NCBI GenBank assembly: GCA_007117035.1
Contig: SKHG01000036.1
Coordinates: forward strand, 7,595-71,594
Direction of reading: 5' to 3'
Length of the DNA: 64,000 nucleotides
DNA from: Candidatus Campbellbacteria bacterium
GTDB lineage: Bacteria; Patescibacteriota; Minisyncoccia; Phycocordibacterales; CSBR16-193
The notes beneath the pieces are model-generated. The model had not been told where the DNA came from, ran no database searches, and worked only from the letters and a program-made list of their open reading frames with translations. Positions 1 through 64,000 of this stretch are shown here, one piece after another. The position numbers were made by a program, and so were the translations under genes. How positions within the stretch are numbered: the first letter of the stretch is position 1; each line of letters opens with the position of its first letter.

Positions 1-1541
1 TTTTACGTTCGATAGACTCAGTTCTCTTAGTTGTTGATGCACAAGAAGGACCTATGCCTCAAACCAGATTCGTTTTGAAAAAATCATTAGAGATCGGTCA
101 TAAACCAATTGTTGTCTTGAACAAAATAGATAAGCCAGCGGCTGATCCTGCACGTGCTCACGATCAGATTTTAGAACTGTTTATGGAGTTGGGAGCAAAT
201 GATGAGCAACTTGATTTTGTCACAGTCTATAGTATTGGGAAAGATGGTGTAGCAATGAGGTCATTGGATGATGAGAAAAAAGACATCACTCCTTTGTTAG
301 ATGTTATTTTGGAACATGTCTCACCAGCTGAGCCAAAAAATGACTTGCCGCTTAAGGCTCAACCTTTTAACCTAGCTTATGATAATTTCTTGGGTCGAAT
401 GGCAGTCGTTAGAGTTTACCAAGGTGTTCTAAAGAACGGGTCTAGGGTTTTAATAAAAAAACAAGACAATGTTGTTTTAGAAGAAAAAGTAACCAAGATT
501 TTTACATTTGAAGGAATAAAAAGAAAAGAAGTAGAAGAGGTTAGTTCTGGAGATATTGCTCTAGTTGCAGGTTTGGGGGATATATTTATTGGTGACACTG
601 TTTGTGACGATATGGATACAGAAGTATTGCCGACAATTAGTGTTGACGAACCAACCATCTCTTTAAATATTTTAGTTAATGACTCTCCGTTTGGTGGTCG
701 AGATGGAAAATTTGTAACAGGACGACAGATTAGAGATAGGCTTGAAAAGGAATTGGAAGTTAATGTTGGTCTGAAGGCAAATCTTGATGATAAGGTCATG
801 AAAATTCATGGTCGAGGAGAGTTGCATGTAGCGGTACTTTTGGAAAATATGCGTCGAGAGGGTTTTGAGATGTCTGTCTCTCAGCCTCAGGTAATTATTA
901 AAGAGATTGATGGAGTAAAGTCTGAACCGTTTGAAGAGGTGACTGTTGAGATTCCAGCCGAAGCCCAGGGTGCTGTTATAGAAAAACTTGGACGACGAGG
1001 TGTTAAAATGATTGATATGAAGTCAGAAGGGCCTATAGTCAGGATGATTTTTGAAGGTCCGACTCGAGGTTTACTTGGTTATCGTGGCCAGTTTATAATT
1101 GACACTAGAGGTGAAGGAATCATGGCTAGCCGAGTTATTGGTTTCAAGCCGTACGTTGGTGAAATAGAGAAAAAAGTGACTGGCTCGATGGTTTCGATGG
1201 CGACCGGAAAAACCTTAGGATTTTCATTGGTAAATCTTCAAACTCGTGGTGTTTTGTATATTGGGCCTGCTGAAGATGTTTATGAAGGTATGGTTATTGG
1301 GAATACTACAAAAGGTGAGGAAATGACAGTTAACCCAACCAAAGGTAAACAGTTGACCAATATGCGAGCTTCTGGTTCTGACGAGAAGACTTATTTAACT
1401 CCTCCTACACCTATTGATATTGAAGTGGGTCTCGAGATAATTTCTGATGATGAGTATCTTGAGATTACACCAAATAATATTCGTCTACGAAAAAAATACT
1501 TAACTGAGTCTGGACGCAGTAAAGCCAAGCGATCTAGTTAA
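1..1541 (+). CDS. typA: GTP-binding protein TypA/BipA (5'-truncated at window edge; frame continues from nt 3)
   Basis: In-frame translation from nt 3 gives LLVVDAQEGPMPQTRFV, the translational-GTPase G3/G4 region; remainder matches the TypA C-terminal domains; no stop before 1541. Confidence 0.8.
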   Translation, partial: LRSIDSVLLVVDAQEGPMPQTRFVLKKSLEIGHKPIVVLNKIDKPAADPARAHDQILELFMELGANDEQLDFVTVYSIGKDGVAMRSLDDEKKDITPLLDVILEHVSPAEPKNDLPLKAQPFNLAYDNFLGRMAVVRVYQGVLKNGSRVLIKKQDNVVLEEKVTKIFTFEGIKRKEVEEVSSGDIALVAGLGDIFIGDTVCDDMDTEVLPTISVDEPTISLNILVNDSPFGGRDGKFVTGRQIRDRLEKELEVNVGLKANLDDKVMKIHGRGELHVAVLLENMRREGFEMSVSQPQVIIKEIDGVKSEPFEEVTVEIPAEAQGAVIEKLGRRGVKMIDMKSEGPIVRMIFEGPTRGLLGYRGQFIIDTRGEGIMASRVIGFKPYVGEIEKKVTGSMVSMATGKTLGFSLVNLQTRGVLYIGPAEDVYEGMVIGNTTKGEEMTVNPTKGKQLTNMRASGSDEKTYLTPPTPIDIEVGLEIISDDEYLEITPNNIRLRKKYLTESGRSKAKRSS

Positions 1542-1598
1542 AGATATTTAGAGCCACATAATTTTGTGGAAAAAGTGATTTTGAAATTTTTGTGTTAA

Positions 1599-2729
1599 AT
1601 GTTTAAATTTCTTAAAAATATAAATTCTGAGAAAGGAAAACAGAAAGTTTTTTTTGATCAAGTTAGTCGATGGTACTCCAAATATGAAAGGTATTTGATT
1701 CCCGGTTCACTTTTAGCTGGAGTAATCACTGATTTTATTTTGTTTCAACAGATAAATCTTTCTTTAGCTTTTTCTATTTTAACTTTCCATATTGTACTTT
1801 CTGGTTCAATTATTGCTTATCGCAATCTGTATGATTCTCATTGTTTTGGACATCAAAGAAGGATCCTTCAATACCTTCGATTATTTTCCTCGATGATTCT
1901 TCAGTATAGCTTTGGTGCTCTTTTGAGTGGTTTTTTTGTTTTTTATTGGTTCAGTGGAGTTTTTTCAGCAAGCTGGCCATTTATTTTAATAATAATTTTT
2001 TTGATGCTTTCCAACGATCTTTTAAAACGTTATTACTTACGTTTAAGTGTTCAGATTGCAGTATATTATTTTGCAGTTTTTTCGTGGTCAGTTTTGATAC
2101 TACCTTTCTTATTTAGATCTATTACGGTCTGGATTTTTTTACTGAGTGGAATGTTGAGTTTAATAATTATTTATCTGTATATATTTGCACTAAAGAGTAA
2201 GGTAGCAAAAATTTATCAGAAAAAAACAACTATAGGTTATTTAGTAATATCTATATTTATTTTAATGAACGGAATGTATTTTTTAAATATTATTCCGCCG
2301 ATTCCGCTGTCGATGCGTGATGCTGGAGTCTATCATTTTGTAGAAAGAGTAGGTGGGGAATATAAGATAATGACTGAAAGTAGAAGTTTTTTGCAAAATC
2401 TTTTTACAGGTAATAAGATTAGTTTGACACAAGGTCAACCAGTCTATGTTTTTAGTTCTGTTTTTGCTCCAGCTAGAATGGAGGTCGATCTTTCTCACCA
2501 TTGGCAAAAATATGATAAAAATTTAGGTTGGGTTAGTCGAAATAGGGTTCCTTTTAAAATGACTGGAGGTCGTGAGGAAGGCTTCAGAGGATACTCTTTT
2601 AGTAGAAACATTACGAGCGGGCTGTATCGAGTTGATGTTGAAACCTCTCGAGGTCAAGTGATTGGAAGAATAAAATTTGAAGTTTTGATTGTGAACAGTT
2701 CTCCAAAACTAGATGTGGATTGGAAATAA
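1599..2729 (+). CDS. hypothetical polytopic membrane protein with soluble C-terminal domain
   Basis: 376-aa ORF; multiple hydrophobic helices in the N-terminal 230 aa; no recognisable catalytic motif. Confidence 0.5.
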   Translation: MFKFLKNINSEKGKQKVFFDQVSRWYSKYERYLIPGSLLAGVITDFILFQQINLSLAFSILTFHIVLSGSIIAYRNLYDSHCFGHQRRILQYLRLFSSMILQYSFGALLSGFFVFYWFSGVFSASWPFILIIIFLMLSNDLLKRYYLRLSVQIAVYYFAVFSWSVLILPFLFRSITVWIFLLSGMLSLIIIYLYIFALKSKVAKIYQKKTTIGYLVISIFILMNGMYFLNIIPPIPLSMRDAGVYHFVERVGGEYKIMTESRSFLQNLFTGNKISLTQGQPVYVFSSVFAPARMEVDLSHHWQKYDKNLGWVSRNRVPFKMTGGREEGFRGYSFSRNITSGLYRVDVETSRGQVIGRIKFEVLIVNSSPKLDVDWK

Positions 2730-2806
2730 AAAAAAGTTGTCCACCTTTTTGTCTTGAAAAAACGTTTTAAAATAGTATACTTATATTAGGAAGGGGGTGA
2801 TAATGA

Positions 2807-3037
2807 ATGAGCGATAAAAAAATGAGTGTGAGTACTAGAAAACTCTCAGATTGTTTTTTAGCTGGTTGCCTGAAACAAAGATTGCTTCTTCAAATTGAAG
2901 AAGCTCTTGGTCCAGAAAACCGTTGGTATGCCGGAGAGAAGTTAGGACGATCTCCAACAGAAAGTGAAGCTATTCTGTACTATATCGAAAATGGCGGAGC
3001 AGAGTCCTTTTCTAAACGATATTGTTCTGTAGATTAA
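2807..3037 (+). CDS. hypothetical small protein (76 aa)
   Basis: ORF preceded by GGGGGTG RBS-like element and followed immediately by a strong intrinsic terminator. Confidence 0.4.
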   Translation: MSDKKMSVSTRKLSDCFLAGCLKQRLLLQIEEALGPENRWYAGEKLGRSPTESEAILYYIENGGAESFSKRYCSVD

Positions 3038-3067
3038 GACCCTTCAGTTTTTGAGGGGTCTTTTTTT
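3038..3067 (+). terminator. rho-independent terminator (8-bp GC-rich stem gacccttc/gaggggtc plus T7 run)
   Basis: Hairpin and U-tract read directly from the sequence. Confidence 0.7.
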
Positions 3068-3151
3068 ATTTAATATATTTGAATTTTATTTTTAATTTGG
3101 TGTATAATTATTAAGGTCGATAATTATTAGATTTAATTAAGTAAAAATAAT

Positions 3152-3352
3152 ATGAAATTAAATGGAATTACTTGGACAGCTCTTGTACTAACTGTCGTAG
3201 GTGGTCTTAACTGGGGTTTGGTTGGTGCTTTTCAATATAACCTAGTAGAGTCAATTTTAGGTGGTATGGAAGGTCTTGAAAGAACTATCTATGTTGTAGT
3301 TGGTTTGAGTGCTTTGTACCTATTTATCGCTGCAGTATCAAAGAAGTCCTAA
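3152..3352 (+). CDS. DUF378-family small membrane protein
   Basis: 66 aa, two TM helices, GLNWGLVG motif typical of DUF378. Confidence 0.5.
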   Translation: MKLNGITWTALVLTVVGGLNWGLVGAFQYNLVESILGGMEGLERTIYVVVGLSALYLFIAAVSKKS

Positions 3353-3428
3353 TATTTTTAGTCTTCGTTTGAAATACAAAGCCCTCTTTAATTCTTAAAG
3401 GGGGTTTTGTTGTGTTAAGATTATTGGT

Positions 3429-5090
3429 ATGACTCAAAAAGAAGCACTTGAGGTAATGAAGATGGGGGTTAATGTTTTTTTGACAGGTGAACCTGGCTCA
3501 GGTAAGTCTTTTGCAATTAATAGTTATGTTAAGTACCTAAAAGATCATGGTGTTGAACCAGCGGTAACTGCTTCGACCGGCATCGCTGCCACCCATATCG
3601 CTGGTTATACTATTCACTCCTGGAGTGGAATCGGAATTCGTAATCATCTAGACATGTACGAGCTTGAAGCTCTGAATGAAAAACAATACTTAGTTAAGAG
3701 AATTAGAAAAACTAAAGTTTTAATAATTGATGAGGTTTCGATGTTGGATGGAAGGATTTTAGATACTGTTGATATGGTTATGAAGACCATAAAACAGAAT
3801 GAACTCCCGTTTGGTGGAGTTCAGGTTATTTTAGTCGGTGATTTTTTTCAACTACCACCAGTTTCTAGAGATAGATCAGCTTTTTTTGCTTTTGAGTCTG
3901 AGAGTTGGACGAAGGCTAGGTTGGCCACCTGCTATTTGACCGAACAGTTTCGGCAGGAGGATGAAAATATCTGTGAGTTACTTTCAGCTTTTCGCCGATC
4001 TGCTTTAGAGAGAGTTCATTATGAGATGATAGAGTCTCGAATCTGTACAGATGAAAGTTTGGTCCCAAAAGAGTCACCCAAACTTTTTTCGCACAACAAT
4101 GATGTGGACAGAGTTAATGATCTTGAGCTAGAAAAGATTGACGAAGAAGGAAAACTTTTTGTGATGGATTCAAAAGGTAGATCTAGTTTGGTGGAGCAAT
4201 TAAAAAAAGGGTGTTTGTCACCAGAAAGGCTGAACATTAAAATTGGCGCTGTAGTAATGTGTACTAAGAATAATTTTGAGGCAGGTTTTGTGAACGGAAC
4301 AGTTGGAGTTGTCGAGTCTGTTGATCGTCGAACTGGACATCCAGTCATTAAAACTAAAGATAATCGAAGAATTTTAGTTTCGGCTATGGAGTGGTCAATA
4401 GATGAAGACGGCAAGGTTTTAGCTAAAGTTACTCAGATTCCACTTCGTTTAGCTTGGGCTATTACGGTCCACAAAAGTCAGGGAGTGAGTCTTGATTCGG
4501 CATTAATAGATCTGTCTCGTTCTTTCGAATTTGGTCAGGGTTATGTCGCGCTCTCTCGACTTCGAAGCCTCGATGGTTTGTTCTGTTTGGGATATAACGA
4601 AAGAGCTTTCGAGGTTAACCCAAAAATTTCTGAAGTAGACGAAGATTTTAGGAAAAGTTCTCTAATTGCTAGTAAAAGGTTTGGGGTTATGAAAAATGAG
4701 GAGGTGATAAAAAAACAGGATGATTTTTTGTTATCTTCTGGTGGATGTAAAGATATTGAAACAAAGCAAAAAACAAAAAAGAAAACTACTTATGATGTTA
4801 CGGCTGAGATGGTAAAATTTGAAGCTGGTCTAGAATCGGTTGCGAAGGCTAGGAAGTTAACTGTAACCACTGTACTAGGCCATCTGGAGAAGTTAATTCA
4901 GTCTGGATCTATAAAGACTAAAGACATAAAACATCTTTGGAATGATCGTGGTCGTAATGAACGAGAGCTACAAGAGATTCTTAAGGTTTTTACTAAATCA
5001 AAGGATGGAAAACTTCGTCCTGTTTATGATAAATTAAATGGAAAGTATGATTTTGTAGACCTGCGTTTAGCCAGGATACTTCGTAAATAG
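3429..5090 (+). CDS. PIF1/RecD-like ATP-dependent DNA helicase with C-terminal helicase-type HTH (HTH_40-like) extension
   Basis: Walker A GEPGSGKS; DEVSM Walker B; VGDFFQLPPV motif; PIF1-family order of motifs; extra ~110 aa C-terminal domain. Confidence 0.7.
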   Translation: MTQKEALEVMKMGVNVFLTGEPGSGKSFAINSYVKYLKDHGVEPAVTASTGIAATHIAGYTIHSWSGIGIRNHLDMYELEALNEKQYLVKRIRKTKVLIIDEVSMLDGRILDTVDMVMKTIKQNELPFGGVQVILVGDFFQLPPVSRDRSAFFAFESESWTKARLATCYLTEQFRQEDENICELLSAFRRSALERVHYEMIESRICTDESLVPKESPKLFSHNNDVDRVNDLELEKIDEEGKLFVMDSKGRSSLVEQLKKGCLSPERLNIKIGAVVMCTKNNFEAGFVNGTVGVVESVDRRTGHPVIKTKDNRRILVSAMEWSIDEDGKVLAKVTQIPLRLAWAITVHKSQGVSLDSALIDLSRSFEFGQGYVALSRLRSLDGLFCLGYNERAFEVNPKISEVDEDFRKSSLIASKRFGVMKNEEVIKKQDDFLLSSGGCKDIETKQKTKKKTTYDVTAEMVKFEAGLESVAKARKLTVTTVLGHLEKLIQSGSIKTKDIKHLWNDRGRNERELQEILKVFTKSKDGKLRPVYDKLNGKYDFVDLRLARILRK

Positions 5091-5174
5091 GCTTGACTTG
5101 TTACTGATTTAGGTATAGTTTTTGATAAGTTAGTTCTGTTTCTTTTACATAAACAAAAAACAAAAGGAGTTATT

Positions 5175-5663
5175 ATGGCAATGTGTGATGGTTTACCGGT
5201 TCAAAATACTGAAATAAAAAGTTCAGCTAAAATCTGTGTCGACAAAAATCCTGATTTATTTAGCTTGCTTAAGCTAAAAGAGCTCAGGATTATAAGTCCA
5301 TTAGCGGAGTCTTTTTTCCAGGTTATAAATACTGTGGGAGAGAGTTTTGTTGATAGATACTCTATTCCGAGTATTTCTGAGGTAACTGGTTTTACGATTC
5401 CGTTAATGGATGAAGAGCCACAAAAATTCAGTCCAGATCCTGAAAATGGTTTCAGACATGCAACTCTTAGAGAGTTGTTGTCATATCCTTGCTCCACAAC
5501 TCCGGTCCTGTCTCTTTGGTTCATTGTCTCTAGATGGGGACAAACAGAGTTTTGTTTTATGATCTATAAAGAAAAACTCTTGGGTCCAAAGATTCTTGAC
5601 CTTGTTCCGATTAATCTGAAGATCGCTCGTCGATCAGAAATATTATTAATCAAAAAGGATTAG
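5175..5663 (+). CDS. hypothetical protein (162 aa)
   Basis: AAGGAG RBS 8 nt upstream of ATG; followed by a strong terminator; no recognisable domain. Confidence 0.4.
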   Translation: MAMCDGLPVQNTEIKSSAKICVDKNPDLFSLLKLKELRIISPLAESFFQVINTVGESFVDRYSIPSISEVTGFTIPLMDEEPQKFSPDPENGFRHATLRELLSYPCSTTPVLSLWFIVSRWGQTEFCFMIYKEKLLGPKILDLVPINLKIARRSEILLIKKD

Positions 5664-5684
5664 TGCGTATAAGGCAATTTACAA

Positions 5685-5720
5685 CCCCTCGCTAGTATGT
5701 TTGAGCGAGGGGTTTTTTTT
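5685..5720 (+). terminator. rho-independent terminator (cccctcgct...agcgagggg plus T8)
   Basis: 9-bp GC-rich stem and T-run seen directly. Confidence 0.75.
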
Positions 5721-5736
5721 ATACATTGTTTTTTAA

Positions 5737-7020
5737 GTGTGGTATTATATTTATATGAAAAATCTAAAAGATGAACTTCAGGCACGAGGTCTTATAGATA
5801 TATCCTCTGTAACTGACATTTCTGAAATAACAGAGGGCCAGAAAAGAACTCTGTATATCGGTATTGATCCAACTGGAGATTCACTACACATAGGGCATCT
5901 TTTACAGTTTGTTTTGGCTAGACATTTTTTGACCTTTGGACACAAAGTGATTGTTTTGATTGGTGGTGCTACGGGAATGATTGGTGACCCTTCTGGTAAA
6001 AGTGAAGAAAGAATTCTTTTAGATGAGGACACTTTACTCAAAAATTCAAAAAGTATTTGTAATCAGATAAGTTCAATCTTCAATAAAACTGAATTCGACT
6101 TAGTTAACAACAGTGACTGGATTAGTGACCTGAAGTTTGTTTCTTTTTTAAGAGATGTTGGTAAACATTTTACAGTTGGTGCACTTCTGCAAAAAGAGTC
6201 AGTAAAGACTCGTTTGGAGTCAGGGAATGGTATTTCCTACACCGAGTTTAGTTACTCACTAATTCAATCATATGATTATTATCATTTATATAAAAATCAC
6301 GGATGTACTTTGCAGATAGGTGGTTCTGATCAGTGGGGTAATATTTCTACCGGAATAGATTTTGTTCGTCGAAAGACTAGTGATAAAGTCTTTGGCCTGG
6401 CTTCTCCTTTAGTTGTTGATAAGGATGGAAGAAAGCTTGGTAAGACCGCACCCGGAGGAGCAGTCTGGCTTGATTCGCAAAAGACATCACCGTATAAATT
6501 TTATCAGTTTTGGTTGAATGTTGATGATGAGATAGTCTGTAAGTATCTTAGGTTGTTTACATTTGTTCCTGTAAGTGAGATTGATCAGATTGAAAAGTCT
6601 CATAAAATTTCACCACAAAATAGATTAGCCCAACTAACACTGGCTCAAGAAATGACATCTATGTTACATGGAGAGGAAAAAAGTCAGACTGTAAAGAGGG
6701 TCTCTGAGCTACTTTTTGGTTCTACAGAGTTTTATAATCTTTCAGCAGATGAACAAAATATTTTAGCTGATGAGATATCAACTGTTAATGTGTCCAAGTC
6801 GGAAGTTGAGATTGGTGTTCCTTTAGTTGATGTTTTGACTAGATCGGGTCTTGCTAGTTCTAAGACTGAAGCAGGTCGGTTAATTAAGGAAGGTTCTATA
6901 TCATTAAATAACACTAAGAAAACAGTTCAGGATGCAGTCGTTAGTATGGGTGATTTTGCTGGTAGGATACTTCTTTTGAAGAAGGGAAAGAAAAATTTTG
7001 CCTGCGTAAAGATTAAATAA
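5737..7020 (+). CDS. tyrS: tyrosyl-tRNA synthetase (probable true start at ATG 5755)
   Basis: HIGH motif region GIDPTGDSLHIGH; KMSKS-equivalent KLGKT followed by GGAVWLD; C-terminal S4-like domain. Confidence 0.85.
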   Translation: MWYYIYMKNLKDELQARGLIDISSVTDISEITEGQKRTLYIGIDPTGDSLHIGHLLQFVLARHFLTFGHKVIVLIGGATGMIGDPSGKSEERILLDEDTLLKNSKSICNQISSIFNKTEFDLVNNSDWISDLKFVSFLRDVGKHFTVGALLQKESVKTRLESGNGISYTEFSYSLIQSYDYYHLYKNHGCTLQIGGSDQWGNISTGIDFVRRKTSDKVFGLASPLVVDKDGRKLGKTAPGGAVWLDSQKTSPYKFYQFWLNVDDEIVCKYLRLFTFVPVSEIDQIEKSHKISPQNRLAQLTLAQEMTSMLHGEEKSQTVKRVSELLFGSTEFYNLSADEQNILADEISTVNVSKSEVEIGVPLVDVLTRSGLASSKTEAGRLIKEGSISLNNTKKTVQDAVVSMGDFAGRILLLKKGKKNFACVKIK

Positions 7021-7081
7021 TTAGTTTTTTAATTTATTGTATATTAAAAAGTGTGTTATTATGTATAAATAGTAAATAATT

Positions 7082-7738
7082 ATGGATAGTAAAATAAAAG
7101 ATGAATTAGGGTCAAAAAGTGTTAAACAAGCCTGGATTTTTGTCTTTATACTTTTAGCTGTGGCTGTAGTGGTCTTCTTTGTTGTCGATGAGGCAGAACC
7201 AAAGCCAAGATCAGTTTCAATTGAGGATGGAGTTTTAATGTCTAGCACTGGGTCTGTTCTGCTAAAAACAGAAGACCTACCAGATGAGATTTCTGTAACT
7301 CAAGATTCTTCTTTTAGTGTTGACGGTGAAATAACTGGAGCAATTCTTTCTCCTGACAGAAGCTGGGTCGCTATATCTACTAGAGAGGTTACCCATGATA
7401 TTGGCTGGTTGCTTGAGGTAGATGGTAGGAATTTGTACCCAGTTGCTTTTCAGTACGGTGGTGAGGTTTTTGTGGGAGGATGGAGTTTGAACAGTCAATA
7501 TTTTGATTTTGCTATATCAAATCCTGTGCCTCAACAAAGAATAAAGATAATCGATCGTGAAAATATTAATGATTTTGTTTCTGAAACTGGTATAGATATT
7601 GTTATGGAAGGTGAAGTAGACATGCAACCTGAATTTGTGGTTTATGAACGTGGTGCTTGGCAGAACGATGAATTTTGTTTGGTCTTTAGAGAAAGCGAAC
7701 ATTGTTTGACTATTGAAGAAATCGCTTCCATGCGTTAA
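7082..7738 (+). CDS. hypothetical secreted/membrane-anchored protein
   Basis: 218-aa ORF; N-terminal TM helix (WIFVFILLAVAVVVFFVV). Confidence 0.45.
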   Translation: MDSKIKDELGSKSVKQAWIFVFILLAVAVVVFFVVDEAEPKPRSVSIEDGVLMSSTGSVLLKTEDLPDEISVTQDSSFSVDGEITGAILSPDRSWVAISTREVTHDIGWLLEVDGRNLYPVAFQYGGEVFVGGWSLNSQYFDFAISNPVPQQRIKIIDRENINDFVSETGIDIVMEGEVDMQPEFVVYERGAWQNDEFCLVFRESEHCLTIEEIASMR

Positions 7739-7767
7739 TTTTCCCTCAACTTTGTTTTGTTTGTTAT

Positions 7768-8049
7768 ATGGTACAAATATCGGCTATAAAAATGATTGAA
7801 GACGAGAAGGGTTGGGTTTTTGATGTTTTAGTACAATCTGAATTGGAAAAAACCAGACATACTGTGTCTTTAAGTAAGGATGATTATATTAGTTTAACAA
7901 CTAAAAAAATTTCTACTGAGGATTTTGTTAAGAGATGTTTTCAGTTTTTACTGGATAGGGAAAGTGCATCTCAAATAAAAGAAAGTTTTGATATCAGTGA
8001 AATTTCAAAATACTTTCCTGAGTTTGAAAATAAAATTAAAAATATATGA
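7768..8049 (+). CDS. hypothetical protein (93 aa)
   Basis: ORF with ATGA stop/start overlap to the next gene, consistent with translational coupling. Confidence 0.4.
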   Translation: MVQISAIKMIEDEKGWVFDVLVQSELEKTRHTVSLSKDDYISLTTKKISTEDFVKRCFQFLLDRESASQIKESFDISEISKYFPEFENKIKNI

Positions 8050-8723
8050 TTGCTGGTTTTAGGAGTCTAACTTTCTGGGAAAAAATTCAAGTTGGTACTA
8101 GTTTTTTTCTGCTTTTAACTTTAGTTGGTGCTATTGTTTGGTCGGCTTTAAATTTCCAATGGCTGACTTTATTTATTAGTGTGTTAGCTTTTATAGCATC
8201 CACTGTTCCCTTTATATGGTTAAAAAAACGCTACCACTTGTTTTTGCCTGTAGAGTTCCAGTTTGCAGTTGTTCTTTTTGTCTACGCCTCACTGTTTTTA
8301 GGTGAACTTGGTTTCTATGAAAGATTTTGGTGGTGGGATATGGTCCTGCATACTGGAAGCGGTTTTGCTATAGGATTTTTGGGTTTTTTAATTCTCCTCC
8401 TTTTGCATTTGAAGGGTAAGTTTTCTGTCAGTCCTTATTTGTTTGCTTTCTTCACATTTAGTTTTGCTCTTTCTTTAGGGGCTTTGTGGGAAATTTTCGA
8501 GTTTGCTATAGATGTTTTTTTTGACACCAATATGCAGAGAAGAGAAACAGGTGTGGTTGATACAATGAATGATCTCATACTTGATGCAATCGGAGCTTTG
8601 ATTGCTTCGGTCTTTGCATATGAGTATATAAATCATGAGAAAAAAGATCATCAAAGACCAATGCTCTTTAGGTATTTGGTGGTAAAATTTCTAAAAAAGA
8701 ATCCAAAAATTTTAGATAAATAA
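8046..8723 (+). CDS. hypothetical integral membrane protein (possibly DUF2238/YjdF-like)
   Basis: 225 aa, 5-6 TM helices; family assignment is tentative. Confidence 0.45.
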   Translation: MIAGFRSLTFWEKIQVGTSFFLLLTLVGAIVWSALNFQWLTLFISVLAFIASTVPFIWLKKRYHLFLPVEFQFAVVLFVYASLFLGELGFYERFWWWDMVLHTGSGFAIGFLGFLILLLLHLKGKFSVSPYLFAFFTFSFALSLGALWEIFEFAIDVFFDTNMQRRETGVVDTMNDLILDAIGALIASVFAYEYINHEKKDHQRPMLFRYLVVKFLKKNPKILDK

Positions 8724-8784
8724 GAGTATTTAAAATAGTGTGTTAGAATAAAAAACGTGCTTGTAAGTTAATATAAATAATTTT

Positions 8785-9498
8785 ATGGATAAAAAAGGAG
8801 TTTCAATATTTATTGGTGTTTTAGTTTTACTTTTTGCGCTTTTGTACTTTTTTAGTGTCAGGATGCAAGAGCCGAAGGTCTCGATTGATCCAGATACTCA
8901 ACTACCAGCTTTTGAGATTGAGCAAGACGATTTAATTAAAGGTAATCCAGAGAGTCAGATTGTTTTAATGGAGTACAGTGATTTCCAGTGTCCTTCCTGT
9001 AAGTCTGTGTATCCTTTTATCTCTAGCTTAGTAGAGGATTTTGAAGATGAGATGGTTTTTGTGTACAGACATTTTCCACTACCACAGTTTAGCAATGCTC
9101 GTCTGTCTGCCTCAGCTGGAGAAGCTGCTGCTATACAGGGAGAGTTTTGGGCTATGCACGATATGATATTTGATGGTCAAGAGAATTGGTCTAGACTTGG
9201 TCGCAGTTCTGCTGAAGATGTTTTTGTGGGATATGCCGAAGAGCTTGGTTTGGATGTTAGTAAATTCCGGTCTGATTTAAGTTCACAAGTGGTTCGAGAA
9301 AAGATTGAAAAGGATAGACTGTCTGGTGTACAGCTAGGAGTAAGAGGTACACCAACATTCTTTTTAAACGGTCAGGTTATTGATTTACAGTCATTAACAC
9401 AAACACTAGAAAGTTTGATCAGAGATAGTGTGGAGATAGATGTTGATGATTTAGAGTCTGAAACTGACACAGAACCTGATCTAGAAGATGAGTACTAA
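8785..9498 (+). CDS. DsbA-family thiol:disulfide oxidoreductase (membrane-anchored thioredoxin fold)
   Basis: N-terminal TM; CPSC active-site CxxC; C-terminal GVRGTPTFFLNG typical of DsbA/Trx-fold. Confidence 0.75.
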   Translation: MDKKGVSIFIGVLVLLFALLYFFSVRMQEPKVSIDPDTQLPAFEIEQDDLIKGNPESQIVLMEYSDFQCPSCKSVYPFISSLVEDFEDEMVFVYRHFPLPQFSNARLSASAGEAAAIQGEFWAMHDMIFDGQENWSRLGRSSAEDVFVGYAEELGLDVSKFRSDLSSQVVREKIEKDRLSGVQLGVRGTPTFFLNGQVIDLQSLTQTLESLIRDSVEIDVDDLESETDTEPDLEDEY

Positions 9499-9946
9499 TA
9501 TTTTAAAAAGTAGATTTCTTTGGCCAGTCTTTTTTGCGTCTGGAACATTTGGTGCATTCGACGCCTTCTATTTAACGTGGGAGCATTTTAAGGGTGTCGT
9601 ACCTCCTTGTACTATTGATGGATGTGAGCAGGTTTTGACTAGTGAGTACGCGACTCTGTTGACTGTGCCAATTTCTCTATTTGGTTTCTTGTTCTACTTA
9701 ACCGCTTTGGTTATAGCTGCATGGTATATTAAAAGATCTAGCACAAAAAAATTATTTTTGTTGCTAGTACTTACAACTTCAGGTCTTTTTGTTTCATTCC
9801 TTTTAATCTACGTACAGTTATTTGTTTTGGAAGCGATATGTCTTTACTGTATGTTTTCTGCCTTCAGCACTTTCTTGCTGTGGACAATTTCTTTCGTGGT
9901 ATACTTTTTAGATAAGAGGGATTTACAAAATAGAATTTCTTTTTAG
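9488..9946 (+). CDS. vitamin K epoxide reductase (VKOR) family protein
   Basis: Loop cysteine pair CTIDGC and TM4 active site CLYC; 4-5 TM helices; adjacent to DsbA-like gene. Confidence 0.7.
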   Translation: MSTNILKSRFLWPVFFASGTFGAFDAFYLTWEHFKGVVPPCTIDGCEQVLTSEYATLLTVPISLFGFLFYLTALVIAAWYIKRSSTKKLFLLLVLTTSGLFVSFLLIYVQLFVLEAICLYCMFSAFSTFLLWTISFVVYFLDKRDLQNRISF

Positions 9947-9970
9947 ATTCTGTTTAAATTAAAATAATTT

Positions 9971-10456
9971 ATGGCAAAAAAAACAAAAATATCAATAGCT
10001 CTTTTAAGATTGGCAATGGGTTGGATATTCCTTTGGGCCTTTATTGATAAGTTGTGGGGTCTAGGATACAACACTGTAGCAGAACGGTCTTGGATTGAGG
10101 GTGTCTCTCCAACACTTGGTTTTCTTTCCAATACATCAGGTCCTTTTGCTGATTTTTTTCAACAATTAGCAGGACAAGGCTGGGTTGATTGGCTTTTTAT
10201 GTTAGGTCTTTTAGGTATCGGACTAGCTCTTATTTTAGGGATTGTTGTCCGGATCGCTTCAGTTTGTGGAATTGCTTTACTTATTATGATGTATTTAGCA
10301 TCCCTACCACTTTCACACAATCCTTTCATAGATGAACATATTTTGTATGTTTTGGTTTTATTGTTGTTAATGTTTGAGAAAAGTGGAAACTGGATTGGTT
10401 TTGGGAAGTCCTGGTCTAGAACCCGATTGGTTCAGTCAATGCCATTTTTCAAATAG
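9971..10456 (+). CDS. DoxX-family membrane protein
   Basis: LLRLAMGWIFLWAFIDKL N-terminal motif characteristic of DoxX; 4 TM. Confidence 0.6.
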   Translation: MAKKTKISIALLRLAMGWIFLWAFIDKLWGLGYNTVAERSWIEGVSPTLGFLSNTSGPFADFFQQLAGQGWVDWLFMLGLLGIGLALILGIVVRIASVCGIALLIMMYLASLPLSHNPFIDEHILYVLVLLLLMFEKSGNWIGFGKSWSRTRLVQSMPFFK

Positions 10457-10475
10457 TTAATTTTATATTACCTAG

Positions 10476-13229
10476 ATGGCTGAAAATGAAAAATTAAGAA
10501 ATGAAGAAACTCAATGGCAAACAATGTCGGCCAATGAAGTTTTGGATGTTTGGCAGTCATCATCTGAAGAGGGGTTAAGTAAGTTTGAGTCTGAGCAACG
10601 CAGGGATATTTACGGTCTAAACAAATTACCCGAGCCACCATCTGACACTCTTTTAAAGATATTCCTTACTCAGTTCAAAAGCCCGTTGATCTATCTTTTA
10701 CTTGTTGCCGCATTAATTATTTTGGCTCTTGGTGAGTATACTGACGCTGGTATTATATTTTTCCTTTTAGTTTTTAACTCAATAATTGGAACCGTTCAAG
10801 CTAACAAGGCTCAGAATACATTACTCGCTTTAAAAAATTTCTCACAGACCCAAGCTACAATACTAAGGAATGGTGAGGAGATAATCGTGTCTGATGTTGA
10901 GGTTGTGCCTGGGGATATAATTATTCTTCAGGAGGGAGAAAAGGTTCCGGCTGATGCTAGGATACTGGAAGCGAAGAATTTTTCAGTAAACGAGGCCGCT
11001 TTAACTGGAGAATCAGATTCTGTTAAAAAGCAGGTTGATATTATTGTTGGTAAAAAAATCAGTATTGGAGATAAGAGGAATATGATTTTTAAAGGAACCA
11101 ATGTAATTTCCGGAAATGCTAGAGCGGTTGTGGTTTCAACAGGACTAAATACATACATTGGAGACATCTCTATAAAGATTGGACAGATACGAAAGGAAAT
11201 ACCATTACAGAGAGATATTAAAAAACTTTCTCATATAATCATCCGGGTAGTTTTGTTTTTAGCTGTTGTGATATTCTTCTATGGAATTTTTAGTGGTGAG
11301 ACAGCACACGATATGTTTAAGTTATCTGTTGCAGTAATTGTTTCTGCAATTCCGGAGGGGTTGCCAATTGTCCTAACATTATTGTTAGCAACAGGTGTTT
11401 GGCGAATGGGTAAGAGAAATGTTTTGATTAAACAGCTTCAGGCGGTGGAAGGTTTGGGCCAAGCACAGGTTGTGGCTGTTGATAAAACTGGAACTATCAC
11501 AAAAAATGAATTAGTTGTTCAAAATATATATTCTCGTGGATCAGAGTATGAGGTAAGTGGTGTCGGTTATGAGCCAGAAGGTGATGTTAAAAAAGACGGA
11601 AACATTCTTTTAGATCCACAAAATGACCAAGCATTGATGAGAGCGATTGAGTTAGGAGTTTTTAACTCAAACGCTCGTCTTAATTACAATAAGGAAAATA
11701 AGGAGTGGCAGATTGCAGGAGACCCAACGGAGGCTGCTCTTTTAGTTTTGGCTAAAAAAATTGGTATAAGTAAGGTGGATATTATTTCTGAATTTCCGCA
11801 GTTAGATGAAATACCTTTTGATTCTAAGAATAAATACCACGCAGTTTTGCATGAAATAAAAAAAAGTAATCTACTTGTTTTACTTGGTGCTCCAGAAGTT
11901 GTGTTGAAGCGCTGTACACATTACTACGAAGGGAATGAGAAAAAGGAAATGACTTCTGATGCTATGAAGGATCTGGAAGATAAATTTTTACGTATGTCTG
12001 AGGATGGAATTCGAGTATTAGGTTTTGCTTCAAAAGAAAGTTCTATAGAAAAAATAAATGAAGATGATCTTAATGATCTAGTTTTCGAAGGTATCTTTGG
12101 AATGCGTGATGCTCTGCGTAGTGAGGTTCGTCGATCTGTTATGCAGGCTGGTCAGGCTGGGATTAAAGTGGTGATGATAACTGGGGATTTCAAAACTACA
12201 GCTGTAGCTATCGCTAAAAGAGCGGGAATTTATAGAGAAGGAGATGAAGTTATGGAAGGCTATATGCTTGATGATTTAACAGACGAAGAGTTGTCTGAAA
12301 AAATTGGTTCAGTTACTGTTTTTGCTAGATTTTCACCAGATCATAAGTTTAGAATAGTAAATGCATATAAGGCGCGAAAAGAAACTATCGCAATGACTGG
12401 CGATGGTGTAAATGATGCACTGTCTTTAGTTGCGGCCGACTTGGGTATGGCAATGGGACGAATGGGAACCGAGGTTGCTAAAGAGGCTGCAGACCTTGTG
12501 CTTTTAGACGATAACTTCTCAAGCATCATCTCTGCTATTGAAGAAGGTAGGAGTATCTATAAGGGAATTCGTAAAGTTTTACTTTTCCTTTTCTCTACCA
12601 ATCTTGGTGAGATTATGGTAATTGTGGGTGCATTATTCTTTGGCCTGCCGTTACCGATTCTAGCAGCGCAGATAATTTGGTTGAACTTCGTAACGGATGG
12701 TTTTTTGGTGGCAACTCTAGCTATGGATCCAAAAGAGAAAGGTCTTTTGAGGGGTAGATTTAAAAAACCTAGCAAATGGGTTATTGACAAATTTATGCTT
12801 CAGAGAATGTTACTAATGTCTTCGGTAATGGCTGTCGGTACACTTTTGCTTTTTGTGTACTTTAATCCAACTGAAAGTTCAGATAGCTACGCAAAGGCTA
12901 TAACAGTTGCTGTAACAGCAATGGCTTCTTTTGAGTGGTTTAGAGTATGGAGCTGTCGTTCTGATCGTCTGTCAATATTCCAGATGAGTTTTTTCAATAA
13001 CTGGTATCTGCTTGGAGCATTCTTCTTCACCATTGCACTTCATTACTTTGCGGTCAACACACCAATAATGCAGGAGATCCTAAGTTTTGTACCTCTTTCA
13101 TTCAATGAATGGATTATGATACTTTGGTTGGCGTTAACTGTTGTACTAGTTGATGAACTTTGGAAACTCGGTCGTTATGTTGTTGAAAAACGTAGAAAAA
13201 AAATGAAAAAATATGATCATTTCGTCTAG
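10476..13229 (+). CDS. P-type cation-transporting ATPase (type IIA-like, Ca2+/Mg2+ class)
   Basis: DKTGTIT phosphorylation motif, TGDFKTTA, MTGDGVNDALSL hinge, 10 TM topology, N-terminal cation-ATPase domain. Confidence 0.85.
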   Translation: MAENEKLRNEETQWQTMSANEVLDVWQSSSEEGLSKFESEQRRDIYGLNKLPEPPSDTLLKIFLTQFKSPLIYLLLVAALIILALGEYTDAGIIFFLLVFNSIIGTVQANKAQNTLLALKNFSQTQATILRNGEEIIVSDVEVVPGDIIILQEGEKVPADARILEAKNFSVNEAALTGESDSVKKQVDIIVGKKISIGDKRNMIFKGTNVISGNARAVVVSTGLNTYIGDISIKIGQIRKEIPLQRDIKKLSHIIIRVVLFLAVVIFFYGIFSGETAHDMFKLSVAVIVSAIPEGLPIVLTLLLATGVWRMGKRNVLIKQLQAVEGLGQAQVVAVDKTGTITKNELVVQNIYSRGSEYEVSGVGYEPEGDVKKDGNILLDPQNDQALMRAIELGVFNSNARLNYNKENKEWQIAGDPTEAALLVLAKKIGISKVDIISEFPQLDEIPFDSKNKYHAVLHEIKKSNLLVLLGAPEVVLKRCTHYYEGNEKKEMTSDAMKDLEDKFLRMSEDGIRVLGFASKESSIEKINEDDLNDLVFEGIFGMRDALRSEVRRSVMQAGQAGIKVVMITGDFKTTAVAIAKRAGIYREGDEVMEGYMLDDLTDEELSEKIGSVTVFARFSPDHKFRIVNAYKARKETIAMTGDGVNDALSLVAADLGMAMGRMGTEVAKEAADLVLLDDNFSSIISAIEEGRSIYKGIRKVLLFLFSTNLGEIMVIVGALFFGLPLPILAAQIIWLNFVTDGFLVATLAMDPKEKGLLRGRFKKPSKWVIDKFMLQRMLLMSSVMAVGTLLLFVYFNPTESSDSYAKAITVAVTAMASFEWFRVWSCRSDRLSIFQMSFFNNWYLLGAFFFTIALHYFAVNTPIMQEILSFVPLSFNEWIMILWLALTVVLVDELWKLGRYVVEKRRKKMKKYDHFV

Positions 13230-13294
13230 TTTTTCTCAGAAAACTCTTTTGTGATATTTCCTTGTGTGTTATAGTTATTAAATAAAAATTATTT

Positions 13295-13846
13295 ATGTAC
13301 GATTTTTCTAAACTAAAAAATAAATCTAAAGATATAAAAGAATGGCTACGAGGAGAGTACTCTGGCATTAGAACTGGTAGGGCTACTCCTGCAATTCTGG
13401 ATAAGATTAAGGTTGATGCATATGGAAATAAAATGCCGTTAAACCAAGTTGCAACAATAACTGTAGAGGACTCAAAAAGTTTAAAGATTAATACGTGGGA
13501 TGAATCATTACAAAAGGCAGTTGAAGGTGCGTTGCGTCAAAATGATATGGGCCTTTCAGTTGTGGCCGACAGTGCTGGGATCAGAGTCAAATTTCCTGAC
13601 CTTACTCACGAAAGACGTGAGACTTTGAATAAAGTTGTTCGCCAGAAAAGGGAAGAGGCTCGAGTTTCCTTACGTACTGAAAGAGAGGAGATTTGGGATG
13701 ATATTCAAAAAAAAGAAAAATCTGGTGATATATCAGAAGATGAAAAATTTCGTTTCAAAGATGAGATGCAACGATTGGTTGAGGAATTTGGTAAAGAACT
13801 AGACGATATGACCGTTAATAAAGAAAGAGAAATCTTGGAAGATTAG
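13295..13846 (+). CDS. frr: ribosome recycling factor
   Basis: IRTGRATPAILD, ATITVEDSKSLKIN and VKFPDLTHERRE align along the length of E. coli RRF. Confidence 0.9.
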   Translation: MYDFSKLKNKSKDIKEWLRGEYSGIRTGRATPAILDKIKVDAYGNKMPLNQVATITVEDSKSLKINTWDESLQKAVEGALRQNDMGLSVVADSAGIRVKFPDLTHERRETLNKVVRQKREEARVSLRTEREEIWDDIQKKEKSGDISEDEKFRFKDEMQRLVEEFGKELDDMTVNKEREILED

Positions 13847-13848
13847 TT

Positions 13849-14946
13849 ATGACTATTCTTATCTTCATAGCTGTATTGGTGGTTTTGATTTTAGTCCACG
13901 AACTAGGTCATTTTCTGGCAGCTAAATATTTTGGAATTAAGGTTGATGAGTTTGGTATCGGTTTTCCTCCAAAGATTTTAAAAATGTTTAGGTGGGGTGA
14001 AACTGATTTTACTTTAAATGCTATTCCTTTTGGTGGTTTTGTGAAAATCTTTGGTGAGAATCCTGATGAAGAATCAATTTCCGGCGAGGAGAGTCAAAGG
14101 AGTTTTGTAAATAAACCACGCTGGATACAAGCTATTGTTTTGCTCGCTGGAGTATTTTTTAATTTTCTTCTAGCTTGGCTGTTGTTCTCGGTTGGTTTTA
14201 TGATGGGTGCGCCAGCTATTGATAATCAGTTTTCAGATAAATACTTTGAACCAGAAACTGTTTTGATAATTGGAGTTATGAAAAATTCTCCAGCTGATGA
14301 CTCAGGATTGGTTTCGAGGGATCAGATAGTTCAGGTCGCTTTCGAAGATAAGATATTAATAGCTCCATCAACTACTGAATTTACTGAATTTATCGATTTA
14401 TACGTAGATCAAGAGATTAAACTGTCTGTTTTAAGAGATGGTCAGATCTCTGATTTCGTAGTTGTGCCTACACAAGGGATATTCGGTGATAGTGTTGGTA
14501 TTGGAATAGAATTTAGGACTACAGGTTCAGTAACTTTTCCTTTTTTTGTAGCAGTTTCAGAAGGTTTTATTTTCTCGGTTGAGTTAACTAAAATGATTGT
14601 TGTAGCCTTTGCCGATTTTATTTCACAGATAGTTCAAAGGGAAGCTAATATGGAACAAATTGCTGGGCCTGTTGGAATTGTCTCTATGGTTGGAGAGGCT
14701 GCTGATCTTGGAATAGTTCATTTACTTTGGTTCACTGCTATTATCTCACTACACCTGACTATCATTAATCTTTTGCCATTTCCAGCTCTGGATGGTGGAA
14801 GGTTACTTTTTGTGGCTATTGAGTCTATGATTCGCCGACCGATAAACCCAAAAATTACGAATGCTTTAAATGCTATCGGTTTCATACTCCTAATTCTTTT
14901 GATGATTTTAGTAACAATTAATGATATTGGAAATATAATTAGCTAG
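13849..14946 (+). CDS. rseP: RIP site-2 zinc metalloprotease RseP
   Basis: HELGHF HExxH in first TM; central PDZ-like region; C-terminal LDGG motif. Confidence 0.8.
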   Translation: MTILIFIAVLVVLILVHELGHFLAAKYFGIKVDEFGIGFPPKILKMFRWGETDFTLNAIPFGGFVKIFGENPDEESISGEESQRSFVNKPRWIQAIVLLAGVFFNFLLAWLLFSVGFMMGAPAIDNQFSDKYFEPETVLIIGVMKNSPADDSGLVSRDQIVQVAFEDKILIAPSTTEFTEFIDLYVDQEIKLSVLRDGQISDFVVVPTQGIFGDSVGIGIEFRTTGSVTFPFFVAVSEGFIFSVELTKMIVVAFADFISQIVQREANMEQIAGPVGIVSMVGEAADLGIVHLLWFTAIISLHLTIINLLPFPALDGGRLLFVAIESMIRRPINPKITNALNAIGFILLILLMILVTINDIGNIIS

Positions 14947-15042
14947 AGGTATATACCAAAGCTGATTTGTATTCTTTTACTATCCTAAAGCTAGATTTTG
15001 CGTAAGTTGGACTCAAGGTCTTTTTTTGTGTAATATAGAGCC

Positions 15043-16305
15043 ATGAAACAGAGTATGCTTTTCACTAAAACTAAGTTTGAGGCTCCGAAAGATGAAGTCT
15101 CAAAAAACGCTCAATTATTGATTCGCGCAGGTTTTGTCCATAAAGAGATGGCTGGTGTTTATGTATACTTACCACTAGGTTTGAGGGTTTTAAAAAACCT
15201 TACAGAGTTGATTCGAAAAGAGATGAACGATTTAGGGGGTCAGGAAATTCTTTTAAGTTCCTTGCAAAACAGGGTGTCTTGGGAAAAGACTGGTCGTTGG
15301 AGTGATCAAGTGGTTGATAATTGGTTTAAAACCAAACTAAAGAATGGTTCTGAGGTTGGTTTGGCTACTACTCATGAAGAACCGTTAACCGAACTTCTTT
15401 TAGATCATATAAATTCATACAGAGATCTTCCTGTGTATATTTATCAGTTCCAGAATAAATTTAGAAATGAGGAACGAGCTAAGAGTGGAATACTGAGAGG
15501 TAGAGAATTTTTAATGAAAGATCTTTATTCTTTTTCTGAATCTGAAGCTGAACATAATAAATTTTATGAAAAAGCGATAGATGTATACCATAATATTTTT
15601 AGTAAGGTTGGTATTGGAGACAGAACCTATCTAACTTTCTCAGATGGTGGAAGTTTTTCTGATTTCTCGCACGAATTTCAGATGATCACAGATGCAGGAG
15701 AAGATACAATATATATTGATAAAGAAAAGAAAATCGCTGTTAACGAAGAGGTTTTGAATGACGATGTTTTGAGTTCATTGGATCTTAGTAGAGAGAATCT
15801 TGTAGAGGAGAAAGCAGTTGAAGTTGGTAATATATTTACCTTGGGTAATAAATTCTCCTCAACTCTCGGACTTTCTTTTTCGGCAAAGACTGGTGAAAAG
15901 AATGATGTTTTTATGGGCTGTTATGGAATTGGTATCAGTAGATTGATGGGTTCGATTGTGGAAGCTCTTTCAGATGAAAAAGGTTTAGTTTGGCCCATGT
16001 CTATTGCACCTTTCTCGGTTCATATTTTACAAGTTGGATTAAACGAAAGCGTCTCTCAAACTTCTACTGATATCTATAACACTCTAGTTCAAGAAGGTGT
16101 TGATGTTTTACTAGATGACAGACAGATAAATGCTGGAGAGAAGTTTGCGGACTCTGATCTAATTGGTGTTCCTGTTCAGATGATAATCAGTGAAAAGAAT
16201 ATCTCGTCTGGTGAAGTTGAGTTAAAGGAGAGGGCAACTGGTAAGGTTGTGATGGTTGATGAAGCGCAGGTTCTGGACACAGTTTTAAGGATGATTAAAG
16301 AATAA
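15043..16305 (+). CDS. proS: prolyl-tRNA synthetase, compact form without editing domain
   Basis: N-terminus LFTKTKFEAPKDEVSKNAQLLIRAGFV matches ProRS; class II motifs; 420 aa. Confidence 0.75.
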   Translation: MKQSMLFTKTKFEAPKDEVSKNAQLLIRAGFVHKEMAGVYVYLPLGLRVLKNLTELIRKEMNDLGGQEILLSSLQNRVSWEKTGRWSDQVVDNWFKTKLKNGSEVGLATTHEEPLTELLLDHINSYRDLPVYIYQFQNKFRNEERAKSGILRGREFLMKDLYSFSESEAEHNKFYEKAIDVYHNIFSKVGIGDRTYLTFSDGGSFSDFSHEFQMITDAGEDTIYIDKEKKIAVNEEVLNDDVLSSLDLSRENLVEEKAVEVGNIFTLGNKFSSTLGLSFSAKTGEKNDVFMGCYGIGISRLMGSIVEALSDEKGLVWPMSIAPFSVHILQVGLNESVSQTSTDIYNTLVQEGVDVLLDDRQINAGEKFADSDLIGVPVQMIISEKNISSGEVELKERATGKVVMVDEAQVLDTVLRMIKE

Positions 16306-16307
16306 GC

Positions 16308-17360
16308 ATGATAAAAAGACTTTCAAAATGGCTTTCTTGTGATATTGGAGTGGACTTAGGAACTGCTAATACTTTAGTTTATGTGGAAAACCGAGGAATA
16401 GTAGTGAATGAACCCTCAGTTGTTGCGGTTAATCTAAAAACTGATCGAGTTGTTGCTGTGGGCGCACAAGCTAAGCAGATGCTGGGTAGAACCCCATCGC
16501 ATATTAAAGCGGTCCGACCTTTAGTTGATGGAGTTATTTCTGATTATGAAATAACAGAAGAAATGATGCGGTACCTTTTAAGTAAGGCTCTAAGTGGGAA
16601 AAAGACAATTTTTGGACCTAGGGTTTTGGTTGGAGTACCGTCGGGTATAACCAATGTTGAAATTAGAGCGGTTCGTGATGCTACTCGAAGTGCTGGTGCA
16701 AGAGAGGTTCATATTGTAGAGGAACCTATGGCAACAGCTATTGGTATAAGATTGCCAGTTAAGGATCCGGTTGGAAACATGGTGATTGATTTAGGTGGTG
16801 GAACTTCCGATATTGCAGTTATTTCATTAGGTGGAGTGGTTCAATCAAAAAATCTAAGAGTAGCTGGAGATCAACTCAATCAGGATATCATTAACTATGT
16901 TAGGAGTGAGTTTAAAATTTTAATTGGTGAAAAAACAGCTGAGAGTGTGAAGATAGCCATAGGCTCTTTGATTCCGGCTGAAGAACCATTGGAAGCTGTA
17001 ATCAAGGGTCGGGATTTAGTAACTGGATTGCCAAGAGAGGTGATAATAACAGATGCTGATATTCGTGAAGCGATTGCTCAATCAATTGACAGTATAATAG
17101 AATCAACAAAAGAAGTGGTGGAAATTACTCCTCCTGAAATTCTTTCAGATATAATGCAAAGAGGAATTTATTTATCCGGTGGTGGCGCGCTTATTAAGGG
17201 TCTACCTGAAATTTTACAGGAACATATTATGATACCAGTTCAGGTAGCTGATGATCCTTTGTCAGCAGTTGTTCGTGGAACTGGAATAATTTTAGAAAAT
17301 TTAGAAAAATATCGAGAAGTTTTAATTGAGAACGAAGATGAGTTACCTTCCAAGAAGTAA
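16308..17360 (+). CDS. mreB: rod shape-determining protein MreB
   Basis: DIGVDLGTANTLVYV, actin-fold phosphate and adenosine motifs. Confidence 0.9.
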   Translation: MIKRLSKWLSCDIGVDLGTANTLVYVENRGIVVNEPSVVAVNLKTDRVVAVGAQAKQMLGRTPSHIKAVRPLVDGVISDYEITEEMMRYLLSKALSGKKTIFGPRVLVGVPSGITNVEIRAVRDATRSAGAREVHIVEEPMATAIGIRLPVKDPVGNMVIDLGGGTSDIAVISLGGVVQSKNLRVAGDQLNQDIINYVRSEFKILIGEKTAESVKIAIGSLIPAEEPLEAVIKGRDLVTGLPREVIITDADIREAIAQSIDSIIESTKEVVEITPPEILSDIMQRGIYLSGGGALIKGLPEILQEHIMIPVQVADDPLSAVVRGTGIILENLEKYREVLIENEDELPSKK

Positions 17361-18156
17361 AAAAAGATCGCCATTAAAATTAGTGATTATTTGGTCAATT
17401 TTTATATTGACAGTTCTTTTTATTTTGTTTCGTCTAGTACTTCCTTCTGTTGATTCATACTTGGTCCATAAAATTGCTTCACCGATTTGGTCTATTGAGC
17501 AGTCTATTAACTCAAAAGTTTCTGATTTTATTGGTTATTTTTCATCGAAGGCTTCACTTCGAGAACAAAACCAAAAATTAACGCAAGAAATTGTTAGGGC
17601 TAGAATTGATCTCCTAACTTCTAATATTTTAGAGTATGAAATATCTGAGTTAAAGGAAATTTTTGAACGCCAGCAAGAGGAAGATATACCTGTGGCTATA
17701 GTTAGTCGATGGGGTGGAAGATCATCAAGTCAGATTGTTATAGACATTGGATCAAAACATTCATTATCAAAAGGTGATTTAGTTTTTTCAAGTGAAAGAG
17801 TTGCTATTGGAGAGTTGTCTAATGTTTTCACTCGTTCAGCTACAGTGAGGCTTTTTTCTGAATCAGGTCGTGAGGTTGAAGGTTTTTTGATCCCAGCGGA
17901 ATTTTCCGTTACTTTACATGGTCGAGGTTTTGGTGGCTTCTTTTTTGAGATGTCGCGTGAGGACATTGTTGATATAGGAGATCTTGTTCTTTTACCTGCT
18001 TTTTCAAGTACTGTCTTAGCTGAGGTTGTTGAAATTGATACTCCAGAAGGTAGCGCTGTTCACAAGGTTTTTGCTCGTCTGCCTGTTGATCTTTCTAGGA
18101 CAAGCTATTTGTTTGTTCGTCCAGGTTCCAGTCTAGAAGTGATTGAAGAAAACTAA
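17326..18156 (+). CDS. mreC: rod shape-determining protein MreC (probable start 17338)
   Basis: N-terminal TM, coiled-coil segment, beta-rich C-terminal domain; position after mreB. Confidence 0.65.
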   Translation: MRTKMSYLPRSKKRSPLKLVIIWSIFILTVLFILFRLVLPSVDSYLVHKIASPIWSIEQSINSKVSDFIGYFSSKASLREQNQKLTQEIVRARIDLLTSNILEYEISELKEIFERQQEEDIPVAIVSRWGGRSSSQIVIDIGSKHSLSKGDLVFSSERVAIGELSNVFTRSATVRLFSESGREVEGFLIPAEFSVTLHGRGFGGFFFEMSREDIVDIGDLVLLPAFSSTVLAEVVEIDTPEGSAVHKVFARLPVDLSRTSYLFVRPGSSLEVIEEN

Positions 18157-18164
18157 AACTCAAT

Positions 18165-18443
18165 ATGAACAAAGTAGACACTAAGATTATTTTCATTCGC
18201 ATTGTTACGATTTTATTGATTTTACTTTCAGTATTAATTTTGCCTTGGTACATAACAATTATGTTTTCAATTCTAGCAGCTTTTTATTTTGAAAGATTTT
18301 ATGAGTTTATACTGATTGCGTTCTTTTTGAATTCCTTGTATGTTGGTTCGGGATTTAGTTGGGATGGTTATTTGTTTATTATACTTGCAACATTTATTTT
18401 TATTTTTATAGAGTGGATAAAGACAAAATTGGTTTTTTATTAA
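18165..18443 (+). CDS. small polytopic membrane protein, possibly a minimal MreD
   Basis: 92 aa, 3 TM, positioned between mreC and the PBP2 gene. Confidence 0.3.
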   Translation: MNKVDTKIIFIRIVTILLILLSVLILPWYITIMFSILAAFYFERFYEFILIAFFLNSLYVGSGFSWDGYLFIILATFIFIFIEWIKTKLVFY

Positions 18444-18502
18444 ACCCAAACCATATATTTATATTACTGGATACTGACTAATAAATACTATATACTGGCC
18501 GT

Positions 18503-20194
18503 ATGTGGTCACTATTTAAAAGAAAAAGACGCTCTGTAGATATCTACCCAGATGAGGTTCTGGCTGATACTCAACAGATATATCCTGAGGATATTTCTGG
18601 TGGAGAAAGCAGGATAAACATACCACTCTCCTCTGTTTCGGTTTTAGTGTTGGCTGGTATATTCCTACTAATAGGCCTGCTTTTGTTATCTAAAATTTGG
18701 TTTGTACAGATTGTTCAGGGTGAGGATTATTTGCTTAAAAGTGAAAGAAATCGTTTAACTTTCCAACCAATATTTGCCGAGCGTGGGGTGATATATGACA
18801 GACTTGGTGAGATGTTGGCTTGGAATGGTTTTAACTCCGATGACGATAGTTTTTTTGTGCGTAGGTATACAGATACTTTAGGTGTCGCTCATGCGGTTGG
18901 TTACACTAACCCACCACTAAAAGATTCTTCTGGTTTTTATTATCAAGATTATTATAAAGGTGTTGATGGAGTAGAGAAGTACTTTGATGAATATTTATCA
19001 GGAACTAATGGTTTAGTTTTTCGCGAACGTGATGCACTCGGCCAAATTCTTTCAGAGAATATTTTTGAAGAATCTTCTTCTGGAAAAGCACTGCATCTTT
19101 CAATAGACTCTAGACTTCAAGAGGAACTATACTTAATAATTAAAAGTCTTGCAGATGATGTTGGTTTTAAGGCGGGTAGTGGTGTTTTGATGGATGTGAA
19201 AACTGGTGAACTAATCACGATGGTTAACTATCCAGAGTATGATCTTAGTGTTATGGCATCAAGAGATTCCAAGTCGATCGATCAGATGATTCTAGAATTA
19301 AACATGCCCTTTCTTAATCGAGCAATTTCAGGGCAGTATACTCCTGGTTCAGTTGTTAAACCGTTTGTGGCTATAGGAGCACTCGAGGAAAATGTTATTG
19401 ATCCAAAAAAGTACCTAACCAGTACTAAAACAATCACAATTCCAAATCCATACAATCCATCCCAACCTTCTGTTTTTAGAGACTGGAGAGTTCATGAGCA
19501 AGTTGATATGGTTCGAGCCTTGGCAGTCTCTTCCAATGTCTATTTTTATAAAATTGGGGGTGGTTTTGGTGCTCAGGAAGGAATTGGTATTAATAAGATA
19601 AAAGAATATATGGAGTTGTTTGGTTTTGAAAGTGAGACCGGTATCAATTTAAACGAGGAAAAGTCTGGAGTAGTTCCAGATCCTACTTGGAAGGAGAAAA
19701 TCTTTAATGATGTTTGGCGAGTTGGAGATACATATAATACTGCTATTGGTCAGTTTGGTTTTCAGGCCACTCCACTTCAGGTTACGAGAGCTGTTTCTGC
19801 TTTGGCAAACGGTGGTTATTTAGTAACTCCAACCATATTAAAACAAGACAATAATACTGATAATTTTGTTGGAAATTCAATAGGTGTCTCGTCTGAAAAT
19901 ATTAAGGTAGTTAACGATGGTATGCGTAGTGCGGTTGTTGATGGTACTGCAGGAGGTCTAAACCTTCATTATCTACCAGTCTCAGCTAAAACAGGAACTG
20001 CGCAGACAGGAGCAACTAAAAGAGTCCACTCGTGGATTACTGGTTTTTATCCTTCTGATGATCCAAAATATGCCTTTACTATTTTAATGGAGGATGGATC
20101 TGAAGATAATCTTATAGGAGGTGTTTTTGTTATGAGACAGTTTTTGGACTGGATGCATAAAAATACTCCAGAATATGTATTATTTGAAGATTGA
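18503..20194 (+). CDS. mrdA: penicillin-binding protein 2 (peptidoglycan D,D-transpeptidase)
   Basis: SVVKP (SxxK), SSN and KTGTA transpeptidase motifs; N-terminal TM; follows mreBCD. Confidence 0.8.
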   Translation: MWSLFKRKRRSVDIYPDEVLADTQQIYPEDISGGESRINIPLSSVSVLVLAGIFLLIGLLLLSKIWFVQIVQGEDYLLKSERNRLTFQPIFAERGVIYDRLGEMLAWNGFNSDDDSFFVRRYTDTLGVAHAVGYTNPPLKDSSGFYYQDYYKGVDGVEKYFDEYLSGTNGLVFRERDALGQILSENIFEESSSGKALHLSIDSRLQEELYLIIKSLADDVGFKAGSGVLMDVKTGELITMVNYPEYDLSVMASRDSKSIDQMILELNMPFLNRAISGQYTPGSVVKPFVAIGALEENVIDPKKYLTSTKTITIPNPYNPSQPSVFRDWRVHEQVDMVRALAVSSNVYFYKIGGGFGAQEGIGINKIKEYMELFGFESETGINLNEEKSGVVPDPTWKEKIFNDVWRVGDTYNTAIGQFGFQATPLQVTRAVSALANGGYLVTPTILKQDNNTDNFVGNSIGVSSENIKVVNDGMRSAVVDGTAGGLNLHYLPVSAKTGTAQTGATKRVHSWITGFYPSDDPKYAFTILMEDGSEDNLIGGVFVMRQFLDWMHKNTPEYVLFED

Positions 20195-20252
20195 TTCATT
20201 TGCGATTTTATCGTACAATTGAACTTATTGTCAGTTTAAATTTATATAATAT

Positions 20253-20720
20253 ATGAGCGATGAAAAGGAGTACTTAACACAGGTTAAATACGATGAATTT
20301 GAAAAGGAATTACTTAATCTAAGAAAAGAAAAAAGAAAAGAAATTGCTGAAAAACTCGAGTACGCAAAATCATTGGGAGATCTTTCTGAAAATGCTGAAT
20401 ATCAGGAAGCGCGAGAGGAACAAGCTCATGTTGAGAGTCGAATCGCTTATTTAAAATCACTTCTGCAGTCAGCAGAGATCGTATCTACTAAAAAGACCGA
20501 CACATCAACTGTTGGTTCAAAAGTTACAGTTGTTAGGGGTGGATCAAGTACATCTGAAGTTTTTAGTCTTGTTGGTTCAGAGGAGATTGATACTGATGCT
20601 GGTAAAGTTTCTGTAAACTCACCGATTGGTAGAGGTTTGTTAGGTAGGAAGAAGGGAGATGAGGTTACTGTGCAAACTCCAAAAGGAGATATTGTTTTTG
20701 CTGTAAAAGAAATCAATTAA
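20253..20720 (+). CDS. greA: transcription elongation factor GreA
   Basis: N-terminal coiled coil with DLSENAEY acidic finger; FKBP-like C-terminal domain. Confidence 0.85.
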   Translation: MSDEKEYLTQVKYDEFEKELLNLRKEKRKEIAEKLEYAKSLGDLSENAEYQEAREEQAHVESRIAYLKSLLQSAEIVSTKKTDTSTVGSKVTVVRGGSSTSEVFSLVGSEEIDTDAGKVSVNSPIGRGLLGRKKGDEVTVQTPKGDIVFAVKEIN

Positions 20721-20728
20721 ATATTCAT

Positions 20729-22192
20729 ATGTCAACACTGGAAGAGATTCGTTTAGTTAGACTAAAAAAACGTCAAAAATTCTTCGATGACGGTTCTTGT
20801 CCTTACCCCAACAAAACTAACAGAGACACAACTATACAAGAAGCAGTAGAAAGGTTTACTGAACTTCTGGAGTCAGGTGAAAAAAAAGTCCTAGTTGGTC
20901 GTGTTATGTCTGTTCGTGGACAAGGGGCTATTTCTTTTGTAAACATTTCTGATGGAACTGGTGATTTTCAAGCTGTTCTACACAAGGGGGAGATAGATGA
21001 CGAAAAGTTAAAAATGTTCAAAGACTTAGTTGATCTAGGTGACTTTATTGAAATTGACGGAGAATTTTTTCTAACCAAACGCGGTAGCCCAAGTCTTAAA
21101 ATTAGAGACTGGAAAATGCTTTCTAAAAGTATTCGTCCTTTACCAGAGAAATGGCACGGATTGAAAAGTAATGAGGAAAGATACAGAAGAAGGTATCTAG
21201 ATATTCTAATGAATCCTGATCTGAAGGATGTTTTTCAAAAAAAATCAGAATTCTGGCGATCGATAAGAACTTTTTTGGAGAAAAGGGATTTCTTTGAAGT
21301 TCAAACTCCGAGTCTAGAGTTAACTACTGGTGGAGCAGAGGCTAGACCATTTAAGACACATCACAACGACCTAGATCTTGATTTATATCTTAGAATATCA
21401 GTTGGTGAACTTTGGCAGAAGCGTTTGATGTCTGCGGGTTTTTCTAAAACATACGAGATTGGAAGAGTTTATCGTAATGAGGGTTCTAGCCCAGAACATC
21501 TTCAGGAATTTACCAATATGGAATTCTATGCTAGTTACATGAATTTTGATGATGGAAAAGAAATGGTTAAAGATCTGTATCGTACAGTTGCGCAGGAAGT
21601 TTTTGGAAAAACTGCATTTGAAACAAGAGGACATAAATTTGATCTAGCAGATGAATGGCCTGATCTAAACTACGTTAATACTATAAAGGAGATGACAGGA
21701 GTTAATGTCTTAGAAAGTTCTGAGTCAGATCTTCAGAAAAAGTTATCAGAACTAGAAATTGAGTATGAGGGGTCTGGTCGTGAAAGAATGATAGATTCAC
21801 TTTGGAAGTATTGTCGTAAACAAATTAGTGGACCAGCATTTTTGGTTGATCATCCCAAAGAAGTCGCACCGCTTTCTAAAACACACGAGGATGACCCGAG
21901 ATTGACTAGAACTTTTCAGATAATTCTAGCTGGTAGTGAAATTGGCCGAGGACATGCTGAACTAAATGATCCTGTTGATCAGGCTGATCGTTTTGCAGAG
22001 CAACAAAAATTAATTGAGGCGGGTGATGATGAGGCGATGATGCCAGATTGGGATTTTGTTGAGATGCTCGAGCACGGCATGCCACCGACTTTTGGATTTG
22101 GAGTAGGGGAGAGGTTGTTCTCATTTTTAGTTGATAAACCTATTCGAGAGGTAACCCTTTTTCCATTGATGCGTCCTAAAGATGATAAGTAG
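20729..22192 (+). CDS. lysS: lysyl-tRNA synthetase, class II
   Basis: OB-fold N-terminus (GRVMSVRGQGAISF); class II motifs FEVQTP and YEIGRVYRNEG. Confidence 0.85.
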   Translation: MSTLEEIRLVRLKKRQKFFDDGSCPYPNKTNRDTTIQEAVERFTELLESGEKKVLVGRVMSVRGQGAISFVNISDGTGDFQAVLHKGEIDDEKLKMFKDLVDLGDFIEIDGEFFLTKRGSPSLKIRDWKMLSKSIRPLPEKWHGLKSNEERYRRRYLDILMNPDLKDVFQKKSEFWRSIRTFLEKRDFFEVQTPSLELTTGGAEARPFKTHHNDLDLDLYLRISVGELWQKRLMSAGFSKTYEIGRVYRNEGSSPEHLQEFTNMEFYASYMNFDDGKEMVKDLYRTVAQEVFGKTAFETRGHKFDLADEWPDLNYVNTIKEMTGVNVLESSESDLQKKLSELEIEYEGSGRERMIDSLWKYCRKQISGPAFLVDHPKEVAPLSKTHEDDPRLTRTFQIILAGSEIGRGHAELNDPVDQADRFAEQQKLIEAGDDEAMMPDWDFVEMLEHGMPPTFGFGVGERLFSFLVDKPIREVTLFPLMRPKDDK

Positions 22193-22257
22193 ACCACTCT
22201 TTTTTTAGGATCTATTTTAGATATCCATATGTCTATTACGTAAACTATTAATTATCG

Positions 22258-22902
22258 ATGAAACTGAGTTTATATATAACAACAGTTGTACTAATAGTTT
22301 TGTTGATTTTATTCCATCTTAATTTTTTTGATTTATGGCAGATCTCTCCTGAAACGATTGAAGATTATGTGAAAGGTTTTGGTTTTTGGGGGCCTGTAAT
22401 TTTGATCGGATTATATATTTTCACTGCAGTTTTTATGTTACCTGTTTTACCACTTACTGTGGCAGGTGGTGTACTGTTTGGTTTTGTGCCTGGATCACTC
22501 TATAGCATGATAGGTATGATTATTGGTTCAGCTTTAGTTTTCTTTTCGGCTAGGTCGTTTGCATCTATTCCGATAAAGAATTTTTTACTTAAGTATACTG
22601 AAAAATTTTATTATTATTATCAAAAACTAGGCCAAAGTGGTTTTCCGGCTGTTTTTGTTTCTCGCTTGATTCCTGTAGCGCCTTTTAATATTTTGACCTT
22701 GGTCTTAGCTTTAACATCGATAAGATCTAAGGATTTTGTTTACGGAACTATTGTGGGAGTTTTCCCGGCTACCTTACTATATAGTTATGTTGGTTTGTCG
22801 TTGATGACTTTTGATGTACTACAAATAATTTTTGCTTTTTTGCTTTTAAAACTGTTTTTAATTCTGGTTTATAAATATCGTAAGGAGGTTTTTAAACTCT
22901 AG
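22258..22902 (+). CDS. DedA/TVP38 (SNARE-associated) family membrane protein
   Basis: VSRLIPVAPFNILTLVLALTSI motif; ~6 TM. Confidence 0.65.
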   Translation: MKLSLYITTVVLIVLLILFHLNFFDLWQISPETIEDYVKGFGFWGPVILIGLYIFTAVFMLPVLPLTVAGGVLFGFVPGSLYSMIGMIIGSALVFFSARSFASIPIKNFLLKYTEKFYYYYQKLGQSGFPAVFVSRLIPVAPFNILTLVLALTSIRSKDFVYGTIVGVFPATLLYSYVGLSLMTFDVLQIIFAFLLLKLFLILVYKYRKEVFKL

Positions 22903-22975
22903 TTTCTTATCTCTATTTAAGCTAATAAACAAATAAAATTAATGGATTTTTACGAACCGCTCTATCTATTAGGGT

Positions 22976-23043
22976 GTGGATAACTGTTTTGTATTGTGGG
23001 ATAAAGTGGTATATAATTGTAGCTAAGTGGGATGAAGTGGAAT
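22976..23043 (+). promoter_or_regulatory. putative MraZ operator: five GTGG(G/A)AT direct repeats with ~10/21-bp phasing, overlapping a TATAAT -10 (23012-23017)
   Basis: Repeats at 22976, 22997, 23006, 23027 and 23037 read directly; MraZ proteins bind phased GTGG/TGGG repeats upstream of mraZ. Confidence 0.5.
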
Positions 23044-23062
23044 AATCTCACAATAAGCGCTT

Positions 23063-23497
23063 ATGTTAATAGGAGAGTACACTCACACTTTAGATAGTAA
23101 AAAACGGAGTTCTCTTCCGTCGCGTTTTCGCAAAGAACTTGGTAAAAAGTTAGTTGCAACACACGGACTTGATCACTGTCTTTTTCTATATCCACAGAAA
23201 GAGTGGGATAAAATCTCTTCTAAAATAGCAGACCTTGGTATGGCACATGCTGACACACGAGGTTTCAACCGTTTTATCCTAGCTGGAGCGGTTGAGTTAG
23301 AGGTTGATAGCGCTGGTCGAATTCTTCTTCCTGAGTTTTTGTGCAAATTCGCTGGTTTGAAGGATAAAGTTGTTTTTGCCGGAGTACATAATCGAGTTGA
23401 AGTCTGGGATAAACTACGATGGCAGAAGTATAAGCAACAGATCGAGGATCAGGCTGAAGAGATGTCAGAAAAGTTGGGTCAGGCTGGGATGCTTTAA
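23063..23497 (+). CDS. mraZ: transcriptional regulator MraZ
   Basis: Two-repeat architecture; N-terminal YTHTLDSKKRSSLP; DxxxR motifs. Confidence 0.85.
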   Translation: MLIGEYTHTLDSKKRSSLPSRFRKELGKKLVATHGLDHCLFLYPQKEWDKISSKIADLGMAHADTRGFNRFILAGAVELEVDSAGRILLPEFLCKFAGLKDKVVFAGVHNRVEVWDKLRWQKYKQQIEDQAEEMSEKLGQAGML

Positions 23498-23499
23498 TC

Positions 23500-24390
23500 A
23501 TGCACAAACCTGTTCTTTTACATGAAGTAGTTGAGGGTCTTGATATCAAAGATGGTGATACAGTCCTTGACGCAACAGTTGGTAGTGGTGGGCATTCATT
23601 TGAAATTTGTTCAAGTTACAAAGATATTAATTTAGTAGCTTTTGATGCAGATTCGGAAGCCATCGAGAGATCGCAAAAAAAACTAGACAATTCTAGTTGT
23701 CAGAATATTTTGTTTTCAGTCTCACATTTTAATGAAACCGAAAAGAGTCTTAATGATCTAAGTATTGAGTATTTGGATAGAGCAATGCTAGATCTCGGGT
23801 TAAATTCGGAACAGTTAGAGGCTTCTGGTAGGGGATTTAGTTTTCAAAAAGATGAACCGCTTTTAATGACATTTGGAAAGTCAGCTAAAGATGATTTAAC
23901 TGCAAAGGATGTTGTTAATGATTGGTCTGAAGATTCCATAGAAGCAATTCTTTCTGGTTATGGAGAAGAGCGTTTTGCAAAGCGTATTGCAAAAGGAATT
24001 GTTTTAAGAAGAGAACTGAAGCCGATTGAAAAAGTTTTCGAATTAGTAGAGATAATTAACGAGAATACACCCACATGGTATCACCACAGGAGGATTCACC
24101 AAGCGACAAAAACTTTTCAAGCAATACGAATGGCAACAAATGACGAGATTGAGAGTTTGAGAAAAATTTTAGATGTTGTTTATCGAAAGCTTCGAGTTGG
24201 TGGACGAATTGCAGTCATTTCTTTTCATAGTATAGAAGACCGATTAGTTAAAAGATATTTCCGGTCACTAGCTGTTGAAGGTAATGTTTTAATAATTAAA
24301 CCGTTTCCAATTGTTCCATCTATAACTGAGATAAAAGAAAACTCGCGAGCCAGAAGTGCAAAATTAAGAATAATTGAAAAAATAAAATGA
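23500..24390 (+). CDS. rsmH: 16S rRNA (cytosine1402-N4)-methyltransferase RsmH
   Basis: DATVGSGGHS SAM motif; position after mraZ. Confidence 0.85.
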   Translation: MHKPVLLHEVVEGLDIKDGDTVLDATVGSGGHSFEICSSYKDINLVAFDADSEAIERSQKKLDNSSCQNILFSVSHFNETEKSLNDLSIEYLDRAMLDLGLNSEQLEASGRGFSFQKDEPLLMTFGKSAKDDLTAKDVVNDWSEDSIEAILSGYGEERFAKRIAKGIVLRRELKPIEKVFELVEIINENTPTWYHHRRIHQATKTFQAIRMATNDEIESLRKILDVVYRKLRVGGRIAVISFHSIEDRLVKRYFRSLAVEGNVLIIKPFPIVPSITEIKENSRARSAKLRIIEKIK

Positions 24391-24710
24391 CAACATTAAC
24401 ATTAAGTAAACTTAAAATAGACATCTCAACCAGCCCATCAAATATATGGATCCTAGGTTCCTTTTTTATAATTATGCTTTTCCTATATACGATCTTAATG
24501 ATAGGTGTTGCTTCAAATACATCTGAAAGAGGTAATCTTGGTGTTTATCTGCCTATAATTTCAGCTGAAGTTAGTGATCTGGAGTTTAGTCACCTTGCTC
24601 TTAAAGGTGGAATCAATCGATCTTTGGTCGAGGAACGTGGGTTGGTTTTGGTTGATAATGTTGATTTTGTTTCTAGTTCGGCTTTGGGTCATCAGATTGA
24701 TTCATTCTAG
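24387..24710 (+). CDS. putative cell-division protein FtsL-like (single-pass membrane protein)
   Basis: 107 aa, one TM; position between rsmH and ftsI as in dcw clusters. Confidence 0.35.
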   Translation: MTTLTLSKLKIDISTSPSNIWILGSFFIIMLFLYTILMIGVASNTSERGNLGVYLPIISAEVSDLEFSHLALKGGINRSLVEERGLVLVDNVDFVSSSALGHQIDSF

Positions 24711-24735
24711 TTTTTTCTTACAGTAAAGGATTAAT

Positions 24736-26433
24736 ATGAATCTCAATGTGAGAATATGGATACTTTTTTCGGCACTTGTGTGTTTTTCCTTCTTATTGGT
24801 TGGACGCCTCTATTGGATTCAGATAATTTCCGGTCAGGAATTTGTCCAGCTGGCAGAGAATCAATTTGTTGTTCCAAACTATCATAACTACAGTCGTGGT
24901 GACATAGTTTTTAGTACAGTTAAAGGTGAACGTGTACCTATGGCTACTTTACGTTCCGGAAACATCCTAGCCTTAAATCCTCTTCTGATTATTGATCCTG
25001 AATATGTTTATAAAGAACTCTCATCTGTTATTGATGTGGATAAGGAGCGTTTTGATGTAGTTACATCACGAGAGGTAAACTATGTTGAGTTAAATAATCA
25101 TCTGAGTCTCGATGAAGGGCAAGCAATAAGGAAACTTGAACTAGAAGGAGTAACTCTACATCCTCAGTCTTGGCGATACTACCCAGGTGAGTCTATTGCA
25201 GCTCAGACAGTTGGTTTTATTGGCTTTCAAGGTAATGAACTAGCTGGAAGATATGGACTCGAAAGAAACTACGAAAGTGTACTAAGTCGAAGAAGCGATT
25301 CATACACTGTTAATTTTTTTGCTGAGATTTTTGCAAACATGAGTCATGAGATGTCTGATATGTCACACGTTGAAGGCGATGTTATTACATATTTAGAACC
25401 ATCACTACAATCAATGGTCGAGAATCGGTTACTAGAGTTTATGGATAAATGGCATGCGGAAGAAGTTGGTGCAATTGTTATGGATCCTGTTACAGGTTCA
25501 ATATTTTCATTCAGTTCTCTGCCTTCGTTTGATCCAAACGATTTTCGTAATGCGAAACCAGATCGTTACGCCAATCCTTTAGTCGAGAACGTTTATGAAA
25601 TGGGTTCAGTGATTAAAGCACTTACAATTGCTTCAGGTATAGATGCAGGAGTTATTTCACCACAGAGTAAGTATTACGATCATGGTTCGGTTAGAATTGA
25701 TGGATTTACTGTTTCTAACTTCGATGGTCGCTCAAGAGGTGAGATCGATATGCAGAAGGTTTTAAATGATTCAGTCAATACAGGTGTAGTTCATATTATG
25801 GAACTAATGGGGACTAATAGATTTGCACAGTATATGAAGGATTTTGGTTTTAGTGAAAAAACAGGAATTGACCTTCCGAACGAAGCAGAAAATATTATAA
25901 ACAATTTTGACAGCCCAAGGCGAATTGAGTATGCTACTGCTTCGTTTGGTCAAGGAATTGCTTTGACACCAATTGGTACAATAAGGGCGTTGTCTGCTCT
26001 TGCTAATGGTGGATTGGTTGTGGAGCCTCGTTTAGTTGAAAGGATAGAGTATAGTGATGGAACAATAGAGGAAATTGAAAAACCAAACCCGCGTAGAGTA
26101 ATATCTGAAGAAAGTTCAAGGTCTATAACTAGAATGCTGGTTAACACTGTTGACGAAGCTCTGGTTGGTGGATCATTTAAGAAAGATAGGTACTCGATAG
26201 CAGCAAAAACCGGAACAGCTCAAGTTGCTCATAAATTTGAGAGAGGTTACCAAGATGATGTTTTTCTCCACTCATTTTTTGGATATTTTCCAGCATATGA
26301 TCCTGAGTTTATAATCTTTCTTTATGCGGTCAATCCTAAAGATAGTCTGTATGCATCGCAAACATTAACAGAACCGTTTATTGACATCACAAATTTTATT
26401 ATTAACCATTACTCGATCTCACCAGACAGATAA
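24736..26433 (+). CDS. ftsI: penicillin-binding protein, FtsI-like transpeptidase
   Basis: N-terminal TM; SVIKA (SxxK) and KTGTA motifs; dcw position. Confidence 0.75.
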   Translation: MNLNVRIWILFSALVCFSFLLVGRLYWIQIISGQEFVQLAENQFVVPNYHNYSRGDIVFSTVKGERVPMATLRSGNILALNPLLIIDPEYVYKELSSVIDVDKERFDVVTSREVNYVELNNHLSLDEGQAIRKLELEGVTLHPQSWRYYPGESIAAQTVGFIGFQGNELAGRYGLERNYESVLSRRSDSYTVNFFAEIFANMSHEMSDMSHVEGDVITYLEPSLQSMVENRLLEFMDKWHAEEVGAIVMDPVTGSIFSFSSLPSFDPNDFRNAKPDRYANPLVENVYEMGSVIKALTIASGIDAGVISPQSKYYDHGSVRIDGFTVSNFDGRSRGEIDMQKVLNDSVNTGVVHIMELMGTNRFAQYMKDFGFSEKTGIDLPNEAENIINNFDSPRRIEYATASFGQGIALTPIGTIRALSALANGGLVVEPRLVERIEYSDGTIEEIEKPNPRRVISEESSRSITRMLVNTVDEALVGGSFKKDRYSIAAKTGTAQVAHKFERGYQDDVFLHSFFGYFPAYDPEFIIFLYAVNPKDSLYASQTLTEPFIDITNFIINHYSISPDR

Positions 26434-26436
26434 TAT

Positions 26437-27727
26437 TATGTATAAATTAAAAACAATATTTAAGGCAGTTGTACTAAAAATTCTGGAATGGGAGGGGCGT
26501 TTGGTTATAAAAAAATATAAACCAACCATAATTGCAATTACAGGTAATGTTGGAAAGACAACCACTAAAGACGCAATATATGAAGTCCTAGAAAAACTTT
26601 TCGATAATGTTAGAAAGAGTCCCAAAAGTTACAACAGTGACTTTGGTGTACCTCTTACAATTTTAGGTCGTAATACTGGCTGGAACAGTCCTTTAGCTTG
26701 GATTCTAAATATTCTAGCACCTATACCTCTCTTACTGTTTCCGATGAAATATCCAAATAAAATTGTACTTGAAGTTGGAGCTGATAAGCCGAATGATATA
26801 AAAAAAATATCTAGTTGGTTACATGCAGACAGGGTCGTGGTAACTCAAATGAGCTCCGTTCCTGTTCATATTGAAGCATTTGGTACTGTCGAAAGAATTA
26901 TTGAAGAAAAATCTGAGTTAATTAAAAGTATAAAGCGTGGTGGTTTGGTAATACTTAACGCAGATGACGAACACGCTCCAAAGTTTGCAGTTTTTTCAGA
27001 GAATAAACCGTTTTATGTTGGTTTTAGAAATTCAGCAGATCTTCAGGCTTCAAACTATCAAATAAACTATAATTCTGATGGTAGGCCTAGGGGTATAACC
27101 TTTAAAATTAATCATCGTGGAAGTTGTGCTCCAGTTTCAATTGATGGAGTGATTGGTAAGGGTTTTGTGTATCCAATTCTTTTTGCAACTGTTTTAGGTC
27201 TAAAAGAAGGAGGTAATTTAGTATCTGTTGGACAGGCTCTGTCTTCATTTAAGACTACACCTGGAAGAATGAGAATCCTAAAGGGGCAAAACGACTCTTC
27301 AATCATAGATGACTCATACAACTCATCTCCGCTTGCAGTTTTAAACGCACTAGACTGCTTGAGTGAGTTGCAATGTAGTGGACGTAAAATTGCTGTGTTG
27401 GGGGATATGCTGGAGCTTGGTGAATACAGTGAGGATCAACACCAAAAGATTGGCCGTTTATCTGGAGAAGTTGCAGATCTGGTAGTTGGAGTTGGAAAGA
27501 TGTCAGAAATTATTGTCGCTGAAGCAAAATTAGCTGGAGCTGAAACATTACTATTTAAGGACTCAAAGCAATCAATTTTAGGTTTGAAAGATGTTTTAAA
27601 ACCTGGTGATATTTGTTTAGTTAAAGGTTCTCAGTCTGTTCGTATGGAAAGATTAGTCTATGAGTTGGTAGAAAAGGAAGAAAGGGTAAATTTAGTTCGA
27701 CAAGATTTGGAATGGCAAAAAAAATAG
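26437..27727 (+). CDS. murF: Mur ligase family protein, most likely MurF
   Basis: ITGNVGKTTTKD P-loop of Mur ligases; central and C-terminal Mur ligase domains; ATG 26437 preferred over the track start 26381 (which overlaps ftsI). Confidence 0.6.
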
Positions 27728-27776
27728 TTAGTAATTCTTTTTACAACCAAAGAATAAGCTTGTTTTGATGCTCGTG

Positions 27777-28187
27777 TTAAAAAGTGAGTATGTTTTTTGG
27801 TAAAAGGTTTACACAATTTATTTCATTCAAATCAACCCATTTGAAGTCTATATGATCTTCTTGGGATATTATTTCAAGCCCGTCCTTTATTTCAGCCTCA
27901 AAAATTAAATTAATTTCATGATGCATTTTTTTATTTTCTTCATATGTATGTTCAAAATAATTTCTGAAGGAAATGTTAAATAGATCATCTTTTGATAGGG
28001 CTAGTTCTTCATTCATTTCTTTGTAAATTGTTTTTTCCACGGAGTCACCAAACTCAATGTGTCCTCCAGGAAGATAATAGTGTCCAGATTTTTTACTCAG
28101 ACATAATAAAATTTTTTTTTCTTTTTTTATAATAAGTCTGACTATGTTTTCAATATTGTTCATATGTATGAATACTATACTCTTCAT
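27777..28187 (-). CDS. NUDIX hydrolase
   Basis: Nudix box GGHIEFGDSVEKTIYKEMNEELAL (GX5EX7REUXEEXGU-like). Confidence 0.7.
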   Translation of the reverse strand: MKSIVFIHMNNIENIVRLIIKKEKKILLCLSKKSGHYYLPGGHIEFGDSVEKTIYKEMNEELALSKDDLFNISFRNYFEHTYEENKKMHHEINLIFEAEIKDGLEIISQEDHIDFKWVDLNEINCVNLLPKNILTF

Positions 28188-28233
28188 CTCTTATCTTGTA
28201 TCTAATTATGATTAGTTTGCATGTACATGGTTT

Positions 28234-29049
28234 CTATAGAACCATTAAGATAAATGGCAGACATACATATATAATTATGTCTGCAGAGAAATGGGCAATC
28301 ATTGCTGACTCTAATCCCTTTTTCCAATAAAGCCAACCAAAAACTATTCCAGCAATTCCGTTAAGTAACAGCGCACGGAAAATTATTAACGGAGTTATTG
28401 TTACTAATTCTGAAGTAATGGGTAAGTGCCCTATGCCAAACAAAAGTGCTGCAACAATAATTGCTGTCCATACAATTAAATTGTTTTCAATAATTTTACC
28501 TTTCGAACCTATTATTTTAGTGAGCAACCAAACTATGAATGTCATAAAAAATAATCTCATAACGATCTCTTCGTTAATGCCGCCATAAAATGATGCGAGG
28601 AATCCTTGCCAGATTGGAACGGAAATTTCTTTAAATATACTTTCTAAACCAACTCGGGATAATATTAAGTCAAACAATATAATAGCAACACCAGTTAAGG
28701 AACCAAGTATGACGGAAATTTTAATGAGTGGTTTTACATTGAAATCAATTTTTTCTTTGGCAACAAGTTTTTCGACAATAGGTATTTGAAAACCTAATTT
28801 GGTAGATAATTTTAATCCAATAAAAATCAGAATGGCAAATAATAAAGCACTCTGCGCTACTATAATTAGCATTGTAAGCGGTAGCGGCATAGGTACATCG
28901 TTTAATAACTCACCTTGAATGTTCAAAATAAAAGGTATTATTGCGAGAATAGAAATAATACTTGCAGATAATATAGTAAAATACAATTTCCAATTAACTA
29001 TGGTTTTGATGTTCATAAATATTAATTTTAAAATAAAGTCTTTAATCAA
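28234..29049 (-). CDS. CPBP-family intramembrane metalloprotease (CAAX protease/Abi-like)
   Basis: EEIVMRLFF (EExxxR), FGIGHLP (FxxxH) and HFSADII motifs; ~7 TM. Confidence 0.7.
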   Translation of the reverse strand: MIKDFILKLIFMNIKTIVNWKLYFTILSASIISILAIIPFILNIQGELLNDVPMPLPLTMLIIVAQSALLFAILIFIGLKLSTKLGFQIPIVEKLVAKEKIDFNVKPLIKISVILGSLTGVAIILFDLILSRVGLESIFKEISVPIWQGFLASFYGGINEEIVMRLFFMTFIVWLLTKIIGSKGKIIENNLIVWTAIIVAALLFGIGHLPITSELVTITPLIIFRALLLNGIAGIVFGWLYWKKGLESAMIAHFSADIIIYVCLPFILMVL

Positions 29050-29145
29050 CTTCTTAGGAAACTATACTACATTTTAAAGATTATGCACTTCTCTCGTGCA
29101 CCCTTAAAAGCTATGTTTTTAGTGCGTTTGAATAGCGCACGACTC

Positions 29146-29219
29146 GGTGACCCTACCGGGAATCGAACCCGGATTTCAAGCTTGAGAAGCTTACGTCCTA
29201 ACCGTTAGACGATAGGGCC
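29146..29219 (-). tRNA. tRNA-Glu (anticodon CTC)
   Basis: Reverse complement GGCCCTATCGTCTAACGGTTAGGACG-TAAGC-TTCTCAA-GCTTG-AAA-TCCGGGTTCGATTCCCGG-TAGGGTC-ACC folds as a cloverleaf: 7-bp acceptor stem with one G.U pair, Glu-like D-loop, T-loop GGTTCGATTCC, anticodon loop TTCTCAA. Confidence 0.85.
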
Positions 29220-29579
29220 ATATGACTTTCAAGAAAATTGAAAGCAAAAAAATAATAACACATATTGAACTAAAGATAAATAACACTATCAACAGATTTG
29301 GATTGACAAATATCTATTTTAATATATTTTATAATAGATGGAATACATGAGCCGAAAGCTAAATAATATGAAGAACACCTCAAGAAAATGTGGTGTGTAT
29401 TTCTCTGGTCTAACATCAGGCCATATCACAGGCATCTTTTTAGCCAAGGTTTTTGTATCTAACTGTAAAAATATTTAAATATATATTTAATAAAAATAGA
29501 AAAACCTCGGCTGAACAGAAGTCGAGGTTTTTGTTTAGTAAGGTCTTATTAGTCAGTTCTTTAGAAAGGAGAAAATATT

Positions 29580-30170
29580 ATGAATCAGGATACAAAGTCA
29601 GTTGTCTTCCTGCAAGGCCCAAATGTGGTCTTGCGACCTATTATGAGAGACGATATACCAGATTTATTGCATTGGATCAATGATCCGAAAGTTAATAGAT
29701 ATATATCGTCGGTTATGCCGATAATGGAGGTTGATGAAGAAGAATGGTTTGAGAAACTTCCTAAACGTAAACCTAAAGATATAGTCTTAGGTATTGTCGT
29801 GGAAGGAAAGTTGATTGGCAATATGGGTCTACACGATATTGATTCAATTGCTCGAACTGCCACAACCGGTGCTTTAATTGGCGAAAGCCAGTACTGGGGT
29901 CGAGGTTTTGGAACTGAAGCGAAGATGATTCTGTTGAACTATGCTTTCAACACTCTTAACCTTCGCAAGATCTGTTCCTCCGTCATCGCTTTTAATGAGC
30001 GGAGTCGTCGGTATAGTGAAAAGTGTGGTTATACACTTGAAGGTATTAGAAAGCAACAGTTCTATAAAGAAGGGCAATATTGGGATGAGATCATGCTGTC
30101 TGTCTTTAAGGATAGTTGGACACCGTTATGGTCAGAGTTTTTGAAACAAAACGGAATGATTCAACAATGA
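29580..30170 (+). CDS. GNAT-family N-acetyltransferase (RimL/RimJ-like)
   Basis: GAAAGGAG RBS; acetyl-CoA binding region QYWGRGFGTEA; ~190 aa GNAT fold. Confidence 0.75.
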   Translation: MNQDTKSVVFLQGPNVVLRPIMRDDIPDLLHWINDPKVNRYISSVMPIMEVDEEEWFEKLPKRKPKDIVLGIVVEGKLIGNMGLHDIDSIARTATTGALIGESQYWGRGFGTEAKMILLNYAFNTLNLRKICSSVIAFNERSRRYSEKCGYTLEGIRKQQFYKEGQYWDEIMLSVFKDSWTPLWSEFLKQNGMIQQ

Positions 30171-30175
30171 CACCA

Positions 30176-30210
30176 AGAGTCTCCACAAATGTGGAGACTC
30201 TTTTTTTTTC
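30176..30210 (+). terminator. rho-independent terminator (agagtctccacaaatgtggagactct plus T9)
   Basis: 11-bp perfect stem and T-run read directly; lies inside the 5' extension of the track ORF 30116, arguing for the 30239 start. Confidence 0.75.
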
Positions 30211-30238
30211 AATTTTGATATGTGATATAATCACAAGT

Positions 30239-31204
30239 ATGGAAAATGCAATTTTAAATTTTAACAAACAGTTTTTGTTTCATCCTGAAGTGATTAATTC
30301 TGAAAATCTACAAACTCCTCCTGAAATGTTGGTAATAATCGGAATGGGGGGTTCCCATCTTTCTGGAGATGTTTTAAAAACTTTACGTCCATCTATTCCA
30401 GTAATAATCCATAGTGACTATGGTCTACCAGCGTTGCCTGAGAGTTCAATGAAAAAGACATTGTTTGTAGTTAGTTCATACTCTGGAAACACTGAAGAGA
30501 CTGTTGATGCTTTAACAGAGGCTATGAATAAGGGTTTGCATGTTGTAGTCATCACTACAGGAGGTAAGTTGCTAGAAATAGCCCAAGCTAACTCTTTACC
30601 GCATATCATTTTACCGGATGACGGTATCCAACCTCGAAGCGCACTGGGTTACTCAATCAAAGCTCTTGCTGAAATATCTGGGGATAGTAGTTTGAAAAAT
30701 GAATTAAACGATTTGTCTAAGTTAGAACCAGAAAGTTTCAAAAAAAAAGGTGTTCGTTTGGCAAAATTAATAAAAGGTAAAATTCCGATAGTTTACTCTT
30801 CAGTAAGATATCGTTCTGTAGCTTATAACTGGAAGATTAAATTTAATGAGACTGGTAAAGTTCCAGCATTTTATAATGTCTTTCCTGAACTTAATCATAA
30901 TGAGATGACAGGTTTTGATGTTCTAGATAGTAATAGTTTTTTGAGTGAAAAGTTCATCTGGTTATTTATTCAAGGTGGCGAAGAGCATCCTCAGAATCAG
31001 AAAAGAATCAAGGTTACTTCGGAACTATTAGAAGAGAGGGAATTGGAAACCATTTTGATTAAACTTCAAGGTTCTTCTGTCTCAGAAGAAGTCTTCTCAT
31101 CTCTTTTGATTGCTGATTGGGCATCACTCCAGAGTGCGAACTTCTATGGAGTAGAAGCAGAGGAAGTGCCAATGATTGAAGAGTTTAAAAAAAGGATTCA
31201 GTAG
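30239..31204 (+). CDS. bifunctional phosphoglucose/phosphomannose isomerase (archaeal-type SIS-domain PGI/PMI)
   Basis: IIGMGGSHLSGD and VVSSYSGNTEET SIS motifs; ~320 aa. Confidence 0.65.
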   Translation: MENAILNFNKQFLFHPEVINSENLQTPPEMLVIIGMGGSHLSGDVLKTLRPSIPVIIHSDYGLPALPESSMKKTLFVVSSYSGNTEETVDALTEAMNKGLHVVVITTGGKLLEIAQANSLPHIILPDDGIQPRSALGYSIKALAEISGDSSLKNELNDLSKLEPESFKKKGVRLAKLIKGKIPIVYSSVRYRSVAYNWKIKFNETGKVPAFYNVFPELNHNEMTGFDVLDSNSFLSEKFIWLFIQGGEEHPQNQKRIKVTSELLEERELETILIKLQGSSVSEEVFSSLLIADWASLQSANFYGVEAEEVPMIEEFKKRIQ

Positions 31205-31206
31205 TT

Positions 31207-32034
31207 ATGTATATACTTTTTGATATTGGAAGTAGTAAGACACGTGTATCTCTAACTGATAAAAAAACAGAAGAGGGTTTTTTAGATCCAGTTATATTTG
31301 ATACACCACAGAGCTTGGAGGAGGTCGCTGAACAAATTTCTTTATCAGTTGAAAACTTTGGTGTTTCTGGAAAAGTTGAAGGTGCTTTTGGGGGTGTAAG
31401 TGGTGTACGCGATGAAACTCATAGTATTGTTCATTACTCAGTAAACCGACCTTCTTGGTCAGGTCAGCCTGTGAAAGATATTCTAGAAAAAAAGCTGGGT
31501 GTCGAAGTCAATCTAGAGAACGATGCCGATCTTGTTGGTTTGGGTGAGGCGGTTTCAGGTGCGGGTATAAATCATAGTGTGGTTGTTTATATAACAGTCA
31601 GTACTGGTGTTGGTGGAGTTAGGATTGTTGACGGGCGAATTGATTCAGCGATTTATGGTTTCGAACCTGGTTTTCAAATAATTGATTCTCGTAAACCACA
31701 TGAATATGAAAGCACACTAGAAGGGAAGATTTCTGGAACAGCCTTTGAGAGAAAGTTTGGTTGTAAAGCATATCAGGTAACCAACAATGCACACTGGGAG
31801 CAGGCCTCACTAGACTGTGCGATTGGTTTGTATAACTCAATTCTACACTGGTCACCAGAGTTAGTAGTTTTGGGTGGTTCTATGATTGTTGGCACTCCTG
31901 GTATTCCCGTTGATCTTATAGCTAAAAATTTTCACGAACTAGGATCACACCTTCCCAATATACCGGAAATTAGAAAAGCTGAGTTAGGAAGTATTGGAGG
32001 TATATATGGAGCTTTAGCTATATCGAATTTTTAA
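31207..32034 (+). CDS. ROK/BadF-type sugar kinase-like protein (ASKHA fold), putative glucokinase
   Basis: N-terminal LFDIGSSKTRV phosphate-1 motif; ITVSTGVGGV phosphate-2-like motif; adjacent to PGI/PMI. Confidence 0.45.
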   Translation: MYILFDIGSSKTRVSLTDKKTEEGFLDPVIFDTPQSLEEVAEQISLSVENFGVSGKVEGAFGGVSGVRDETHSIVHYSVNRPSWSGQPVKDILEKKLGVEVNLENDADLVGLGEAVSGAGINHSVVVYITVSTGVGGVRIVDGRIDSAIYGFEPGFQIIDSRKPHEYESTLEGKISGTAFERKFGCKAYQVTNNAHWEQASLDCAIGLYNSILHWSPELVVLGGSMIVGTPGIPVDLIAKNFHELGSHLPNIPEIRKAELGSIGGIYGALAISNF

Positions 32035-32109
32035 ATAAACATAAAGGTTGTCGCAATGTTGTTGCTTGTGATATATTGATAGACATAATTATTCGTAATA
32101 AATATCTAT

Positions 32110-32337
32110 ATGGGAATGAAAAGTTTTTTAATGAAGAAGATGTTGAAGTCTAAACTAAAACACCTTCCTCAGGATCAGCAAGATAAAATAATTGCGGCTA
32201 TTGAAAAAAATCCGCAGTTGTTTGAAAAAATGGCTAAAGAAATCAAGCAGTTGACAAAAGAAGGACAGAACGAAACCGCTGCCTCAATGCAGGTTATGCG
32301 AAAGTATCAGGCAGAACTTCGTGATTTGATGATGTAA
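32110..32337 (+). CDS. hypothetical small basic protein (75 aa)
   Basis: ORF followed by an intrinsic terminator. Confidence 0.35.
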   Translation: MGMKSFLMKKMLKSKLKHLPQDQQDKIIAAIEKNPQLFEKMAKEIKQLTKEGQNETAASMQVMRKYQAELRDLMM

Positions 32338-32361
32338 ATTCTTTAAAGTTAAAAACAAAAA

Positions 32362-32385
32362 AACTCTGCTCTCAGAGTTTTTTTG
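32362..32385 (+). terminator. rho-independent terminator (aactctgctctcagagtt plus T7)
   Basis: Hairpin and T-run read directly. Confidence 0.6.
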
Positions 32386-32427
32386 TTACAAAGTTGAAAA
32401 GTTTTGTAGAACTGGCAGAATATAATA

Positions 32428-33297
32428 ATGAGTAAAAATAAAAATCGTTTCTGGCTTTGGTTTTTGGTAATAATTACAATAGTTGTTTTACTTGCTGTTA
32501 TATTAAATCGTTCCGGAATAGAACCAAGGATGATAAGTGGTATTCAGATACCTGAAATTTCAGATCATAACTCTGTTCATTTTACTGAGGTTTCAGACAG
32601 AATTGGAGAAAACTTATGGGTATATGGTAATCTAGACCATGTTTTTGTGTCTTCTAACAATAATTATTTTCTGAATTTCTGTGAAGATTTCAGAGACTGT
32701 CCGTTTAACTCTGTAATTTTTTCAAATCATGCTGATCAGTTTAATGATATAGAAGGATGGGTTGGTGAGATCTATATATATGGCAATATTTCTTATTATC
32801 AAAATCGAGCACAAATCGTCATAGAATATTCAGAGCAGGTTCGAATTGAAGATATAGATAATGAACAAGTAGAAAATAACTCCCTATTGTTTGAAGTCAT
32901 GTCTGTAATCGACGGTGATACAATCGTGGTTCGCGTTAATGGTTCATCTGAGTTTGTGCGTCTAATCGGAATAGATACTCCAGAGGTTTCTGGTCCGCAT
33001 ACTTCACAGGAATGTTTCGGTGAGGAAGCTAGTGTAAGAGTAATGGAGCTTTTGGAAGGTCGAAGGGTTGTTCTACTTTCCGACCCTCAAGGAGATGATT
33101 ATGATAAGTATGGTCGTCTCCTCCGTTATGTTTTTACAGAGGATGGTCAACATGTAAACGCTATGTTGATTGAAGATGGGTATGCCTTCTATTTTCCATA
33201 TAAACCTTTTGTTTTTATGGATTACTTTGCAAGGTTGGAAAAAGGCGCAAGGAAGGATATGTTGGGACTCTGGGGTGATGTTTGCGATTATAGGTAA
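32428..33297 (+). CDS. membrane-anchored thermonuclease (staphylococcal nuclease/SNase fold)
   Basis: N-terminal TM; SNase-like core IDGDTIVVR...RLIGIDTPE...YGRLLRYVF. Confidence 0.7.
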   Translation: MSKNKNRFWLWFLVIITIVVLLAVILNRSGIEPRMISGIQIPEISDHNSVHFTEVSDRIGENLWVYGNLDHVFVSSNNNYFLNFCEDFRDCPFNSVIFSNHADQFNDIEGWVGEIYIYGNISYYQNRAQIVIEYSEQVRIEDIDNEQVENNSLLFEVMSVIDGDTIVVRVNGSSEFVRLIGIDTPEVSGPHTSQECFGEEASVRVMELLEGRRVVLLSDPQGDDYDKYGRLLRYVFTEDGQHVNAMLIEDGYAFYFPYKPFVFMDYFARLEKGARKDMLGLWGDVCDYR

Positions 33298-33363
33298 ATT
33301 TTTATTACAAAAAATTATTTAATTTAGTAATATTTAGCCTTAGGTTTGATGCAGTATTAATTT

Positions 33364-33762
33364 ATGCCTTATAAATTTCCAAAACCAACTAGTTATTTAT
33401 TAAAAGTTAAAAGAACAAAGGCTGGTCTTGGTTTGTTTGCTGACGAGTCAATTCCGCGCACGCAGTTCGTTATAGAGTACTTCGGAAGGATCTTAAGGGA
33501 CGAAGAGGTCAATTATAGGTCTGGTAAGTATCTTTTTGAGATTAATAATAATCTAACTATCGACGGTCGAACCCGGGAGAACAAAGCTAGGTACATCAAT
33601 CACTCTTGTAAACCAAACTGTCGAACTGATGTGTTTGGAAAAAGAATGTTTGTTTTTACTAAAAGAATGATAGAACCTGGTGAAGAATTAAGTTATGACT
33701 ACGGCAAAGAATACTTTGATGAGTTTATAAAACCTAACGGATGTAAGTGTGGAAATCATTAA
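33364..33762 (+). CDS. SET-domain protein (putative protein lysine methyltransferase)
   Basis: RYINHSCKPNC (NHSCxPN), ELSYDYG (ELxxDY) and post-SET cysteines GCKCGNH. Confidence 0.75.
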   Translation: MPYKFPKPTSYLLKVKRTKAGLGLFADESIPRTQFVIEYFGRILRDEEVNYRSGKYLFEINNNLTIDGRTRENKARYINHSCKPNCRTDVFGKRMFVFTKRMIEPGEELSYDYGKEYFDEFIKPNGCKCGNH

Positions 33763-33991
33763 TCTAATTATTCACAATTAGACCTTGTTAAATATAATTT
33801 TGTTAGTATAATTAAAATATGAAGCAAGCAAGAACAATTAAGGTCGTGAGTGTGATTGTTATTTCCACCAGAGGTGGAGGACTTGCTTATGTCTCTTAAA
33901 TAAATAAAAGTTTAGAAATATCAGCCAGCTCTTCACTAAAGATCTGGTTGTTCTTTTAATAAACAATCACAACCAAACGAAAGGAGTACCA

Positions 33992-34231
33992 ATGAAAGAA
34001 AAAATAAATAGTAATGAGTGTTCAGGCACTAATGGAAGTCACGACAGTCCTTTTCTTGCAAAAGGGGACTGGTGTAAATCAGATGATACTACCGGACTTC
34101 TTGATGTTTTTGGTGGAATGTGTCGAGCTCCGGCTCCGGCACAGTTTGCCACTAGCCTAAACAGTGATTCCAACCCTGAAACCCCATCATGGGAGTCTCC
34201 AAGAGGGTATGGATTAGTTTATGATGATTAG
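33992..34231 (+). CDS. small cysteine-containing acidic protein (79 aa), unknown function
   Basis: AAAGGAG RBS; own upstream promoter-like element and structured leader; strong terminator downstream. Confidence 0.45.
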   Translation: MKEKINSNECSGTNGSHDSPFLAKGDWCKSDDTTGLLDVFGGMCRAPAPAQFATSLNSDSNPETPSWESPRGYGLVYDD

Positions 34232-34246
34232 TTTATTCAATCATCC

Positions 34247-34300
34247 CCGCACAATTTTTTTATCCTGTAACAGGATTCATAAAATTGTGCGGTTTTTTTT
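34247..34300 (+). terminator. rho-independent terminator, long compound hairpin (ccgcacaatttt...aaaattgtgcgg with internal palindrome atcctgtaacaggat) plus T8
   Basis: Read directly. Confidence 0.7.
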
Positions 34301-34369
34301 AAAAAATATAATAACTTTGTTATCTTAAAATAATATTTTGTATGCATGTATTTACTCCGAATATTCTTA

Positions 34370-34399
34370 TTGACAAACATAATACTTATGTTATATAAT
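34370..34399 (+). promoter_or_regulatory. sigma70-type promoter: TTGACA, 18-bp spacer, TATAAT
   Basis: Consensus hexamers read directly, ~60 nt upstream of the AGGAGG RBS of ORF 34459. Confidence 0.55.
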
Positions 34400-34458
34400 A
34401 TAAAAGGAATTCAAATCATTCTGGTTTGAAATGAAAACAAAAAAAGGAGGAAGGGTAA

Positions 34459-34794
34459 ATGAAGTCATTACGTAACGCAAGAAGAATAGGTATTGATCAA
34501 AACGACTCCATACTAATTGCAATGTGCATCACAGCATTAGTTGTAGCGATATATTTTATTCAGTCTGACGATCGCCAACCGGTAGTTGTTTATGCTGAAT
34601 ATATAATGCAGGGAGGAGATCCTGGAACCGCAGTGGATGACACTCTCACACTACGTGGGTTAGTGAGATATGTTGAGGTTGATGGAAAAAGGTACAATCG
34701 GAAGTGGTACCTAGAAAATTATGATAACCTTCGCTTAGTCGACTTGATCTGGATAGAACCACAGTTCAACGAAAGAGACGAAAGTCTCTACTAG
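34459..34794 (+). CDS. small membrane-anchored protein (111 aa), unknown function
   Basis: AGGAGG RBS; one TM (ILIAMCITALVVAIYFI); flanked by consensus promoter and terminator. Confidence 0.5.
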   Translation: MKSLRNARRIGIDQNDSILIAMCITALVVAIYFIQSDDRQPVVVYAEYIMQGGDPGTAVDDTLTLRGLVRYVEVDGKRYNRKWYLENYDNLRLVDLIWIEPQFNERDESLY

Positions 34795-34808
34795 GATTAA
34801 AACAAACA

Positions 34809-34839
34809 CCCGAACTCAAAACTGAGTTCGGGTTTTTTT
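34809..34839 (+). terminator. rho-independent terminator (cccgaactcaaaactgagttcggg plus T7)
   Basis: Read directly. Confidence 0.75.
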
Positions 34840-35132
34840 GTAATTTTCTCGTACTTGATTAGTTTGTATCATTTTGGACTAGATAGTTTAGTACCATCAA
34901 GTATTGATGATTTTCCAGCCACTATACAAAAAATTCTTGAAAGGCATATTACACACCTCAAACCTAGATAAAAATTTATTAGAACATTAGAAAAAAATCT
35001 AAATCAAAAATATTATTTTTTCAGATATTACTTGAAAAATGAATAGTAATAATGGTATGGATAATAAAAAAGAATACAGATAAATTTATAATTTTGCCTA
35101 ACGAAATTGTTCCTTGTTAAAGAATGTTAGGT

Positions 35133-35160
35133 TTGCAAATTAATTTCGTGTTGGTATGAT
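35133..35160 (+). promoter_or_regulatory. candidate promoter for ychF: TTGCAA -35, 16-bp spacer, extended -10 TGgTATGAT
   Basis: Read directly, ~50 nt upstream of ychF ATG. Confidence 0.4.
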
Positions 35161-35208
35161 ACTTTAGTATCTTAAACCCTTAAATCCTAAATCTAGAATC
35201 AAAAAAAT

Positions 35209-36306
35209 ATGTCATTATCTATCGGAATTGTCGGACTACCGAATGTTGGTAAGTCAACACTTTTTAATGCGCTGACCGAAAAGGCAGTGCCAGCTGAAAA
35301 TTACCCATTTTGTACTATTGATCCTTCTGTGGGGGTCGTACCAGTTCCAGACAGACGCTTGGAAAGTTTAGCTGATTTTAGTAAATCTGAATCGGTAGTT
35401 CCTGTTGTGGTGGAGTTTGTTGATATTGCTGGTTTGGTCCGTGGTGCTTCTAAAGGTGAAGGCTTGGGTAACGAGTTTTTGCAGAATATTAGAGATGTAG
35501 ATGTGATTGCACATGTGGTACGAATCTTTGACGATGACTCTTTGATACATGTTGAGGGTTCGGTTTATCCTGCTCGTGATATTGAGACTATAAACACTGA
35601 GTTATTGCTATCAGATATTGATACTGTTCAGAGAAGAATAGCGAAAACAGAACGAGATGTAAAAAAAGGTGATAAAGATGCTGTAGCTGAAAGCGAGAGT
35701 TTAAAGAAGGCTATTAATCTTCTGTCAGAAGGTTTGAGACTTTACGGGTCAAATCTTACTGACGATGAACGGAAAAGATTGAAACCTTTAAATCTTTTAA
35801 CTCTAAAACCAATGTTGTATGTTTTAAATAAAAAAGCAGGAGCCATTAATCTCGATGAAGTACGAGATGGCCGAATTGAAGACCTTGAGATGCAACTGGA
35901 CCGCGAAAATGCGCCTCAAGTTAAGATAGACGCTGGAATAGGTTCAGAATTACAAGGAATTGATCCTGCTGAGAAAGAAAGTTTTCGTTTGGAGCTGGGT
36001 GCCCAAGACGACGGTGTCGATTCATTAATTAAAAAAGGCTACGAAATGTTGGATTTGATTACATATTTTACAACAGGTGAAAAGGAAACTCGTGGTTGGA
36101 CTATTAGACGGGGATCCTCAGCTCCAGAAGCAGGATCAGCTATACACTCTGATTTTCAGGAAAAATTCATTAAAGCTGAAGTGGTGGAGTGGCAGAAATT
36201 ATTAGAAGCAGGTTCTAAATCAGAAGCTAGAGATAAAGGTTTGATAAGAACTGAAGGTAAGGAATATATTGTTAAAGACGGTGATGTAATTGAGTTTAAG
36301 ATATAG
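35209..36306 (+). CDS. ychF: ribosome-binding ATPase YchF (Obg-family)
   Basis: GIVGLPNVGKSTLFNALT G1; NxxE G4 variant; C-terminal TGS domain. Confidence 0.85.
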   Translation: MSLSIGIVGLPNVGKSTLFNALTEKAVPAENYPFCTIDPSVGVVPVPDRRLESLADFSKSESVVPVVVEFVDIAGLVRGASKGEGLGNEFLQNIRDVDVIAHVVRIFDDDSLIHVEGSVYPARDIETINTELLLSDIDTVQRRIAKTERDVKKGDKDAVAESESLKKAINLLSEGLRLYGSNLTDDERKRLKPLNLLTLKPMLYVLNKKAGAINLDEVRDGRIEDLEMQLDRENAPQVKIDAGIGSELQGIDPAEKESFRLELGAQDDGVDSLIKKGYEMLDLITYFTTGEKETRGWTIRRGSSAPEAGSAIHSDFQEKFIKAEVVEWQKLLEAGSKSEARDKGLIRTEGKEYIVKDGDVIEFKI

Positions 36307-36387
36307 TTTGACATATTTATTTATTTGTGCTATTGTATTTTTGGATTCTTGGTTCATAAACAAAAACAACAAAAAGAAAGGTAAAGA

Positions 36388-37458
36388 ATGAGAAAAGGAA
36401 TGCTACGTAACGTACTGTCGAATCTGAAAAGAATCGCAGTGCATTCGCGCATCCACCTCGATGAGGTGGTTGCAGTCTGGTTAATTTTCAAGTTTGGTGG
36501 AGATTTGATTAAAAATCTTCATGAACTTGAAATTATTGTCTGGCCGTCTGGTAATTCAACACCAGATGGCAAATCTGTAAGGAATCACATCCTTGCAGGT
36601 CTGCTACCGATAGGAGTCGGTGGAGGTGTAACAGACGAACACTCTCGCAACGGGAGTGGTCACTACGGTAAAAGTTCTGCAGAAATAATTGCAGAGCTTC
36701 TGGGGGTTCAGAATTTACCTGAACTTAAACAGATTCTGAAGATGGTTCACAGTGACGATGTCGAAGGATCCTCTAGTTTTGATCAGCTTGGACCATTGGT
36801 TCTTGCTTTGTCAAACGAGTGGGCAGATTCGCCAAAGTCTGTTGTAGACTACTTCAGCATTCTGTTAGATGCTCTATATGAAAGGCAGTGCCGATTTGTG
36901 GAGGGTAGAAAAGAGATTGCTCAGATTGAAAAGGAAGCACGGAAGGAAAGAGATGACTATCGTGTCCAATCAATCTGGATTCATGGTGAGAAGCTACGCC
37001 TTATAACAATTGAATCTGATAATGATCAAATTGTAAACTCGGCATGGAGCCGAGGATATGATGCGGTTATTAAAAGGTGTTCATCCGGACACACTCAGGT
37101 TTTGGCCAACAAAAGAGTAACGCTGGCAGAGTTAGATCGGGTTGCAACTCGATTAAGAATTAATGAGCTTCACCGGAGAGGAAAGGGTAACCAGATAAGA
37201 AAGACTAACCTTTCTTTGGACGGTCACCTTTCAGTAGCACCTGAGTGGTATTACCAGCGCGAGGCTGGAAGAATTATGAACGGATGCCATTCTGCTACCG
37301 GAGTCTCACCAACTCGCCTTTCACTGGAAGATATTCGCAAGATCGTTCTTGCGGCAATTAATCCTCCAGGAAGGAAGACTGTTCAAATAAAAAAGAGGGA
37401 AGAAGGGGGTTTATCCATAAATCGCGTCGCTGACGCAATGGAAAAAGTCTCTGTCTGA
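36388..37458 (+). CDS. hypothetical protein with MYG1/UPF0160-like (DHH-superfamily metal-dependent hydrolase) N-terminal motifs
   Basis: HSRIHLDEVVA resembles the FHxDEALA motif and GVGGGVTDEH the GGG..D..H motif of UPF0160; GC visibly higher than neighbours; family assignment tentative. Confidence 0.3.
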   Translation: MRKGMLRNVLSNLKRIAVHSRIHLDEVVAVWLIFKFGGDLIKNLHELEIIVWPSGNSTPDGKSVRNHILAGLLPIGVGGGVTDEHSRNGSGHYGKSSAEIIAELLGVQNLPELKQILKMVHSDDVEGSSSFDQLGPLVLALSNEWADSPKSVVDYFSILLDALYERQCRFVEGRKEIAQIEKEARKERDDYRVQSIWIHGEKLRLITIESDNDQIVNSAWSRGYDAVIKRCSSGHTQVLANKRVTLAELDRVATRLRINELHRRGKGNQIRKTNLSLDGHLSVAPEWYYQREAGRIMNGCHSATGVSPTRLSLEDIRKIVLAAINPPGRKTVQIKKREEGGLSINRVADAMEKVSV

Positions 37459-37468
37459 TAACTCTAAA

Positions 37469-37509
37469 ACCCCAACTATTATATTAATGTATTAGTTGGG
37501 GTTTTTTTT
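37469..37509 (+). terminator. rho-independent terminator (ccccaacta...tagttgggg plus T8)
   Basis: Read directly. Confidence 0.7.
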
Positions 37510-37603
37510 GTAGAAGATTGCTGGCTGTGGTATTGTAATATAATACTTAAGTTAATTTTAGATTTATATAATAATGTTTCTATCGAGTTTAATTTAGAAA
37601 ATT

Positions 37604-40600
37604 ATGCGTCAATACGATCATAAAAGAGTTGAGAAAAAATGGCAAAAAAGCTGGCAGAAAAGTAATCTATACAAGACTAAGGAAAGTAAAAAGAAAAAGT
37701 TTTACTGCTTAGATATGTTCCCTTATCCTTCAGGTGAAGGTCTGCACGTAGGTCACCCTAAAGGATATATTGCTACTGATATTATTTCTAGATACAAACG
37801 TATGACCGGTCATGATGTCTTACACCCAATGGGATGGGATGCATTCGGTCTACCAGCTGAAAATTATGCAATTAAGAACAAGATACATCCTGAAATGGCT
37901 GTAAAAAATAACGTAAAAAGATTTAAAAATCAGGTCTCAATTTTAGGTTTTGACTACGATTGGTCTCGCGAGATAAACACAACAGACCCAGAGTATTACA
38001 AATGGACTCAGTGGACATTTTTGCAGATGTACAAAAAAGGTTTAGCTTACGAATCAAATGAGCCTATTAATTGGTGTCCAAGTTGTAAAACTGGTTTAGC
38101 TAACGAGGATCTGGAGGATGGTAAATGTGAGAGGTGTAACTCTGAGATAGAACAACGTCCTATTCGTCAGTGGGTTCTTTCAATTACTAAGTATGCAGAC
38201 CGGTTGCTGAAAGACCTTAGTGGTCTTGATTGGCCAGAACATATTAAAGAACTACAAAGAAACTGGATTGGTCGATCTGAGGGATCTTTTATAAACTTTC
38301 AAGTAGGGGAAAAACTTCATTTTATCTTATTACATGGATACAAAGGTTCACCTCAAAAGAATTTTTTCCCGTGGTTAAAACTAGAGTTGGAAAAACAAGG
38401 TCACACTGTCGAAGTCCCTAAATTACCTAAAGCTGATAACCCCGATGTTTTAAAACAGGCTGAGTTTGTTTTGGATAATTGTAGATTAAACAAAGACACA
38501 GTTATTTTAGGACACAGTCATGGTGGATCAGTAGCTATGAAGGTTGTTGAGTCATTGAAAACTCCAATCAAGAGGCTTGTCCTGGCGGCTTCGTTTTTGG
38601 AGCCGAAAAGAAAGTATCAGACTGATTTTAATTGGCAGTATAATTTTGAAAAAATTAAAAAAAATTCTCAAAGAGTTACTGTTTTAAAAAGTCTTAAAGA
38701 CAGTGTTGTTCCTCCATCTGAGTCTGATAAAATTTCGGAAGTAACAAGTGGTGATTTGGTTATTATTAATCCTGAAGAAAACCATATTTGTGGTAAGGTG
38801 GAACCTAAAATTTTTAACGAACTTTCAACGGAGATTAAGATTTTTACAACACGTCCTGACACGATATTTGGTGCCACATACCTTGTTTTATCACCAGAAC
38901 ATTCTATGTTGAAAAGTTTGTGGGATAGAATAAAAAATAAAAAAGAAGTTCAGGTATATATAGACCAAGCTAGAAAAAAAACAGAGCTACAACGCACAAC
39001 CGAGGCAAAAGAAAAAACTGGTGTAGAATTAAAGGGAATCTTTGCTGTAAATCCAGCTACTAAGAAGCAAATACCTGTTTGGATTGCCGATTATGTTCTG
39101 ATTGGATATGGAACAGGAGCTATTATGGCTGTTCCAGCTCACGACGAACGTGATTTTGAGTTTGCTAATAAATTTAAATTACCTGTAAAAAAAGTGATTG
39201 AACCAAAGTTTACTGCTCTCTCAGGTGATGATGCAGTCCGTAAGGGTTTAGACTTTATTAAAAGAGAAGCTGTGTGTGCTGTTGTAAGAGATCCTAAAAC
39301 TGATAAATATTTATGTATCAGCTGGAAGGGAATTAATATGAATGGTTTGGTAACTGGTGGACTTGATGATGGAGAAGATTTGGTGGATGCTGGCCGTCGT
39401 GAAGTCTTTGAGGAAACTGGATATAAAAACTTAAAATTAATTAATGATCCTGATATTGCAATCCATAGTCTCTTTTATCATCGAGTTAAAAAAGTTAACA
39501 GGTGGGCCAGATTTCGTTATGTATTTTTTGAATTAGAAGATTACAGTAGAGAAGATGTGGACGATGTTGAAGCTTCATTACATGAAGTTGTTTGGAAGAG
39601 TAAGGAAGAAATGTCTAACTTTTTTTCGGTTGTTGAGGGTAGGTTTCTATTGAAGATTCTGGAGAATTCAGAAAATATTTATTTAAACGACGGTGTTTTA
39701 ATAAATTCTGGAGAGTTTACAAACCTAGACTCAGAAACAGCTCGAAAGATAATAGTTGAGAAGATTAAGGGGGAATTTACTGTTACTTATAGGCTGAAAG
39801 ATTGGGTGTTTTCTAGACAGAGATATTGGGGTGAACCAATACCATTGGTCCATTGTGAAAAATGTGGCGTTGTTCCTGTACCAGAGAATGATCTACCTGT
39901 TAAGTTGCCAAAGGTTAAAGACTATGAGCCTACCGGTACAGGTGAGTCACCTCTAGCTAATATCTCTTCTTGGGTAAATACAAACTGTCCAAAATGTAAC
40001 GGACAGGCACGTCGTGAGACTAATACTATGCCACAGTGGGCTGGTTCGTCTTGGTATTATTTGCGATACATTGATCCTGAAAACAAAAAAAGTTTAGTGT
40101 CATTAAAAAAAGAAAATCGGTGGATGCCTGTAGATGTTTATGTTGGTGGAGTTGAACACGCTACTCGTCATTTAATATACGCTAGATTTTGGCATAAGTT
40201 TTTGTATGATATTAAATCTGTTAGTACACTTGAACCGTTCCAGAAACTTAAGAGTCAAGGAATGATAAGTGGTCCAGATGGTCGAAAGATGAGTAAACGT
40301 TTTGGTAATGTAATTAATCCAGACACGGTGGTCTCTAATTACGGGGCTGATTCATTGCGTCTTTATGAAATGTTTATGGGACCTTTTGAGCAAGGTGGTT
40401 CCTGGAGTGATAAAAACATTATGGGTGTTAGAAGGTTCTTGGAAAGAGTGTGGAAGATATCTGATAAGATTAGTAAAAGTGCAGTTACTGAGGAGGCTGA
40501 CGAAGTTTTACTAAACAAAACGATTAAACAGGTAACCAAATCCATAGAAGATTTTTCCTTCAATACAGTGATATCTGATTTAATGATTTTGTCCAACAGA

Positions 40601-40957
40601 TTCTGGGACAAAGAAAGTATTAAGTTAAAGGAGTATGAGTCCTTATTGATACTTTTGGCTCCATTCGCACCACATATTACAGAGGAGCTTTGGCAGATGA
40701 TTGGTAAGAAGAAAAGCATTCATGTTGCTAAATGGCCAAGCTTCAACCCAGATAAATTGAAGGATAAAAATGTTAGTATTGTGATTCAAGTTAACGGAAA
40801 AGTTCGCGCAAAAATAGTAGTCGAACAGGGTTCTCAAAAAGGAGAAATACTTGAAAAGGTTAAAAATTTACCAGAGATATTAAAATGGATTCCTACTGAA
40901 AATTTAATTAAAAAGGAAATTTTTATCCCTGATCGATTAATTAATTTTGTAATTTAG
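37604..40957 (+). CDS. leuS: leucyl-tRNA synthetase (bacterial type), 1117 aa, with two inserted hydrolase domains: alpha/beta serine hydrolase at ~38315-38840 and Nudix at ~39200-39690
   Basis: HIGH region (PYPSGEGLHVGH), zinc knuckle CPSCKT...CERC, CP1 editing TTRPDT, AHDERDFEF, VLINSGEF, RLKDWVFSRQRYWGEPIP and KMSKR all in LeuRS order; extra domains described in findings. Confidence 0.9.
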   Translation: MRQYDHKRVEKKWQKSWQKSNLYKTKESKKKKFYCLDMFPYPSGEGLHVGHPKGYIATDIISRYKRMTGHDVLHPMGWDAFGLPAENYAIKNKIHPEMAVKNNVKRFKNQVSILGFDYDWSREINTTDPEYYKWTQWTFLQMYKKGLAYESNEPINWCPSCKTGLANEDLEDGKCERCNSEIEQRPIRQWVLSITKYADRLLKDLSGLDWPEHIKELQRNWIGRSEGSFINFQVGEKLHFILLHGYKGSPQKNFFPWLKLELEKQGHTVEVPKLPKADNPDVLKQAEFVLDNCRLNKDTVILGHSHGGSVAMKVVESLKTPIKRLVLAASFLEPKRKYQTDFNWQYNFEKIKKNSQRVTVLKSLKDSVVPPSESDKISEVTSGDLVIINPEENHICGKVEPKIFNELSTEIKIFTTRPDTIFGATYLVLSPEHSMLKSLWDRIKNKKEVQVYIDQARKKTELQRTTEAKEKTGVELKGIFAVNPATKKQIPVWIADYVLIGYGTGAIMAVPAHDERDFEFANKFKLPVKKVIEPKFTALSGDDAVRKGLDFIKREAVCAVVRDPKTDKYLCISWKGINMNGLVTGGLDDGEDLVDAGRREVFEETGYKNLKLINDPDIAIHSLFYHRVKKVNRWARFRYVFFELEDYSREDVDDVEASLHEVVWKSKEEMSNFFSVVEGRFLLKILENSENIYLNDGVLINSGEFTNLDSETARKIIVEKIKGEFTVTYRLKDWVFSRQRYWGEPIPLVHCEKCGVVPVPENDLPVKLPKVKDYEPTGTGESPLANISSWVNTNCPKCNGQARRETNTMPQWAGSSWYYLRYIDPENKKSLVSLKKENRWMPVDVYVGGVEHATRHLIYARFWHKFLYDIKSVSTLEPFQKLKSQGMISGPDGRKMSKRFGNVINPDTVVSNYGADSLRLYEMFMGPFEQGGSWSDKNIMGVRRFLERVWKISDKISKSAVTEEADEVLLNKTIKQVTKSIEDFSFNTVISDLMILSNRFWDKESIKLKEYESLLILLAPFAPHITEELWQMIGKKKSIHVAKWPSFNPDKLKDKNVSIVIQVNGKVRAKIVVEQGSQKGEILEKVKNLPEILKWIPTENLIKKEIFIPDRLINFVI

Positions 40958-41038
40958 GGTTTTTTACAAATTAGTTTTGACTAATTATGATAATAGTGCT
41001 ATAACTACTGTATAGAAAAAATTGAAAAAGGAATAACT

Positions 41039-42121
41039 ATGCCAACAAAAAATAAAACAAAAAGTCAGGTAAAGGTGAGTGGTCAGCAGATGGCTATTAT
41101 TGCCTTTAAACCAAAAAAAGTTACCAAAGATTTGCTTTCTGTTCTTTCAGACAAAGCAAGGGATATTATAATTGCACGTTACGGTTTAGGTACTACTGTT
41201 AAAAAAGAGACTCTAGAATTAATTGGTAAAAAATACGGAATTACAAGAGAGAGGGTTCGTCAAATCGAAAACCACTCCCTAGAGTATATTCGTCGTTCTG
41301 AAGTGACTCTTAAAAATAGTAATATATTTGATGAGATTAAAGATGTTATTAAGAAACTTGGAGGAATGGTATCTGAAAAGGATCTTTTGAATAGTATCTC
41401 TAATAAATCTGATATTCAAAACCATATTCATTTTCTCTTAGTTATTGGTGATTACTTTATAAAAAGACGGGAAGACCAAGATTTTCACCATAGATGGCAT
41501 ATAGATGAAGATCTTTCTGGCCAGATTCATATTTCACTACAAAATTTATACCAAAGTCTGTCTGATGATGACTTAATCTCAGAACCTGATATGATTAAGT
41601 TGTTTTTAGAGGATCTAAAAGGTGTCTCAGAAGAATATCGTCAAGATGAAATTGTTCGTAGATGGCTTTCTTTGTCAAAAAAACTTGGAAAGAATCCTTT
41701 GGGTGAATGGGGAAAATCACAGTCGCCAAATGTTAAGGCAAAAGGTATTCGTGACTATGCTTTCTTGATAATGAGAAAACACGGAACACCAATTCATTTT
41801 AGAGATATTGCTAAATCAATCGAAAAAGTTTTTAACAAAAAAGCTCACGTTGCTACTACACACAATGAGTTGATTAAGGACCCAAGGTTTATTTTGGTGG
41901 GCCGAGGTCTTTATGCATTAAATGAATGGGGTTTTTCTGGTGGAGTGGTTAAGGATGTTATCCGTGATGTTTTATTAGAACATGGTCCACTTACAAAAAA
42001 AGAGATTATTGAAATTGTTTTGAAGAAAAGATTTGTAAAAGAAAACACTGTATTAGTTAACCTCCAAAATCCTGCTTATTTCCGTAAGGACAAGCAAGGG
42101 AAATATTCTGTGGTACAATAG
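41039..42121 (+). CDS. DNA-binding protein with N-terminal sigma-70 region-4-like HTH and C-terminal HARE-HTH-like winged helix
   Basis: ITRERVRQIE (sigma r4 recognition-helix signature); C-terminal GRGLYALNEWGF resembles the HARE-HTH of RNA polymerase delta/restriction-system proteins. Confidence 0.5.
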   Translation: MPTKNKTKSQVKVSGQQMAIIAFKPKKVTKDLLSVLSDKARDIIIARYGLGTTVKKETLELIGKKYGITRERVRQIENHSLEYIRRSEVTLKNSNIFDEIKDVIKKLGGMVSEKDLLNSISNKSDIQNHIHFLLVIGDYFIKRREDQDFHHRWHIDEDLSGQIHISLQNLYQSLSDDDLISEPDMIKLFLEDLKGVSEEYRQDEIVRRWLSLSKKLGKNPLGEWGKSQSPNVKAKGIRDYAFLIMRKHGTPIHFRDIAKSIEKVFNKKAHVATTHNELIKDPRFILVGRGLYALNEWGFSGGVVKDVIRDVLLEHGPLTKKEIIEIVLKKRFVKENTVLVNLQNPAYFRKDKQGKYSVVQ

Positions 42122-42141
42122 GAGGTGTAAGAAATTACACC

Positions 42142-43380
42142 ATGATCGAAAGTTTTTTAATTGAAAAATTTGGCGAAGGAGCTATTTTAGCTTATCAAGT
42201 GTTTTATATTTTATTGGCTATTTTAGTTCCTTCAATGTTACTTTTTTTTGCGTGGCGTTTTCGTCTAGCTTATTTAAAAAATGTTTTTTTTCGTAAAGAA
42301 GGTTGGACGCTTTTAGAGATACATATCCCAGAAGAAATAAAGAAGACTCCTCAGGCTATGGAAATGGTTTTGGAGTCTATGAATGTTGGTAGTGGAGAAA
42401 GTAACTTTATTATGCGTCTGTGGCACGGTATGACACGTCCTTGGTTTTCTCTAGAAATAGTTTCGTTTGAAGGACGAATAAGTTTTTTTATATGGACTCG
42501 AAAGCGTTGGAAAGCAGGTGTTGTTGCGGCAATCTATTCACAGTACCCCACAGTTGAGATTAACGAAGTTGATGACTACACCAAACAACTACCGACTGAT
42601 TTAGAAAAATATATCGTCTGGGGTTCAGAGATGGATCTTAAAAAGCCAGATCCTTATCCAATAAAGACATACAAGTATTATGAAATGGATAAAGATCAAG
42701 ATGAAGACCTGCAACCAAAGACAGACCCGTTGAGTTCTTTTATAGAAGCGCTTGGAAGCATTGGTCCGGGTGAGTATTTCTGTTTTCAGATTATAATAAG
42801 GAAACATAAAAAAGAAAAAAAGGTACAAGGTAGTTTGTTTAAAAAACAGAGCTGGCGTGAGGAAGGAAAAGAGATTGTTAAAAAATTAAAGACTGGTGAT
42901 CAGGTTAAGTCTGTTGGTGAGGATAATCAACCGATTATTATGCTTTCTAATATGGAACGAAGTTTTATTGAATCAATGGAAAGAAACCTCAGTAAACACG
43001 CTTTTGATTGTGGAATGAGAATTTTGTACATTACTGAAAAAAATTCCTTTGATGTGACTAGGCTTTCTACCATTCCTGGAGCATTAGGGCAGTTTGGAGA
43101 TGAAATACATAATTCTTTTGATAAAGCTCGAGGGCATGATCCTATGAACTGGTTTTGGCAGGATGTTGATAGAATACGAGGAGCAAGAATATCTAAAAGA
43201 ATATTTGATGCCTATAGATTTCGTGCATATTTTCATATGCCATACATATCTCCGCACTTTACGTTAAGCGCTGAAGAAGTGGCGTCTGTATTTCATTTTC
43301 CTGGAAAAGTGGTCACAACTCCAACTTTTGAGAGAATACGATCTAAAAAAGCTGAGGCTCCTGTAAACATTCCTCAGTAG
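42142..43380 (+). CDS. hypothetical membrane-anchored protein (412 aa)
   Basis: GGAGG RBS 8 nt upstream; N-terminal TM; likely co-transcribed with 41039..42121 (20-nt gap). Confidence 0.5.
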   Translation: MIESFLIEKFGEGAILAYQVFYILLAILVPSMLLFFAWRFRLAYLKNVFFRKEGWTLLEIHIPEEIKKTPQAMEMVLESMNVGSGESNFIMRLWHGMTRPWFSLEIVSFEGRISFFIWTRKRWKAGVVAAIYSQYPTVEINEVDDYTKQLPTDLEKYIVWGSEMDLKKPDPYPIKTYKYYEMDKDQDEDLQPKTDPLSSFIEALGSIGPGEYFCFQIIIRKHKKEKKVQGSLFKKQSWREEGKEIVKKLKTGDQVKSVGEDNQPIIMLSNMERSFIESMERNLSKHAFDCGMRILYITEKNSFDVTRLSTIPGALGQFGDEIHNSFDKARGHDPMNWFWQDVDRIRGARISKRIFDAYRFRAYFHMPYISPHFTLSAEEVASVFHFPGKVVTTPTFERIRSKKAEAPVNIPQ

Positions 43381-43384
43381 GTAA

Positions 43385-44362
43385 TTGTTCAGTATGTATA
43401 AATTAAAAGAGAAGATTAAATTAATTTTAACCGTTGTTATAGTATTTGTTACGCTTACTGTATTAGGAACAGTTATTTTTTTAATTTTTTCTTTACCACC
43501 AAAAGATTTTCCTTCAGACACTCTGATTACGATTGAAAAAGGTGACACATTGTCTGATATTTCAGAGAAACTTCATAATGAAGGTTATATTAAATCACAG
43601 TTAATTTTTAGGAACCTTGTGATTTTGATGAAAGGTGAGCGTTCAATCAATGCTGGTGACTATTATTTTTCAGGACCTGAATCTGTATTCTCAGTATCAT
43701 TTCGTTTTAGTTCTGCTCGTCATGGTTTAGACCCTGTAAGAGTTATAATTTTTGAGGGTTGGAACATTTTTCGGATTGCTGAGGAACTCGACAGAAATTT
43801 TGATAATATAAAATTTGACGAAGTAATAGAATTTGGTAGAGAAGGATATCTTTTTCCTGACACATATTTTATAACGCCAAACATTGATTCATTAAGAATG
43901 GTTGAGTTAATGGAAAGAAACTTCCAAAATAGAATTGAACCGCTACTGGACGAAATCGAAAACTCACCTCGTACTCTTGAAGAAATTTTGATTATGGCTT
44001 CAATTTTGGAGACTGAAGCAAACACAGTTGAGTCAAAGAGAAAGATAGCAGATATTTTGTGGAAGAGATTTGATATTGGTATGCCACTACAAGTTGATGC
44101 ATCATTTTCATACGTTAATAATAAAAATACTTATCAACTAACACTAGATGATCTAAAAATTGAACACCCGTACAACACTTATCGTAATGTTGGTTTGCCA
44201 CCGACCCCGATTTCAAATCCTGGACTGGATTCTATAAAAGCTGCAATCGACCCAATAGAGAATGATTATTGGTACTTCCTTTCAGATCTTTCGGGTAATA
44301 TGTACTACGCTCGAGATTTTGATGAACATCAATACAACAGAGTTAACTTTCTAAGGCAATAG
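43385..44362 (+). CDS. mltG: endolytic murein transglycosylase MltG (YceG-like)
   Basis: N-terminal TM, LysM-like segment, conserved YceG catalytic region. Confidence 0.7.
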   Translation: MFSMYKLKEKIKLILTVVIVFVTLTVLGTVIFLIFSLPPKDFPSDTLITIEKGDTLSDISEKLHNEGYIKSQLIFRNLVILMKGERSINAGDYYFSGPESVFSVSFRFSSARHGLDPVRVIIFEGWNIFRIAEELDRNFDNIKFDEVIEFGREGYLFPDTYFITPNIDSLRMVELMERNFQNRIEPLLDEIENSPRTLEEILIMASILETEANTVESKRKIADILWKRFDIGMPLQVDASFSYVNNKNTYQLTLDDLKIEHPYNTYRNVGLPPTPISNPGLDSIKAAIDPIENDYWYFLSDLSGNMYYARDFDEHQYNRVNFLRQ

Positions 44363-44381
44363 ATTTTTTTGATAGGTTTTT

Positions 44382-45467
44382 ATGGTGGATACAGATAAAA
44401 AAAAGGTTTGGGTTGCAATGTCTGGTGGTGTTGATTCTTCAGTTACAGCATGGTTGTTGCAAAAAAAAGGTTATGATGTAACCGGTGCTTTTATTGAAAC
44501 ATGGCAACCTGATTTTATTGAATGTACAGCTAGGGACGACCGAAGAGATGCGATGAGAGTTGCGAGTGAACTTGGAATTGAACTAAAAGTTGTTGATTGT
44601 CGTCAGGAGTACAAAAAAAATGTAGTAGATTATATGGTAGAAGAGTATCGTCGAGGGAGAGTACCTAATCCAGATGTGATGTGTAATAGCTATGTTAAAT
44701 TCGGCGCTTTTTTTGAAAGAGCTATGTATGAAGGAGCTGGTATGGTTGCAACTGGGCACTATGTTCAGAATAATGAGAATGAAAAAAAAGAGTTTTTTTT
44801 AAGTAGGGGAGTTGATCGTGAAAAAGACCAAAGTTATTTTCTTTGGAACATACCCTCAAAAATTTTACCGAGTTTGCTTTTTCCGGTTGGTGGATTTAAT
44901 AAAAATGAAATACGTCAAATAGCTAAAGAGGCAGGTCTTTCAAATGCTGGAAAAAAAGATAGTCAGGGAATATGTTTTTTGGGTAAGACTGATTTAAAAA
45001 AGTTTCTTTCACACTATATTAAACCTAAGACCGGAGATGTTTTAGATGAGTCTGGTGAGTTAATTGGTAAACACCAAGGTGTCTGGTTTTATACCATAGG
45101 TGAGCGTAGAGGTTTTGAGGTATCAAAAAAAACTCCTTCTAGTGGACCCTTCTATATCTTAGATAAGGATTTAGAAAATAACACCTTGACTGTAACAGAA
45201 AATAAAAAAAATCTTTCTTTGTCTCAAAAGGTGTCAGCTAGTAACTGTAATTGGTTTCTGCCTATAGAAGAAGGTTGTGAGTATGATTTACAAGTTAGAT
45301 ATCGAGAAAGAACTTATCGAGCAGTTCTTGCAGAAAAAAATACAGAAAATTTTATTTTTGAATTCACTACAGAAAGACCGCAATTAGTTCCTGGGCAGTC
45401 ACTCGTTGTTTATGATCGAGAGGTTTGTGTTGGAGGAGGTGTTATAGATAATAAGTTACCTTTGTAG
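44382..45467 (+). CDS. mnmA: tRNA-specific 2-thiouridylase MnmA
   Basis: PP-loop VAMSGGVDSSV; catalytic cysteines; C-terminal beta-barrel. Confidence 0.85.
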   Translation: MVDTDKKKVWVAMSGGVDSSVTAWLLQKKGYDVTGAFIETWQPDFIECTARDDRRDAMRVASELGIELKVVDCRQEYKKNVVDYMVEEYRRGRVPNPDVMCNSYVKFGAFFERAMYEGAGMVATGHYVQNNENEKKEFFLSRGVDREKDQSYFLWNIPSKILPSLLFPVGGFNKNEIRQIAKEAGLSNAGKKDSQGICFLGKTDLKKFLSHYIKPKTGDVLDESGELIGKHQGVWFYTIGERRGFEVSKKTPSSGPFYILDKDLENNTLTVTENKKNLSLSQKVSASNCNWFLPIEEGCEYDLQVRYRERTYRAVLAEKNTENFIFEFTTERPQLVPGQSLVVYDREVCVGGGVIDNKLPL

Positions 45468-45510
45468 TGAATTTTTTTATGATAGAATATACTGGTTAAA
45501 ATAAAAAATT

Positions 45511-46359
45511 ATGAATAAATTTAGTAATATAGATGTAATAAAGGCAAGTGGTCTAGTTGAGGAATTTAAAATTGAAAAACTTGAGAATTCTTTAAGAAAC
45601 TCAGGTGCATCAGAGAGTGACATATCTGAGGTTGTTGAGGATATTGAAGGGATTTTACGACCAAGGATCAGTACTCGTGAAATTTATCGTGAAGCGTATA
45701 GGTTTTTAAGAGAAAGACATAAAAATACTGCGTATAACTACTCCTTGCGTGGAGCAGTTATTGATCTCGGGCCAACAGGTTATCCCTTCGAGGATTTAGT
45801 TGCTGGTGTTTTAAGGACTATTGGGTACAAGACTGAGGTTCGTTTAATGATGTCTGGAAAATGCATATCACATGAGGTTGATGTCTACGCATATAAGGAA
45901 AATTCACCAGAAGCATTTATTGTTGAAGCAAAGTTTCATAATGATCAAGGTACTAGAAGCGGTCTACAAGACAGTTTATCGGCTAAAGCTCGTTTTGATG
46001 ATGTGTCTGGTGGAGACCATCATAATTTTTCAGGATATTTACCAAAACAAATGTGGTTGGTAACTAACACTAAGTTTAGTCACACAGCACTTGAGTATGG
46101 AAAATGTGCTGGATTAAAAATGATTGGCTGGAACTATCCTAAAGTTGGAAATCTGCAAAATCTTATAGAAGAAAATAAACTACATCCGATTACTGCACTT
46201 AATACATTAAGTAATTCTCAAAAACAAAATATTCTCAAAAAAGGTGTGGTGTTCTGTCGCGACCTTAAGAAAAACTTTGGTCTTTTTGAGGAGTATGGAA
46301 TTCATAAAACAAAACAGAAAGATGTTTATGAGGAGTTAGAAAAAATAACTGGAATTTAG
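45511..46359 (+). CDS. ATP-cone domain fused to Mrr-like (PD-(D/E)xK) restriction endonuclease domain
   Basis: N-terminal ~90 aa with NrdR-like ATP-cone pattern; HEVDVYAY...IVEAKF gives a D...ExK catalytic core. Confidence 0.55.
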   Translation: MNKFSNIDVIKASGLVEEFKIEKLENSLRNSGASESDISEVVEDIEGILRPRISTREIYREAYRFLRERHKNTAYNYSLRGAVIDLGPTGYPFEDLVAGVLRTIGYKTEVRLMMSGKCISHEVDVYAYKENSPEAFIVEAKFHNDQGTRSGLQDSLSAKARFDDVSGGDHHNFSGYLPKQMWLVTNTKFSHTALEYGKCAGLKMIGWNYPKVGNLQNLIEENKLHPITALNTLSNSQKQNILKKGVVFCRDLKKNFGLFEEYGIHKTKQKDVYEELEKITGI

Positions 46360-46425
46360 GTTTGTTTTTTTTGTAAATTAAAGTAGAATGAAAAAAAGTG
46401 TTTATAAGTTTATTTTAAGATTAAT

Positions 46426-47040
46426 ATGAAAAACTATAGTAAAGCGAATAAAAATAGAGGTACAGCTGATTCTAATAATGGAAACAATAAAACTATATGG
46501 ATAGTTAGTATTTTAATCATTATTGGCTTGTTGTTTATCTTTAATCGAGGACAAGAGACTACCACTGATGATGTAATTGATGAGATTGATGTGGATGAAA
46601 ATGGTTCTGAGATAGATAACGAGCTATCTGAAGACGTTGTTGAGACACCTATAGTTATTTCCAACGGAGAAGAAATTGACGTTCTAGATCAGACTGCTGG
46701 AGAAGTTGTGATAATAAACTCTATATCATTTCCTGAATCAAGATGGGTTGTTATACACGAAGAATTGGACGGTAAACCTGGAGCAATTTTAGGCGCTAGA
46801 CTTTTTAATCAGGAACAAACAGAAGGTCAAGTTAACTTACTTCGTGACACTGTCCCTGGACAAAGTTACTACGCACTGGTTTATCACCTAGCTGAAAGAG
46901 AAGAAGAGCAAGGACGAGTGTTTGATCGTAATCGAGACGTTCCTCTAATTGATGAGAGTGGAGAGGTATTAGTTTTTAAGTTCCAAACTTTTTCTGAATC
47001 TGAAACAGATCAAGACCAGAATGACTCTGACACAGAATAA
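46426..47040 (+). CDS. hypothetical acidic secreted/membrane-anchored protein
   Basis: N-terminal TM followed by highly acidic D/E-rich repeats. Confidence 0.45.
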   Translation: MKNYSKANKNRGTADSNNGNNKTIWIVSILIIIGLLFIFNRGQETTTDDVIDEIDVDENGSEIDNELSEDVVETPIVISNGEEIDVLDQTAGEVVIINSISFPESRWVVIHEELDGKPGAILGARLFNQEQTEGQVNLLRDTVPGQSYYALVYHLAEREEEQGRVFDRNRDVPLIDESGEVLVFKFQTFSESETDQDQNDSDTE

Positions 47041-47174
47041 AGGAACTTCCTGTATTTATTTAAAAGTAGGTATCCTTCTTGAAACAGATTGTGTTTGTTA
47101 TGTTCTGTGCTATGGGTTATAAGGCATAACAATACTAAAGTCATTTAATACGAAGGTGTAATTTTAGAAATTAT

Positions 47175-47819
47175 ATGTTGGAAAACAATCAACAGCTTCT
47201 AGAGCATCTTATACACAACACTCGAGTAGTCGAGGAGTCTTCTAACCTTGCAAAAGCTTTTAGTTTAATTAATCGTCGATATTTTGTTCCGCCAGATTAT
47301 GAAGCTGAGGCATACGAAGACTATTCCTTACCAATCGGTAACGGGCAGACTATTTCTCAACCTACAACAGTAGGTTTAATGCTTTCGTTGTTGGATCCCA
47401 GAAAAGGGGAAAGAGTGCTTGATGTTGGTTTTGGATCTGGATGGACATCTGCCATATTAGGAGCTTCGGTTGGCAAAGAAGGTGAGGTTGTTGGAATTGA
47501 TGTCTTTGATGATTTTTTGGAGGCTGGACCAGTTCATCTTGAGAAATATAAGGATAAAGTAGCACCAACATTTTTTTACTCAGCCAGTGATAAGAAAAAT
47601 ATATTTAGCAGGTCATACGACAAAATCTTAATCAACGCATCGGTGGTAAACGAGGTACCCAAAGAATTTAAGAAAGCCTTAAAAGAAGGTGGTATGTTGG
47701 TCGCTCCGATTGATGATAAGTTATGCCTTTTTCGACTTCAAAATAAAAAGCTGAAGCAAGAAAAGTGTCTTGAAGGATTTTCTTTTGTGCCATATATTTA
47801 TGAACAACCTCAAAAATAG
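47175..47819 (+). CDS. pcm: protein-L-isoaspartate O-methyltransferase
   Basis: GQTISQP motif and VLDVGFGSGW SAM motif. Confidence 0.8.
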   Translation: MLENNQQLLEHLIHNTRVVEESSNLAKAFSLINRRYFVPPDYEAEAYEDYSLPIGNGQTISQPTTVGLMLSLLDPRKGERVLDVGFGSGWTSAILGASVGKEGEVVGIDVFDDFLEAGPVHLEKYKDKVAPTFFYSASDKKNIFSRSYDKILINASVVNEVPKEFKKALKEGGMLVAPIDDKLCLFRLQNKKLKQEKCLEGFSFVPYIYEQPQK

Positions 47820-48402
47820 AGAAAGAAAGTTGAAACAGATTGAGAAAGAAGTTATAGCACTGAACAGTTCTCCTTTATGTTGTGAGCGAATTTTGTCTGG
47901 ATCTAAGCCTGTTATAGGTGAAGGTTCTGTGATGTCCGAGATCATGTTTATTGGAGAAGCTCCAGGAAAAAAGGAAGCACTGACCGGAAGACCTTTTTGC
48001 GGATCAGCTGGTCGTGTTCTTGATGAGCTACTGAGCTATATTAATATCTCGCGAGATGATGTTTATATTACAAACATCGTTAAAGACCGACCAGAAAACA
48101 ATCGAGACCCATCACCAGAGGAGATAGTCATGTACGCTCCTTTTTTAGATCGACAGATTGAGATTATCCAGCCACGAATAATAGTAACCCTTGGTCGTTT
48201 TTCAATGGATTATATCCTGAAAAGATTTTGTAATGAAATTTCAATACCAAGTATTGGAGAAGCACATGGTCGAAAATATATAACCAAGCTTTCCTATGGA
48301 GAGGTTGTGATTGTTCCTTTATATCATCCAGCAGCATCAATATATAACCAAAAACTCAAAAAAACCCTACTTAGAGATATAAAAATATTAAAGAAAATGT
48401 AA
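47770..48402 (+). CDS. uracil-DNA glycosylase family 4 (likely start at ATG 47800)
   Basis: GEAPGKKEA...GRPFCGSAG motif A of family-4 UDG; C-terminal HPAA motif. Confidence 0.75.
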   Translation: MKDFLLCHIFMNNLKNRERKLKQIEKEVIALNSSPLCCERILSGSKPVIGEGSVMSEIMFIGEAPGKKEALTGRPFCGSAGRVLDELLSYINISRDDVYITNIVKDRPENNRDPSPEEIVMYAPFLDRQIEIIQPRIIVTLGRFSMDYILKRFCNEISIPSIGEAHGRKYITKLSYGEVVIVPLYHPAASIYNQKLKKTLLRDIKILKKM

Positions 48403-48478
48403 AGTTCTGTGTGTCTGGTTTTTATTGAAAAATTAGCGAAATATGATATAGTCCATTCATAATAGTCATTAAATAAAT

Positions 48479-49270
48479 ATGTCTACAAACAAAATATTCC
48501 TATACTTTTTCGCCGTTATATTGATTTCTGCAGGGCTGTATTTTGCTCTAGACAGATATGTCTACGGTGAAAAAAGTCAGATCAATGCTGTTGTTTCTGT
48601 TTTGAGTGAGCGCTTTCCTGAATCAGATTTCCCGTCACTCTATCAGTCAATCCAGACTGTTGAAATTCCAGAGAAATATTCAGAGCTATTGGACTTAAGT
48701 GTTGTTGAGACACAAGATTACACTTTTAGTGTATTGGATCGATATAGAGTTTCAGTTCGTCATACTGCTGTGACTGATGGTCTGGGTCAACCTGAAGTTT
48801 TGATTGCAGACATATCTGAAGAGAACGTATTTCAGGTTTGGAGAACTGAACACTTTGATTTTTTTGAGATAATTCAAAGTTCTCTTTTGGAGAAAAGTGT
48901 AGAGATGATTGAAGGTAATTTTGATACTGAGCTTATTTCATCCAGTTATAAATTATTACAGGAAACTTATAGTGTAACGATCGATGACGTTAGAAATGCC
49001 ACCAGTCTAGATGAAGCTAACGCCTTGGCTAGGTTATTAACCTTAAAGGTAATTTTATCTGATGGTGAAATAGATATTTCTGGTGGCGTTGGTAAGTTTG
49101 AGACAGATAAGGTTCGCGGATATGTTTTGATCGGTAAGGAAGGAAATCATAATATACAAATATTTCCAGTAGATGAGGAAAATAGAGTTTTCTGGTTTAC
49201 TAAAATTGACGGCCAAGTGACACTGGAAGATGTTTTAGTTATAATTTCTTCATTCCAGTTTATTAATTAA
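48479..49270 (+). CDS. hypothetical membrane-anchored protein
   Basis: 263 aa, N-terminal TM. Confidence 0.4.
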   Translation: MSTNKIFLYFFAVILISAGLYFALDRYVYGEKSQINAVVSVLSERFPESDFPSLYQSIQTVEIPEKYSELLDLSVVETQDYTFSVLDRYRVSVRHTAVTDGLGQPEVLIADISEENVFQVWRTEHFDFFEIIQSSLLEKSVEMIEGNFDTELISSSYKLLQETYSVTIDDVRNATSLDEANALARLLTLKVILSDGEIDISGGVGKFETDKVRGYVLIGKEGNHNIQIFPVDEENRVFWFTKIDGQVTLEDVLVIISSFQFIN

Positions 49271-49280
49271 TATTATTTAT

Positions 49281-50120
49281 ATGAAAAATTTAATTTTAAC
49301 CATATTGTTCATTGTTTTGTTAGTACTATCATATGTTTGGTACCAGTCTTCTGTTACCGAGGAACCTTTGACCCAGCCTGAGTTAACTGGTTATGTTCTC
49401 TCAATTGATGGTGAAAGAATTTTAGTAGCTGAAGGTTTAGATGAAGGCTATGATTCATATAGTGGATCATTAGAAGAGCTTTTAGGCTCAGCTGTTTGGT
49501 TAACAATCACAGACGAAACTGAAATAATTGACAGTGAAGGTAATTCAGTATCTTCTGACTCACTTAACCTTAATTTGGAGGTTATGGTTTATGCTTCTGG
49601 CCCATGGGCAATGTCTCATCCTGCACAAGGTGCAGCAGAAAAACTTGTTTTAACAGGTAATACATATTCAGATAGAGTAGCTCTTTATTTTTCACCTTGT
49701 GAAGTCGATGAATCTGGTCAGACATCTGTAATTGCTAGCGTTGAATCTAATTGGAATAATTTAAAAGCTGGTATTACTCACGAAACTTATGGAACATGGA
49801 ACTCTCCCGAACACTATCAGTTTATTGGAAACAATCGTCTAGTTATAAACTTTAACGAAGGACACATTATGTTTATGGGTGTTATAGAGTTTGACTGTGT
49901 TGATGGAAATGTGTCTGATGTTGAGTTTTTAGTTGATGATATAGGTCAACCTGATGGATTTCCGTTCGCTGATGAAAGTTCATGGAACGAGGTCTACGAA
50001 ACATATGGAAATGAATCCTTCACACCTGTAAACTACGTATCACACGATATAGTAGATGGGGAGCTAGTTGATTTCGACGGTTGGACTAGTGTTGATCGAA
50101 ATGTATTCGTTTCAAACTAA
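49281..50120 (+). CDS. hypothetical secreted protein
   Basis: 279 aa, N-terminal signal/TM, acidic. Confidence 0.4.
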   Translation: MKNLILTILFIVLLVLSYVWYQSSVTEEPLTQPELTGYVLSIDGERILVAEGLDEGYDSYSGSLEELLGSAVWLTITDETEIIDSEGNSVSSDSLNLNLEVMVYASGPWAMSHPAQGAAEKLVLTGNTYSDRVALYFSPCEVDESGQTSVIASVESNWNNLKAGITHETYGTWNSPEHYQFIGNNRLVINFNEGHIMFMGVIEFDCVDGNVSDVEFLVDDIGQPDGFPFADESSWNEVYETYGNESFTPVNYVSHDIVDGELVDFDGWTSVDRNVFVSN

Positions 50121-50170
50121 AAATCTTAGTTAAGTAGAAGTAAGGTTTTTAAATCTTAATTTAGATTATT

Positions 50171-50599
50171 TTGAAATATTTAGTAAATAAATACACCATA
50201 GGTCTTTTAACGTTTGGATTTTTTCTATTGGTTGTAAATTTATATTATCTTAATCAGAGTGAAGTTAATGTTGTGTATAGTGGTTCGATTGAGGTACAGA
50301 ATTTTTATTCAATAACCAATGAAAAAGATTCATTGGTTATTGATATTCGTACTCCAGAAGAGTACTCCATAGGACATCTTCCTGGAGCTATTAATATTGA
50401 TTATCAGAATTCAGATTTTTTAGAAAATCTATCAGAACTTGATAAAAAGGGAAACTATGCAATCTATTGTCGGATCGGCACAAGGAGTGCTGATGCGCTT
50501 TTAATTATGCAGGAGATGGGTTTTGAAAATGTTGTTGAACTATCAGGTGGTATTGAGGCCTGGGCTAGAGGAGGTCATACAGTCTGTTTAGCTTGTTGA
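50171..50599 (+). CDS. rhodanese-domain sulfurtransferase (membrane-anchored)
   Basis: Active-site loop YCRIGTRS (CxxGxR); IDIRTPEEY motif. Confidence 0.7.
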   Translation: MKYLVNKYTIGLLTFGFFLLVVNLYYLNQSEVNVVYSGSIEVQNFYSITNEKDSLVIDIRTPEEYSIGHLPGAINIDYQNSDFLENLSELDKKGNYAIYCRIGTRSADALLIMQEMGFENVVELSGGIEAWARGGHTVCLAC

Positions 50600-50629
50600 T
50601 TTTATTTTTATAATTAATTAAATCTGAAT

Positions 50630-51256
50630 ATGAATAATAAAAGTGGTAGGTTTATTGTTACTCGTCATCATGAATCAGTGTGGAATAAAACCGGAAGATG
50701 GACAGGTATTAAAGATGTAGGTTTAACAGAATACGGAAAGGAGATGGCTGTAAAGATGGGTAAATTCCTGAAAGGCCAGTCAATTGATAGGGTTGTCTGT
50801 TCTGATTTAATAAGAACACATGAAACCCTAAACGGAATCCTTAAAGGTATGGAGGTTTTAGAAATACCAATTCAGATGTCATCAGAGTTTAAGGAGAGAG
50901 ATTATGGTGATTATACTGGTAAGAATAAAGCAGAGATGGAAAAGATTTTTGGTAAAGAAAAATATAACTGTGTTCGAAGGGAGTGGGACTGTGAAATTCC
51001 AAATGGAGAAACTTTAAAGATGGTATTTAACAGAATGGTACCTTACTATCAAAAAAATATTATTCCAGATTTAGTTTCTGGACAGAATATACTTTTAGTT
51101 TCTCATGGAAATACAATTAGAGCTTTAATTAAATATATTGAAAATATTCCAGATACTCAGATAAGATTTGTTGAGATGCCGTTAGGAACCATTATATTCT
51201 ACGAAGTTGATGAGAAAGGTTTGATGTTATCTAAGGAATTATTTGAGATAGAATAA
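50630..51256 (+). CDS. histidine-phosphatase family protein (phosphoglycerate mutase-like)
   Basis: RHHESVWN matches the RHGESxWN catalytic motif of dPGM-type phosphatases; HG near C-terminus. Confidence 0.6.
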   Translation: MNNKSGRFIVTRHHESVWNKTGRWTGIKDVGLTEYGKEMAVKMGKFLKGQSIDRVVCSDLIRTHETLNGILKGMEVLEIPIQMSSEFKERDYGDYTGKNKAEMEKIFGKEKYNCVRREWDCEIPNGETLKMVFNRMVPYYQKNIIPDLVSGQNILLVSHGNTIRALIKYIENIPDTQIRFVEMPLGTIIFYEVDEKGLMLSKELFEIE

Positions 51257-51295
51257 TCACTCTGTGTTAAAAGATTCTTTGGTAATTGGTAGCGT

Positions 51296-51592
51296 TTATT
51301 TGATAAATTTTTCGTTTAGTTTTTTGATTACATCACTTGCCTGATCTGTGTAGATTCCAATCTCTTGTATGCTGTTGTTACCTCTAACTGTTAGTAGAAA
51401 ACCACTAGGTCGTTGTTTGGTCTTCAGATAACCTTGTCCTTTTGAAGGGCAACTTGCTTTTATTATTCCGAGTGAAATCTTTTTTACATCATTTAGGTTG
51501 TCGAGGAAGTCTAAATATTTTTTTGAAGCAGGAATTGCTGAGCTGTGACTTTTAGTATATTTGCCTCCAGCTTTTGTGATTTTCTTACTCAT
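51296..51592 (-). CDS. hypothetical small basic protein (98 aa)
   Basis: Only sizeable minus-strand ORF in a 25-kb plus-strand run; no recognisable motif. Confidence 0.35.
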   Translation of the reverse strand: MSKKITKAGGKYTKSHSSAIPASKKYLDFLDNLNDVKKISLGIIKASCPSKGQGYLKTKQRPSGFLLTVRGNNSIQEIGIYTDQASDVIKKLNEKFIK

Positions 51593-51708
51593 AAAAATTT
51601 TATTTATCTTAGAATTAATCTTAATTTTAATTTTTAAATATTAACACACATCCTATTTCTATAGGATCGAGTTTTTCGAATAGGCAATATATGTTATGCT
51701 CTTAGCTT

Positions 51709-53208
51709 ATGGCTAGAGATGAAGTAATTTTACGCTTTGATAAAGTAGATTTCCAATATGAACCAAACAAACCTGTTTTGGAGGAGGTTTCTTTTACTGT
51801 GCGTAGAAACTCAAAAATTACTGTTATGGGTCAAAATGGCGGAGGTAAGAGTACAATTTTTGGCCTTATAACTGGTGGTCTAAAACCTGAGTCCGGTAAT
51901 GTTTTTCTTTCTAATGGAATGTCAGTAGCTATTGGTCGTCAAGTAATATTACGCGAAGAACTAGATTTAACAGTTCGAAAGTTTTTTGAAAGAGCCTTAA
52001 TAAGTCTATCTAAGTTTAAAAAAGGTCCTAGCGTTGAAAAGGTTTATAACATTGATCCAAAAATAGATGCTGTTTTGGATATTGTGAATCTTCAACAAAG
52101 TGAAGGAATTCATGATAAAAAAGTCGGTTCATTTTCTGGAGGACAACAGGCCAGACTTCTGTTGGCTTTTGCTTTGATACAGGATCCAGATCTTTTATTA
52201 CTTGATGAGCCAACCAATAACCTGGATCGTGCTGGTGTAGAACATTTAACGGAGTATTTGAAGCAGTACAAAAAAACATTAATGGTTATTTCACATGATG
52301 CTGATTTCTTAAACTCATTTACTGATGGAGTTTTATACCTTGATATCAATACCAGAAAGGTTGGTCAGTATGTTGGTAACTATTTTGATGTTCTAGAGCA
52401 GGTTTCTAGTCAGGTTGATAAGGAGCAAAAAAAGAATGCTCAACTGTCTAAGAAAATTCAAGAAAATAAGGATAAAGCAAACTTCTTTGCAAACAAGGGT
52501 GGGCGAATGCGTCTTCTAGCTAAGCGAATGAGAACCGAGGCTGAAGAGCTCGAAGAAAACAAAGTAGACGTTCGAAGAGATGATAAGACTATCCGTCCTT
52601 TCTCTATACCTATTCAGGAAGGAGTTGTTGGCGAAATTCTAAAAGTAACTGAGTTTACAACAATCAATCCAAAAACTCATAAACCAGTTATCCGTAAAAA
52701 AAGTCTTGTTGTTAAAAAAGGTGAACATTTGCTACTACAAGGACCAAACGGAATTGGTAAAAGTACCTTGTTGGAATCAATTGCTCAAAAGAAAACATCA
52801 GGATCAGAAATAAAGAATGGAGTTAAGGTTGGTTACTATCGGCAGGACTTTTCGAACCTTGATTTTAATCAGACTGTCTATGAATCCTTAATATCAATAA
52901 TGGAAAGACCGAGAGAAGAGACAATGCGCTCAACTGCTGCAGGTTTTTTAATAACAAGTGAAATAATGAAAAGTAAAATTGGTAGTCTGTCTGAAGGTCA
53001 GAAAGGTCTAGTAGCTTTTGCTCAGCTGGTTCTACTAGAGCCTGGTCTATTGATCTTGGACGAACCAACTAATCATATTAATTTTCGACATATTCCGATA
53101 ATTGCAGAAAGTTTGAGTAAGTATGAAGGTGCAATGGTTTTGGTAAGTCACGTTCCAGAGTTTGTTTCAGATGTTCGAATTGATGAAATTCTGGATTTAG
53201 AGAAATAG
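51709..53208 (+). CDS. ABC-F family ATPase (tandem ABC domains, no TMD)
   Basis: Two Walker A (GQNGGGKST, GPNGIGKST) and two signature motifs (LSGGQQ, LSEGQK) with a charged linker. Confidence 0.75.
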   Translation: MARDEVILRFDKVDFQYEPNKPVLEEVSFTVRRNSKITVMGQNGGGKSTIFGLITGGLKPESGNVFLSNGMSVAIGRQVILREELDLTVRKFFERALISLSKFKKGPSVEKVYNIDPKIDAVLDIVNLQQSEGIHDKKVGSFSGGQQARLLLAFALIQDPDLLLLDEPTNNLDRAGVEHLTEYLKQYKKTLMVISHDADFLNSFTDGVLYLDINTRKVGQYVGNYFDVLEQVSSQVDKEQKKNAQLSKKIQENKDKANFFANKGGRMRLLAKRMRTEAEELEENKVDVRRDDKTIRPFSIPIQEGVVGEILKVTEFTTINPKTHKPVIRKKSLVVKKGEHLLLQGPNGIGKSTLLESIAQKKTSGSEIKNGVKVGYYRQDFSNLDFNQTVYESLISIMERPREETMRSTAAGFLITSEIMKSKIGSLSEGQKGLVAFAQLVLLEPGLLILDEPTNHINFRHIPIIAESLSKYEGAMVLVSHVPEFVSDVRIDEILDLEK

Positions 53209-53218
53209 TCCTGTTCTA

Positions 53219-54481
53219 CTACCTCACCACATTCTTCCCAGCAACAAATCCAGTAGTCCAACAAAGCTGAAGGCTGTATCCTCCAGAAGGACGATCAATA
53301 TCTAAAATATCACCAACAAGATAAAGGTTGGGATGAAGTTTAGAACGCATAGTTTTAAAGTCTACTTCGTCTGTGGAAACTCCGCCGCTTGTGATGATTG
53401 CTTTATCAACACCCAAGAGACCAGATATCTGAATTGGCAGGTTTTTGATAGTGTTAATAATCTTAATCCTGTCTTCTCGACTGACACTGTTACACTTAGT
53501 CTCCCTATCAATGTTTGAAAGTTCCGTCACTACTTTTACAATAGCTTTTGGGATTATATTAGATATAGTGTTACAGAGCTTTTTTCGATGATTTTCTCTA
53601 AACTCCTCTTGAAGTTTAAAGTTAAGTTCTCCATGGTCTAGGTCTGGTCGAAGATCAATTGATAAAGTAACCTCTCCATATTTTAGAAGTTCACTTACAT
53701 CCTTACTCATATTCAAAATAGTTGGACCTGTAACCCCAATGTGTGTAAAAAGAATTTTACCTTTTGCAGTGTTTTGTTTTTGTTGATTTTGTAGGATAGT
53801 AATTTTAATGTTTTGTAGAGTAACTCCTGAAAGTGTTTTTGTCCATTTTTCTTTTGTTTTGAGTGGTACTAATGATGGTTCGGGCTCGTTTATAGTATGT
53901 CCTATTTTTCTAAGCCAGTCGTAAGCGTCACCGGTTGAACCAGTCTCGGGACGAGAGGTGCCACCTGTAGCAATAACAATGGATTTTCCATATATTTTTT
54001 TTCCATTTTTAATAATCACTCCCTTTATCTCATTGTTAGAAATAATTAAATCAGTAACAGGAGATTTTTGTAGAACTATAACACCTGTTGTATCTAATTT
54101 TTCAACTAAAGCAGTCCAGACCGATTCTGCCTTGTTTGAAACAGGAAAAACTCTTAGTTCGTTTTCAATCTTTGTTGGTACTCCGTTGCTGTGAAAAAAA
54201 TTAAGTGTTTCTTTTACACCCCATTGTGAAAAAGCTGAGAAAAGAAATTTATTACTGTTTTTAAATTTAGCTAGTAGTTTGTGGTTGTTTGTTTCTGCAT
54301 TGGTTATGTTGCACCTGCCACTACCTGTGATCAATAGTTTTTGCCCAAGATCTTTGTTTTTTTCAATCAACAAAACTTTAGCACCAGATTCTGACGCTGT
54401 ACTAGCGGCCATCATTCCTGCTGGTCCACCTCCAATCACAATTAAATCCCAAATATTGATTTCTTTCATTATGGAAATCAT
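53219..54481 (-). CDS. HI0933-family FAD-dependent oxidoreductase (BaiN-like flavoprotein)
   Basis: VIGGGPAGMMAA dinucleotide fold; TGSGRCNITN HI0933 signature. Confidence 0.75.
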   Translation of the reverse strand: MISIMKEINIWDLIVIGGGPAGMMAASTASESGAKVLLIEKNKDLGQKLLITGSGRCNITNAETNNHKLLAKFKNSNKFLFSAFSQWGVKETLNFFHSNGVPTKIENELRVFPVSNKAESVWTALVEKLDTTGVIVLQKSPVTDLIISNNEIKGVIIKNGKKIYGKSIVIATGGTSRPETGSTGDAYDWLRKIGHTINEPEPSLVPLKTKEKWTKTLSGVTLQNIKITILQNQQKQNTAKGKILFTHIGVTGPTILNMSKDVSELLKYGEVTLSIDLRPDLDHGELNFKLQEEFRENHRKKLCNTISNIIPKAIVKVVTELSNIDRETKCNSVSREDRIKIINTIKNLPIQISGLLGVDKAIITSGGVSTDEVDFKTMRSKLHPNLYLVGDILDIDRPSGGYSLQLCWTTGFVAGKNVVR

Positions 54482-54595
54482 AGCAGAAAAATTTTCTTGT
54501 ACCTAACAGGTTTTGTGTATGTAAATTTAGTTGGAAATCTTAAACATTTGTGACTAATTCGAGATAGGATTTATTATTTTTAAAAATCTATTTAC

Positions 54596-56194
54596 TTAAA
54601 ATATGAAAAACGATAACACTAAGCCAATTATTCCAGCTAGGGTTGAGTACAACAAAACAGTGGGAAGTGTTTTCCGTAAAATTGCACCTTCTTTTCCACT
54701 AAGCCCAACTGCACTCTGAGCTGCAATTATGTTGTGAATCGCAACCATGTTTCCGATAGAACTACCAACAGCCTGTAGGGCAAGGATTAAAACAACATTT
54801 AGTCCTGTTGCTATCGCGGTTGTTCCTTGTAGGGTTGAGAACAGAAGATTAGAGACAGTTGAGCTACCAGAGATGAAAGAACCCAGCACACCAACAAAAG
54901 GGGCCAAGAAAGGCCATGCAGAGCCTAGATCAGTCAACGAACCAGCAAGTTCCATGGGCATACTCTCGTAACCAGAGAGGTTATTTCCAGAAAAAATCAT
55001 TATTTGTACAATAGCCAAAACAAATAACAAACCAATAAATGGTAAACCTATTTTGTATACTGATTTTTGAAATGAGTTTCTAAACTGGGTGAAGTTAATG
55101 TATCCCACAAACAACCCAAGAAAAACAACAGCAATAAATATTGTTCCGGGTGAGTAAAGAATTGAGAGTTCGTGTGAAGTTGGCAGGTTTAGAATGTCAG
55201 GAATTGAAAAAGAAATACTTTTTAATTTTTCAGAAAAACCAAATGTTTCTAATCTTGTAAGTAGTAATAGTACTATTATTAATATATAAGGAAGTAATGA
55301 TTTAAATATTTGTTTTGTTGAGAATCCGTTTTCATTCGAAGACAAAGTTTCTTCCAGTGTTTCTTTTTTATAGGAGTAACATTCCTTTGGTTGGAAGAGT
55401 CCTCTCCTCAAAAGAAATATCATAATTCCTCCTCCGACCAGAGCTCCAATTATTGAAGGAAATTCTGGAGTTAAAAATTTTGCTACTAAATATGATGGAA
55501 TTGTAAACAGGAGTCCCGAGACTAAAGCAAATGGCCAGAGTTGTAAGTTCTTTCTGAAAGATATACCAAGATTTATACCAACCATTAGGATTAGAATAAA
55601 TGGAATGATCGGACTTAAAAGCATGTGAATCAAGGAGGCTGTCTCTCCGACAACCAGAGCTGAAACAGCTACAGGAAATGTGTCTCCAACACCTTCTGCA
55701 ATACCTATAGTTATAGGGACTCCTACTGCTCCAAAGGTTACTGCAACACTGTCTCCGATTAATGTAATCACAACGGACAGAACAATTGGAAAACCAAGTG
55801 CTATTAAAATTGGCGCAGCCAACATAGCCGGAGTACCAAAACCAGCAATTCCCTCAATGAAACTAACAAAGAACCAACCTATAATGACTGCCTGAATTCT
55901 TGAATCAGTACTTACTTTTTGAAACATCATCTCGATCGGTTTAAATACTCCAACAGACCGAAGAGCAAATAGTAAAAATATTGCTCCAAAAATTATTAAC
56001 ATTATCTCAATGGTTACAGAAAAAGACCTAACAAATGATCCTAGTATCCACTGAGCGTCCATCTGCCAAATATATATAGATAGTATTAATGTTATAAAAA
56101 AAGTGATTGGTGCTGAAATGTATGCTGGTTTTTCAAGAACAACCATTAAAACAAGAAGTATAATAAAAGGAGTTAAGGCAAAAAAAGTTATCAT
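54596..56194 (-). CDS. LctP-family (lactate/glycolate) permease
   Basis: 532 aa, ~14 TM, N-terminal topology and size typical of the LctP family. Confidence 0.6.
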   Translation of the reverse strand: MITFFALTPFIILLVLMVVLEKPAYISAPITFFITLILSIYIWQMDAQWILGSFVRSFSVTIEIMLIIFGAIFLLFALRSVGVFKPIEMMFQKVSTDSRIQAVIIGWFFVSFIEGIAGFGTPAMLAAPILIALGFPIVLSVVITLIGDSVAVTFGAVGVPITIGIAEGVGDTFPVAVSALVVGETASLIHMLLSPIIPFILILMVGINLGISFRKNLQLWPFALVSGLLFTIPSYLVAKFLTPEFPSIIGALVGGGIMIFLLRRGLFQPKECYSYKKETLEETLSSNENGFSTKQIFKSLLPYILIIVLLLLTRLETFGFSEKLKSISFSIPDILNLPTSHELSILYSPGTIFIAVVFLGLFVGYINFTQFRNSFQKSVYKIGLPFIGLLFVLAIVQIMIFSGNNLSGYESMPMELAGSLTDLGSAWPFLAPFVGVLGSFISGSSTVSNLLFSTLQGTTAIATGLNVVLILALQAVGSSIGNMVAIHNIIAAQSAVGLSGKEGAILRKTLPTVLLYSTLAGIIGLVLSFFIF

Positions 56195-56301
56195 TATATT
56201 TTAATTTATCTTATATGTGAATATTTATGTATATAGATATGATATCATTAATGGATATTCAGACAATCTGATTAAACATTTTATTAAAATTTAATTTTAT
56301 A

Positions 56302-57585
56302 ATGACAATAATAAAAAACATCGATGAACTTCGTTCAGAATCAAAGATTAGAAAAGATGCTTTAGAGATTATTGAGGTTGGGTACGAAACAATAAAGACA
56401 GAGACTGTGCTTGGTAAAAAAATATCAATGCAAGGAGATGATATTTTTATAGATAATAATACATATGCTTTTTCTGATTATGAAAATATATATTTTATAG
56501 GAATTGGAAAGTGCGCTTTTGAGGGAGCAAAAGTTATTGAGGGTATTATGGGCGAAAAAATTACAGACGGTGTAGTGCTTGATGTTTATGCTGGAATTTT
56601 GAAGAAAATAAAATCATTTAAGGGTACACATCCTCTACCTTCTAATGAAAATATTTCTGTTACAAAACAAATGGTTGAACTTTTGGGTAATGTTACTGAA
56701 AAGGATTTGGTTATAGTCTTAATATCAGGTGGTGGATCGGCTTTGCTGTGTTTACCACACAGTATAGATTGCGACGCTTTAATTCAGATAACTTCTGAGC
56801 TTATGAAGTCCGGAGCAGACATTAATGAAATAAATACTGTAAGGAAACATTTGTCTGAGATTCAAGGTGGTCAGCTCGCTGAGTTGGTTTACCCAGCTAA
56901 TATTGTGTCTTTAATATTTTCTGATGTACCAGGTGATGATATTTCTGTAATTGCCTCTGGCCCAACTGTTAGAGACGAGAGTACTTCAGATGATGCAAGA
57001 GCTGTCTTGGATAAATATAATATTTTAGAAAAGTGTGGAATTGATAACATAAAAATTAAGGAGACTCCTAAGGACAAAAAATATTTTGAAAAAACAAAAA
57101 ATATTTTAGTTGTTAGCAATAATGATGCGCTGAACGCTATGTCGGATAAAGCTAAAAATTTAGGTTACGAAACTGAGATAAGAACATCGGAGCTGTCGGG
57201 TTATGCCCGTGATGTTGGTCGAGTTTTTGCCGAAGAGAAAAAAAGGTCGAAATACTGTTTACTTGCTGGTGGTGAGACCACTGTTAAAATTGAAGGGAAA
57301 GGAAAAGGGGGGAGAAACCAAGAGTGTGTTTTGGCAGCGATTCCTTATTTACCCGAAGGTCGAATTTTTGCATCAGTTGCGTCTGATGGAATAGACAACA
57401 CAGATGCTGCAGGAGCTATAGGAGATACTGATATTTTCCGTAAATCTAATGATATGAATATCAACATCGATGATTATCTTCAGGAAAATAATTCCTATGA
57501 GTTCTTTAGAAATGTAGGTGGACAAATCAAAACTGGTTCAACTGGTAGCAATGTATCTGATTTGTTAATATTATTAGATGATTAG
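56302..57585 (+). CDS. glycerate 2-kinase (DUF4147/MOFRL family)
   Basis: GIGKCAF, ISGGGSALL, LAGGETTV and GGRNQE motifs of MOFRL glycerate kinases. Confidence 0.7.
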   Translation: MTIIKNIDELRSESKIRKDALEIIEVGYETIKTETVLGKKISMQGDDIFIDNNTYAFSDYENIYFIGIGKCAFEGAKVIEGIMGEKITDGVVLDVYAGILKKIKSFKGTHPLPSNENISVTKQMVELLGNVTEKDLVIVLISGGGSALLCLPHSIDCDALIQITSELMKSGADINEINTVRKHLSEIQGGQLAELVYPANIVSLIFSDVPGDDISVIASGPTVRDESTSDDARAVLDKYNILEKCGIDNIKIKETPKDKKYFEKTKNILVVSNNDALNAMSDKAKNLGYETEIRTSELSGYARDVGRVFAEEKKRSKYCLLAGGETTVKIEGKGKGGRNQECVLAAIPYLPEGRIFASVASDGIDNTDAAGAIGDTDIFRKSNDMNINIDDYLQENNSYEFFRNVGGQIKTGSTGSNVSDLLILLDD

Positions 57586-57600
57586 TTAATATTTATAATT

Positions 57601-60012
57601 ATGAAAAAGAATAAATCTTTAGTTTTGTGGTTTGGTGATGTTGGTAATGATGAGGTTGAACTCGTTGGAGGTAAAAATGCATCTTTAGGTGAGATGTACC
57701 AGGTTTTATCAAAGACAGGAGTTAGGGTACCAAACGGTTTTATAGTCACAGCCTATGCGTATAGGGATTTTATTGAAAAAGCTGGACTATCAGAAAAAAT
57801 TAAAACATTACTTGAGTCAATGAATATTGACGATATTAAAAGTCTTAGCAAAACAGGTGCAAAGATTAGGGAGATGATAAGAAATGCAGAATTTCCAGCA
57901 GAACTGAATAGTGAAATTATAGAAGCTTACAAAAAAATATCAAAAGAGATCGGAGAAAAAAATGGAAGTGTGGCTGTGCGGTCTTCAGCAACTGCAGAAG
58001 ATTTACCTGGAGCCAGTTTTGCTGGTGAACACGAAACATATCTAAATGTATCAGGAGATAAATATGTTTTGAGAGCTATTAAAATGGCAATGGCATCATT
58101 GTTTAATGATAGAGCTATATCATACAGAGTTCATAAAGGTTTTGGACATCTAGATGTTGCGCTATCGGTTGGTGTTCAGATAATGGTTCGTTCAGACAAG
58201 GGATCATCAGGGGTTATGTTTACAGTAGACACCGAGAGTGGTTTTGAGAATGTTTTGCAAATCAGTGCAGCGTGGGGTTTGGGTGAGATGGTTGTGCAAG
58301 GAAAGGTAAACCCAGATGAGTATTTAGTTTTTAAAGCTAAGTTGGGTGATAAGTTTTCACCAGTCATTAAAAAAACATTGGGAGCCAAGCGAAGAAAAAT
58401 GATCTACAGTAAAACAGCTGCTAGGCCTGTTAAAGAGGTTCCAAACACACTAGCTGATAGAAATTTATACGTATTGAGTGATCAAGAAATATTACAGTTA
58501 GCAAAGTGGGGAGTGATTATAGAAAATCACTACAGTAAAAGATATAAGAAATATACTCCAATGGATATTGAGTGGGCTAAGGATGGAAAAACCGGCGATA
58601 TTTATATTGTTCAAGCTCGACCTGAAACAGTCCAGTCCGAGGAGAATAGGCTAAGTATAAAAGAGTACTCACTAAAGACCTCCGAAAAACCATTGGTAGA
58701 GGGTATTGCTGTTGGTACCAAAATTGCATCTGGTAGAGCAAAAGTCATTGCTTCAGTTAAAGGGATTCAGAATTTTAAAGAAGGTGAAGTGTTAGTAACG
58801 AAGATTACTGATCCAGACTGGGAGCCTATAATGAAAAAAGCTTCTGCAATTATAACTGAAAGAGGAGGAAGAACATCTCACGCTGCGATAGTTTCAAGGG
58901 AACTTGGTATACCAGCTGTTATTGGTGCAAGTGGGGCGATGAATAGGATAAAAGATGGTCTTGTTGTTACAACTGACACCTCAAGTGGAACAGTTGGGTA
59001 TGTCTATCCTGGTAAATTGGATTGGAAAGAGACTGTTCATGAACTGTCCTCTATTCCTAAAACAAAAACAAAAGTATCTATGAACGTTGGAAGTCCTGAG
59101 GGTTCTTTTATTCATGCAAGAATCCCAAATGATGGAGTAGGTTTGGCTCGTGAGGAATTTATCATAGCATCTCAGATAAAAATACACCCTAACGCACTTA
59201 TTGATTATAAAAAACTACCAACTCAATTAAAGAAAAAAATTGATAAACTAACTCTTGGTCATTCCGATAAGAAAAAATACTTTGTCGACAAATTAGCCGA
59301 GGGAGTTGGTCAGATTGCAGCTGCTTTTTGGCCTAAACAGGTCATTGTGAGATTCTCTGATTTTAAGACTAATGAATACGCAACTTTGGTAGGAGGAAGT
59401 CTTTATGAACCAGAAGAGGAGAATCCAATGATTGGTTGGCGAGGAGCATCTAGATATGCACACCCAGATTTTGCTGAAGCGTTCAAACTTGAGTGTCAGG
59501 CTATGTTAAAGATTAGAAATGAATTTGGTCTTGATAACCTGGCAGTAATGGTTCCTTTCTGTCGAACTCCAGAAGAAGGGAAAGGGGTTCTAGATATAAT
59601 GAAGGAGGCTGGTTTGGGTCGAGGGAAAAATGGGTTGAAGGTTTACGTGATGTGTGAACTACCAACTAATGTTATCCGTGCAGATGATTTCTTAGATATC
59701 TTCGATGGATTTTCTATAGGCTCAAATGACCTAGCTCAACTTACCTTGGGTCTTGATAGAGACTCTGCAATTGTGGCAGGAATATCAAATGAGAATGATC
59801 CAGCGGTTAGAGATTCTGTATCTAGGGCTATTAAAGCATGTAAACGTAGAAAAAAATATATTGGTTTTTGTGGTCAGGCACCTTCTGATTACAGTGACTT
59901 TCTGAGATTCTTGATAAAAGAAAAAATTGATTCTGTTTCATTGATTCCAGATAGTGTTATACCGATGAAGTTTGAGATTAGTAAAGAGGAAAAACTTAAT
60001 GATTCAAAATAA
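57601..60012 (+). CDS. ppsA: phosphoenolpyruvate synthase (pyruvate, water dikinase)
   Basis: N-terminal ATP-grasp GGKNASLGEM; phospho-His GGRTSHAAIVSRELGIPAVIG; C-terminal PEP-utilising TIM barrel. Confidence 0.9.
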   Translation: MKKNKSLVLWFGDVGNDEVELVGGKNASLGEMYQVLSKTGVRVPNGFIVTAYAYRDFIEKAGLSEKIKTLLESMNIDDIKSLSKTGAKIREMIRNAEFPAELNSEIIEAYKKISKEIGEKNGSVAVRSSATAEDLPGASFAGEHETYLNVSGDKYVLRAIKMAMASLFNDRAISYRVHKGFGHLDVALSVGVQIMVRSDKGSSGVMFTVDTESGFENVLQISAAWGLGEMVVQGKVNPDEYLVFKAKLGDKFSPVIKKTLGAKRRKMIYSKTAARPVKEVPNTLADRNLYVLSDQEILQLAKWGVIIENHYSKRYKKYTPMDIEWAKDGKTGDIYIVQARPETVQSEENRLSIKEYSLKTSEKPLVEGIAVGTKIASGRAKVIASVKGIQNFKEGEVLVTKITDPDWEPIMKKASAIITERGGRTSHAAIVSRELGIPAVIGASGAMNRIKDGLVVTTDTSSGTVGYVYPGKLDWKETVHELSSIPKTKTKVSMNVGSPEGSFIHARIPNDGVGLAREEFIIASQIKIHPNALIDYKKLPTQLKKKIDKLTLGHSDKKKYFVDKLAEGVGQIAAAFWPKQVIVRFSDFKTNEYATLVGGSLYEPEEENPMIGWRGASRYAHPDFAEAFKLECQAMLKIRNEFGLDNLAVMVPFCRTPEEGKGVLDIMKEAGLGRGKNGLKVYVMCELPTNVIRADDFLDIFDGFSIGSNDLAQLTLGLDRDSAIVAGISNENDPAVRDSVSRAIKACKRRKKYIGFCGQAPSDYSDFLRFLIKEKIDSVSLIPDSVIPMKFEISKEEKLNDSK

Positions 60013-61012
60013 TATGAACATAGCTTATATCTACTCAGAAGAAAAATGGAGAGATCACATAAAGGAAACTTTTTCTGATCATAATCTTACTATAGGTACC
60101 TCACTTGAAGAGATTAAGGATCAGTTGAGTGAGGTTGAGATCCTTTCTGTTTTTGTTAGTCACCAAGTTACCAAGGAATATCTAGATTTGATGCCTAATC
60201 TAAAACTAATCGCTACACGTTCAACTGGATATGACCATATTGATGCAGTAACAGCGAAAGAAAAAGGAATACAGATTGCAACAGTTCCAAGTTATGGAGA
60301 GAACACAGTTGCTGAGTTTGCTTTTGCCCTACTTTTGACACTTTCGAGGAGAGTTTATGAATCATACAAACAGGTTTCAGAAACTGGTTCTTTCGAGAAA
60401 GATGGTTTGAGAGGTTTTGATCTTTTTGATAAAAAAATTGGAATTATCGGTACCGGGAAAATAGGTTTAAACGTTATTAAAATTGCTAAGGGTTTTGGTA
60501 TGGATGTTCAAGCTTACGATCTTTTTCCAAATGAAGAAGAAGCATCCAAGATTGGTTTTTCGTATGTGTCTTTTGAGGAACTCCTCTCTTCATCTGATAT
60601 CATATCCATTCATGCTCCATACAATGAAGATACTCATCATCTAATAAACAAATCTAACATTACCACTGTTAAACCAGGTGTTTATATTATAAACACTGCT
60701 AGAGGTGGTTTGGTTGAAACCACTGCTTTAGTAAATGGTCTTGATGCGGGTCTCGTTGCGGGTGCTGGTCTTGATGTTTTGGAGGAAGAAGGTTATCTCG
60801 GTGATGAACTACAGTTGCTAGAGGATGATCATCCAAACGCAAAAGAATTAAAGATAACATTATCTAATCATTATCTTATTGATCATCCTAGAGTTATTAT
60901 TACACCTCACAATGCATTCAACACCGAAGGTGCTATGAGAAGAATAATTGACACAACCGTAAACAACATTAAATCTTTTATCAATGGTCAACCACTAAAC
61001 ACTCTTAAATAA
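59999..61012 (+). CDS. D-isomer-specific 2-hydroxyacid dehydrogenase (D-lactate/glycerate dehydrogenase-like)
   Basis: NAD-binding GIIGTGKIGLNV; catalytic R/E/H pattern; start chosen at ATG 59999. Confidence 0.75.
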   Translation: MIQNNMNIAYIYSEEKWRDHIKETFSDHNLTIGTSLEEIKDQLSEVEILSVFVSHQVTKEYLDLMPNLKLIATRSTGYDHIDAVTAKEKGIQIATVPSYGENTVAEFAFALLLTLSRRVYESYKQVSETGSFEKDGLRGFDLFDKKIGIIGTGKIGLNVIKIAKGFGMDVQAYDLFPNEEEASKIGFSYVSFEELLSSSDIISIHAPYNEDTHHLINKSNITTVKPGVYIINTARGGLVETTALVNGLDAGLVAGAGLDVLEEEGYLGDELQLLEDDHPNAKELKITLSNHYLIDHPRVIITPHNAFNTEGAMRRIIDTTVNNIKSFINGQPLNTLK

Positions 61013-61013
61013 A

Positions 61014-62246
61014 ATGCCGAAAATTAAAGATATTAAAGCAAGAGAAATAATTGATTCTAGGGCAGTACCAACAGTCGAAGTAGATGTTTTTTTTGAGGAT
61101 GGCGCAATTGGTCGTGCTTCGTCCCCATCAGGTGCGTCAACAGGTAGTTTTGAGGCTCATGAGTTGCGTGATGGGGGTTCTGAATATTCAGGAAAAGGAG
61201 TAACGAAAGCAATTGATTTTTTGGAGGGTGTAATTAAAGAATCATTAGTTGGAAAGGAGTTCGAACAAAAGGATATAGATAATTTTTTATGTGAACTTGA
61301 TGGAACAGAAAATAAAAAAAATCTAGGAGCAAATTCAATCTTGGCAGTTTCTTTAGCTTTTGCTAAAGCTTGTTCAGTAAATCAAAGTGTTCCACTTTTT
61401 AGATATATTTCTAGTATCTCAAAAAGAGAACCTCAAATGCCACATGGGCTTTTCAACGTCATAAACGGAGGTGTTCATGCTGATAGTGGAATAGCCTTTC
61501 AGGAGTTTATGATAGCCCCTAGTCACCCTAGAGGCTGGAGAGAAGAAGTTAGAATGGCTGTTGAAATATATCAGACACTAAAGTCTGAACTCAGTGATCA
61601 AGGTTACTCTACATCTGTGGGTGATGAAGGTGGTTTTGCTCCAAAACTTAGTGGGAACAGAGAGGCTCTGACCTTCCTGGTTCGTTCAATTGAAAAAAGT
61701 GGTTATAAGCCGGGTCAGGATGTTAAGATAGCTCTTGATGTTGCAGGTAATGAATTAATAGATTCTGAAGGTCTATATCAAGTCGACGATCAGAAATATT
61801 CAACTGCTTTGCTGGTCGATTACTACAAAGATATAGTTAAAAATTTTCCTATTTTTTCCATAGAGGATCCTTTTTCAGAAGATGATGAAGAAGGTTTTAT
61901 TCAACTAACTTCAGAAATAGGTAGTGAGATTAATATTGTTGGTGATGATTTGTTCGTAACAAACAGATCAAGGCTAAAAGACGGAATTCAAAACAAATCA
62001 GCTAACTCTATTATTATTAAGCCAAATCAGGTTGGTACATTAACAGAGACATTAGAAACTTTAGACTTGGCTGTTGAAAACAATATAGTTCCAATAGTTT
62101 CGCATCGCTCAGGTGAGACAGAGGATGTCTTTATTTCGCACCTATCAGCAGGATTTGGTACGTCATTTATTAAATCTGGAGCACCAGCAAGAGGCGAGAG
62201 GACATCAAAGTACAATGAGCTTTTAAGAATTCAGGAATTACTTTAG
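61014..62246 (+). CDS. eno: enolase
   Basis: REIIDSR, SGASTG..EA.ELRD and C-terminal SHRSGETED motifs. Confidence 0.9.
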   Translation: MPKIKDIKAREIIDSRAVPTVEVDVFFEDGAIGRASSPSGASTGSFEAHELRDGGSEYSGKGVTKAIDFLEGVIKESLVGKEFEQKDIDNFLCELDGTENKKNLGANSILAVSLAFAKACSVNQSVPLFRYISSISKREPQMPHGLFNVINGGVHADSGIAFQEFMIAPSHPRGWREEVRMAVEIYQTLKSELSDQGYSTSVGDEGGFAPKLSGNREALTFLVRSIEKSGYKPGQDVKIALDVAGNELIDSEGLYQVDDQKYSTALLVDYYKDIVKNFPIFSIEDPFSEDDEEGFIQLTSEIGSEINIVGDDLFVTNRSRLKDGIQNKSANSIIIKPNQVGTLTETLETLDLAVENNIVPIVSHRSGETEDVFISHLSAGFGTSFIKSGAPARGERTSKYNELLRIQELL

Positions 62247-62315
62247 TAGTAATTCTTTCGCTCAAATTTTAGTTTTTGTTTCAGTCAGAGAAAATATTTG
62301 TTAGAATAAACAATA

Positions 62316-64000
62316 ATGAAATCAGGAGAGATAAGAAAGAGATATTTAGATTTTTTTGAAAAAAGAGGACATAAGGTTATTCCCTCGTCATCACTTGTTC
62401 CAGAGAATGATCCTACAACTCTCTTTACAGGAAGTGGTATGCAACCCATGGTGGGTTATCTTTTAGGTGAAAAGCATCCGTACGGAACACGTTTAACTAA
62501 CTCACAACGTTGTTTTCGTAGTGTTGATATTGAGGAGGTTGGAGACAATCGTCACACCACTATGTTTGAAATGCTAGGAAACTGGTCACTTGGTGATTAC
62601 TTCAAAGATGAACAACTTGATTGGATATTTACTTTTCTTACTGACGAACTTGGTATAGATCCAGAAAGACTTTACGTAACTGTTTTTTCTGGGGATAAAA
62701 AAAATAATCTGCCACGAGACACAAAATCAGTAGACATTTGGAAGACGTTGTTTCGTAAAAAGGGGATAGAGGCTACAGATGTTGAGATGGGTAGTGAAGA
62801 AAGCGCCTCAGTTTGTGGTATGCAAGAGGGTAGAATATTTTATTACGATTCAGAAAAAAATTGGTGGAGTAGAGCAGGTAAACCTGAAAAGATGCCAGCT
62901 GGTGAACCAGGGGGACCCGATTCAGAAATATTTTTTGAGTTTACTGATGTTGAGCACGATGAATCATTTGGTAAACACTGTCACCCTAACTGTGACTGTG
63001 GAAGATTTCTTGAGATAGGCAACTCAGTTTTTATGGAGTATCGAAAGAGAGAAGACAGCTCATTTGAAAAACTACCTCAACAAAATGTTGATTTTGGTGG
63101 TGGTTTAGAGAGGTTGGTGATGGTGAGTGAAAACACATCAGATATAATACTTACCAACCATGATTCAATTTTAGAATTTCTCGAAAAAAATTCGTCTTTT
63201 AGCTATGAAGATAATGATAAAAAAACGTCGTTTCGGATAATTGCTGATCATATGAAAGCAGCTGTATTCTTGATAGCTGATGGAGTTAAACCGTCCAACA
63301 CTGATCAGGGATATTTTGTTCGTCGTCTGATAAGAAGAAGTGTTAGGCATGCTGACACACTTGGTATAAAAGAATCTGTTCTTTCAAAGATATCTTCTCC
63401 TGTAGCCTTGATGTATAAGGATTCATATCCTGATATTGAAAACAAGATAGTTGATATTGAAAAAACTATTAAGACTGAAGAGGTACGATTTAGAGAAACT
63501 TTAAACAAGGGACTTAAGGAGTTTGAAAAAGGAAATGTTGATCCTTTTGTGCTTTTTACAACATATGGTTTTCCATTTGAATTAACAAAAGAATTAGCAG
63601 ATGAAAAGGGTATCGAAGTTAGTGAGGAAATGTTTAAAGAAAAACTAAAAGAGCATCAAGAAATGTCTCGTTCTGGTTCTGAAGTTAAGTTCAAAGGAGG
63701 TCTCGGAGACACAAGTGATATGTCTGTTAAGTATCACACTGCAACCCATCTTTTGAATGCAGCCCTAAAACAAATTTTAGGTACTGGAATCTATCAGAAA
63801 GGGAGTAATATTACATCTGAAAGAATGAGGTTTGATTTCTCCTACCCCAAAAAACTTACAGATGAACAAAAAAAAGAGGTTGAGCATTTAGTAAACGAAA
63901 AAATACTAGCTGATCTTTTGGTTTCAGTTGAAGAGATGGATTTGCAGGAAGCCTATAATGTTGGAGCAACTGGGGTTTTTGGAGAGAGTTACCCTGATAG
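62316..64000 (+). CDS. alaS: alanyl-tRNA synthetase (3'-truncated at window edge)
   Basis: N-terminal FFEKRGHKVIPSSSLVP..NDPT; RFLEIGNSVFMEY core; HTATHLLNAALKQILG HxxxH motif; open frame to end of window. Confidence 0.85.
   Translation, partial: MKSGEIRKRYLDFFEKRGHKVIPSSSLVPENDPTTLFTGSGMQPMVGYLLGEKHPYGTRLTNSQRCFRSVDIEEVGDNRHTTMFEMLGNWSLGDYFKDEQLDWIFTFLTDELGIDPERLYVTVFSGDKKNNLPRDTKSVDIWKTLFRKKGIEATDVEMGSEESASVCGMQEGRIFYYDSEKNWWSRAGKPEKMPAGEPGGPDSEIFFEFTDVEHDESFGKHCHPNCDCGRFLEIGNSVFMEYRKREDSSFEKLPQQNVDFGGGLERLVMVSENTSDIILTNHDSILEFLEKNSSFSYEDNDKKTSFRIIADHMKAAVFLIADGVKPSNTDQGYFVRRLIRRSVRHADTLGIKESVLSKISSPVALMYKDSYPDIENKIVDIEKTIKTEEVRFRETLNKGLKEFEKGNVDPFVLFTTYGFPFELTKELADEKGIEVSEEMFKEKLKEHQEMSRSGSEVKFKGGLGDTSDMSVKYHTATHLLNAALKQILGTGIYQKGSNITSERMRFDFSYPKKLTDEQKKEVEHLVNEKILADLLVSVEEMDLQEAYNVGATGVFGESYPD

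Follow-up and report, generated by a model that had tools for sequence, protein, structure and literature searches.

A 132-residue SET-domain protein from a Patescibacterium belongs to a widespread prokaryotic clade with a compact post-SET motif

The SET gene encodes a basic protein (pI 9.26) and is located in a 64-kb window, the whole stretch of DNA that was analysed (Table 1). No rival ORF of 40 or more residues overlaps the gene in any frame of the ORF listing, and its start codon is backed by homologues that share the same MPY... N-terminus. The gene is surrounded by housekeeping genes, including pgi, ychF, leuS, the mraZ–murE cluster and genes for a ROK kinase and a sigma factor. A 917-residue ATPase, looked up for broader context, matched no record. 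The best named relatives of the YchF protein come from Parcubacteria-type Patescibacteria, which supports an earlier guess, made in the first-pass annotation, that the organism has a reduced genome. The SNase-family nuclease encoded upstream contains an N-terminal hydrophobic anchor (FWLWFLVIITIVVLLAVIL, residues 8–26, KD 3.09). A terminator scan is negative for the interval from the SNase gene to the SET gene, and the two may be co-transcribed. The two small ORFs downstream of the SET gene have no match in Pfam, PHROGs or PADLOC. Near the SET gene, the only structured RNA matched in Rfam is a tRNA (29148–29219), and promoter-like matches are no more numerous than expected from shuffled sequence (13 versus 14.5).

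Table 1. Features of the SET locus (positions in the window) and sequence motifs of the SET protein. A1, alignment of 31 sequences.
Feature	Position	Strand	Details
SNase-family nuclease, membrane-anchored	32428..33297	+	Pfam SNase PF00565, 71.4 bits, residues 177–283; 66 bp upstream of SET
SET protein CDS, complete	33364..33762	+	132 aa + TAA, ATG start; ORF list, Pfam SET, AF2, Foldseek
SET motif I, G21-L22-G23 (GxG, AdoMet pocket)	33424..33432	+	G21, G23 invariant in A1
SET motif II, E38-Y39-F40-G41 (YxG)	33475..33486	+	E38, Y39, G41 invariant in A1
SET motif III, NHSCKPNC, residues 79–86 (NHSCxPN)	33598..33621	+	N79, H80, C82, P84, N85 invariant in A1
SET motif IV, ELSYDYG, residues 108–114	33685..33705	+	E108, Y113, G114 invariant, Y111 at least 90% conserved in A1
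Compact post-SET, C127-K-C129-G-N-H132 (CxCx2H)	33742..33759	+	C127, C129 invariant in A1; non-canonical
Small ORF, 79 aa	33992..34231	+	Without recognisable family
Small ORF, 111 aa	34459..34794	+	Without recognisable family
Strong hairpin terminator	34808–34833		After the two small ORFs

The gene arrangement around the SET gene is not conserved. When 14 window neighbours were compared by tblastn with 80 related genome loci, the SNase gene and the 79- and 111-residue ORFs were found beside a SET gene at none of the 80. In an unbiased clustering of neighbouring ORFs, no family occurs at more than seven of the 80 loci, apart from a 15-locus cluster of antisense ORFs that overlap the SET gene in high-GC genomes. 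The three closest relatives examined lie in unrelated gene contexts, and in one close relative an SNase gene is located on the other strand at a distance of 1.8 kb. The anchored SNase upstream and the orphan small ORFs downstream are thus present as initially described, but they do not recur and carry no functional information. The neighbourhood was rejected as a guide to function, and nothing indicates that the SNase and SET proteins are functionally linked. An origin in anti-phage defence or a phage was also rejected, as the SET protein has no PADLOC match and matches PHROGs only below threshold; the PADLOC match of the SNase gene is limited to its nuclease domain. Recent foreign acquisition was rejected because the GC and GC3 contents of the SET gene are within one standard deviation of those of the window genes.

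The 132-residue protein matches the Pfam SET profile (PF00856) with 88.8 bits, far above the gathering cutoff of 22.4 (E = 3.8e-25), and the match covers the whole domain (profile positions 1–105 of 105). The other Pfam match, PRDM2_PR, is below threshold. The ORF and the full-profile match bear out the original description of a minimal, single-domain SET protein. Neither of the two findings that had been named beforehand as refuting, a lack of a SET HMM match and degeneration of the catalytic Tyr and Asn positions, occurred. Judged from its sequence, the protein is a genuine SET-domain protein lysine methyltransferase and is apparently functional.

The catalytic and AdoMet-binding motifs were compared in alignment A1 and in a wider motif census of 178 relatives. 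The NHSCKPNC, ELSYDYG and GCKCGNH segments are present in the translation as first quoted, and the motifs are intact as claimed: GxG, EYxG, NHSCxPN and ELxYDY are invariant or nearly so in both comparisons. The region of motif I aligns with GLGL of KMT2D and KMT2C. The EYxG sequence of motif II is kept in 174 of the 178 relatives. Motif III is found as NHSCxPN in 176 of the 178 and is the same as ARYINHSC.PNC of KMT2D, and motif IV aligns with EELTYDY of the same enzyme. The Y113 residue corresponds to the invariant catalytic tyrosine of the SET family, and the Y111 residue occupies the Phe/Tyr-switch position, which is Tyr in 168 of 174 relatives. The reading of Y111 as the switch residue is based on its presumed equivalence to F281 of DIM-5 and Y3942 of MLL1. 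The Phe/Tyr-switch rule was generalised empirically from enzymes of eukaryotes; under this rule, Tyr at the switch position predicts mono- or di-methylation, not tri-methylation.

The post-SET region is compact. The GCKCGNH segment (residues 126–132, nucleotides 33739–33759) is directly followed by the TAA codon, and H132 is the final residue of the protein. Among the 178 relatives, 119 have Cys and 51 have His as the third residue after the second cysteine (170/178, 96%), and 27 relatives terminate exactly at that histidine. The canonical CxCx4C pattern is absent from the SET protein and is observed in only one of 175 scored clade members. The C82 residue in the NHSCxPN motif is a candidate zinc ligand from the SET core, and its equivalent in homologous enzymes completes the zinc site of the post-SET as the fourth ligand. 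In SMYD3, the post-SET zinc is bound by Cys208 from the SET core and by Cys261, Cys263 and Cys266, which have CxCx2C spacing (PMC3105404). By analogy, H132 very probably serves as the fourth zinc ligand alongside C82, C127 and C129, because its position is Cys or His in nearly all relatives, C127 and C129 are invariant and SMYD3 has the same spacing. The initial claim of an intact post-SET motif therefore holds for the conserved Cys/His cluster but not for its spacing, which is CxCx2H rather than CxCx4C.

An AF2 model of the protein has a pLDDT value of 87.2 and a pTM value of 0.80, with confidence falling at the C-terminus (pLDDT of ∼69 for the last residues). The best Foldseek matches of the model are SET crystal structures of G9a and GLP (TMq of 0.84–0.87, root-mean-square deviation of 1.7–2.1 Å). 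The model confidently predicts a SET β-fold with a C-terminal pseudoknot.

The SET protein belongs to a prokaryotic clade that is defined here by a small SET domain, at least about 50% identity, a switch-position Tyr and a CxC sequence with Cys or His at +3. Clade members are mostly single-domain proteins of 126–183 residues, with a few longer ones, and the SET protein has all of these features. It shares 53–64% identity with 120 database proteins. Database entries labelled "SET domain-containing protein-lysine N-methyltransferase" from Candidatus Paceibacterota, Niyogibacteria, Kaiserbacteria, Uhrbacteria and Azambacteria fall in the same clade, as their motifs, length class and compact post-SET are alike. 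Bacterial SET proteins were at first taken to be uncommon; this view is contradicted by close relatives encoded in at least 590 species-representative genomes, and 1,496 clusters (50% identity) are found at E ≤ 1e-10. The taxa among the matches listed are mostly Patescibacteria, together with Alphaproteobacteria, Spirochaetota and Acidobacteria, and the identity across these phyla (50–60%) is unusually high. Free-living carriers of close relatives include Methyloceanibacter (with a cultured isolate), Caulobacterales and Pyrinomonadaceae. The protein is thus a member of a large, widespread and already database-labelled clade and a fairly ordinary find.

In a neighbour-joining tree without bootstrap, the SET protein lies inside the prokaryotic clade and KMT2C and KMT2D lie outside. 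In the same tree, the non-Patescibacteria copies are nested within Patescibacteria, and the SET protein is in a minority His-type, tail-less subgroup with copies from Peribacteria, Andersenbacteria and Uhrbacteria. At least 150 clusters, mostly of short proteins, outscore the best eukaryotic PDB match, which together with the position of KMT2C/D in this unbootstrapped tree led us to reject a recent transfer from eukaryotes.

Many relatives carry low-complexity tails that are rich in Lys, Arg and Ala and resemble H1-like tails (mean K+R content of 39%); the 132-residue protein itself has no such tail. The domains fused to longer relatives are only these basic tails and, in one case, a GNAT domain; the SET–GNAT fusion belongs to a CxCx4C subfamily outside the CxCx2[C/H] clade. 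In one relative (P0121), two complete clade units are fused head to tail. This single tandem fusion hints that the SET protein may function as a homodimer.

We consider it fairly probable, on the basis of sequence, model and analogy, that the SET protein is a cytoplasmic, AdoMet-dependent enzyme that mono- or di-methylates lysine residues of an endogenous basic protein associated with nucleic acid. The protein would consist of a bare SET core and a six-residue zinc knuckle and would be catalytically competent as a lysine N-methyltransferase. The predicted SET pseudoknot would join the NHSCxPN and ELxYDY motifs, which together would make up the pocket for AdoMet and the channel for lysine, with Y113 as the putative active-site tyrosine. 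One zinc ion would be bound by C82, C127, C129 and H132 and would close the post-SET lid over the cofactor and the substrate channel. This Cys3His site would be a version of the Cys4 site of most clade members with the spacing seen in SMYD3, and Y111 at the switch would limit the product to mono- or di-methyl-lysine. The enzyme would stay in the cytoplasm and methylate at least one protein of the bacterium itself, and its likeliest target would be an abundant basic nucleoid-associated or ribosomal protein.

The cytoplasmic, endogenous assignment is suggested by the lack of a hydrophobic segment in the SET protein (maximum KD of 0.54, in a scan whose reach does not extend to non-classical signals for T3SS, T4SS or contact-dependent transfer into a host cell), the native GC and GC3 contents, the housekeeping context and the lack of a defence or phage match. 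Close relatives in free-living lineages as well as in Patescibacteria point the same way, although Patescibacteria are typically episymbionts. Association of the target with nucleic acid is suggested by the basic pI, the K/R/A-rich tails of relatives and the precedents of Go1-SET and cpnSET; the argument from basic tails is weakened because the 132-residue protein is tail-less. The gene has no conserved neighbour or operon partner that would suggest a substrate.

A wider reading of the CxCx2[C/H] clade, which we put forward as a doubtful proposal, is that it represents a widespread endogenous bacterial chromatin-writer. Clade enzymes would mark nucleoid-associated proteins and would be kept in the ultra-reduced genomes of Patescibacteria to regulate genome packaging or expression. 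Tailed members would be recruited to the nucleoid by their own basic, H1-like tail, and tail-less ones such as the present protein by their basic surface.

An unlikely alternative to a nucleoid-associated target is a housekeeping modification, in which the SET enzyme methylates a universally conserved component of translation or transcription, such as a ribosomal protein, an elongation factor or RNA polymerase. The high identity across phyla fits a conserved substrate, and both ychF and genes for aminoacyl-tRNA synthetases are close to the SET gene; however, linkage to ribosomal or translation genes is not conserved at the 80 loci. SET enzymes that methylate ribosomal proteins exist in eukaryotes and plastids (for example, Rkm1 methylates uL14; PMC11248248), and a basic tail would be expected to bind rRNA just as well as DNA. 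Against a core housekeeping role, the patchy distribution and the nested non-Patescibacteria copies (neighbour-joining, no bootstrap) resemble the horizontal spread of an accessory gene.

The first-pass annotation had left the choice between a host-directed effector and an endogenous enzyme open. In the effector scenario, which we regard as distinctly unlikely, an episymbiont delivers the SET enzyme into a bacterial, archaeal or eukaryotic host cell, where the enzyme methylates host chromatin or other proteins in the manner of NUE, RomA/LegAS4, BtSET and BaSET. The experimentally characterised bacterial SET proteins in reviews are all secreted nucleomodulins of host-associated bacteria, and the source of the present gene is a Parcubacteria-type Patescibacterium. 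Such Patescibacteria have reduced genomes and a largely host-attached lifestyle, but the hosts known for Patescibacteria are for the most part prokaryotes, organisms without H3/H4-type tails. The sole NCBIfam match of the SET protein is the Legionella effector AnkI/LegAS4 (T4SS_AnkI), but its score of 24.6 bits is far from the 550-bit cutoff; the match is confined to the common SET core and does not reach the level of an effector equivalog. Likewise, the nearest solved structures are eukaryotic histone methyltransferases, but the clusters of mostly short proteins that outscore them argue against recent eukaryotic acquisition. The SET protein has no hydrophobic signal peptide, the 64-kb window contains no secretion genes, and relatives with 50–59% identity occur in free-living Alphaproteobacteria and Acidobacteria. 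A secreted, host-directed role is thus weakly disfavoured and is less likely than an endogenous target. It is highly improbable that the protein is an inactive SET-fold pseudoenzyme or binding module whose short post-SET is unable to close the active site: the post-SET is shorter than canonical, ends abruptly at H132 and is modelled with reduced confidence, but all catalytic and AdoMet motifs are intact and strongly conserved, the compact motif is the clade norm and matches the functional zinc site of SMYD3, and the relatives that end at the same histidine argue for a selected functional terminus.

The wider interest lies in the clade and not in the single gene, as the clade is abundant and strongly conserved across phyla. 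It is distinguished by the compact Cys4/Cys3His post-SET (predicted) and often by a histone-H1-like basic tail. Patescibacteria keep very few non-essential genes. The literature searched contains no description of the clade, no biochemical evidence on any of its members and nothing relevant on SET proteins in Patescibacteria/CPR; its experimental work on bacterial SET proteins is all on secreted pathogen effectors. The identity of the substrate would show whether bacteria commonly methylate lysines of their own chromosomal or ribosomal proteins and would inform the long-running debate on the prokaryotic origin of SET enzymes. If the chromatin-writer proposal is true, methyl-lysine on chromosomal proteins would be common among bacteria rather than a trait of eukaryotes or archaea. 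With its 132 residues, the enzyme also makes an appealing minimal scaffold for structural studies of the smallest size at which a SET and post-SET unit still works.

The SET protein resembles several known SET enzymes in part. G9a and GLP (EHMT2/EHMT1) share 36% identity with it and superpose over essentially all 132 residues, including the post-SET, but the bacterial protein lacks their ankyrin repeats, their canonical post-SET and their large Zn3Cys9 pre-SET. The KMT2 enzymes of the MLL/trithorax group (KMT2D 4z4p, KMT2C 5f59 and KMT2A 2w5y) are the top sequence matches among solved structures (E of ∼1e-19), and KMT2D 4z4p is 38% identical to the SET protein in the Foldseek alignment. The GLGL, VIEY.G, ARYINHSC.PNC and EEL.YDY motifs are identical in KMT2 and the bacterial protein, and both have Tyr at the switch position, as in the mono/di-methylating MLL1. 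In contrast to KMT2, the bacterial protein has an SET-I region that is ∼8 residues shorter and a CxCx2H post-SET in place of CxCx4C, and it has neither the N-SET and WIN flanks nor the complex partners.

SMYD3 shares the C-x-C-x2-C post-SET spacing and the SET-core cysteine, although the last predicted ligand of the SET protein is its terminal histidine. No specific sequence kinship to the SMYD family was found beyond this cysteine spacing; SMYD enzymes have a SET domain split by MYND and a TPR-like C-terminal domain, whereas the 132-residue protein is one contiguous SET domain and is not a SMYD enzyme. Go1-SET (Methanosarcina), cpnSET/NUE (Chlamydia), BaSET (Bacillus anthracis) and PBCV-1 vSET are, by description, likewise single-domain, non-eukaryotic proteins of ∼120–220 residues. 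The viral vSET type has a ∼119-residue core without a post-SET zinc motif and works as an obligate dimer, whereas the bacterial protein ends in a Cys/His post-SET and is encoded by a chromosomal gene of native composition. The SET models of viruses are also clearly more distant from it (at most 28% identity and TMq of at most 0.75). NUE, BaSET, RomA and BtSET are secreted pathogen effectors, whereas the 132-residue protein has no sign of secretion. cpnSET acts on Hc1 and Hc2, a finding that is disputed, and Go1-SET methylates the endogenous DNA-associated protein MC1-α.

The SET gene encodes a 132-residue protein and is free of overlap, in every frame, with rival ORFs of 40 aa or longer. Homologues share its N-terminal MPY...PR motif, in support of the start codon. 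The Pfam SET profile (PF00856) matches the protein from position 1 to 105 of 105 with 88.8 bits (E 3.8e-25; gathering score 22.4). Among solved structures, KMT2D, KMT2C and KMT2A have the SET domains closest in sequence (E about 1e-19), and their GLGL, VIEY.G, ARYINHSC.PNC and EEL.YDY blocks are identical in the SET protein. An AlphaFold2 model, computed from an alignment of 31 sequences, has high confidence (pLDDT 87.2, pTM 0.80) and superposes over essentially its whole length on the crystal structures of the G9a/GLP SET domains, with query-normalised TM scores of 0.84-0.87, a root-mean-square deviation of about 1.8-2.0 Å and 36% identity. Judged by sequence and predicted fold, the protein is a member of the SET-domain lysine methyltransferase family, and its active site is complete in both the alignment and the model. 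The ORF and three motifs quoted in the first-pass annotation are in place, and the SET identity and catalytic integrity that it proposed hold, with a clear profile match and catalytic Tyr and Asn positions that are not degenerate. A pseudoenzyme, the rival to an active methyltransferase, is unlikely in view of these conserved catalytic residues.

Features of the SET gene, the SET protein and their surroundings (nucleotide positions of the window; residue numbers of the SET protein)
Feature	Position	Strand	Remarks
75-aa ORF	32110..32337	+	two genes upstream of SET gene
SNase-family nuclease	32428..33297	+	upstream of SET gene; N-terminal hydrophobic anchor
SET gene	33364..33762	+	ATG start, 132 residues, TAA stop
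Motif I	G21, G23		invariant or nearly so in family alignment
Motif II	E38, Y39, G41		invariant or nearly so in family alignment
NHSCKPNC	residues 79-86		translation
Motif III	N79, H80, C82, P84, N85		invariant or nearly so in family alignment
ELSYDYG	residues 108-114		translation
Motif IV	E108, Y113, G114		invariant or nearly so in family alignment
GCKCGNH	residues 126-132		translation; C-terminal, then TAA
Sigma-70-like promoter match	33771-33812	+	11/12
Sigma-70-like promoter match	33862-33880	+	10/12
orf79	33992..34231		79 aa
orf111	34459..34794		111 aa
Intrinsic terminator	34808-34833	both	past orf111
ORF between ychF and leuS	36388..37458	+	356 aa; no Pfam, PHROGs or PADLOC match
Leucyl-tRNA synthetase	37604..40957	+	1117 aa
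DUF8128 protein	42142..43380	+	412 aa; next after sigma-70-like protein with faint HARE-HTH match

The canonical post-SET motif is C-x-C-x4-C, and the SET protein terminates with C127-K-C129-G-N-H132 followed directly by the stop codon. The post-SET element, first described as intact, therefore stands in part: C127, C129 and a Cys/His third position are present, but the spacing is CxCx2H, which places the protein outside the canonical class. Among 178 relatives surveyed (120 database proteins and ORFs from related genome loci), 119 have Cys and 51 have His as the third residue past the second Cys (together 96%); in 27 of them this His is also the last residue, as in the SET protein. The CxCx4C spacing occurs in one of 175 scored relatives and is kept in other bacterial SET subfamilies (P0128, P0213, P0238 and the SET-GNAT fusion P0245), so the compact motif marks this clade of small prokaryotic SET proteins. 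A position restricted to Cys or His beside two invariant Cys residues is a signature of a metal ligand. Exactly the same spacing is found in SMYD3, where zinc is bound by the post-SET residues Cys261, Cys263 and Cys266 and the SET-core residue Cys208 (PMC3105404). Together, these features point to a predicted Cys3His site in which C82, C127, C129 and H132 would hold one structural zinc and keep the minimal post-SET lid shut. The final residues are modelled with lower confidence (about 69). P0245 (284 aa), a single bacterial protein of the canonical subtype, joins a lysine methyltransferase domain with a GNAT-superfamily acetyltransferase domain.

A word-indexed search with the SET protein returned more than 6,000 matches. 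The best 120 are all single-domain proteins of 126-183 aa with 53-64% identity, and those named include Paceibacterota, Uhrbacteria, Kaiserbacteria, Azambacteria, Niyogibacteria and one KSB1. At least 590 genomes encode a relative in a scan of GTDB species (one genome per species), and the majority of the genomes listed are Patescibacteria. Other carriers among the matches listed, at 50-59% identity, belong to Spirochaetota, Acidobacteria and Alphaproteobacteria, the last with Methyloceanibacter (including the cultured M. marginalis R-67177), Hyphomonadaceae and Caulobacterales. In an exhaustive HMMER search of 1.84 billion cluster representatives, 10,552 clusters passed E<=1e-3, of which 1,496 also passed E<=1e-10; these latter clusters and the GTDB genome count contradict the earlier statement that bacterial SET proteins are uncommon. 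Short proteins make up nearly all of the best 150 clusters, every one of which reaches at least 85 bits, above the best eukaryotic PDB match (73.9 bits).

In a neighbour-joining tree, which was calculated without bootstrap and is indicative only, KMT2C/D and a bacterial protein with a canonical post-SET lie outside the clade, and the SET protein falls into a mostly His-type subclade with copies from Peribacteria, Andersenbacteria and Uhrbacteria. The copies from Alphaproteobacteria and spirochaetes branch from within those of Patescibacteria, which suggests transfer of these genes between bacteria. SET genes in several MAGs labelled 'uncultured Gammaproteobacteria' or 'Saccharibacteria' (L004, L006, L007, L017 and other loci) also cluster with Patescibacteria copies. 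These MAGs are binchicken co-assemblies with a locus GC of 35-64%; their taxon labels seem to be unreliable placeholders, and the evidence does not draw on them. By sequence, the organism carrying the SET gene is a Parcubacteria-type Patescibacterium, and the best named relatives of its YchF (62-65% identity) come from Campbellbacteria, Yonathbacteria, Nomurabacteria, Minisyncoccia and Paceibacterota.

The SET gene is a native, stand-alone chromosomal gene. It lies among housekeeping genes (an mraZ-rsmH-ftsI-murE cluster, pgi, a ROK kinase gene, ychF, leuS, a sigma factor gene, yceG, mnmA, enolase and others), its GC (35.6%) and GC3 (32.3%) differ from those of the window's genes by no more than one standard deviation, and PADLOC and PHROGs gave no defence-system or phage signal for it. 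The immediate surroundings are as first described, with a membrane-anchored SNase upstream and two small ORFs, orf79 and orf111, downstream that Pfam, PHROGs and PADLOC assign to no family. The relevance of this arrangement is not borne out: homologues of the SNase, orf79 and orf111 occur in none of 80 related loci, and in unbiased clustering of all neighbouring ORFs, every family was confined to at most 7 of the 80. The three closest relatives examined have unrelated gene contexts, and in one of them an SNase gene lies at a distance of 1.8 kb on the other strand. The sole small neighbour with any conservation is the 75-aa ORF, whose 42%-identical homologue in a Kaiserbacteria genome (L070, 4706-4927) sits directly after the SET gene and ahead of ychF; this linkage is probably residual synteny because it occurs in one of the 80 loci. 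The SNase protein consists of a membrane anchor (residues 8-26), a stretch of ~120 residues (30-150) without a family match and a nuclease domain (177-283), and the PADLOC model C3a212 'SNc+LTD' matches its nuclease part only. A role as a DNA-scavenging nuclease on the surface of an episymbiont is conceivable.

Co-transcription of the SNase and SET genes is possible, since no terminator was found in the 66-bp gap between them. The promoter scan did not rise above background in the AT-rich DNA of the window. Two near-consensus sigma-70-like promoter matches are located directly past the SET stop codon and precede a GC-rich hairpin that lacks a T-run. The 229-bp spacer that contains this hairpin has no Rfam match and leads to orf79, which has a good ribosome-binding site (AAAGGAG). 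Past orf111, a perfect hairpin with an 11-bp stem and flanking T-runs on both strands constitutes a bidirectional intrinsic terminator. The leucyl-tRNA synthetase farther downstream has an unusual architecture, in which the editing domain (408-537) is flanked by a preceding Ser_hydrolase domain (residues 241-395; Pfam 27.7 bits, cutoff 22) and a following NUDIX domain (residues 554-670; 38.1 bits, cutoff 21.1), both enzyme-like.

The Phe/Tyr switch position, exemplified by F281 of DIM-5 and Y3942 of MLL1, is occupied by Y111 in the SET protein and by Tyr in 168 of 174 relatives, and a mono- or dimethyl product is predicted by analogy. The enzyme would be cytoplasmic because it lacks hydrophobic segments (the highest Kyte-Doolittle mean over 15 residues is 0.54, versus 3.09 in the SNase anchor). 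The likeliest substrate is a basic protein associated with nucleic acids, given that the SET protein itself is basic (pI 9.26) and many relatives carry Lys/Arg/Ala-rich low-complexity tails (e.g., AKAGKAKAKSANTKSAKTKSAKSKS; mean K+R 39%). These tails resemble those of H1-like (histone H1) or bacterial nucleoid proteins. Long C-terminal forms are observed in P0134, P0135, P0156, P0162, P0205 and others, and none is present on the SET protein. Methylation of chromosomal proteins by SET enzymes has precedents: Go1-SET acts on MC1-alpha of archaea, and for cpnSET methylation of Hc1/Hc2 has been reported, with discordant results for Hc1. Modification of the translation or transcription machinery is the rival to such a nucleic-acid-associated substrate. 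The host-directed effector, one of the two roles first considered, is weakly disfavoured by the lack of a hydrophobic segment and by close relatives in free-living bacteria, the latter of which argue for the other role, methylation of an endogenous substrate. If the clade writes lysine-methyl marks on bacterial nucleoid proteins, the substrate question gains interest. P0121 (264 aa) is a head-to-tail fusion of two complete clade SET units, each with its own CxCxxC; with vSET known as a dimeric working unit, this single fusion hints that the single-domain clade proteins may likewise act as dimers.

Clade members are labelled 'SET domain-containing protein-lysine N-methyltransferase' in public databases. 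A literature search for SET proteins in Patescibacteria/CPR found no paper, and reviews of prokaryotic SET proteins cover pathogen effectors and Go1-SET only. Characterised effector families were rejected, with a LegAS4 match of 24.6 bits against a 550-bit cutoff. The SET protein contains no MYND or TPR domain and is not a SMYD family member; it also stands apart from the KMT2 family, as it has no flanking regions and its prokaryotic relatives are closer. Nor is it of the viral vSET type, since the viral minimal SET models are clearly farther from it, at 28% identity or less. The SET annotation is solid and carries a small structural twist; features of the clade worth noting are its compact Cys4/Cys3His post-SET and its frequent basic tails.

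Follow-up and report, generated by a model that had tools for sequence, protein, structure and literature searches.

A YdeN/RBBP9-type serine hydrolase nested in the CP1 editing domain of a leucyl-tRNA synthetase from Candidatus Campbellbacteria

The window analysed here is a stretch of 64,000 nucleotides from a Candidatus Campbellbacteria bacterium, and its leuS gene encodes a leucyl-tRNA synthetase (LeuRS) with an additional block of sequence at the CP1 editing domain. A sequence-only reading of the DNA had taken this block, at 38315-38840, for a complete serine hydrolase. Few enzymes have been studied as thoroughly as the aminoacyl-tRNA synthetases (aaRS) with their editing domains, and to our knowledge the catalogue of editing folds has hitherto been regarded as essentially complete. 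The locus raises the question whether a synthetase can hold a further hydrolase next to its own editing domain, and what such an enzyme would do there.

The integrity of the host protein was analysed with the following features.

37604 to 40957, plus strand: leuS, open reading frame of 1117 residues, a bacterial-type LeuRS that hosts two nested enzyme domains
37745 to 37756, plus strand: HIGH signature of the synthetic site in the form HVGH, residues 48-51, from the sequence
38846 to 38863, plus strand: threonine-rich peptide TTRPDT of CP1, residues 415-420, aligned to T247/T248/T252 of the T. thermophilus enzyme (Tth)
39140 to 39154, plus strand: HDERD of CP1, residues 513-517, aligned to Tth H343-D347
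40286 to 40300, plus strand: KMSKS signature in the form KMSKR, residues 895-899, from the sequence

The protein matches the NCBIfam model TIGR00396 (leuS_bact) at 1002 bits, with a cut-off of 548, and has the Pfam domains tRNA-synt_1, tRNA-synt_1_2 and Anticodon_1 (residues 970-1078). The T. thermophilus LeuRS (1h3n) was aligned by phmmer to residues 1-235, 410-534, 688-889 and 895-1117. H48, G50 and H51 of the HIGH signature and K895, M896 and K898 of the KMSKS signature are invariant in 76 homologues. The CP1 editing domain is recognised by PF13603 at 195 bits, and T415, T416, D419 and T420 as well as H513, D514, R516 and D517 are invariant in the same 76 homologues, Asp517 being the universally conserved aspartate. 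Judged by these residues, the LeuRS is otherwise complete, with the HIGH, KMSKS and CP1 editing residues all intact. Since the host enzyme is intact, the hydrolase module is an addition to CP1 and not its replacement.

38309 to 38830, plus strand: YdeN/RBBP9-type alpha/beta serine hydrolase module, residues 236-409, from the alignment gap, PF06821 and the fold

The limits of the module were taken from the phmmer alignment, where a gap at residues 236-409, between Tth residues 237 and 242, defines the insert. The module takes the place of the turn in the first CP1 beta-hairpin (site A) and ends six residues before TTRPDT. It is joined to the hairpin by very short linkers with the junctions QVG/EKLHF and ELST/EIKIF. 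The sequence-only reading had placed it at the N-terminal edge of CP1, which agrees with the gap; its limits were right within 2-3 residues at each end, and the sequence strings that it quoted were all located in their places.

The family of the module was analysed by profile and structure comparison. PF06821 (Ser_hydrolase), which had been suggested for the block, matches residues 241-395 with 27.7 bits (cut-off 22, E 3e-6) and spans positions 2-154 of the 172 profile positions. When the insert alone was compared by phmmer, YdeN (1uxo) was found with E 3.4e-8 and RBBP9 with E 8e-5, and against its own family profile the module scores 233 bits. The AF2 model of the insert has an alpha/beta hydrolase fold with a pLDDT of 95.6 and a pTM of 0.92. 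Its top Foldseek matches are 1uxo and 2qs9/7oex/9fcr with TM 0.88-0.89 and rmsd 2.1-2.2 A, the best E being 1.5e-14 at TM 0.89. On the predicted structure, the block is a genuine serine hydrolase of the YdeN/RBBP9 type that folds on its own and has its catalytic equipment. Residues 236-409 gave no Pfam match to tRNA_edit, tRNA_SAD or DTD, and the fold lies outside the described aaRS editing-domain families that were considered (CP1, INS/YbaK/ProX, AlaX, DTD and ThrRS N2). A search of the 64-kb window with the family profile showed no second copy of the module.

The catalytic residues were then compared among 77 aligned modules.

38333 to 38338, plus strand: HG motif His244-Gly245 after strand beta1, H in 76/77 and G in 77/77 modules
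38510 to 38527, plus strand: nucleophile elbow GHSHGG, residues 303-308, aligned with RBBP9 Ser75 and the YdeN serine
38516 to 38518, plus strand: Ser305, predicted nucleophile, invariant in 77/77 modules
38699 to 38701, plus strand: Asp366, predicted catalytic acid, aligned with RBBP9 Asp138
38783 to 38785, plus strand: His394, predicted catalytic base, invariant in 77/77 modules, aligned with RBBP9 His165

The intact Ser/Asp/His triad claimed for the block was recovered, as S75/D138/H165 of RBBP9 align with S305/D366/H394 of the LeuRS. In the elbow, His304 and Gly307 are each present in 76 of the 77 modules. At the position of Asp366, 49 modules have D and 25 have E (D/E 74/77), and the HG motif is presumably the oxyanion-hole element expected of alpha/beta hydrolases in general. 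The mean pairwise identity of the 98 modules at site A is only 41%. Conservation of the triad at such a low overall identity apparently reflects purifying selection on catalysis and is what an active enzyme should show.

RBBP9 is an aminopeptidase that removes hydrophobic residues from the N-terminus and traps adducts of Leu/Ile, and the alpha-amine of its substrate is anchored by Glu108, Ser76 and Tyr99 (PMC8866121). The equivalent of Glu108 falls into a variable loop, where the LeuRS module has a gap, the position of Ser76 is His in the LeuRS module and Leu in 68/77 modules, and the position of Tyr99 is Phe, Leu or Ala. A direct transfer of the RBBP9 aminopeptidase specificity to the module was rejected because the alpha-amine anchor residues are not conserved. 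Unlike YdeN and RBBP9, the modules have signatures of their own clade, namely FFPWLK..ELE and an EP that follows the catalytic His at a distance of six residues.

The oversize of the LeuRS had been explained by the hydrolase block. The block is indeed present, but a second insert in CP1 had been overlooked, and the leucine-specific domain is absent from the 1117-residue protein.

39206 to 39664, plus strand: Nudix hydrolase domain within CP1, residues 535-687, from PF00293 and the alignment gap
39356 to 39424, plus strand: Nudix box GGLDDGEDLVDAGRREVFEETGY, residues 585-607, an exact GX5EX7REUXEEXGU

This insert of about 153 residues lies between Tth residues 364 and 372 in the phmmer alignment and begins 125 residues downstream of the hydrolase module. 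PF00293 matches it with 38.1 bits (cut-off 21.1) and its own family profile with 189 bits. The strict Nudix box is retained in 80 of the 87 CP1-internal Nudix modules of homologues. The Nudix domain would probably handle a nucleotide by-product.

The distribution of the hydrolase module was investigated in other genomes. A word-index search with the insert returned two free-standing proteins only, and the nested ones were found by exhaustive HMMER and full-length searches. Among the CPR bacteria and DPANN archaea, the genomes of at least 158 GTDB species encode the module, mostly at site A of LeuRS, and the same architecture occurs across hundreds of proteins with a module identity of 30-50%. 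The insertion is thus not the single curiosity it had been treated as, but belongs to a large family of CPR and DPANN proteins in which several hydrolases are nested. A second nesting site in LeuRS (site B), after about residue 750, is independent of site A. Other aaRS hosts are IleRS, ValRS and AlaRS, and the module, with an intact triad, is also nested in UvrA, SecA, EngA and TsaD. More distant family members are fused with ANT(2''), HD, IMPase, S51 peptidase or methyltransferase, and the guest domains in LeuRS relatives include Nudix, HAD, Ham1, LMW phosphatase and DUF559. In a pattern-limited GTDB scan the host was LeuRS at 71/80 loci and IleRS or ValRS at 8/80, a census biased towards LeuRS as the seed was a 5-sequence alignment of LeuRS-type modules.

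The close homologues that are free-standing adjoin or neighbour leuS in 8 of the 9 informative contigs. The hydrolase gene is located immediately upstream of leuS in L001, L008, L009/L010 and L093, immediately downstream in L096, and one to three genes away in L011, L064 and L012; the exception is P0188, which is not near leuS. The leuS partners of the free-standing copies encode insert-free, Nudix-bearing and archaeal-type LeuRS. In L012 (Pacearchaeota) the operon comprises two hydrolases, a YbaK-like tRNA_edit domain, a Ham1-like protein and the LeuRS. Since this LeuRS is of the archaeal type, the link to leuS is common to both LeuRS types and to both domains of life. As the gene contexts indicate, the module is one case of a hydrolase-LeuRS partnership of CPR (Patescibacteria) and DPANN, in which the hydrolase is either a separate gene by leuS or nested in the synthetase.

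The module was compared with known systems. It shares with B. subtilis YdeN (1UXO) and human RBBP9 (2QS9, 7OEX) the minimal alpha/beta-hydrolase fold of about 175-190 residues and the GxSxG elbow, HG motif and triad at homologous positions, whereas it differs from these free-standing proteins in being nested in another enzyme and in an identity of only 18-20%. The known editing modules YbaK/INS and AlaX exist both fused and free-standing. The hydrolase resembles CP1, ProRS INS/YbaK/ProXp and the AlaRS editing domain/AlaX in being fused or free-standing by the synthetase gene, and its predicted chemistry, the hydrolysis of aminoacyl esters, would be theirs as well. It is unlike them in its unrelated fold, in its occurrence also in non-tRNA proteins and in the predicted covalent catalysis by a serine nucleophile, which we know of for no described aaRS editing domain. 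NCBIfam NF040702 (isoleucine--tRNA ligase, N-acetyltransferase domain-containing) likewise combines a class Ia synthetase with an unrelated enzyme domain, but the guests of the LeuRS are a serine hydrolase and a Nudix domain and are nested in CP1 rather than appended. Serine hydrolases of the MccF type (microcin C) and of the BPHL/valacyclovirase type act on nucleotides or nucleosides that carry an aminoacyl group with a free amine and split this group off. The chemistry proposed for the module may be like theirs, a functional and speculative resemblance, as they belong to other families and are not fused to synthetases. With inteins the module shares an autonomous fold placed in-frame in conserved essential proteins of several kinds, but it stays in the mature protein architecture and has its own hydrolase triad. 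An intein was rejected since neither a Hint-type Pfam domain nor splice-junction residues (Cys/Ser N-terminal; His-Asn followed by Cys/Ser/Thr) were found. The earlier reading knew of no aaRS with an embedded serine hydrolase, and this agrees with our search, which found no such paper or solved structure in a literature that leaves out most subscription journals.

From these comparisons we tentatively propose that the module is an auxiliary hydrolase of aminoacyl esters (or of thioesters or amides) that serves the synthetase. This is the best reading, although our confidence in it stays below even, and a passenger enzyme is its main rival. A second deacylation activity had already been put forward in the sequence-only reading, and it stays a proposal here, with evidence on both sides. 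The carbonyl of an aminoacyl group whose amine is free would be the target of Ser305, and the resulting acyl-enzyme would then give up the amino acid. The hydrolysis would remove products that LeuRS should neither keep nor release; candidate substrates are mischarged tRNA-Leu that escapes CP1, a released non-cognate aminoacyl-adenylate and homocysteine thiolactone. The module would behave as a trans-editing factor that was later tethered, and the tether would provide proximity and 1:1 expression, not a fixed geometry of the active sites. The leuS linkage of the free-standing copies, the coexistence of fused and free-standing forms as in YbaK/INS and AlaX, the YbaK-like operon partner, the RBBP9 chemistry and the independent nesting at site B of LeuRS all count for an auxiliary hydrolase, as does the fact that the further aaRS hosts IleRS, ValRS and AlaRS are editing enzymes. 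Counting against it, the alpha-amine anchors of RBBP9 are not conserved and P0188 lies away from leuS. In addition, CP1 is fully conserved and a second deacylase is therefore without obvious need. The insertion sites vary (A or B in LeuRS, others in ValRS, IleRS and AlaRS), so that no conserved geometry to the editing pocket is required.

A joint claim, which we find somewhat doubtful, would go further: the modules may form an unrecognised class of aaRS proofreading or clearance enzymes, the first with a covalent serine acyl-enzyme, which is confined to the ultra-small organisms of CPR and DPANN and acts in trans in leuS operons and in cis in LeuRS, IleRS, ValRS and AlaRS, with Nudix, Ham1 and HAD as built-in disposal of by-products. 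If true, this would be a new chemical solution for translational quality control. Alternatively, fitting essential proteins of translation with house-cleaning enzymes (esterase, Nudix, Ham1, HAD, phosphatase) may be a systematic strategy of symbionts with reduced genomes. Hundreds of species in two domains of life share the hydrolase-LeuRS partnership, and the small size of the module and its unambiguous predicted nucleophile open it to a direct test.

The rival with the most in its favour makes the module a passenger, an independent housekeeping or house-cleaning esterase, repeatedly inserted in permissive surface loops of large essential CPR/DPANN proteins, with no mechanistic tie to aminoacylation. 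The Nudix, Ham1, HAD and LMW-phosphatase guests would be there likewise, and the gain would be expression and retention in tiny genomes. UvrA, SecA, EngA and TsaD do not handle aminoacyl esters and lie outside aminoacyl-tRNA metabolism, and their modules keep the triad. This counts for a passenger and against an auxiliary hydrolase, as do the varied guest enzymes at several LeuRS and IleRS sites (DUF559 included), which fit a general tolerance of passengers. The fusions of distant members to unrelated enzymes, the intact CP1 and the unconserved insertion geometry point the same way. However, the unfused hydrolase still stands by leuS in 8 of 9 informative contexts and in both gene orders, adjacency and nesting being distinct genetic events that converge on one partner, and the LeuRS-seeded and hence biased GTDB scan found nearly all loci in LeuRS, IleRS or ValRS. 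We consider a passenger rather unlikely. A role on the supply side, in which an aminopeptidase would trim scavenged peptides and pass free Leu (Ile, Val, Ala) to the adjacent synthetase, would be useful to symbionts unable to make amino acids, and the source names of the homologues are CPR and DPANN. The activity of RBBP9 on hydrophobic N-terminal residues (PMC8866121) would suit it, and each aaRS host found is specific for an aliphatic amino acid, with no MetRS or PheRS host among the lists examined. The absence of these two hosts counts against it, and so do the missing alpha-amine anchors, the non-aaRS hosts and the operon with a YbaK-like deacylase, which points to proofreading instead. 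A free amino acid would also diffuse off, and tethering would therefore yield little channeling. Such a supply is unlikely.

Synthetases are established targets of aminoacyl-adenylate mimics, and the module might confer immunity on the target itself by cleaving, like MccF, Trojan-horse inhibitors of LeuRS (leucyl-adenylate mimics) at their aminoacyl-nucleotide bond, while a nested Nudix, Ham1 or HAD would dismantle their nucleotide part. The mix of an aminoacyl hydrolase with nucleotide pyrophosphatases and phosphatases on a drug target suits this substrate, and RBBP9-type chemistry works on aminoacyl amides whose amine is free. But no defence-type or antibiotic genes were seen around the gene of the 1117-residue LeuRS, UvrA, SecA and EngA contain the module too, and the broad, ancient distribution of the module resembles core physiology. 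Immunity is very unlikely. Still more improbable is that the fold serves CP1 only as an appendage for structure, tRNA binding or regulation. Idiosyncratic non-catalytic insertions are common in aaRS, and the very short linkers suggest a rigid mounting on CP1, but this does not account for the invariant Ser305 and His394, the nearly invariant HG and GxSxG and the D/E acid in 74/77 modules at about 41% identity. An imperfect direct repeat of 19 nt (15/19), at 38284-38302 and 38810-38828 around the insert, could raise the suspicion of a chimeric assembly or of an artefact from an intein-like or mobile element. The protein sequences of relatives do not preserve this repeat, which is most simply taken as a coincidence. 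The reading frame runs through without a break, the G+C of the insert equals that of its flanks, and a protein identical to the 1117-residue LeuRS was found on contigs of separate origin. With relatives in at least 158 species genomes, the distribution refutes an assembly artefact, and the chance of any such artefact is practically nil.

An apparently split LeuRS, P0123 (897 residues), seemed to start at the module. The locus L005 contains at 3167-6694 a continuous open reading frame of 1175 residues, and P0123 is therefore a truncated gene call and not a split enzyme. Some of these synthetases carry the automatic annotation 'alpha/beta fold hydrolase'. IleRS relatives with the module were also found in a genome labelled Candidatus Nanosynbacter, a Saccharibacteria lineage of which some members are grown in co-culture.

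The open reading frame at 37604-40957 (+) encodes a LeuRS of 1117 residues, which scored 1002 bits with the NCBIfam bacterial LeuRS equivalog (cut-off 548). Its layout was derived by phmmer against solved structures. The reference was T. thermophilus LeuRS (Tth, 1h3n), which aligned in four blocks, and the gaps therefore define two insertions and one deletion.

aa 1-235: block 1, Tth 1-237
aa 236-409 (38309-38830, +): insert 1, serine hydrolase, from the alignment gap
aa 410-534: block 2, Tth 242-364
aa 535-687 (39206-39664, +): insert 2, Nudix domain, inside CP1 between Tth 364 and 372
aa 688-889: block 3, Tth 372-578
aa 895-1117: block 4, Tth 637-876

The leucine-specific domain (Tth 578-637) is absent; the aligned residues flanking this gap are aa 889 and aa 895 (window about 40268-40288). 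Neither insert was found in a LeuRS among the solved structures searched. The sequence-only reading had explained the extra length by the hydrolase block, which holds for insert 1 but misses the Nudix domain; the peptides it quoted were all found in place. The HIGH (HVGH, aa 48-51) and KMSKS (KMSKR, aa 895-899) signatures, the threonine-rich peptide of the CP1 editing site (TTRPDT, aa 415-420) and the CP1 HDERD motif, which includes the universal Asp, are present, and did not vary among 76 homologues, whether or not these carry the hydrolase module. The hydrolase supplements CP1 and is no substitute for it. An assembly artefact was excluded: the identical protein occurs in assemblies of NCBI, ENA and Logan and was read on two contigs, one of them a 114-kb ENA contig, the G+C content of insert 1 equals that of its flanks, and relatives are widely spread.

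Insert 1 was matched by Pfam Ser_hydrolase (PF06821) at aa 241-395 with 27.7 bits (cut-off 22), the family named in the sequence-only reading. Searched alone, it found B. subtilis YdeN (E 3.4e-8) and human RBBP9 (E 8e-5). Its AlphaFold2 model (58 homologous rows; pLDDT 95.6, pTM 0.92) showed strands and helices in alternation, as in a minimal alpha/beta hydrolase, and with it Foldseek ranked YdeN and RBBP9 first (E 1.5e-14 to 1e-11, TM 0.88-0.89, rmsd 2.1-2.2 A) and other esterases far behind, which agrees with the fold proposed earlier. In the full-length model (pLDDT 88.1, pTM 0.77), host strand 224-234 is joined by a four-residue link to the first strand of the module (239-243), and its last helix (401-407) by a two-residue link to host strand 410-415. 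The module therefore takes the place of the turn in the first CP1 hairpin (site A). It ends six residues ahead of TTRPDT.

A profile-aided alignment equated Ser305, Asp366 and His394 with Ser75, Asp138 and His165 of RBBP9. Among 77 aligned modules, Ser305 and His394 were invariant, the acid was Asp or Glu in 74, and His304, Gly307 and the HG motif (His244-Gly245) were nearly invariant. The mean pairwise identity of 98 site-A modules was 41%, and the triad was intact or near-intact in the non-LeuRS host classes examined. Conserved at such identity and across host classes, the module is therefore more than a structural remnant.

The hydrolase was present in 75 of the 120 best LeuRS homologues and one to three Nudix domains in 93; the named sources were all Patescibacteria/CPR (Parcubacteria/Paceibacterota, Woesebacteria, Moraniibacteria). 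An exhaustive HMMER search with insert 1 against 1.84 billion representatives gave 1417 matches at E<=1e-3, of which 304 reached E<=1e-10. In a pattern-seeded GTDB scan, 158 species genomes had a relative of the module. The hosts at the 80 best loci from these genomes show that the insertion recurs in orthologues, where the sequence-only reading had proposed to look for it:

66 loci: LeuRS, module at site A
5 loci: LeuRS, module at another site, beyond about aa 750 in the numbering of the window protein
7 loci: Saccharibacteria class I aaRS, one labelled Candidatus Nanosynbacter; the two scanned, L087 and L089, are IleRS, and the other five have the BLAST pattern of these two
1 locus: ValRS
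1 locus: free-standing module

Seventeen of the 80 best loci are DPANN-labelled (L014-L016, L018, L019, L021-L023, L025, L029, L032, L035, L045, L046, L050, L052, L064). Sixteen encode the module nested in a LeuRS of bacterial type, and L064 has a free-standing module near an insert-free bacterial-type leuS. The composites suggest that the composite gene was transferred between domains, or else mis-binning; aaRS gene exchange between CPR and DPANN has a precedent (PMC5370408). NCBI gives the name 'alpha/beta fold hydrolase' to P0039, P0072, P0080 and P0090, all of them related LeuRS. The P0123 gene call as deposited (897 aa; L005 3167-6694) begins at the module, the true frame extending upstream to a 1175-aa LeuRS.

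The module was also nested in other hosts (P, homologous proteins; L, genome loci).

ValRS: P0170, P0219, L083
AlaRS: P0180
IleRS: L087, L089
TsaD: P0173
EngA: P0241
Formyltransferase: P0231, only the N-terminal formyltransferase domain detected
GatA-like amidase: P0235
SecA: P0147
UvrA: P0182

Without the module, the size of P0231 matches Met-tRNA formyltransferase, not PurN. P0182 has Trp at conserved Gly positions (HSLWW, HGYAWW), which points to a lineage in which UGA means Gly and to translation by the wrong code. Remoter members of the family are fused N-terminally to unrelated enzymes. In CPR LeuRS and IleRS, the site in the CP1 hairpin and the loops near it take other guests as well (P0094, P0108, P0037, P0004, L087, L089), and some of these proteins reach about 1500 aa.

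P0094, a LeuRS relative: Ham1-like domain at site A, replacing the hydrolase
P0108: DUF559 endonuclease adjoining the hydrolase
P0037: HAD_2 in the zinc-finger region
L087, Saccharibacteria IleRS: LMW phosphatase

One or two extra Nudix domains lie upstream in some LeuRS and IleRS relatives.

The closest free-standing homologues (175-190 aa, 40-48% identity) have the following places on their contigs.

P0001: 25 nt upstream of a Nudix-bearing leuS
P0125: 37 nt upstream of an insert-free leuS (801 aa)
P0131: 7 nt upstream of an insert-free leuS (809 aa)
P0193: 3 nt upstream of an insert-free leuS
P0144: 3 nt downstream of leuS (806 aa), with Ham1-like and IMPase genes upstream of leuS and Sua5/YrdC after the hydrolase
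P0128: leuS two genes downstream
L064 copy: leuS one gene downstream
P0129 (Pacearchaeota; L012 4001-8549, GCA_020049755.1): head of an operon in which two YdeN-like hydrolases are followed by a YbaK-like tRNA_edit domain, a Ham1-like NTP pyrophosphatase and, last, an archaeal-type LeuRS
P0188: not near leuS

Linkage to leuS was thus seen in 8 of 9 informative contexts, two contigs being too short to count, in both gene orders and with bacterial and archaeal LeuRS types. This far exceeds random placement, with lineages that are not fully independent (L001 and L011 have common synteny). The L012 partners belong to the families nested in bacterial LeuRS elsewhere. At L096 (1045-1568), a RelB/ParE toxin-antitoxin pair lies between the Ham1-like/IMPase genes and the leuS-hydrolase pair.

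RBBP9 forms Ser75-linked adducts with single residues (Leu, Ile, Phe, Tyr, Trp) (PMC8866121). We tentatively read the module as an aminoacyl-(ester) hydrolase, which would give LeuRS an additional clearance or proofreading step, comparable to the trans-editing factors known free and fused. Caveats to this reading are the intact CP1, the varying insertion sites, the hosts UvrA, SecA and EngA, which handle no aminoacyl esters, and the RBBP9 amine-anchoring residues, which the module does not conserve. That the module is purely a passenger enzyme is less likely, and a supply-side aminopeptidase appears doubtful. On-target antibiotic immunity is improbable, and we likewise give little credence to a non-catalytic insertion, against which the invariant Ser and His and the largely retained acid speak.

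We count the window LeuRS among the aaRS that bear an accessory domain, a kind already known. Should the module turn out to edit by serine-nucleophile chemistry, a new class would result. Composite LeuRS sequences are already public with precomputed Pfam hits. Full-text searches, in a library without most subscription-journal papers, turned up no account of an aaRS in which a serine hydrolase or a Nudix domain is nested, which is therefore no proof of absence.

Around leuS the window contains the following features.

29146-29219 (-): tRNA-Glu (CTC), the only RNA gene detected in the 64 kb
35209-36306: YchF, the gene before the 356-aa frame
36388-37458 (+): 356-aa frame directly upstream of leuS, no Pfam match
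41039-42121: gene directly downstream of leuS, Sigma70 region 4 and HARE-HTH domain
42142-43380 (+): 412-aa frame two genes downstream of leuS, no Pfam match

A 19-nt imperfect direct repeat (15/19; 38284-38302 and 38810-38828, spacing 526 nt) almost exactly brackets the hydrolase insert. Given the age of the insertion, and since relatives do not conserve the encoded peptides, it is probably a product of chance in DNA rich in A+T. The Nudix box of insert 2 is perfect (39356-39424, +), and of 87 equivalent modules in relatives, 80 retained the strict box. A free-standing Nudix protein of 137 aa (27780-28190, -; PF00293, 46.9 bits) is weakly related to the nested Nudix modules.

Follow-up and report, generated by a model that had tools for sequence, protein, structure and literature searches.

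Two inserted domains in a leucyl-tRNA synthetase gene

The stretch of DNA analysed here (64,000 nucleotides, hereafter the window) carries on its forward strand the gene of a leucyl-tRNA synthetase (LeuRS) interrupted by two inserted hydrolase domains, one before the CP1 editing domain and one within it:

37604..40957, + strand: LeuRS gene (1117 aa; open reading frame), host of the two inserted hydrolase domains
37745..37756, + strand: HIGH signature of the class I synthetic site, HVGH, residues 48-51 (H48, V49, G50 and H51 invariant in 65 homologues)
38309..38830, + strand: first insert, alpha/beta (Ser_hydrolase, PF06821) domain before CP1, residues 236-409
38510-38527, + strand: nucleophile elbow GHSHG (GxSxG) of the Ser_hydrolase insert, residues 303-307
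38831..39205, + strand: CP1 editing domain (PF13603), N-terminal and main part, residues 410-534
38846-38863, + strand: Thr-rich motif of CP1, TTRPDT, residues 415-420 (T415, T416, D419 and T420 invariant in 65 homologues)
39140-39154, + strand: HDERD aspartates of CP1, residues 513-517 (H513, D514, R516 and D517 invariant in 65 homologues)
39206..39664, + strand: Nudix domain nested in CP1, residues 535-687 (~153 aa), delimited by alignment to 1h3n; its Pfam match (554-670) covers nt 39263-39613
39356..39424, + strand: Nudix box GGLDDGEDLVDAGRREVFEETGY, residues 585-607, with catalytic E600, E603 and E604 (from the translation)
39665..39802, + strand: C-terminal remainder of CP1, residues 688-733, aligned with residues 372-417 of the Thermus thermophilus enzyme; the Rossmann fold resumes at YRLKDW
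40286..40300, + strand: KMSKS loop, KMSKR, residues 895-899 (K895, M896 and K898 invariant in 65 homologues)

The host protein scores 1002 bits with the bacterial LeuRS model TIGR00396 (leuS_bact; NCBIfam cutoff 548) and matches the LeuRS entries of the PDB with a best E-value of 1e-214. The homology is full-length both with T. thermophilus LeuRS (1H3N/2BYT, E 1e-214) and with that of E. coli (4AQ7, E 1e-183), with which it shares HIGH, KMSKS and the Thr-rich and Asp motifs of CP1. Unlike them, it bears two whole enzyme domains, the alpha/beta-hydrolase ahead of CP1 and Nudix inside it, and no leucine-specific domain precedes KMSKS, residues 889 and 895 of the query being aligned with 578 and 637 of the T. 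thermophilus enzyme. The leucine-specific domain is found in Thermus and E. coli LeuRS and is not universal. This is a housekeeping-type LeuRS from a Parcubacteria/Paceibacteria-like (Patescibacteria, CPR) bacterium, and a 100%-identical protein (P0122) is publicly available on a 114-kb contig. Judging from its sequence, aminoacylation and CP1 post-transfer editing have very probably been kept, so that the protein would be bi- or tri-functional. The first insert lies where residues 235 and 410 of the query correspond to 237 and 242 in T. thermophilus, and scores 27.7 bits with PF06821 (Pfam cutoff 22); the match of CP1 to PF13603 spans residues 408-537 (model positions 20-145 of 185).

The Nudix domain and its place in CP1

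The second insert, bounded by residues 534 and 688 (364 and 372 in T. thermophilus LeuRS, 1h3n), comprises ~153 residues, of which 554-670 match PF00293 (NUDIX; 38.1 bits, gathering cutoff 21.1, E 1.8e-9). A sequence-only reading had proposed a canonical Nudix domain at 39200-39690, in a LeuRS also bearing a serine-hydrolase insert; the Pfam matches bear out both domains, and the limits of the insert from the alignment (39206-39664) agree with those proposed. Its statement that the box fits the pattern GX5EX7REUXEEXGU exactly holds for every position of GGLDDGEDLVDAGRREVFEETGY except the last 'U', occupied by a Tyr that is invariant throughout the clade. This pattern occurs once among all six-frame open reading frames of 50 aa or more across the whole window, with a chance expectation roughly estimated at <1e-4, and the structure predicted for the insert is the alpha/beta/alpha sandwich of the Nudix fold.

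The insert had been placed between CP1 and the return of the catalytic core, and here the proposal has to be corrected. Constructs crystallised as isolated CP1 domains (4k47, 3o0a, 2ajg) include another 34-53 residues after the insertion point and residues 688-733 of the query align with 372-417 of T. thermophilus, therefore the Nudix domain is nested inside CP1. Close relatives with no insert at all have a loop of ~21 residues at that point. A complete Nudix domain sits in a permissive surface loop of CP1, in the nesting order Rossmann fold, CP1, Nudix. The AF2 model of the full-length LeuRS (pLDDT 88, pTM 0.76) gives values of 83-92 at the junctions, and such confidently modelled junctions suggest that the domain is a fixed module and not a dangling one.

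All 84 related loci keep the catalytic glutamates E600, E603 and E604, a conservation in orthologues on which the sequence-only reading had made its proposal depend. In a wider comparison of 389 Nudix copies (177 located after CP1, 65 before it and 147 free-standing), retention of the three glutamates is 97-100% in the 242 copies embedded in LeuRS and 90-99% in the free-standing class, while overall identity among copies is only ~33-43%. This retention in spite of the low identity points to Nudix catalysis being under long-term purifying selection. Outside the box, R554, K629, N632, R633 and W664 appear in at least 85% of the copies of all three classes (mostly 96-100%), and the basic residues among them would fit a polyphosphate-binding pocket. 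The clade has motifs of its own, namely EETGYKN, F-Y-H-x-x-K-x-x-N-R and H-x-x-x-W.

Relatives, distribution and characterised counterparts

The arrangement is not confined to this genome. The sequence-only reading regarded the fusion as apparently undescribed; no paper describing a synthetase-Nudix fusion was found in literature searches (most subscription journals lying outside their coverage) or in the Nudix review PMC5389931, but it is not a one-off, since homologues have been public since 2015 (e.g., UniProt A0A0G0RJC7) and the design is widespread in Parcubacteria-type genomes, with hundreds of related public genomes. Of the 80 top-ranking loci from GTDB species-representative genomes, 75 show the same in-frame Nudix arrangement. 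Among the 120 closest LeuRS, 95 carry Nudix, in one to three copies each. The clade also supplies one or two further copies at a second LeuRS site, and sister enzymes with two or three copies display two flavours, E...RE and Q...AE. The insert has 366 relatives in the GTDB genome scan and 270 in a profile search; a homologue search with the insert alone returned 4 proteins, which reflects a word-index limit and not rarity. Two loci on frameshift-ridden long-read contigs (L001, L002) served solely to examine synteny and to establish that the alpha/beta-hydrolase insert, sporadic among relatives, is absent there.

The CPR-specific Nudix clade also occurs as free proteins of ~160 aa, even in a tandem form (P0264), and these free-standing homologues, which are abundant and have no conserved linkage to LeuRS, show that the Nudix chemistry needs no synthetase. 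A LeuRS context was found for 105 of the 150 best cluster representatives, none of which has a non-synthetase host. A class II ProRS (P0373/L084) moreover contains, between its anticodon-binding and C-terminal domains, a Nudix domain belonging to this clade (family HMM score 116.9 bits); this single sequence, without further examples in a metagenome scan, was counted in favour of a link to synthetases and not to LeuRS alone. In turn, rarer sister LeuRS harbour Ham1/ITPase (P0273, P0213), HAD_2 (P0156, P0161, P0166, P0230) or DUF559 (L052, L056, P0227) inserts, or a Ser_hydrolase at a different site (L053), and in some relatives an unrelated 115-aa domain, with zero Pfam matches, occupies the same CP1 loop as Nudix.

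Accessory catalytic domains on a synthetase core of class I or II have precedents in the INS domain of ProRS and in the IleRS with a GNAT domain (NF040702, the curated precedent in the NCBIfam search), although those modules are editing or acetyltransferase domains. Multi-Nudix proteins have one in the double MutT/Nudix proteins cited in PMC5389931, which are dedicated tandems, whereas the copies of sister LeuRS lie at separate sites of a host enzyme.

Resemblance to characterised Nudix families is weak in every direction. The insert stays under every curated Nudix family cutoff of NCBIfam (16-28 bits against 80-475). The nearest sequence models, those of RppH/NudH equivalogs (PRK00714; cutoffs 116 and 118 bits), score the insert at 22.5 and 18.6 bits and the free-standing relatives at 25-27 bits. 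By structure, the closest characterised enzymes are hydrolases of ApnA and of diphosphoinositol polyphosphates; Ndx1 (1VC8), Rv2985/MutT1 (9CXX), DIPP1 (7TN4), RppH/NudH (4S2Y, 7SP3) and NUDT2 (4IJX) all show 14-21% identity to the insert; unlike these free polyphosphate hydrolases, the LeuRS Nudix is embedded in another enzyme and has clade-specific motifs. The best structural match, the Enterococcus faecalis MutT/Nudix family protein 2AZW (16% identity), gives no functional lead, as the review of the Nudix clan (PMC5389931) has its function as undetermined. According to the same review, hydrolases of the ApnA subgroup have a conserved tyrosine in the X-loop, after the box, stacking on the adenine. 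In the present clade F624-Y625-H626 lie 17-19 residues past the box (an invariant Phe, then Tyr/Phe/Trp and His), any correspondence with NUDT2 Tyr87 being tentative. With the PADLOC anti-phage defence models, the insert has no match and a free-standing relative a single marginal one (15.7 bits).

Function of the domain and rival readings

What would such a domain do within a synthetase? The conserved box and glutamates argue strongly that it is an active Mg2+-dependent pyrophosphohydrolase. Its substrate may tentatively be sought among nucleoside-5'-polyphosphate compounds, although the sequence itself offers no apparent basis for assigning one, the matches to characterised subfamilies being weak throughout. 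Taken together, the best reading, to which we give about an even chance, is that of an active pyrophosphohydrolase working alongside the synthetase, probably on (di)nucleoside polyphosphates such as Ap4A. Substrates of the Ap4A type had been suggested before and are plausible given the nearest ApnA and RppH/NudH relatives, but both links are weak. The best guess would be the dinucleoside polyphosphates Ap4A/Ap3A, which synthetases form from the enzyme-bound adenylate and ATP, and a related option would be an RppH-like 5'-polyphosphate end. A hydrolase tethered to the synthetase could then clear a by-product or alarmone at its source in a minimal-genome organism. The LysRS-Ap4A-NUDT2 axis and the bacterial ApaH/RppH turnover follow the same logic, as a synthetase makes Ap4A and a Nudix enzyme destroys it; there, two separate proteins are involved, and here one polypeptide would carry both activities.

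It is also possible, if on the doubtful side, that the Nudix domain performs a general sanitation of nucleotide pools or metabolites unrelated to leucylation, LeuRS being a constitutive, essential and loop-rich host to which small hydrolase genes have been fused repeatedly in streamlined genomes. The combinatorial architectures of the 120 closest LeuRS (none to three Nudix copies with none or one alpha/beta-hydrolase, at several sites), the other hydrolases and the 115-aa domain inserted in sister enzymes, the unlinked free-standing homologues and the faster divergence of the inserted domains with respect to the LeuRS core (~36-42% vs 61-73% identity) are all in line with it, and a permissive scaffold explains the varied unrelated inserts no less well than a specific coupling does. 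Nonetheless, a second, unrelated synthetase captured the same clade independently, the best cluster representatives include no host other than synthetases, and the junctions are tight and confidently modelled instead of flexible linkers. The free-standing homologues and the many other inserts also bear on the "proofreading" role ascribed to this enzyme by the sequence-only reading: the link to leucylation may be loose, and that role is therefore unproven. In its specific form, hydrolysis in cis of mis-activated aminoacyl-adenylates leaving the synthetic site, it would suit the location of Nudix in the CP1 editing domain, LeuRS being a synthetase that edits, and ProRS, the other host, likewise misactivates non-cognate amino acids. 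However, an aminoacyl-adenylate, which had been taken for a typical Nudix substrate, is an acyl-phosphate (a carboxylic-phosphoric anhydride with one phosphate) and not a nucleoside-diphosphate-X compound; Nudix enzymes attack diphosphate linkages, which makes its hydrolysis chemically unlikely, and the known adenylate hydrolases are HIT/HINT proteins. As, in addition, all CP1 editing residues are present, leaving no obvious editing gap, and the clade has free-standing members, pre-transfer proofreading is judged very unlikely.

A Nudix fold that is only structural, binds RNA or tRNA or senses a ligand, for example offsetting the missing leucine-specific domain, would be at odds with the near-universal glutamates and the full box of the LeuRS-embedded copies, for non-catalytic Nudix domains usually lack the metal-binding and catalytic glutamates; such a module is very improbable. 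Even less credit, close to none, is given to an artefact or a selfish element (a chimeric assembly, an intein, or an ORF encoded by an intron and absent from the mature product). CPR rRNA genes are known for intervening sequences, and the DUF559 endonuclease-like inserts of sister LeuRS hint at mobile-element traffic, but the same in-frame insert recurs at the same site in independent genomes and its G+C resembles that of its surroundings. An intein is contradicted by the fold (Nudix, not Hint), by the lack of a Cys/Ser start and a His-Asn end and by junction residues that vary among homologues; fold, junctions and recurrence together led us to drop all three readings (chimera, intein, intron) as effectively refuted.

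A broader and more speculative proposal, which we would sooner doubt than accept, is that Parcubacteria-type CPR bacteria have repeatedly recruited a dedicated Nudix clade into synthetases (at three LeuRS sites, in up to three copies, and in at least one ProRS), where, as a built-in module, it would either destroy their own dinucleoside-polyphosphate products or sense these and feed back on charging. If this were true, LeuRS with alpha/beta-hydrolase, Ham1 and HAD inserts would constitute a hub of several enzymes serving nucleotide hygiene and the control of alarmones, a hitherto undescribed layer of synthetase biology. Synthetases are among the best-studied enzymes, and new biology (editing, signalling, Ap4A) has come to light time and again through their accessory domains. 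The occurrence in CP1 of a conserved and apparently active Nudix hydrolase, in up to three copies and also in ProRS, would be a "Rosetta stone" tying an uncharacterised CPR Nudix family to synthetase chemistry, and would provide a directly testable handle on how ultra-small episymbiotic bacteria manage Ap4A-type by-products and nucleotide hygiene, as well as on the insertion of whole domains into essential enzymes. On the practical side, free-standing Nudix proteins are already misnamed "leuS" through annotation transfer.

Host enzyme and position of the Nudix domain

The Nudix domain (residues 535-687, nt 39206-39664) is carried by a bona fide bacterial LeuRS, which scores 1002 bits against NCBIfam TIGR00396 (cutoff 548) and matches the LeuRS structures from T. 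thermophilus (E 1e-214) and E. coli (E 1e-183). Its main features are the following:

37604..40957, +, LeuRS gene (ORF, 1117 aa)
Residues 48-51, HIGH-type motif HVGH
38309-38830, +, alpha/beta-hydrolase insert just N-terminal to CP1 (residues 236-409)
38510-38527, +, intact nucleophile elbow GHSHG of that insert
Residues 415-420, CP1 editing motif TTRPDT
Residues 513-517, CP1 editing motif HDERD
Residues 895-899, KMSKS-type motif KMSKR

The residues of HVGH, KMSKR, TTRPDT and HDERD do not vary among 65 aligned close homologues, save S897 of KMSKS (conserved in at least 90%) and the last, variable KMSKS position. The alignment with the Thermus LeuRS is interrupted three times:

Query 235 to 410, Thermus 237 to 242: insert of ~174 aa
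Query 534 to 688, Thermus 364 to 372: insert of ~153 aa, the Nudix domain
Query 889 to 895, Thermus 578 to 637: leucine-specific domain absent

Thus, unlike the Thermus enzyme, which has it before KMSKS, this LeuRS lacks the leucine-specific domain of ~58 residues (residues 889-895, nt ~40268-40288). The first insert is matched by Pfam Ser_hydrolase (PF06821; residues 241-395, 27.7 bits, cutoff 22), and could in principle be an esterase adjoining the editing domain, with tRNA deacylation as a possible activity.

The second is a canonical Nudix domain whose active site is intact, within an otherwise intact LeuRS. The claim of such a domain in the sequence-only reading is borne out by Pfam NUDIX (PF00293), which matches residues 554-670 with 38.1 bits (gathering score 21.1), and by the translation of nt 39356-39424, GGLDDGEDLVDAGRREVFEETGY, which agrees with the Nudix box, a pattern occurring only once among all six-frame ORFs of the window. 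AlphaFold2 modelling of residues 535-687 with 61 homologues was very confident (pLDDT 94.3, pTM 0.87). In the full-length model (pLDDT 88.1, pTM 0.76; Nudix region 89-96) both junctions score 83-92, so the domain is predicted not to hang on floppy linkers. The same reading was wrong in placing it after CP1: crystal constructs of CP1 alone (4k47, 3o0a, 2ajg) run 34-53 residues past the insertion point and query residues 688-733 align with Thermus 372-417, so that the domain is nested inside CP1, with the topology Rossmann fold > CP1 > Nudix.

Concerning the surroundings, the window has a G+C content of ~36%, the GC skew is uniformly positive (31 of 32 two-kb bins) and 46 of the 49 ORFs with 150 aa or more lie on the + strand; the whole window appears to belong to one replichore with a strong gene-strand bias. 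The only tRNA gene found in it is a tRNA-Glu (29146-29219, -), and its class II synthetase of the Lys/Asp/Asn type (20729-22192) is a plain OB-fold plus core, with no insert seen.

Recurrence and modular architecture

A 100%-identical protein (P0122) is found on a 114-kb contig (NCBI/ENA/Logan), and two ENA contigs (L001, L002) keep the gene order of the window, with YchF upstream of LeuRS and sigma-70-r4-like and DUF8128 genes downstream. Nearly all genes in these two contigs, LeuRS included, are fragmented, as is typical of uncorrected long-read assemblies. At a larger scale, with each GTDB species represented by one genome, 366 stretches were found to code for relatives of the insert; among the best 80, almost all are labelled Patescibacteria, Parcubacteria, Paceibacterota or a member candidate phylum, and 75 have the Nudix domain in frame at the same site, with the CP1 segment before it and the C-terminal LeuRS segment after it. 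Some MAGs with this Parcubacteria-type LeuRS::Nudix (L003, L015, L022, L034, L038, L063, L064, L068, L069, L082) have titles that say Gammaproteobacteria, Bdellovibrionales, Bacillota or Nanoarchaeota; they are probably mislabelled bins and not true occurrences outside Patescibacteria. A library of 1.84 billion cluster representatives contains 320 proteins similar to the insert at E <= 1e-3, of which 166 reach E <= 1e-10. HMMs of the LeuRS segments place 105 of the best 150 in a LeuRS context, 39 being short and 5 longer without a detected LeuRS segment (according to Pfam, two LeuRS CP1 fragments, one ProRS, one tandem Nudix and one with no match). An intein or an artefact is excluded by the fold, the variability of the junctions and this recurrence.

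The domain orders are combinatorial among the 120 closest LeuRS, 95 of which carry at least one Nudix domain, so the fusion is indeed present in sister enzymes.

Order of domains in the 120 closest LeuRS (N, C, terminal LeuRS segments; ABH, alpha/beta-hydrolase; CP1, editing domain; NUD, Nudix)
N-CP1-NUD-C: 29
N-ABH-CP1-NUD-C (the type of the window): 27
N-ABH-CP1-C: 24
One or two extra Nudix copies in the N-terminal half, up to three Nudix per LeuRS: the rest

The alpha/beta-hydrolase insert is sporadic, being present in 6 of 75 GTDB loci and in roughly half of the 120 closest LeuRS. More generally, related Patescibacteria LeuRS accept whole-domain inserts at several permissive sites, some proteins reaching 1434-1564 aa:

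DUF559 endonuclease-like insert, pre-CP1 site: loci L052, L056
Ser_hydrolase insert, different site: locus L053
Ham1/ITPase insert: proteins P0273, P0213
HAD_2 (HAD phosphatase) insert: proteins P0156, P0161, P0166, P0230
Unknown insert of ~270 aa: loci L057, L060

The very CP1 loop that holds the Nudix domain (window 39206-39664) is filled in P0143, P0165, P0194 and P0206 by an unrelated domain of ~115 aa with no Pfam match, and in other close relatives it consists of 21 residues with no domain.

Conservation and hosts of the Nudix clade

Conservation was evaluated in 389 domain copies (177 post-CP1, 65 pre-CP1 and 147 free). All three catalytic glutamates (E600, E603, E604), whose conservation in orthologues the sequence-only reading had left to be checked, are retained in 97-100% of the copies embedded in LeuRS and in 90-99% of those that stand free. 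R554, G585, G586, G606, Y607, K629, N632, R633, L644 and W664 are kept in at least 85% (mostly 96-100%) in all three classes. On average, copies of different classes share only 33-43% identity, and when 65 LeuRS sequences are aligned, identity is ~36-42% in the Nudix segment versus 61-73% in the core. The domain therefore diverges around a stable active site, which we read as purifying selection on catalysis. The flavour of the box also varies, E...RE being typical of CP1-nested copies and Q...AE of free-standing and second pre-CP1 copies.

The free-standing members (~157-165 aa) are found in other Parcubacteria-type genomes, with neighbours unrelated to LeuRS; none lies within the 64-kb window. 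The second Nudix of the window, likewise a free-standing protein (27780-28190, -; ~137 aa, PF00293 46.9 bits), is unrelated to the clade (13.6 bits to the clade HMM), has a degenerate box (GHIEFGD...KEMNEELAL) and its best NCBIfam matches, all sub-threshold, are NudI/MutT-like. Embedded and free copies possibly coexist in one genome at locus L022, where a 181-aa ORF (3645-4187, +) ~1 kb downstream of the LeuRS::Nudix gene scores a weaker 35 bits against the clade HMM.

The clade has a further host: P0373 (643 aa; JGI contig L084, 2906-4837), a class II prolyl-tRNA synthetase in which the Nudix domain separates the anticodon-binding domain from the C-terminal one (116.9 bits, positions 6-144 of the clade HMM). 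Here the clade was captured independently, by a synthetase other than LeuRS. P0373 is the one example found; a metagenome scan for more ProRS::Nudix gave no other.

Possible function and substrate

From the conserved active site we infer that the domain is an active pyrophosphohydrolase; the conservation of the catalytic glutamates speaks against a role that is purely structural. As for the substrate, the best structural neighbour, 2azw, is without assigned function in the Nudix-clan review (PMC5389931). The curated NCBIfam models give sub-threshold matches only, headed by RppH/NudH; several basic residues outside the box are conserved and might be a pointer to the substrate; and the aromatic trio F624-Y625-H626, only a lead, would stand where ApnA hydrolases have the X-loop tyrosine (PMC5389931). 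Taken jointly, the three weakly suggest a nucleoside polyphosphate, with Ap4A/NpnN or a 5'-polyphosphate end as examples. The earlier proposal of Ap4A is plausible; the RppH/NudH models reach only 22-27 bits against cutoffs of ~117. The aminoacyl-adenylate, proposed along with it, is an unlikely substrate on chemical grounds, since it lacks a diphosphate bond; the CP1 editing site, moreover, is intact, with its motifs retained.

Ap4A is a known product of synthetases, which form it from ATP and the adenylate that they bind. Since they do so, and two unrelated synthetases (LeuRS and ProRS) host the clade, a hydrolase that would work beside its synthetase on Ap4A-type or 5'-polyphosphate compounds is favoured; taking the whole chain together, from activity to substrate, we see it as evenly poised between right and wrong. 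The main rival, in which LeuRS would be merely a permissive, always-expressed carrier of house-cleaning hydrolases, is rather unlikely, and finds support in the Ham1, HAD, alpha/beta-hydrolase and DUF559 inserts of related LeuRS and in the free-standing homologues.

Accessory-domain synthetases and fused Nudix hydrolases are known kinds. The combinatorial, multi-copy and multi-host pattern adds interest, tempered by the strong alternative of a permissive scaffold. No published description of a Nudix domain in a synthetase was found, in agreement with the earlier view of this LeuRS as seemingly undescribed, in a literature search that was thin on subscription journals; the words "tRNA" and "synthetase" are both absent from the comprehensive clan review (PMC5389931). 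The proteins themselves are public, with automatic Pfam hits, and the double-insert architecture has been so since 2015 (KKR13732.1 / UniProt A0A0G0RJC7, Woesebacteria GW2011_GWA1_39_21b; another example is A0A1G2QFG9), so the new part is its recognition and interpretation. NCBI names two free-standing 157-aa Nudix proteins (P0009, P0011; locus L079) "leuS", apparently an annotation transfer from Nudix-bearing LeuRS, and conversely some Nudix/ABH-bearing LeuRS are called "alpha/beta fold hydrolase".
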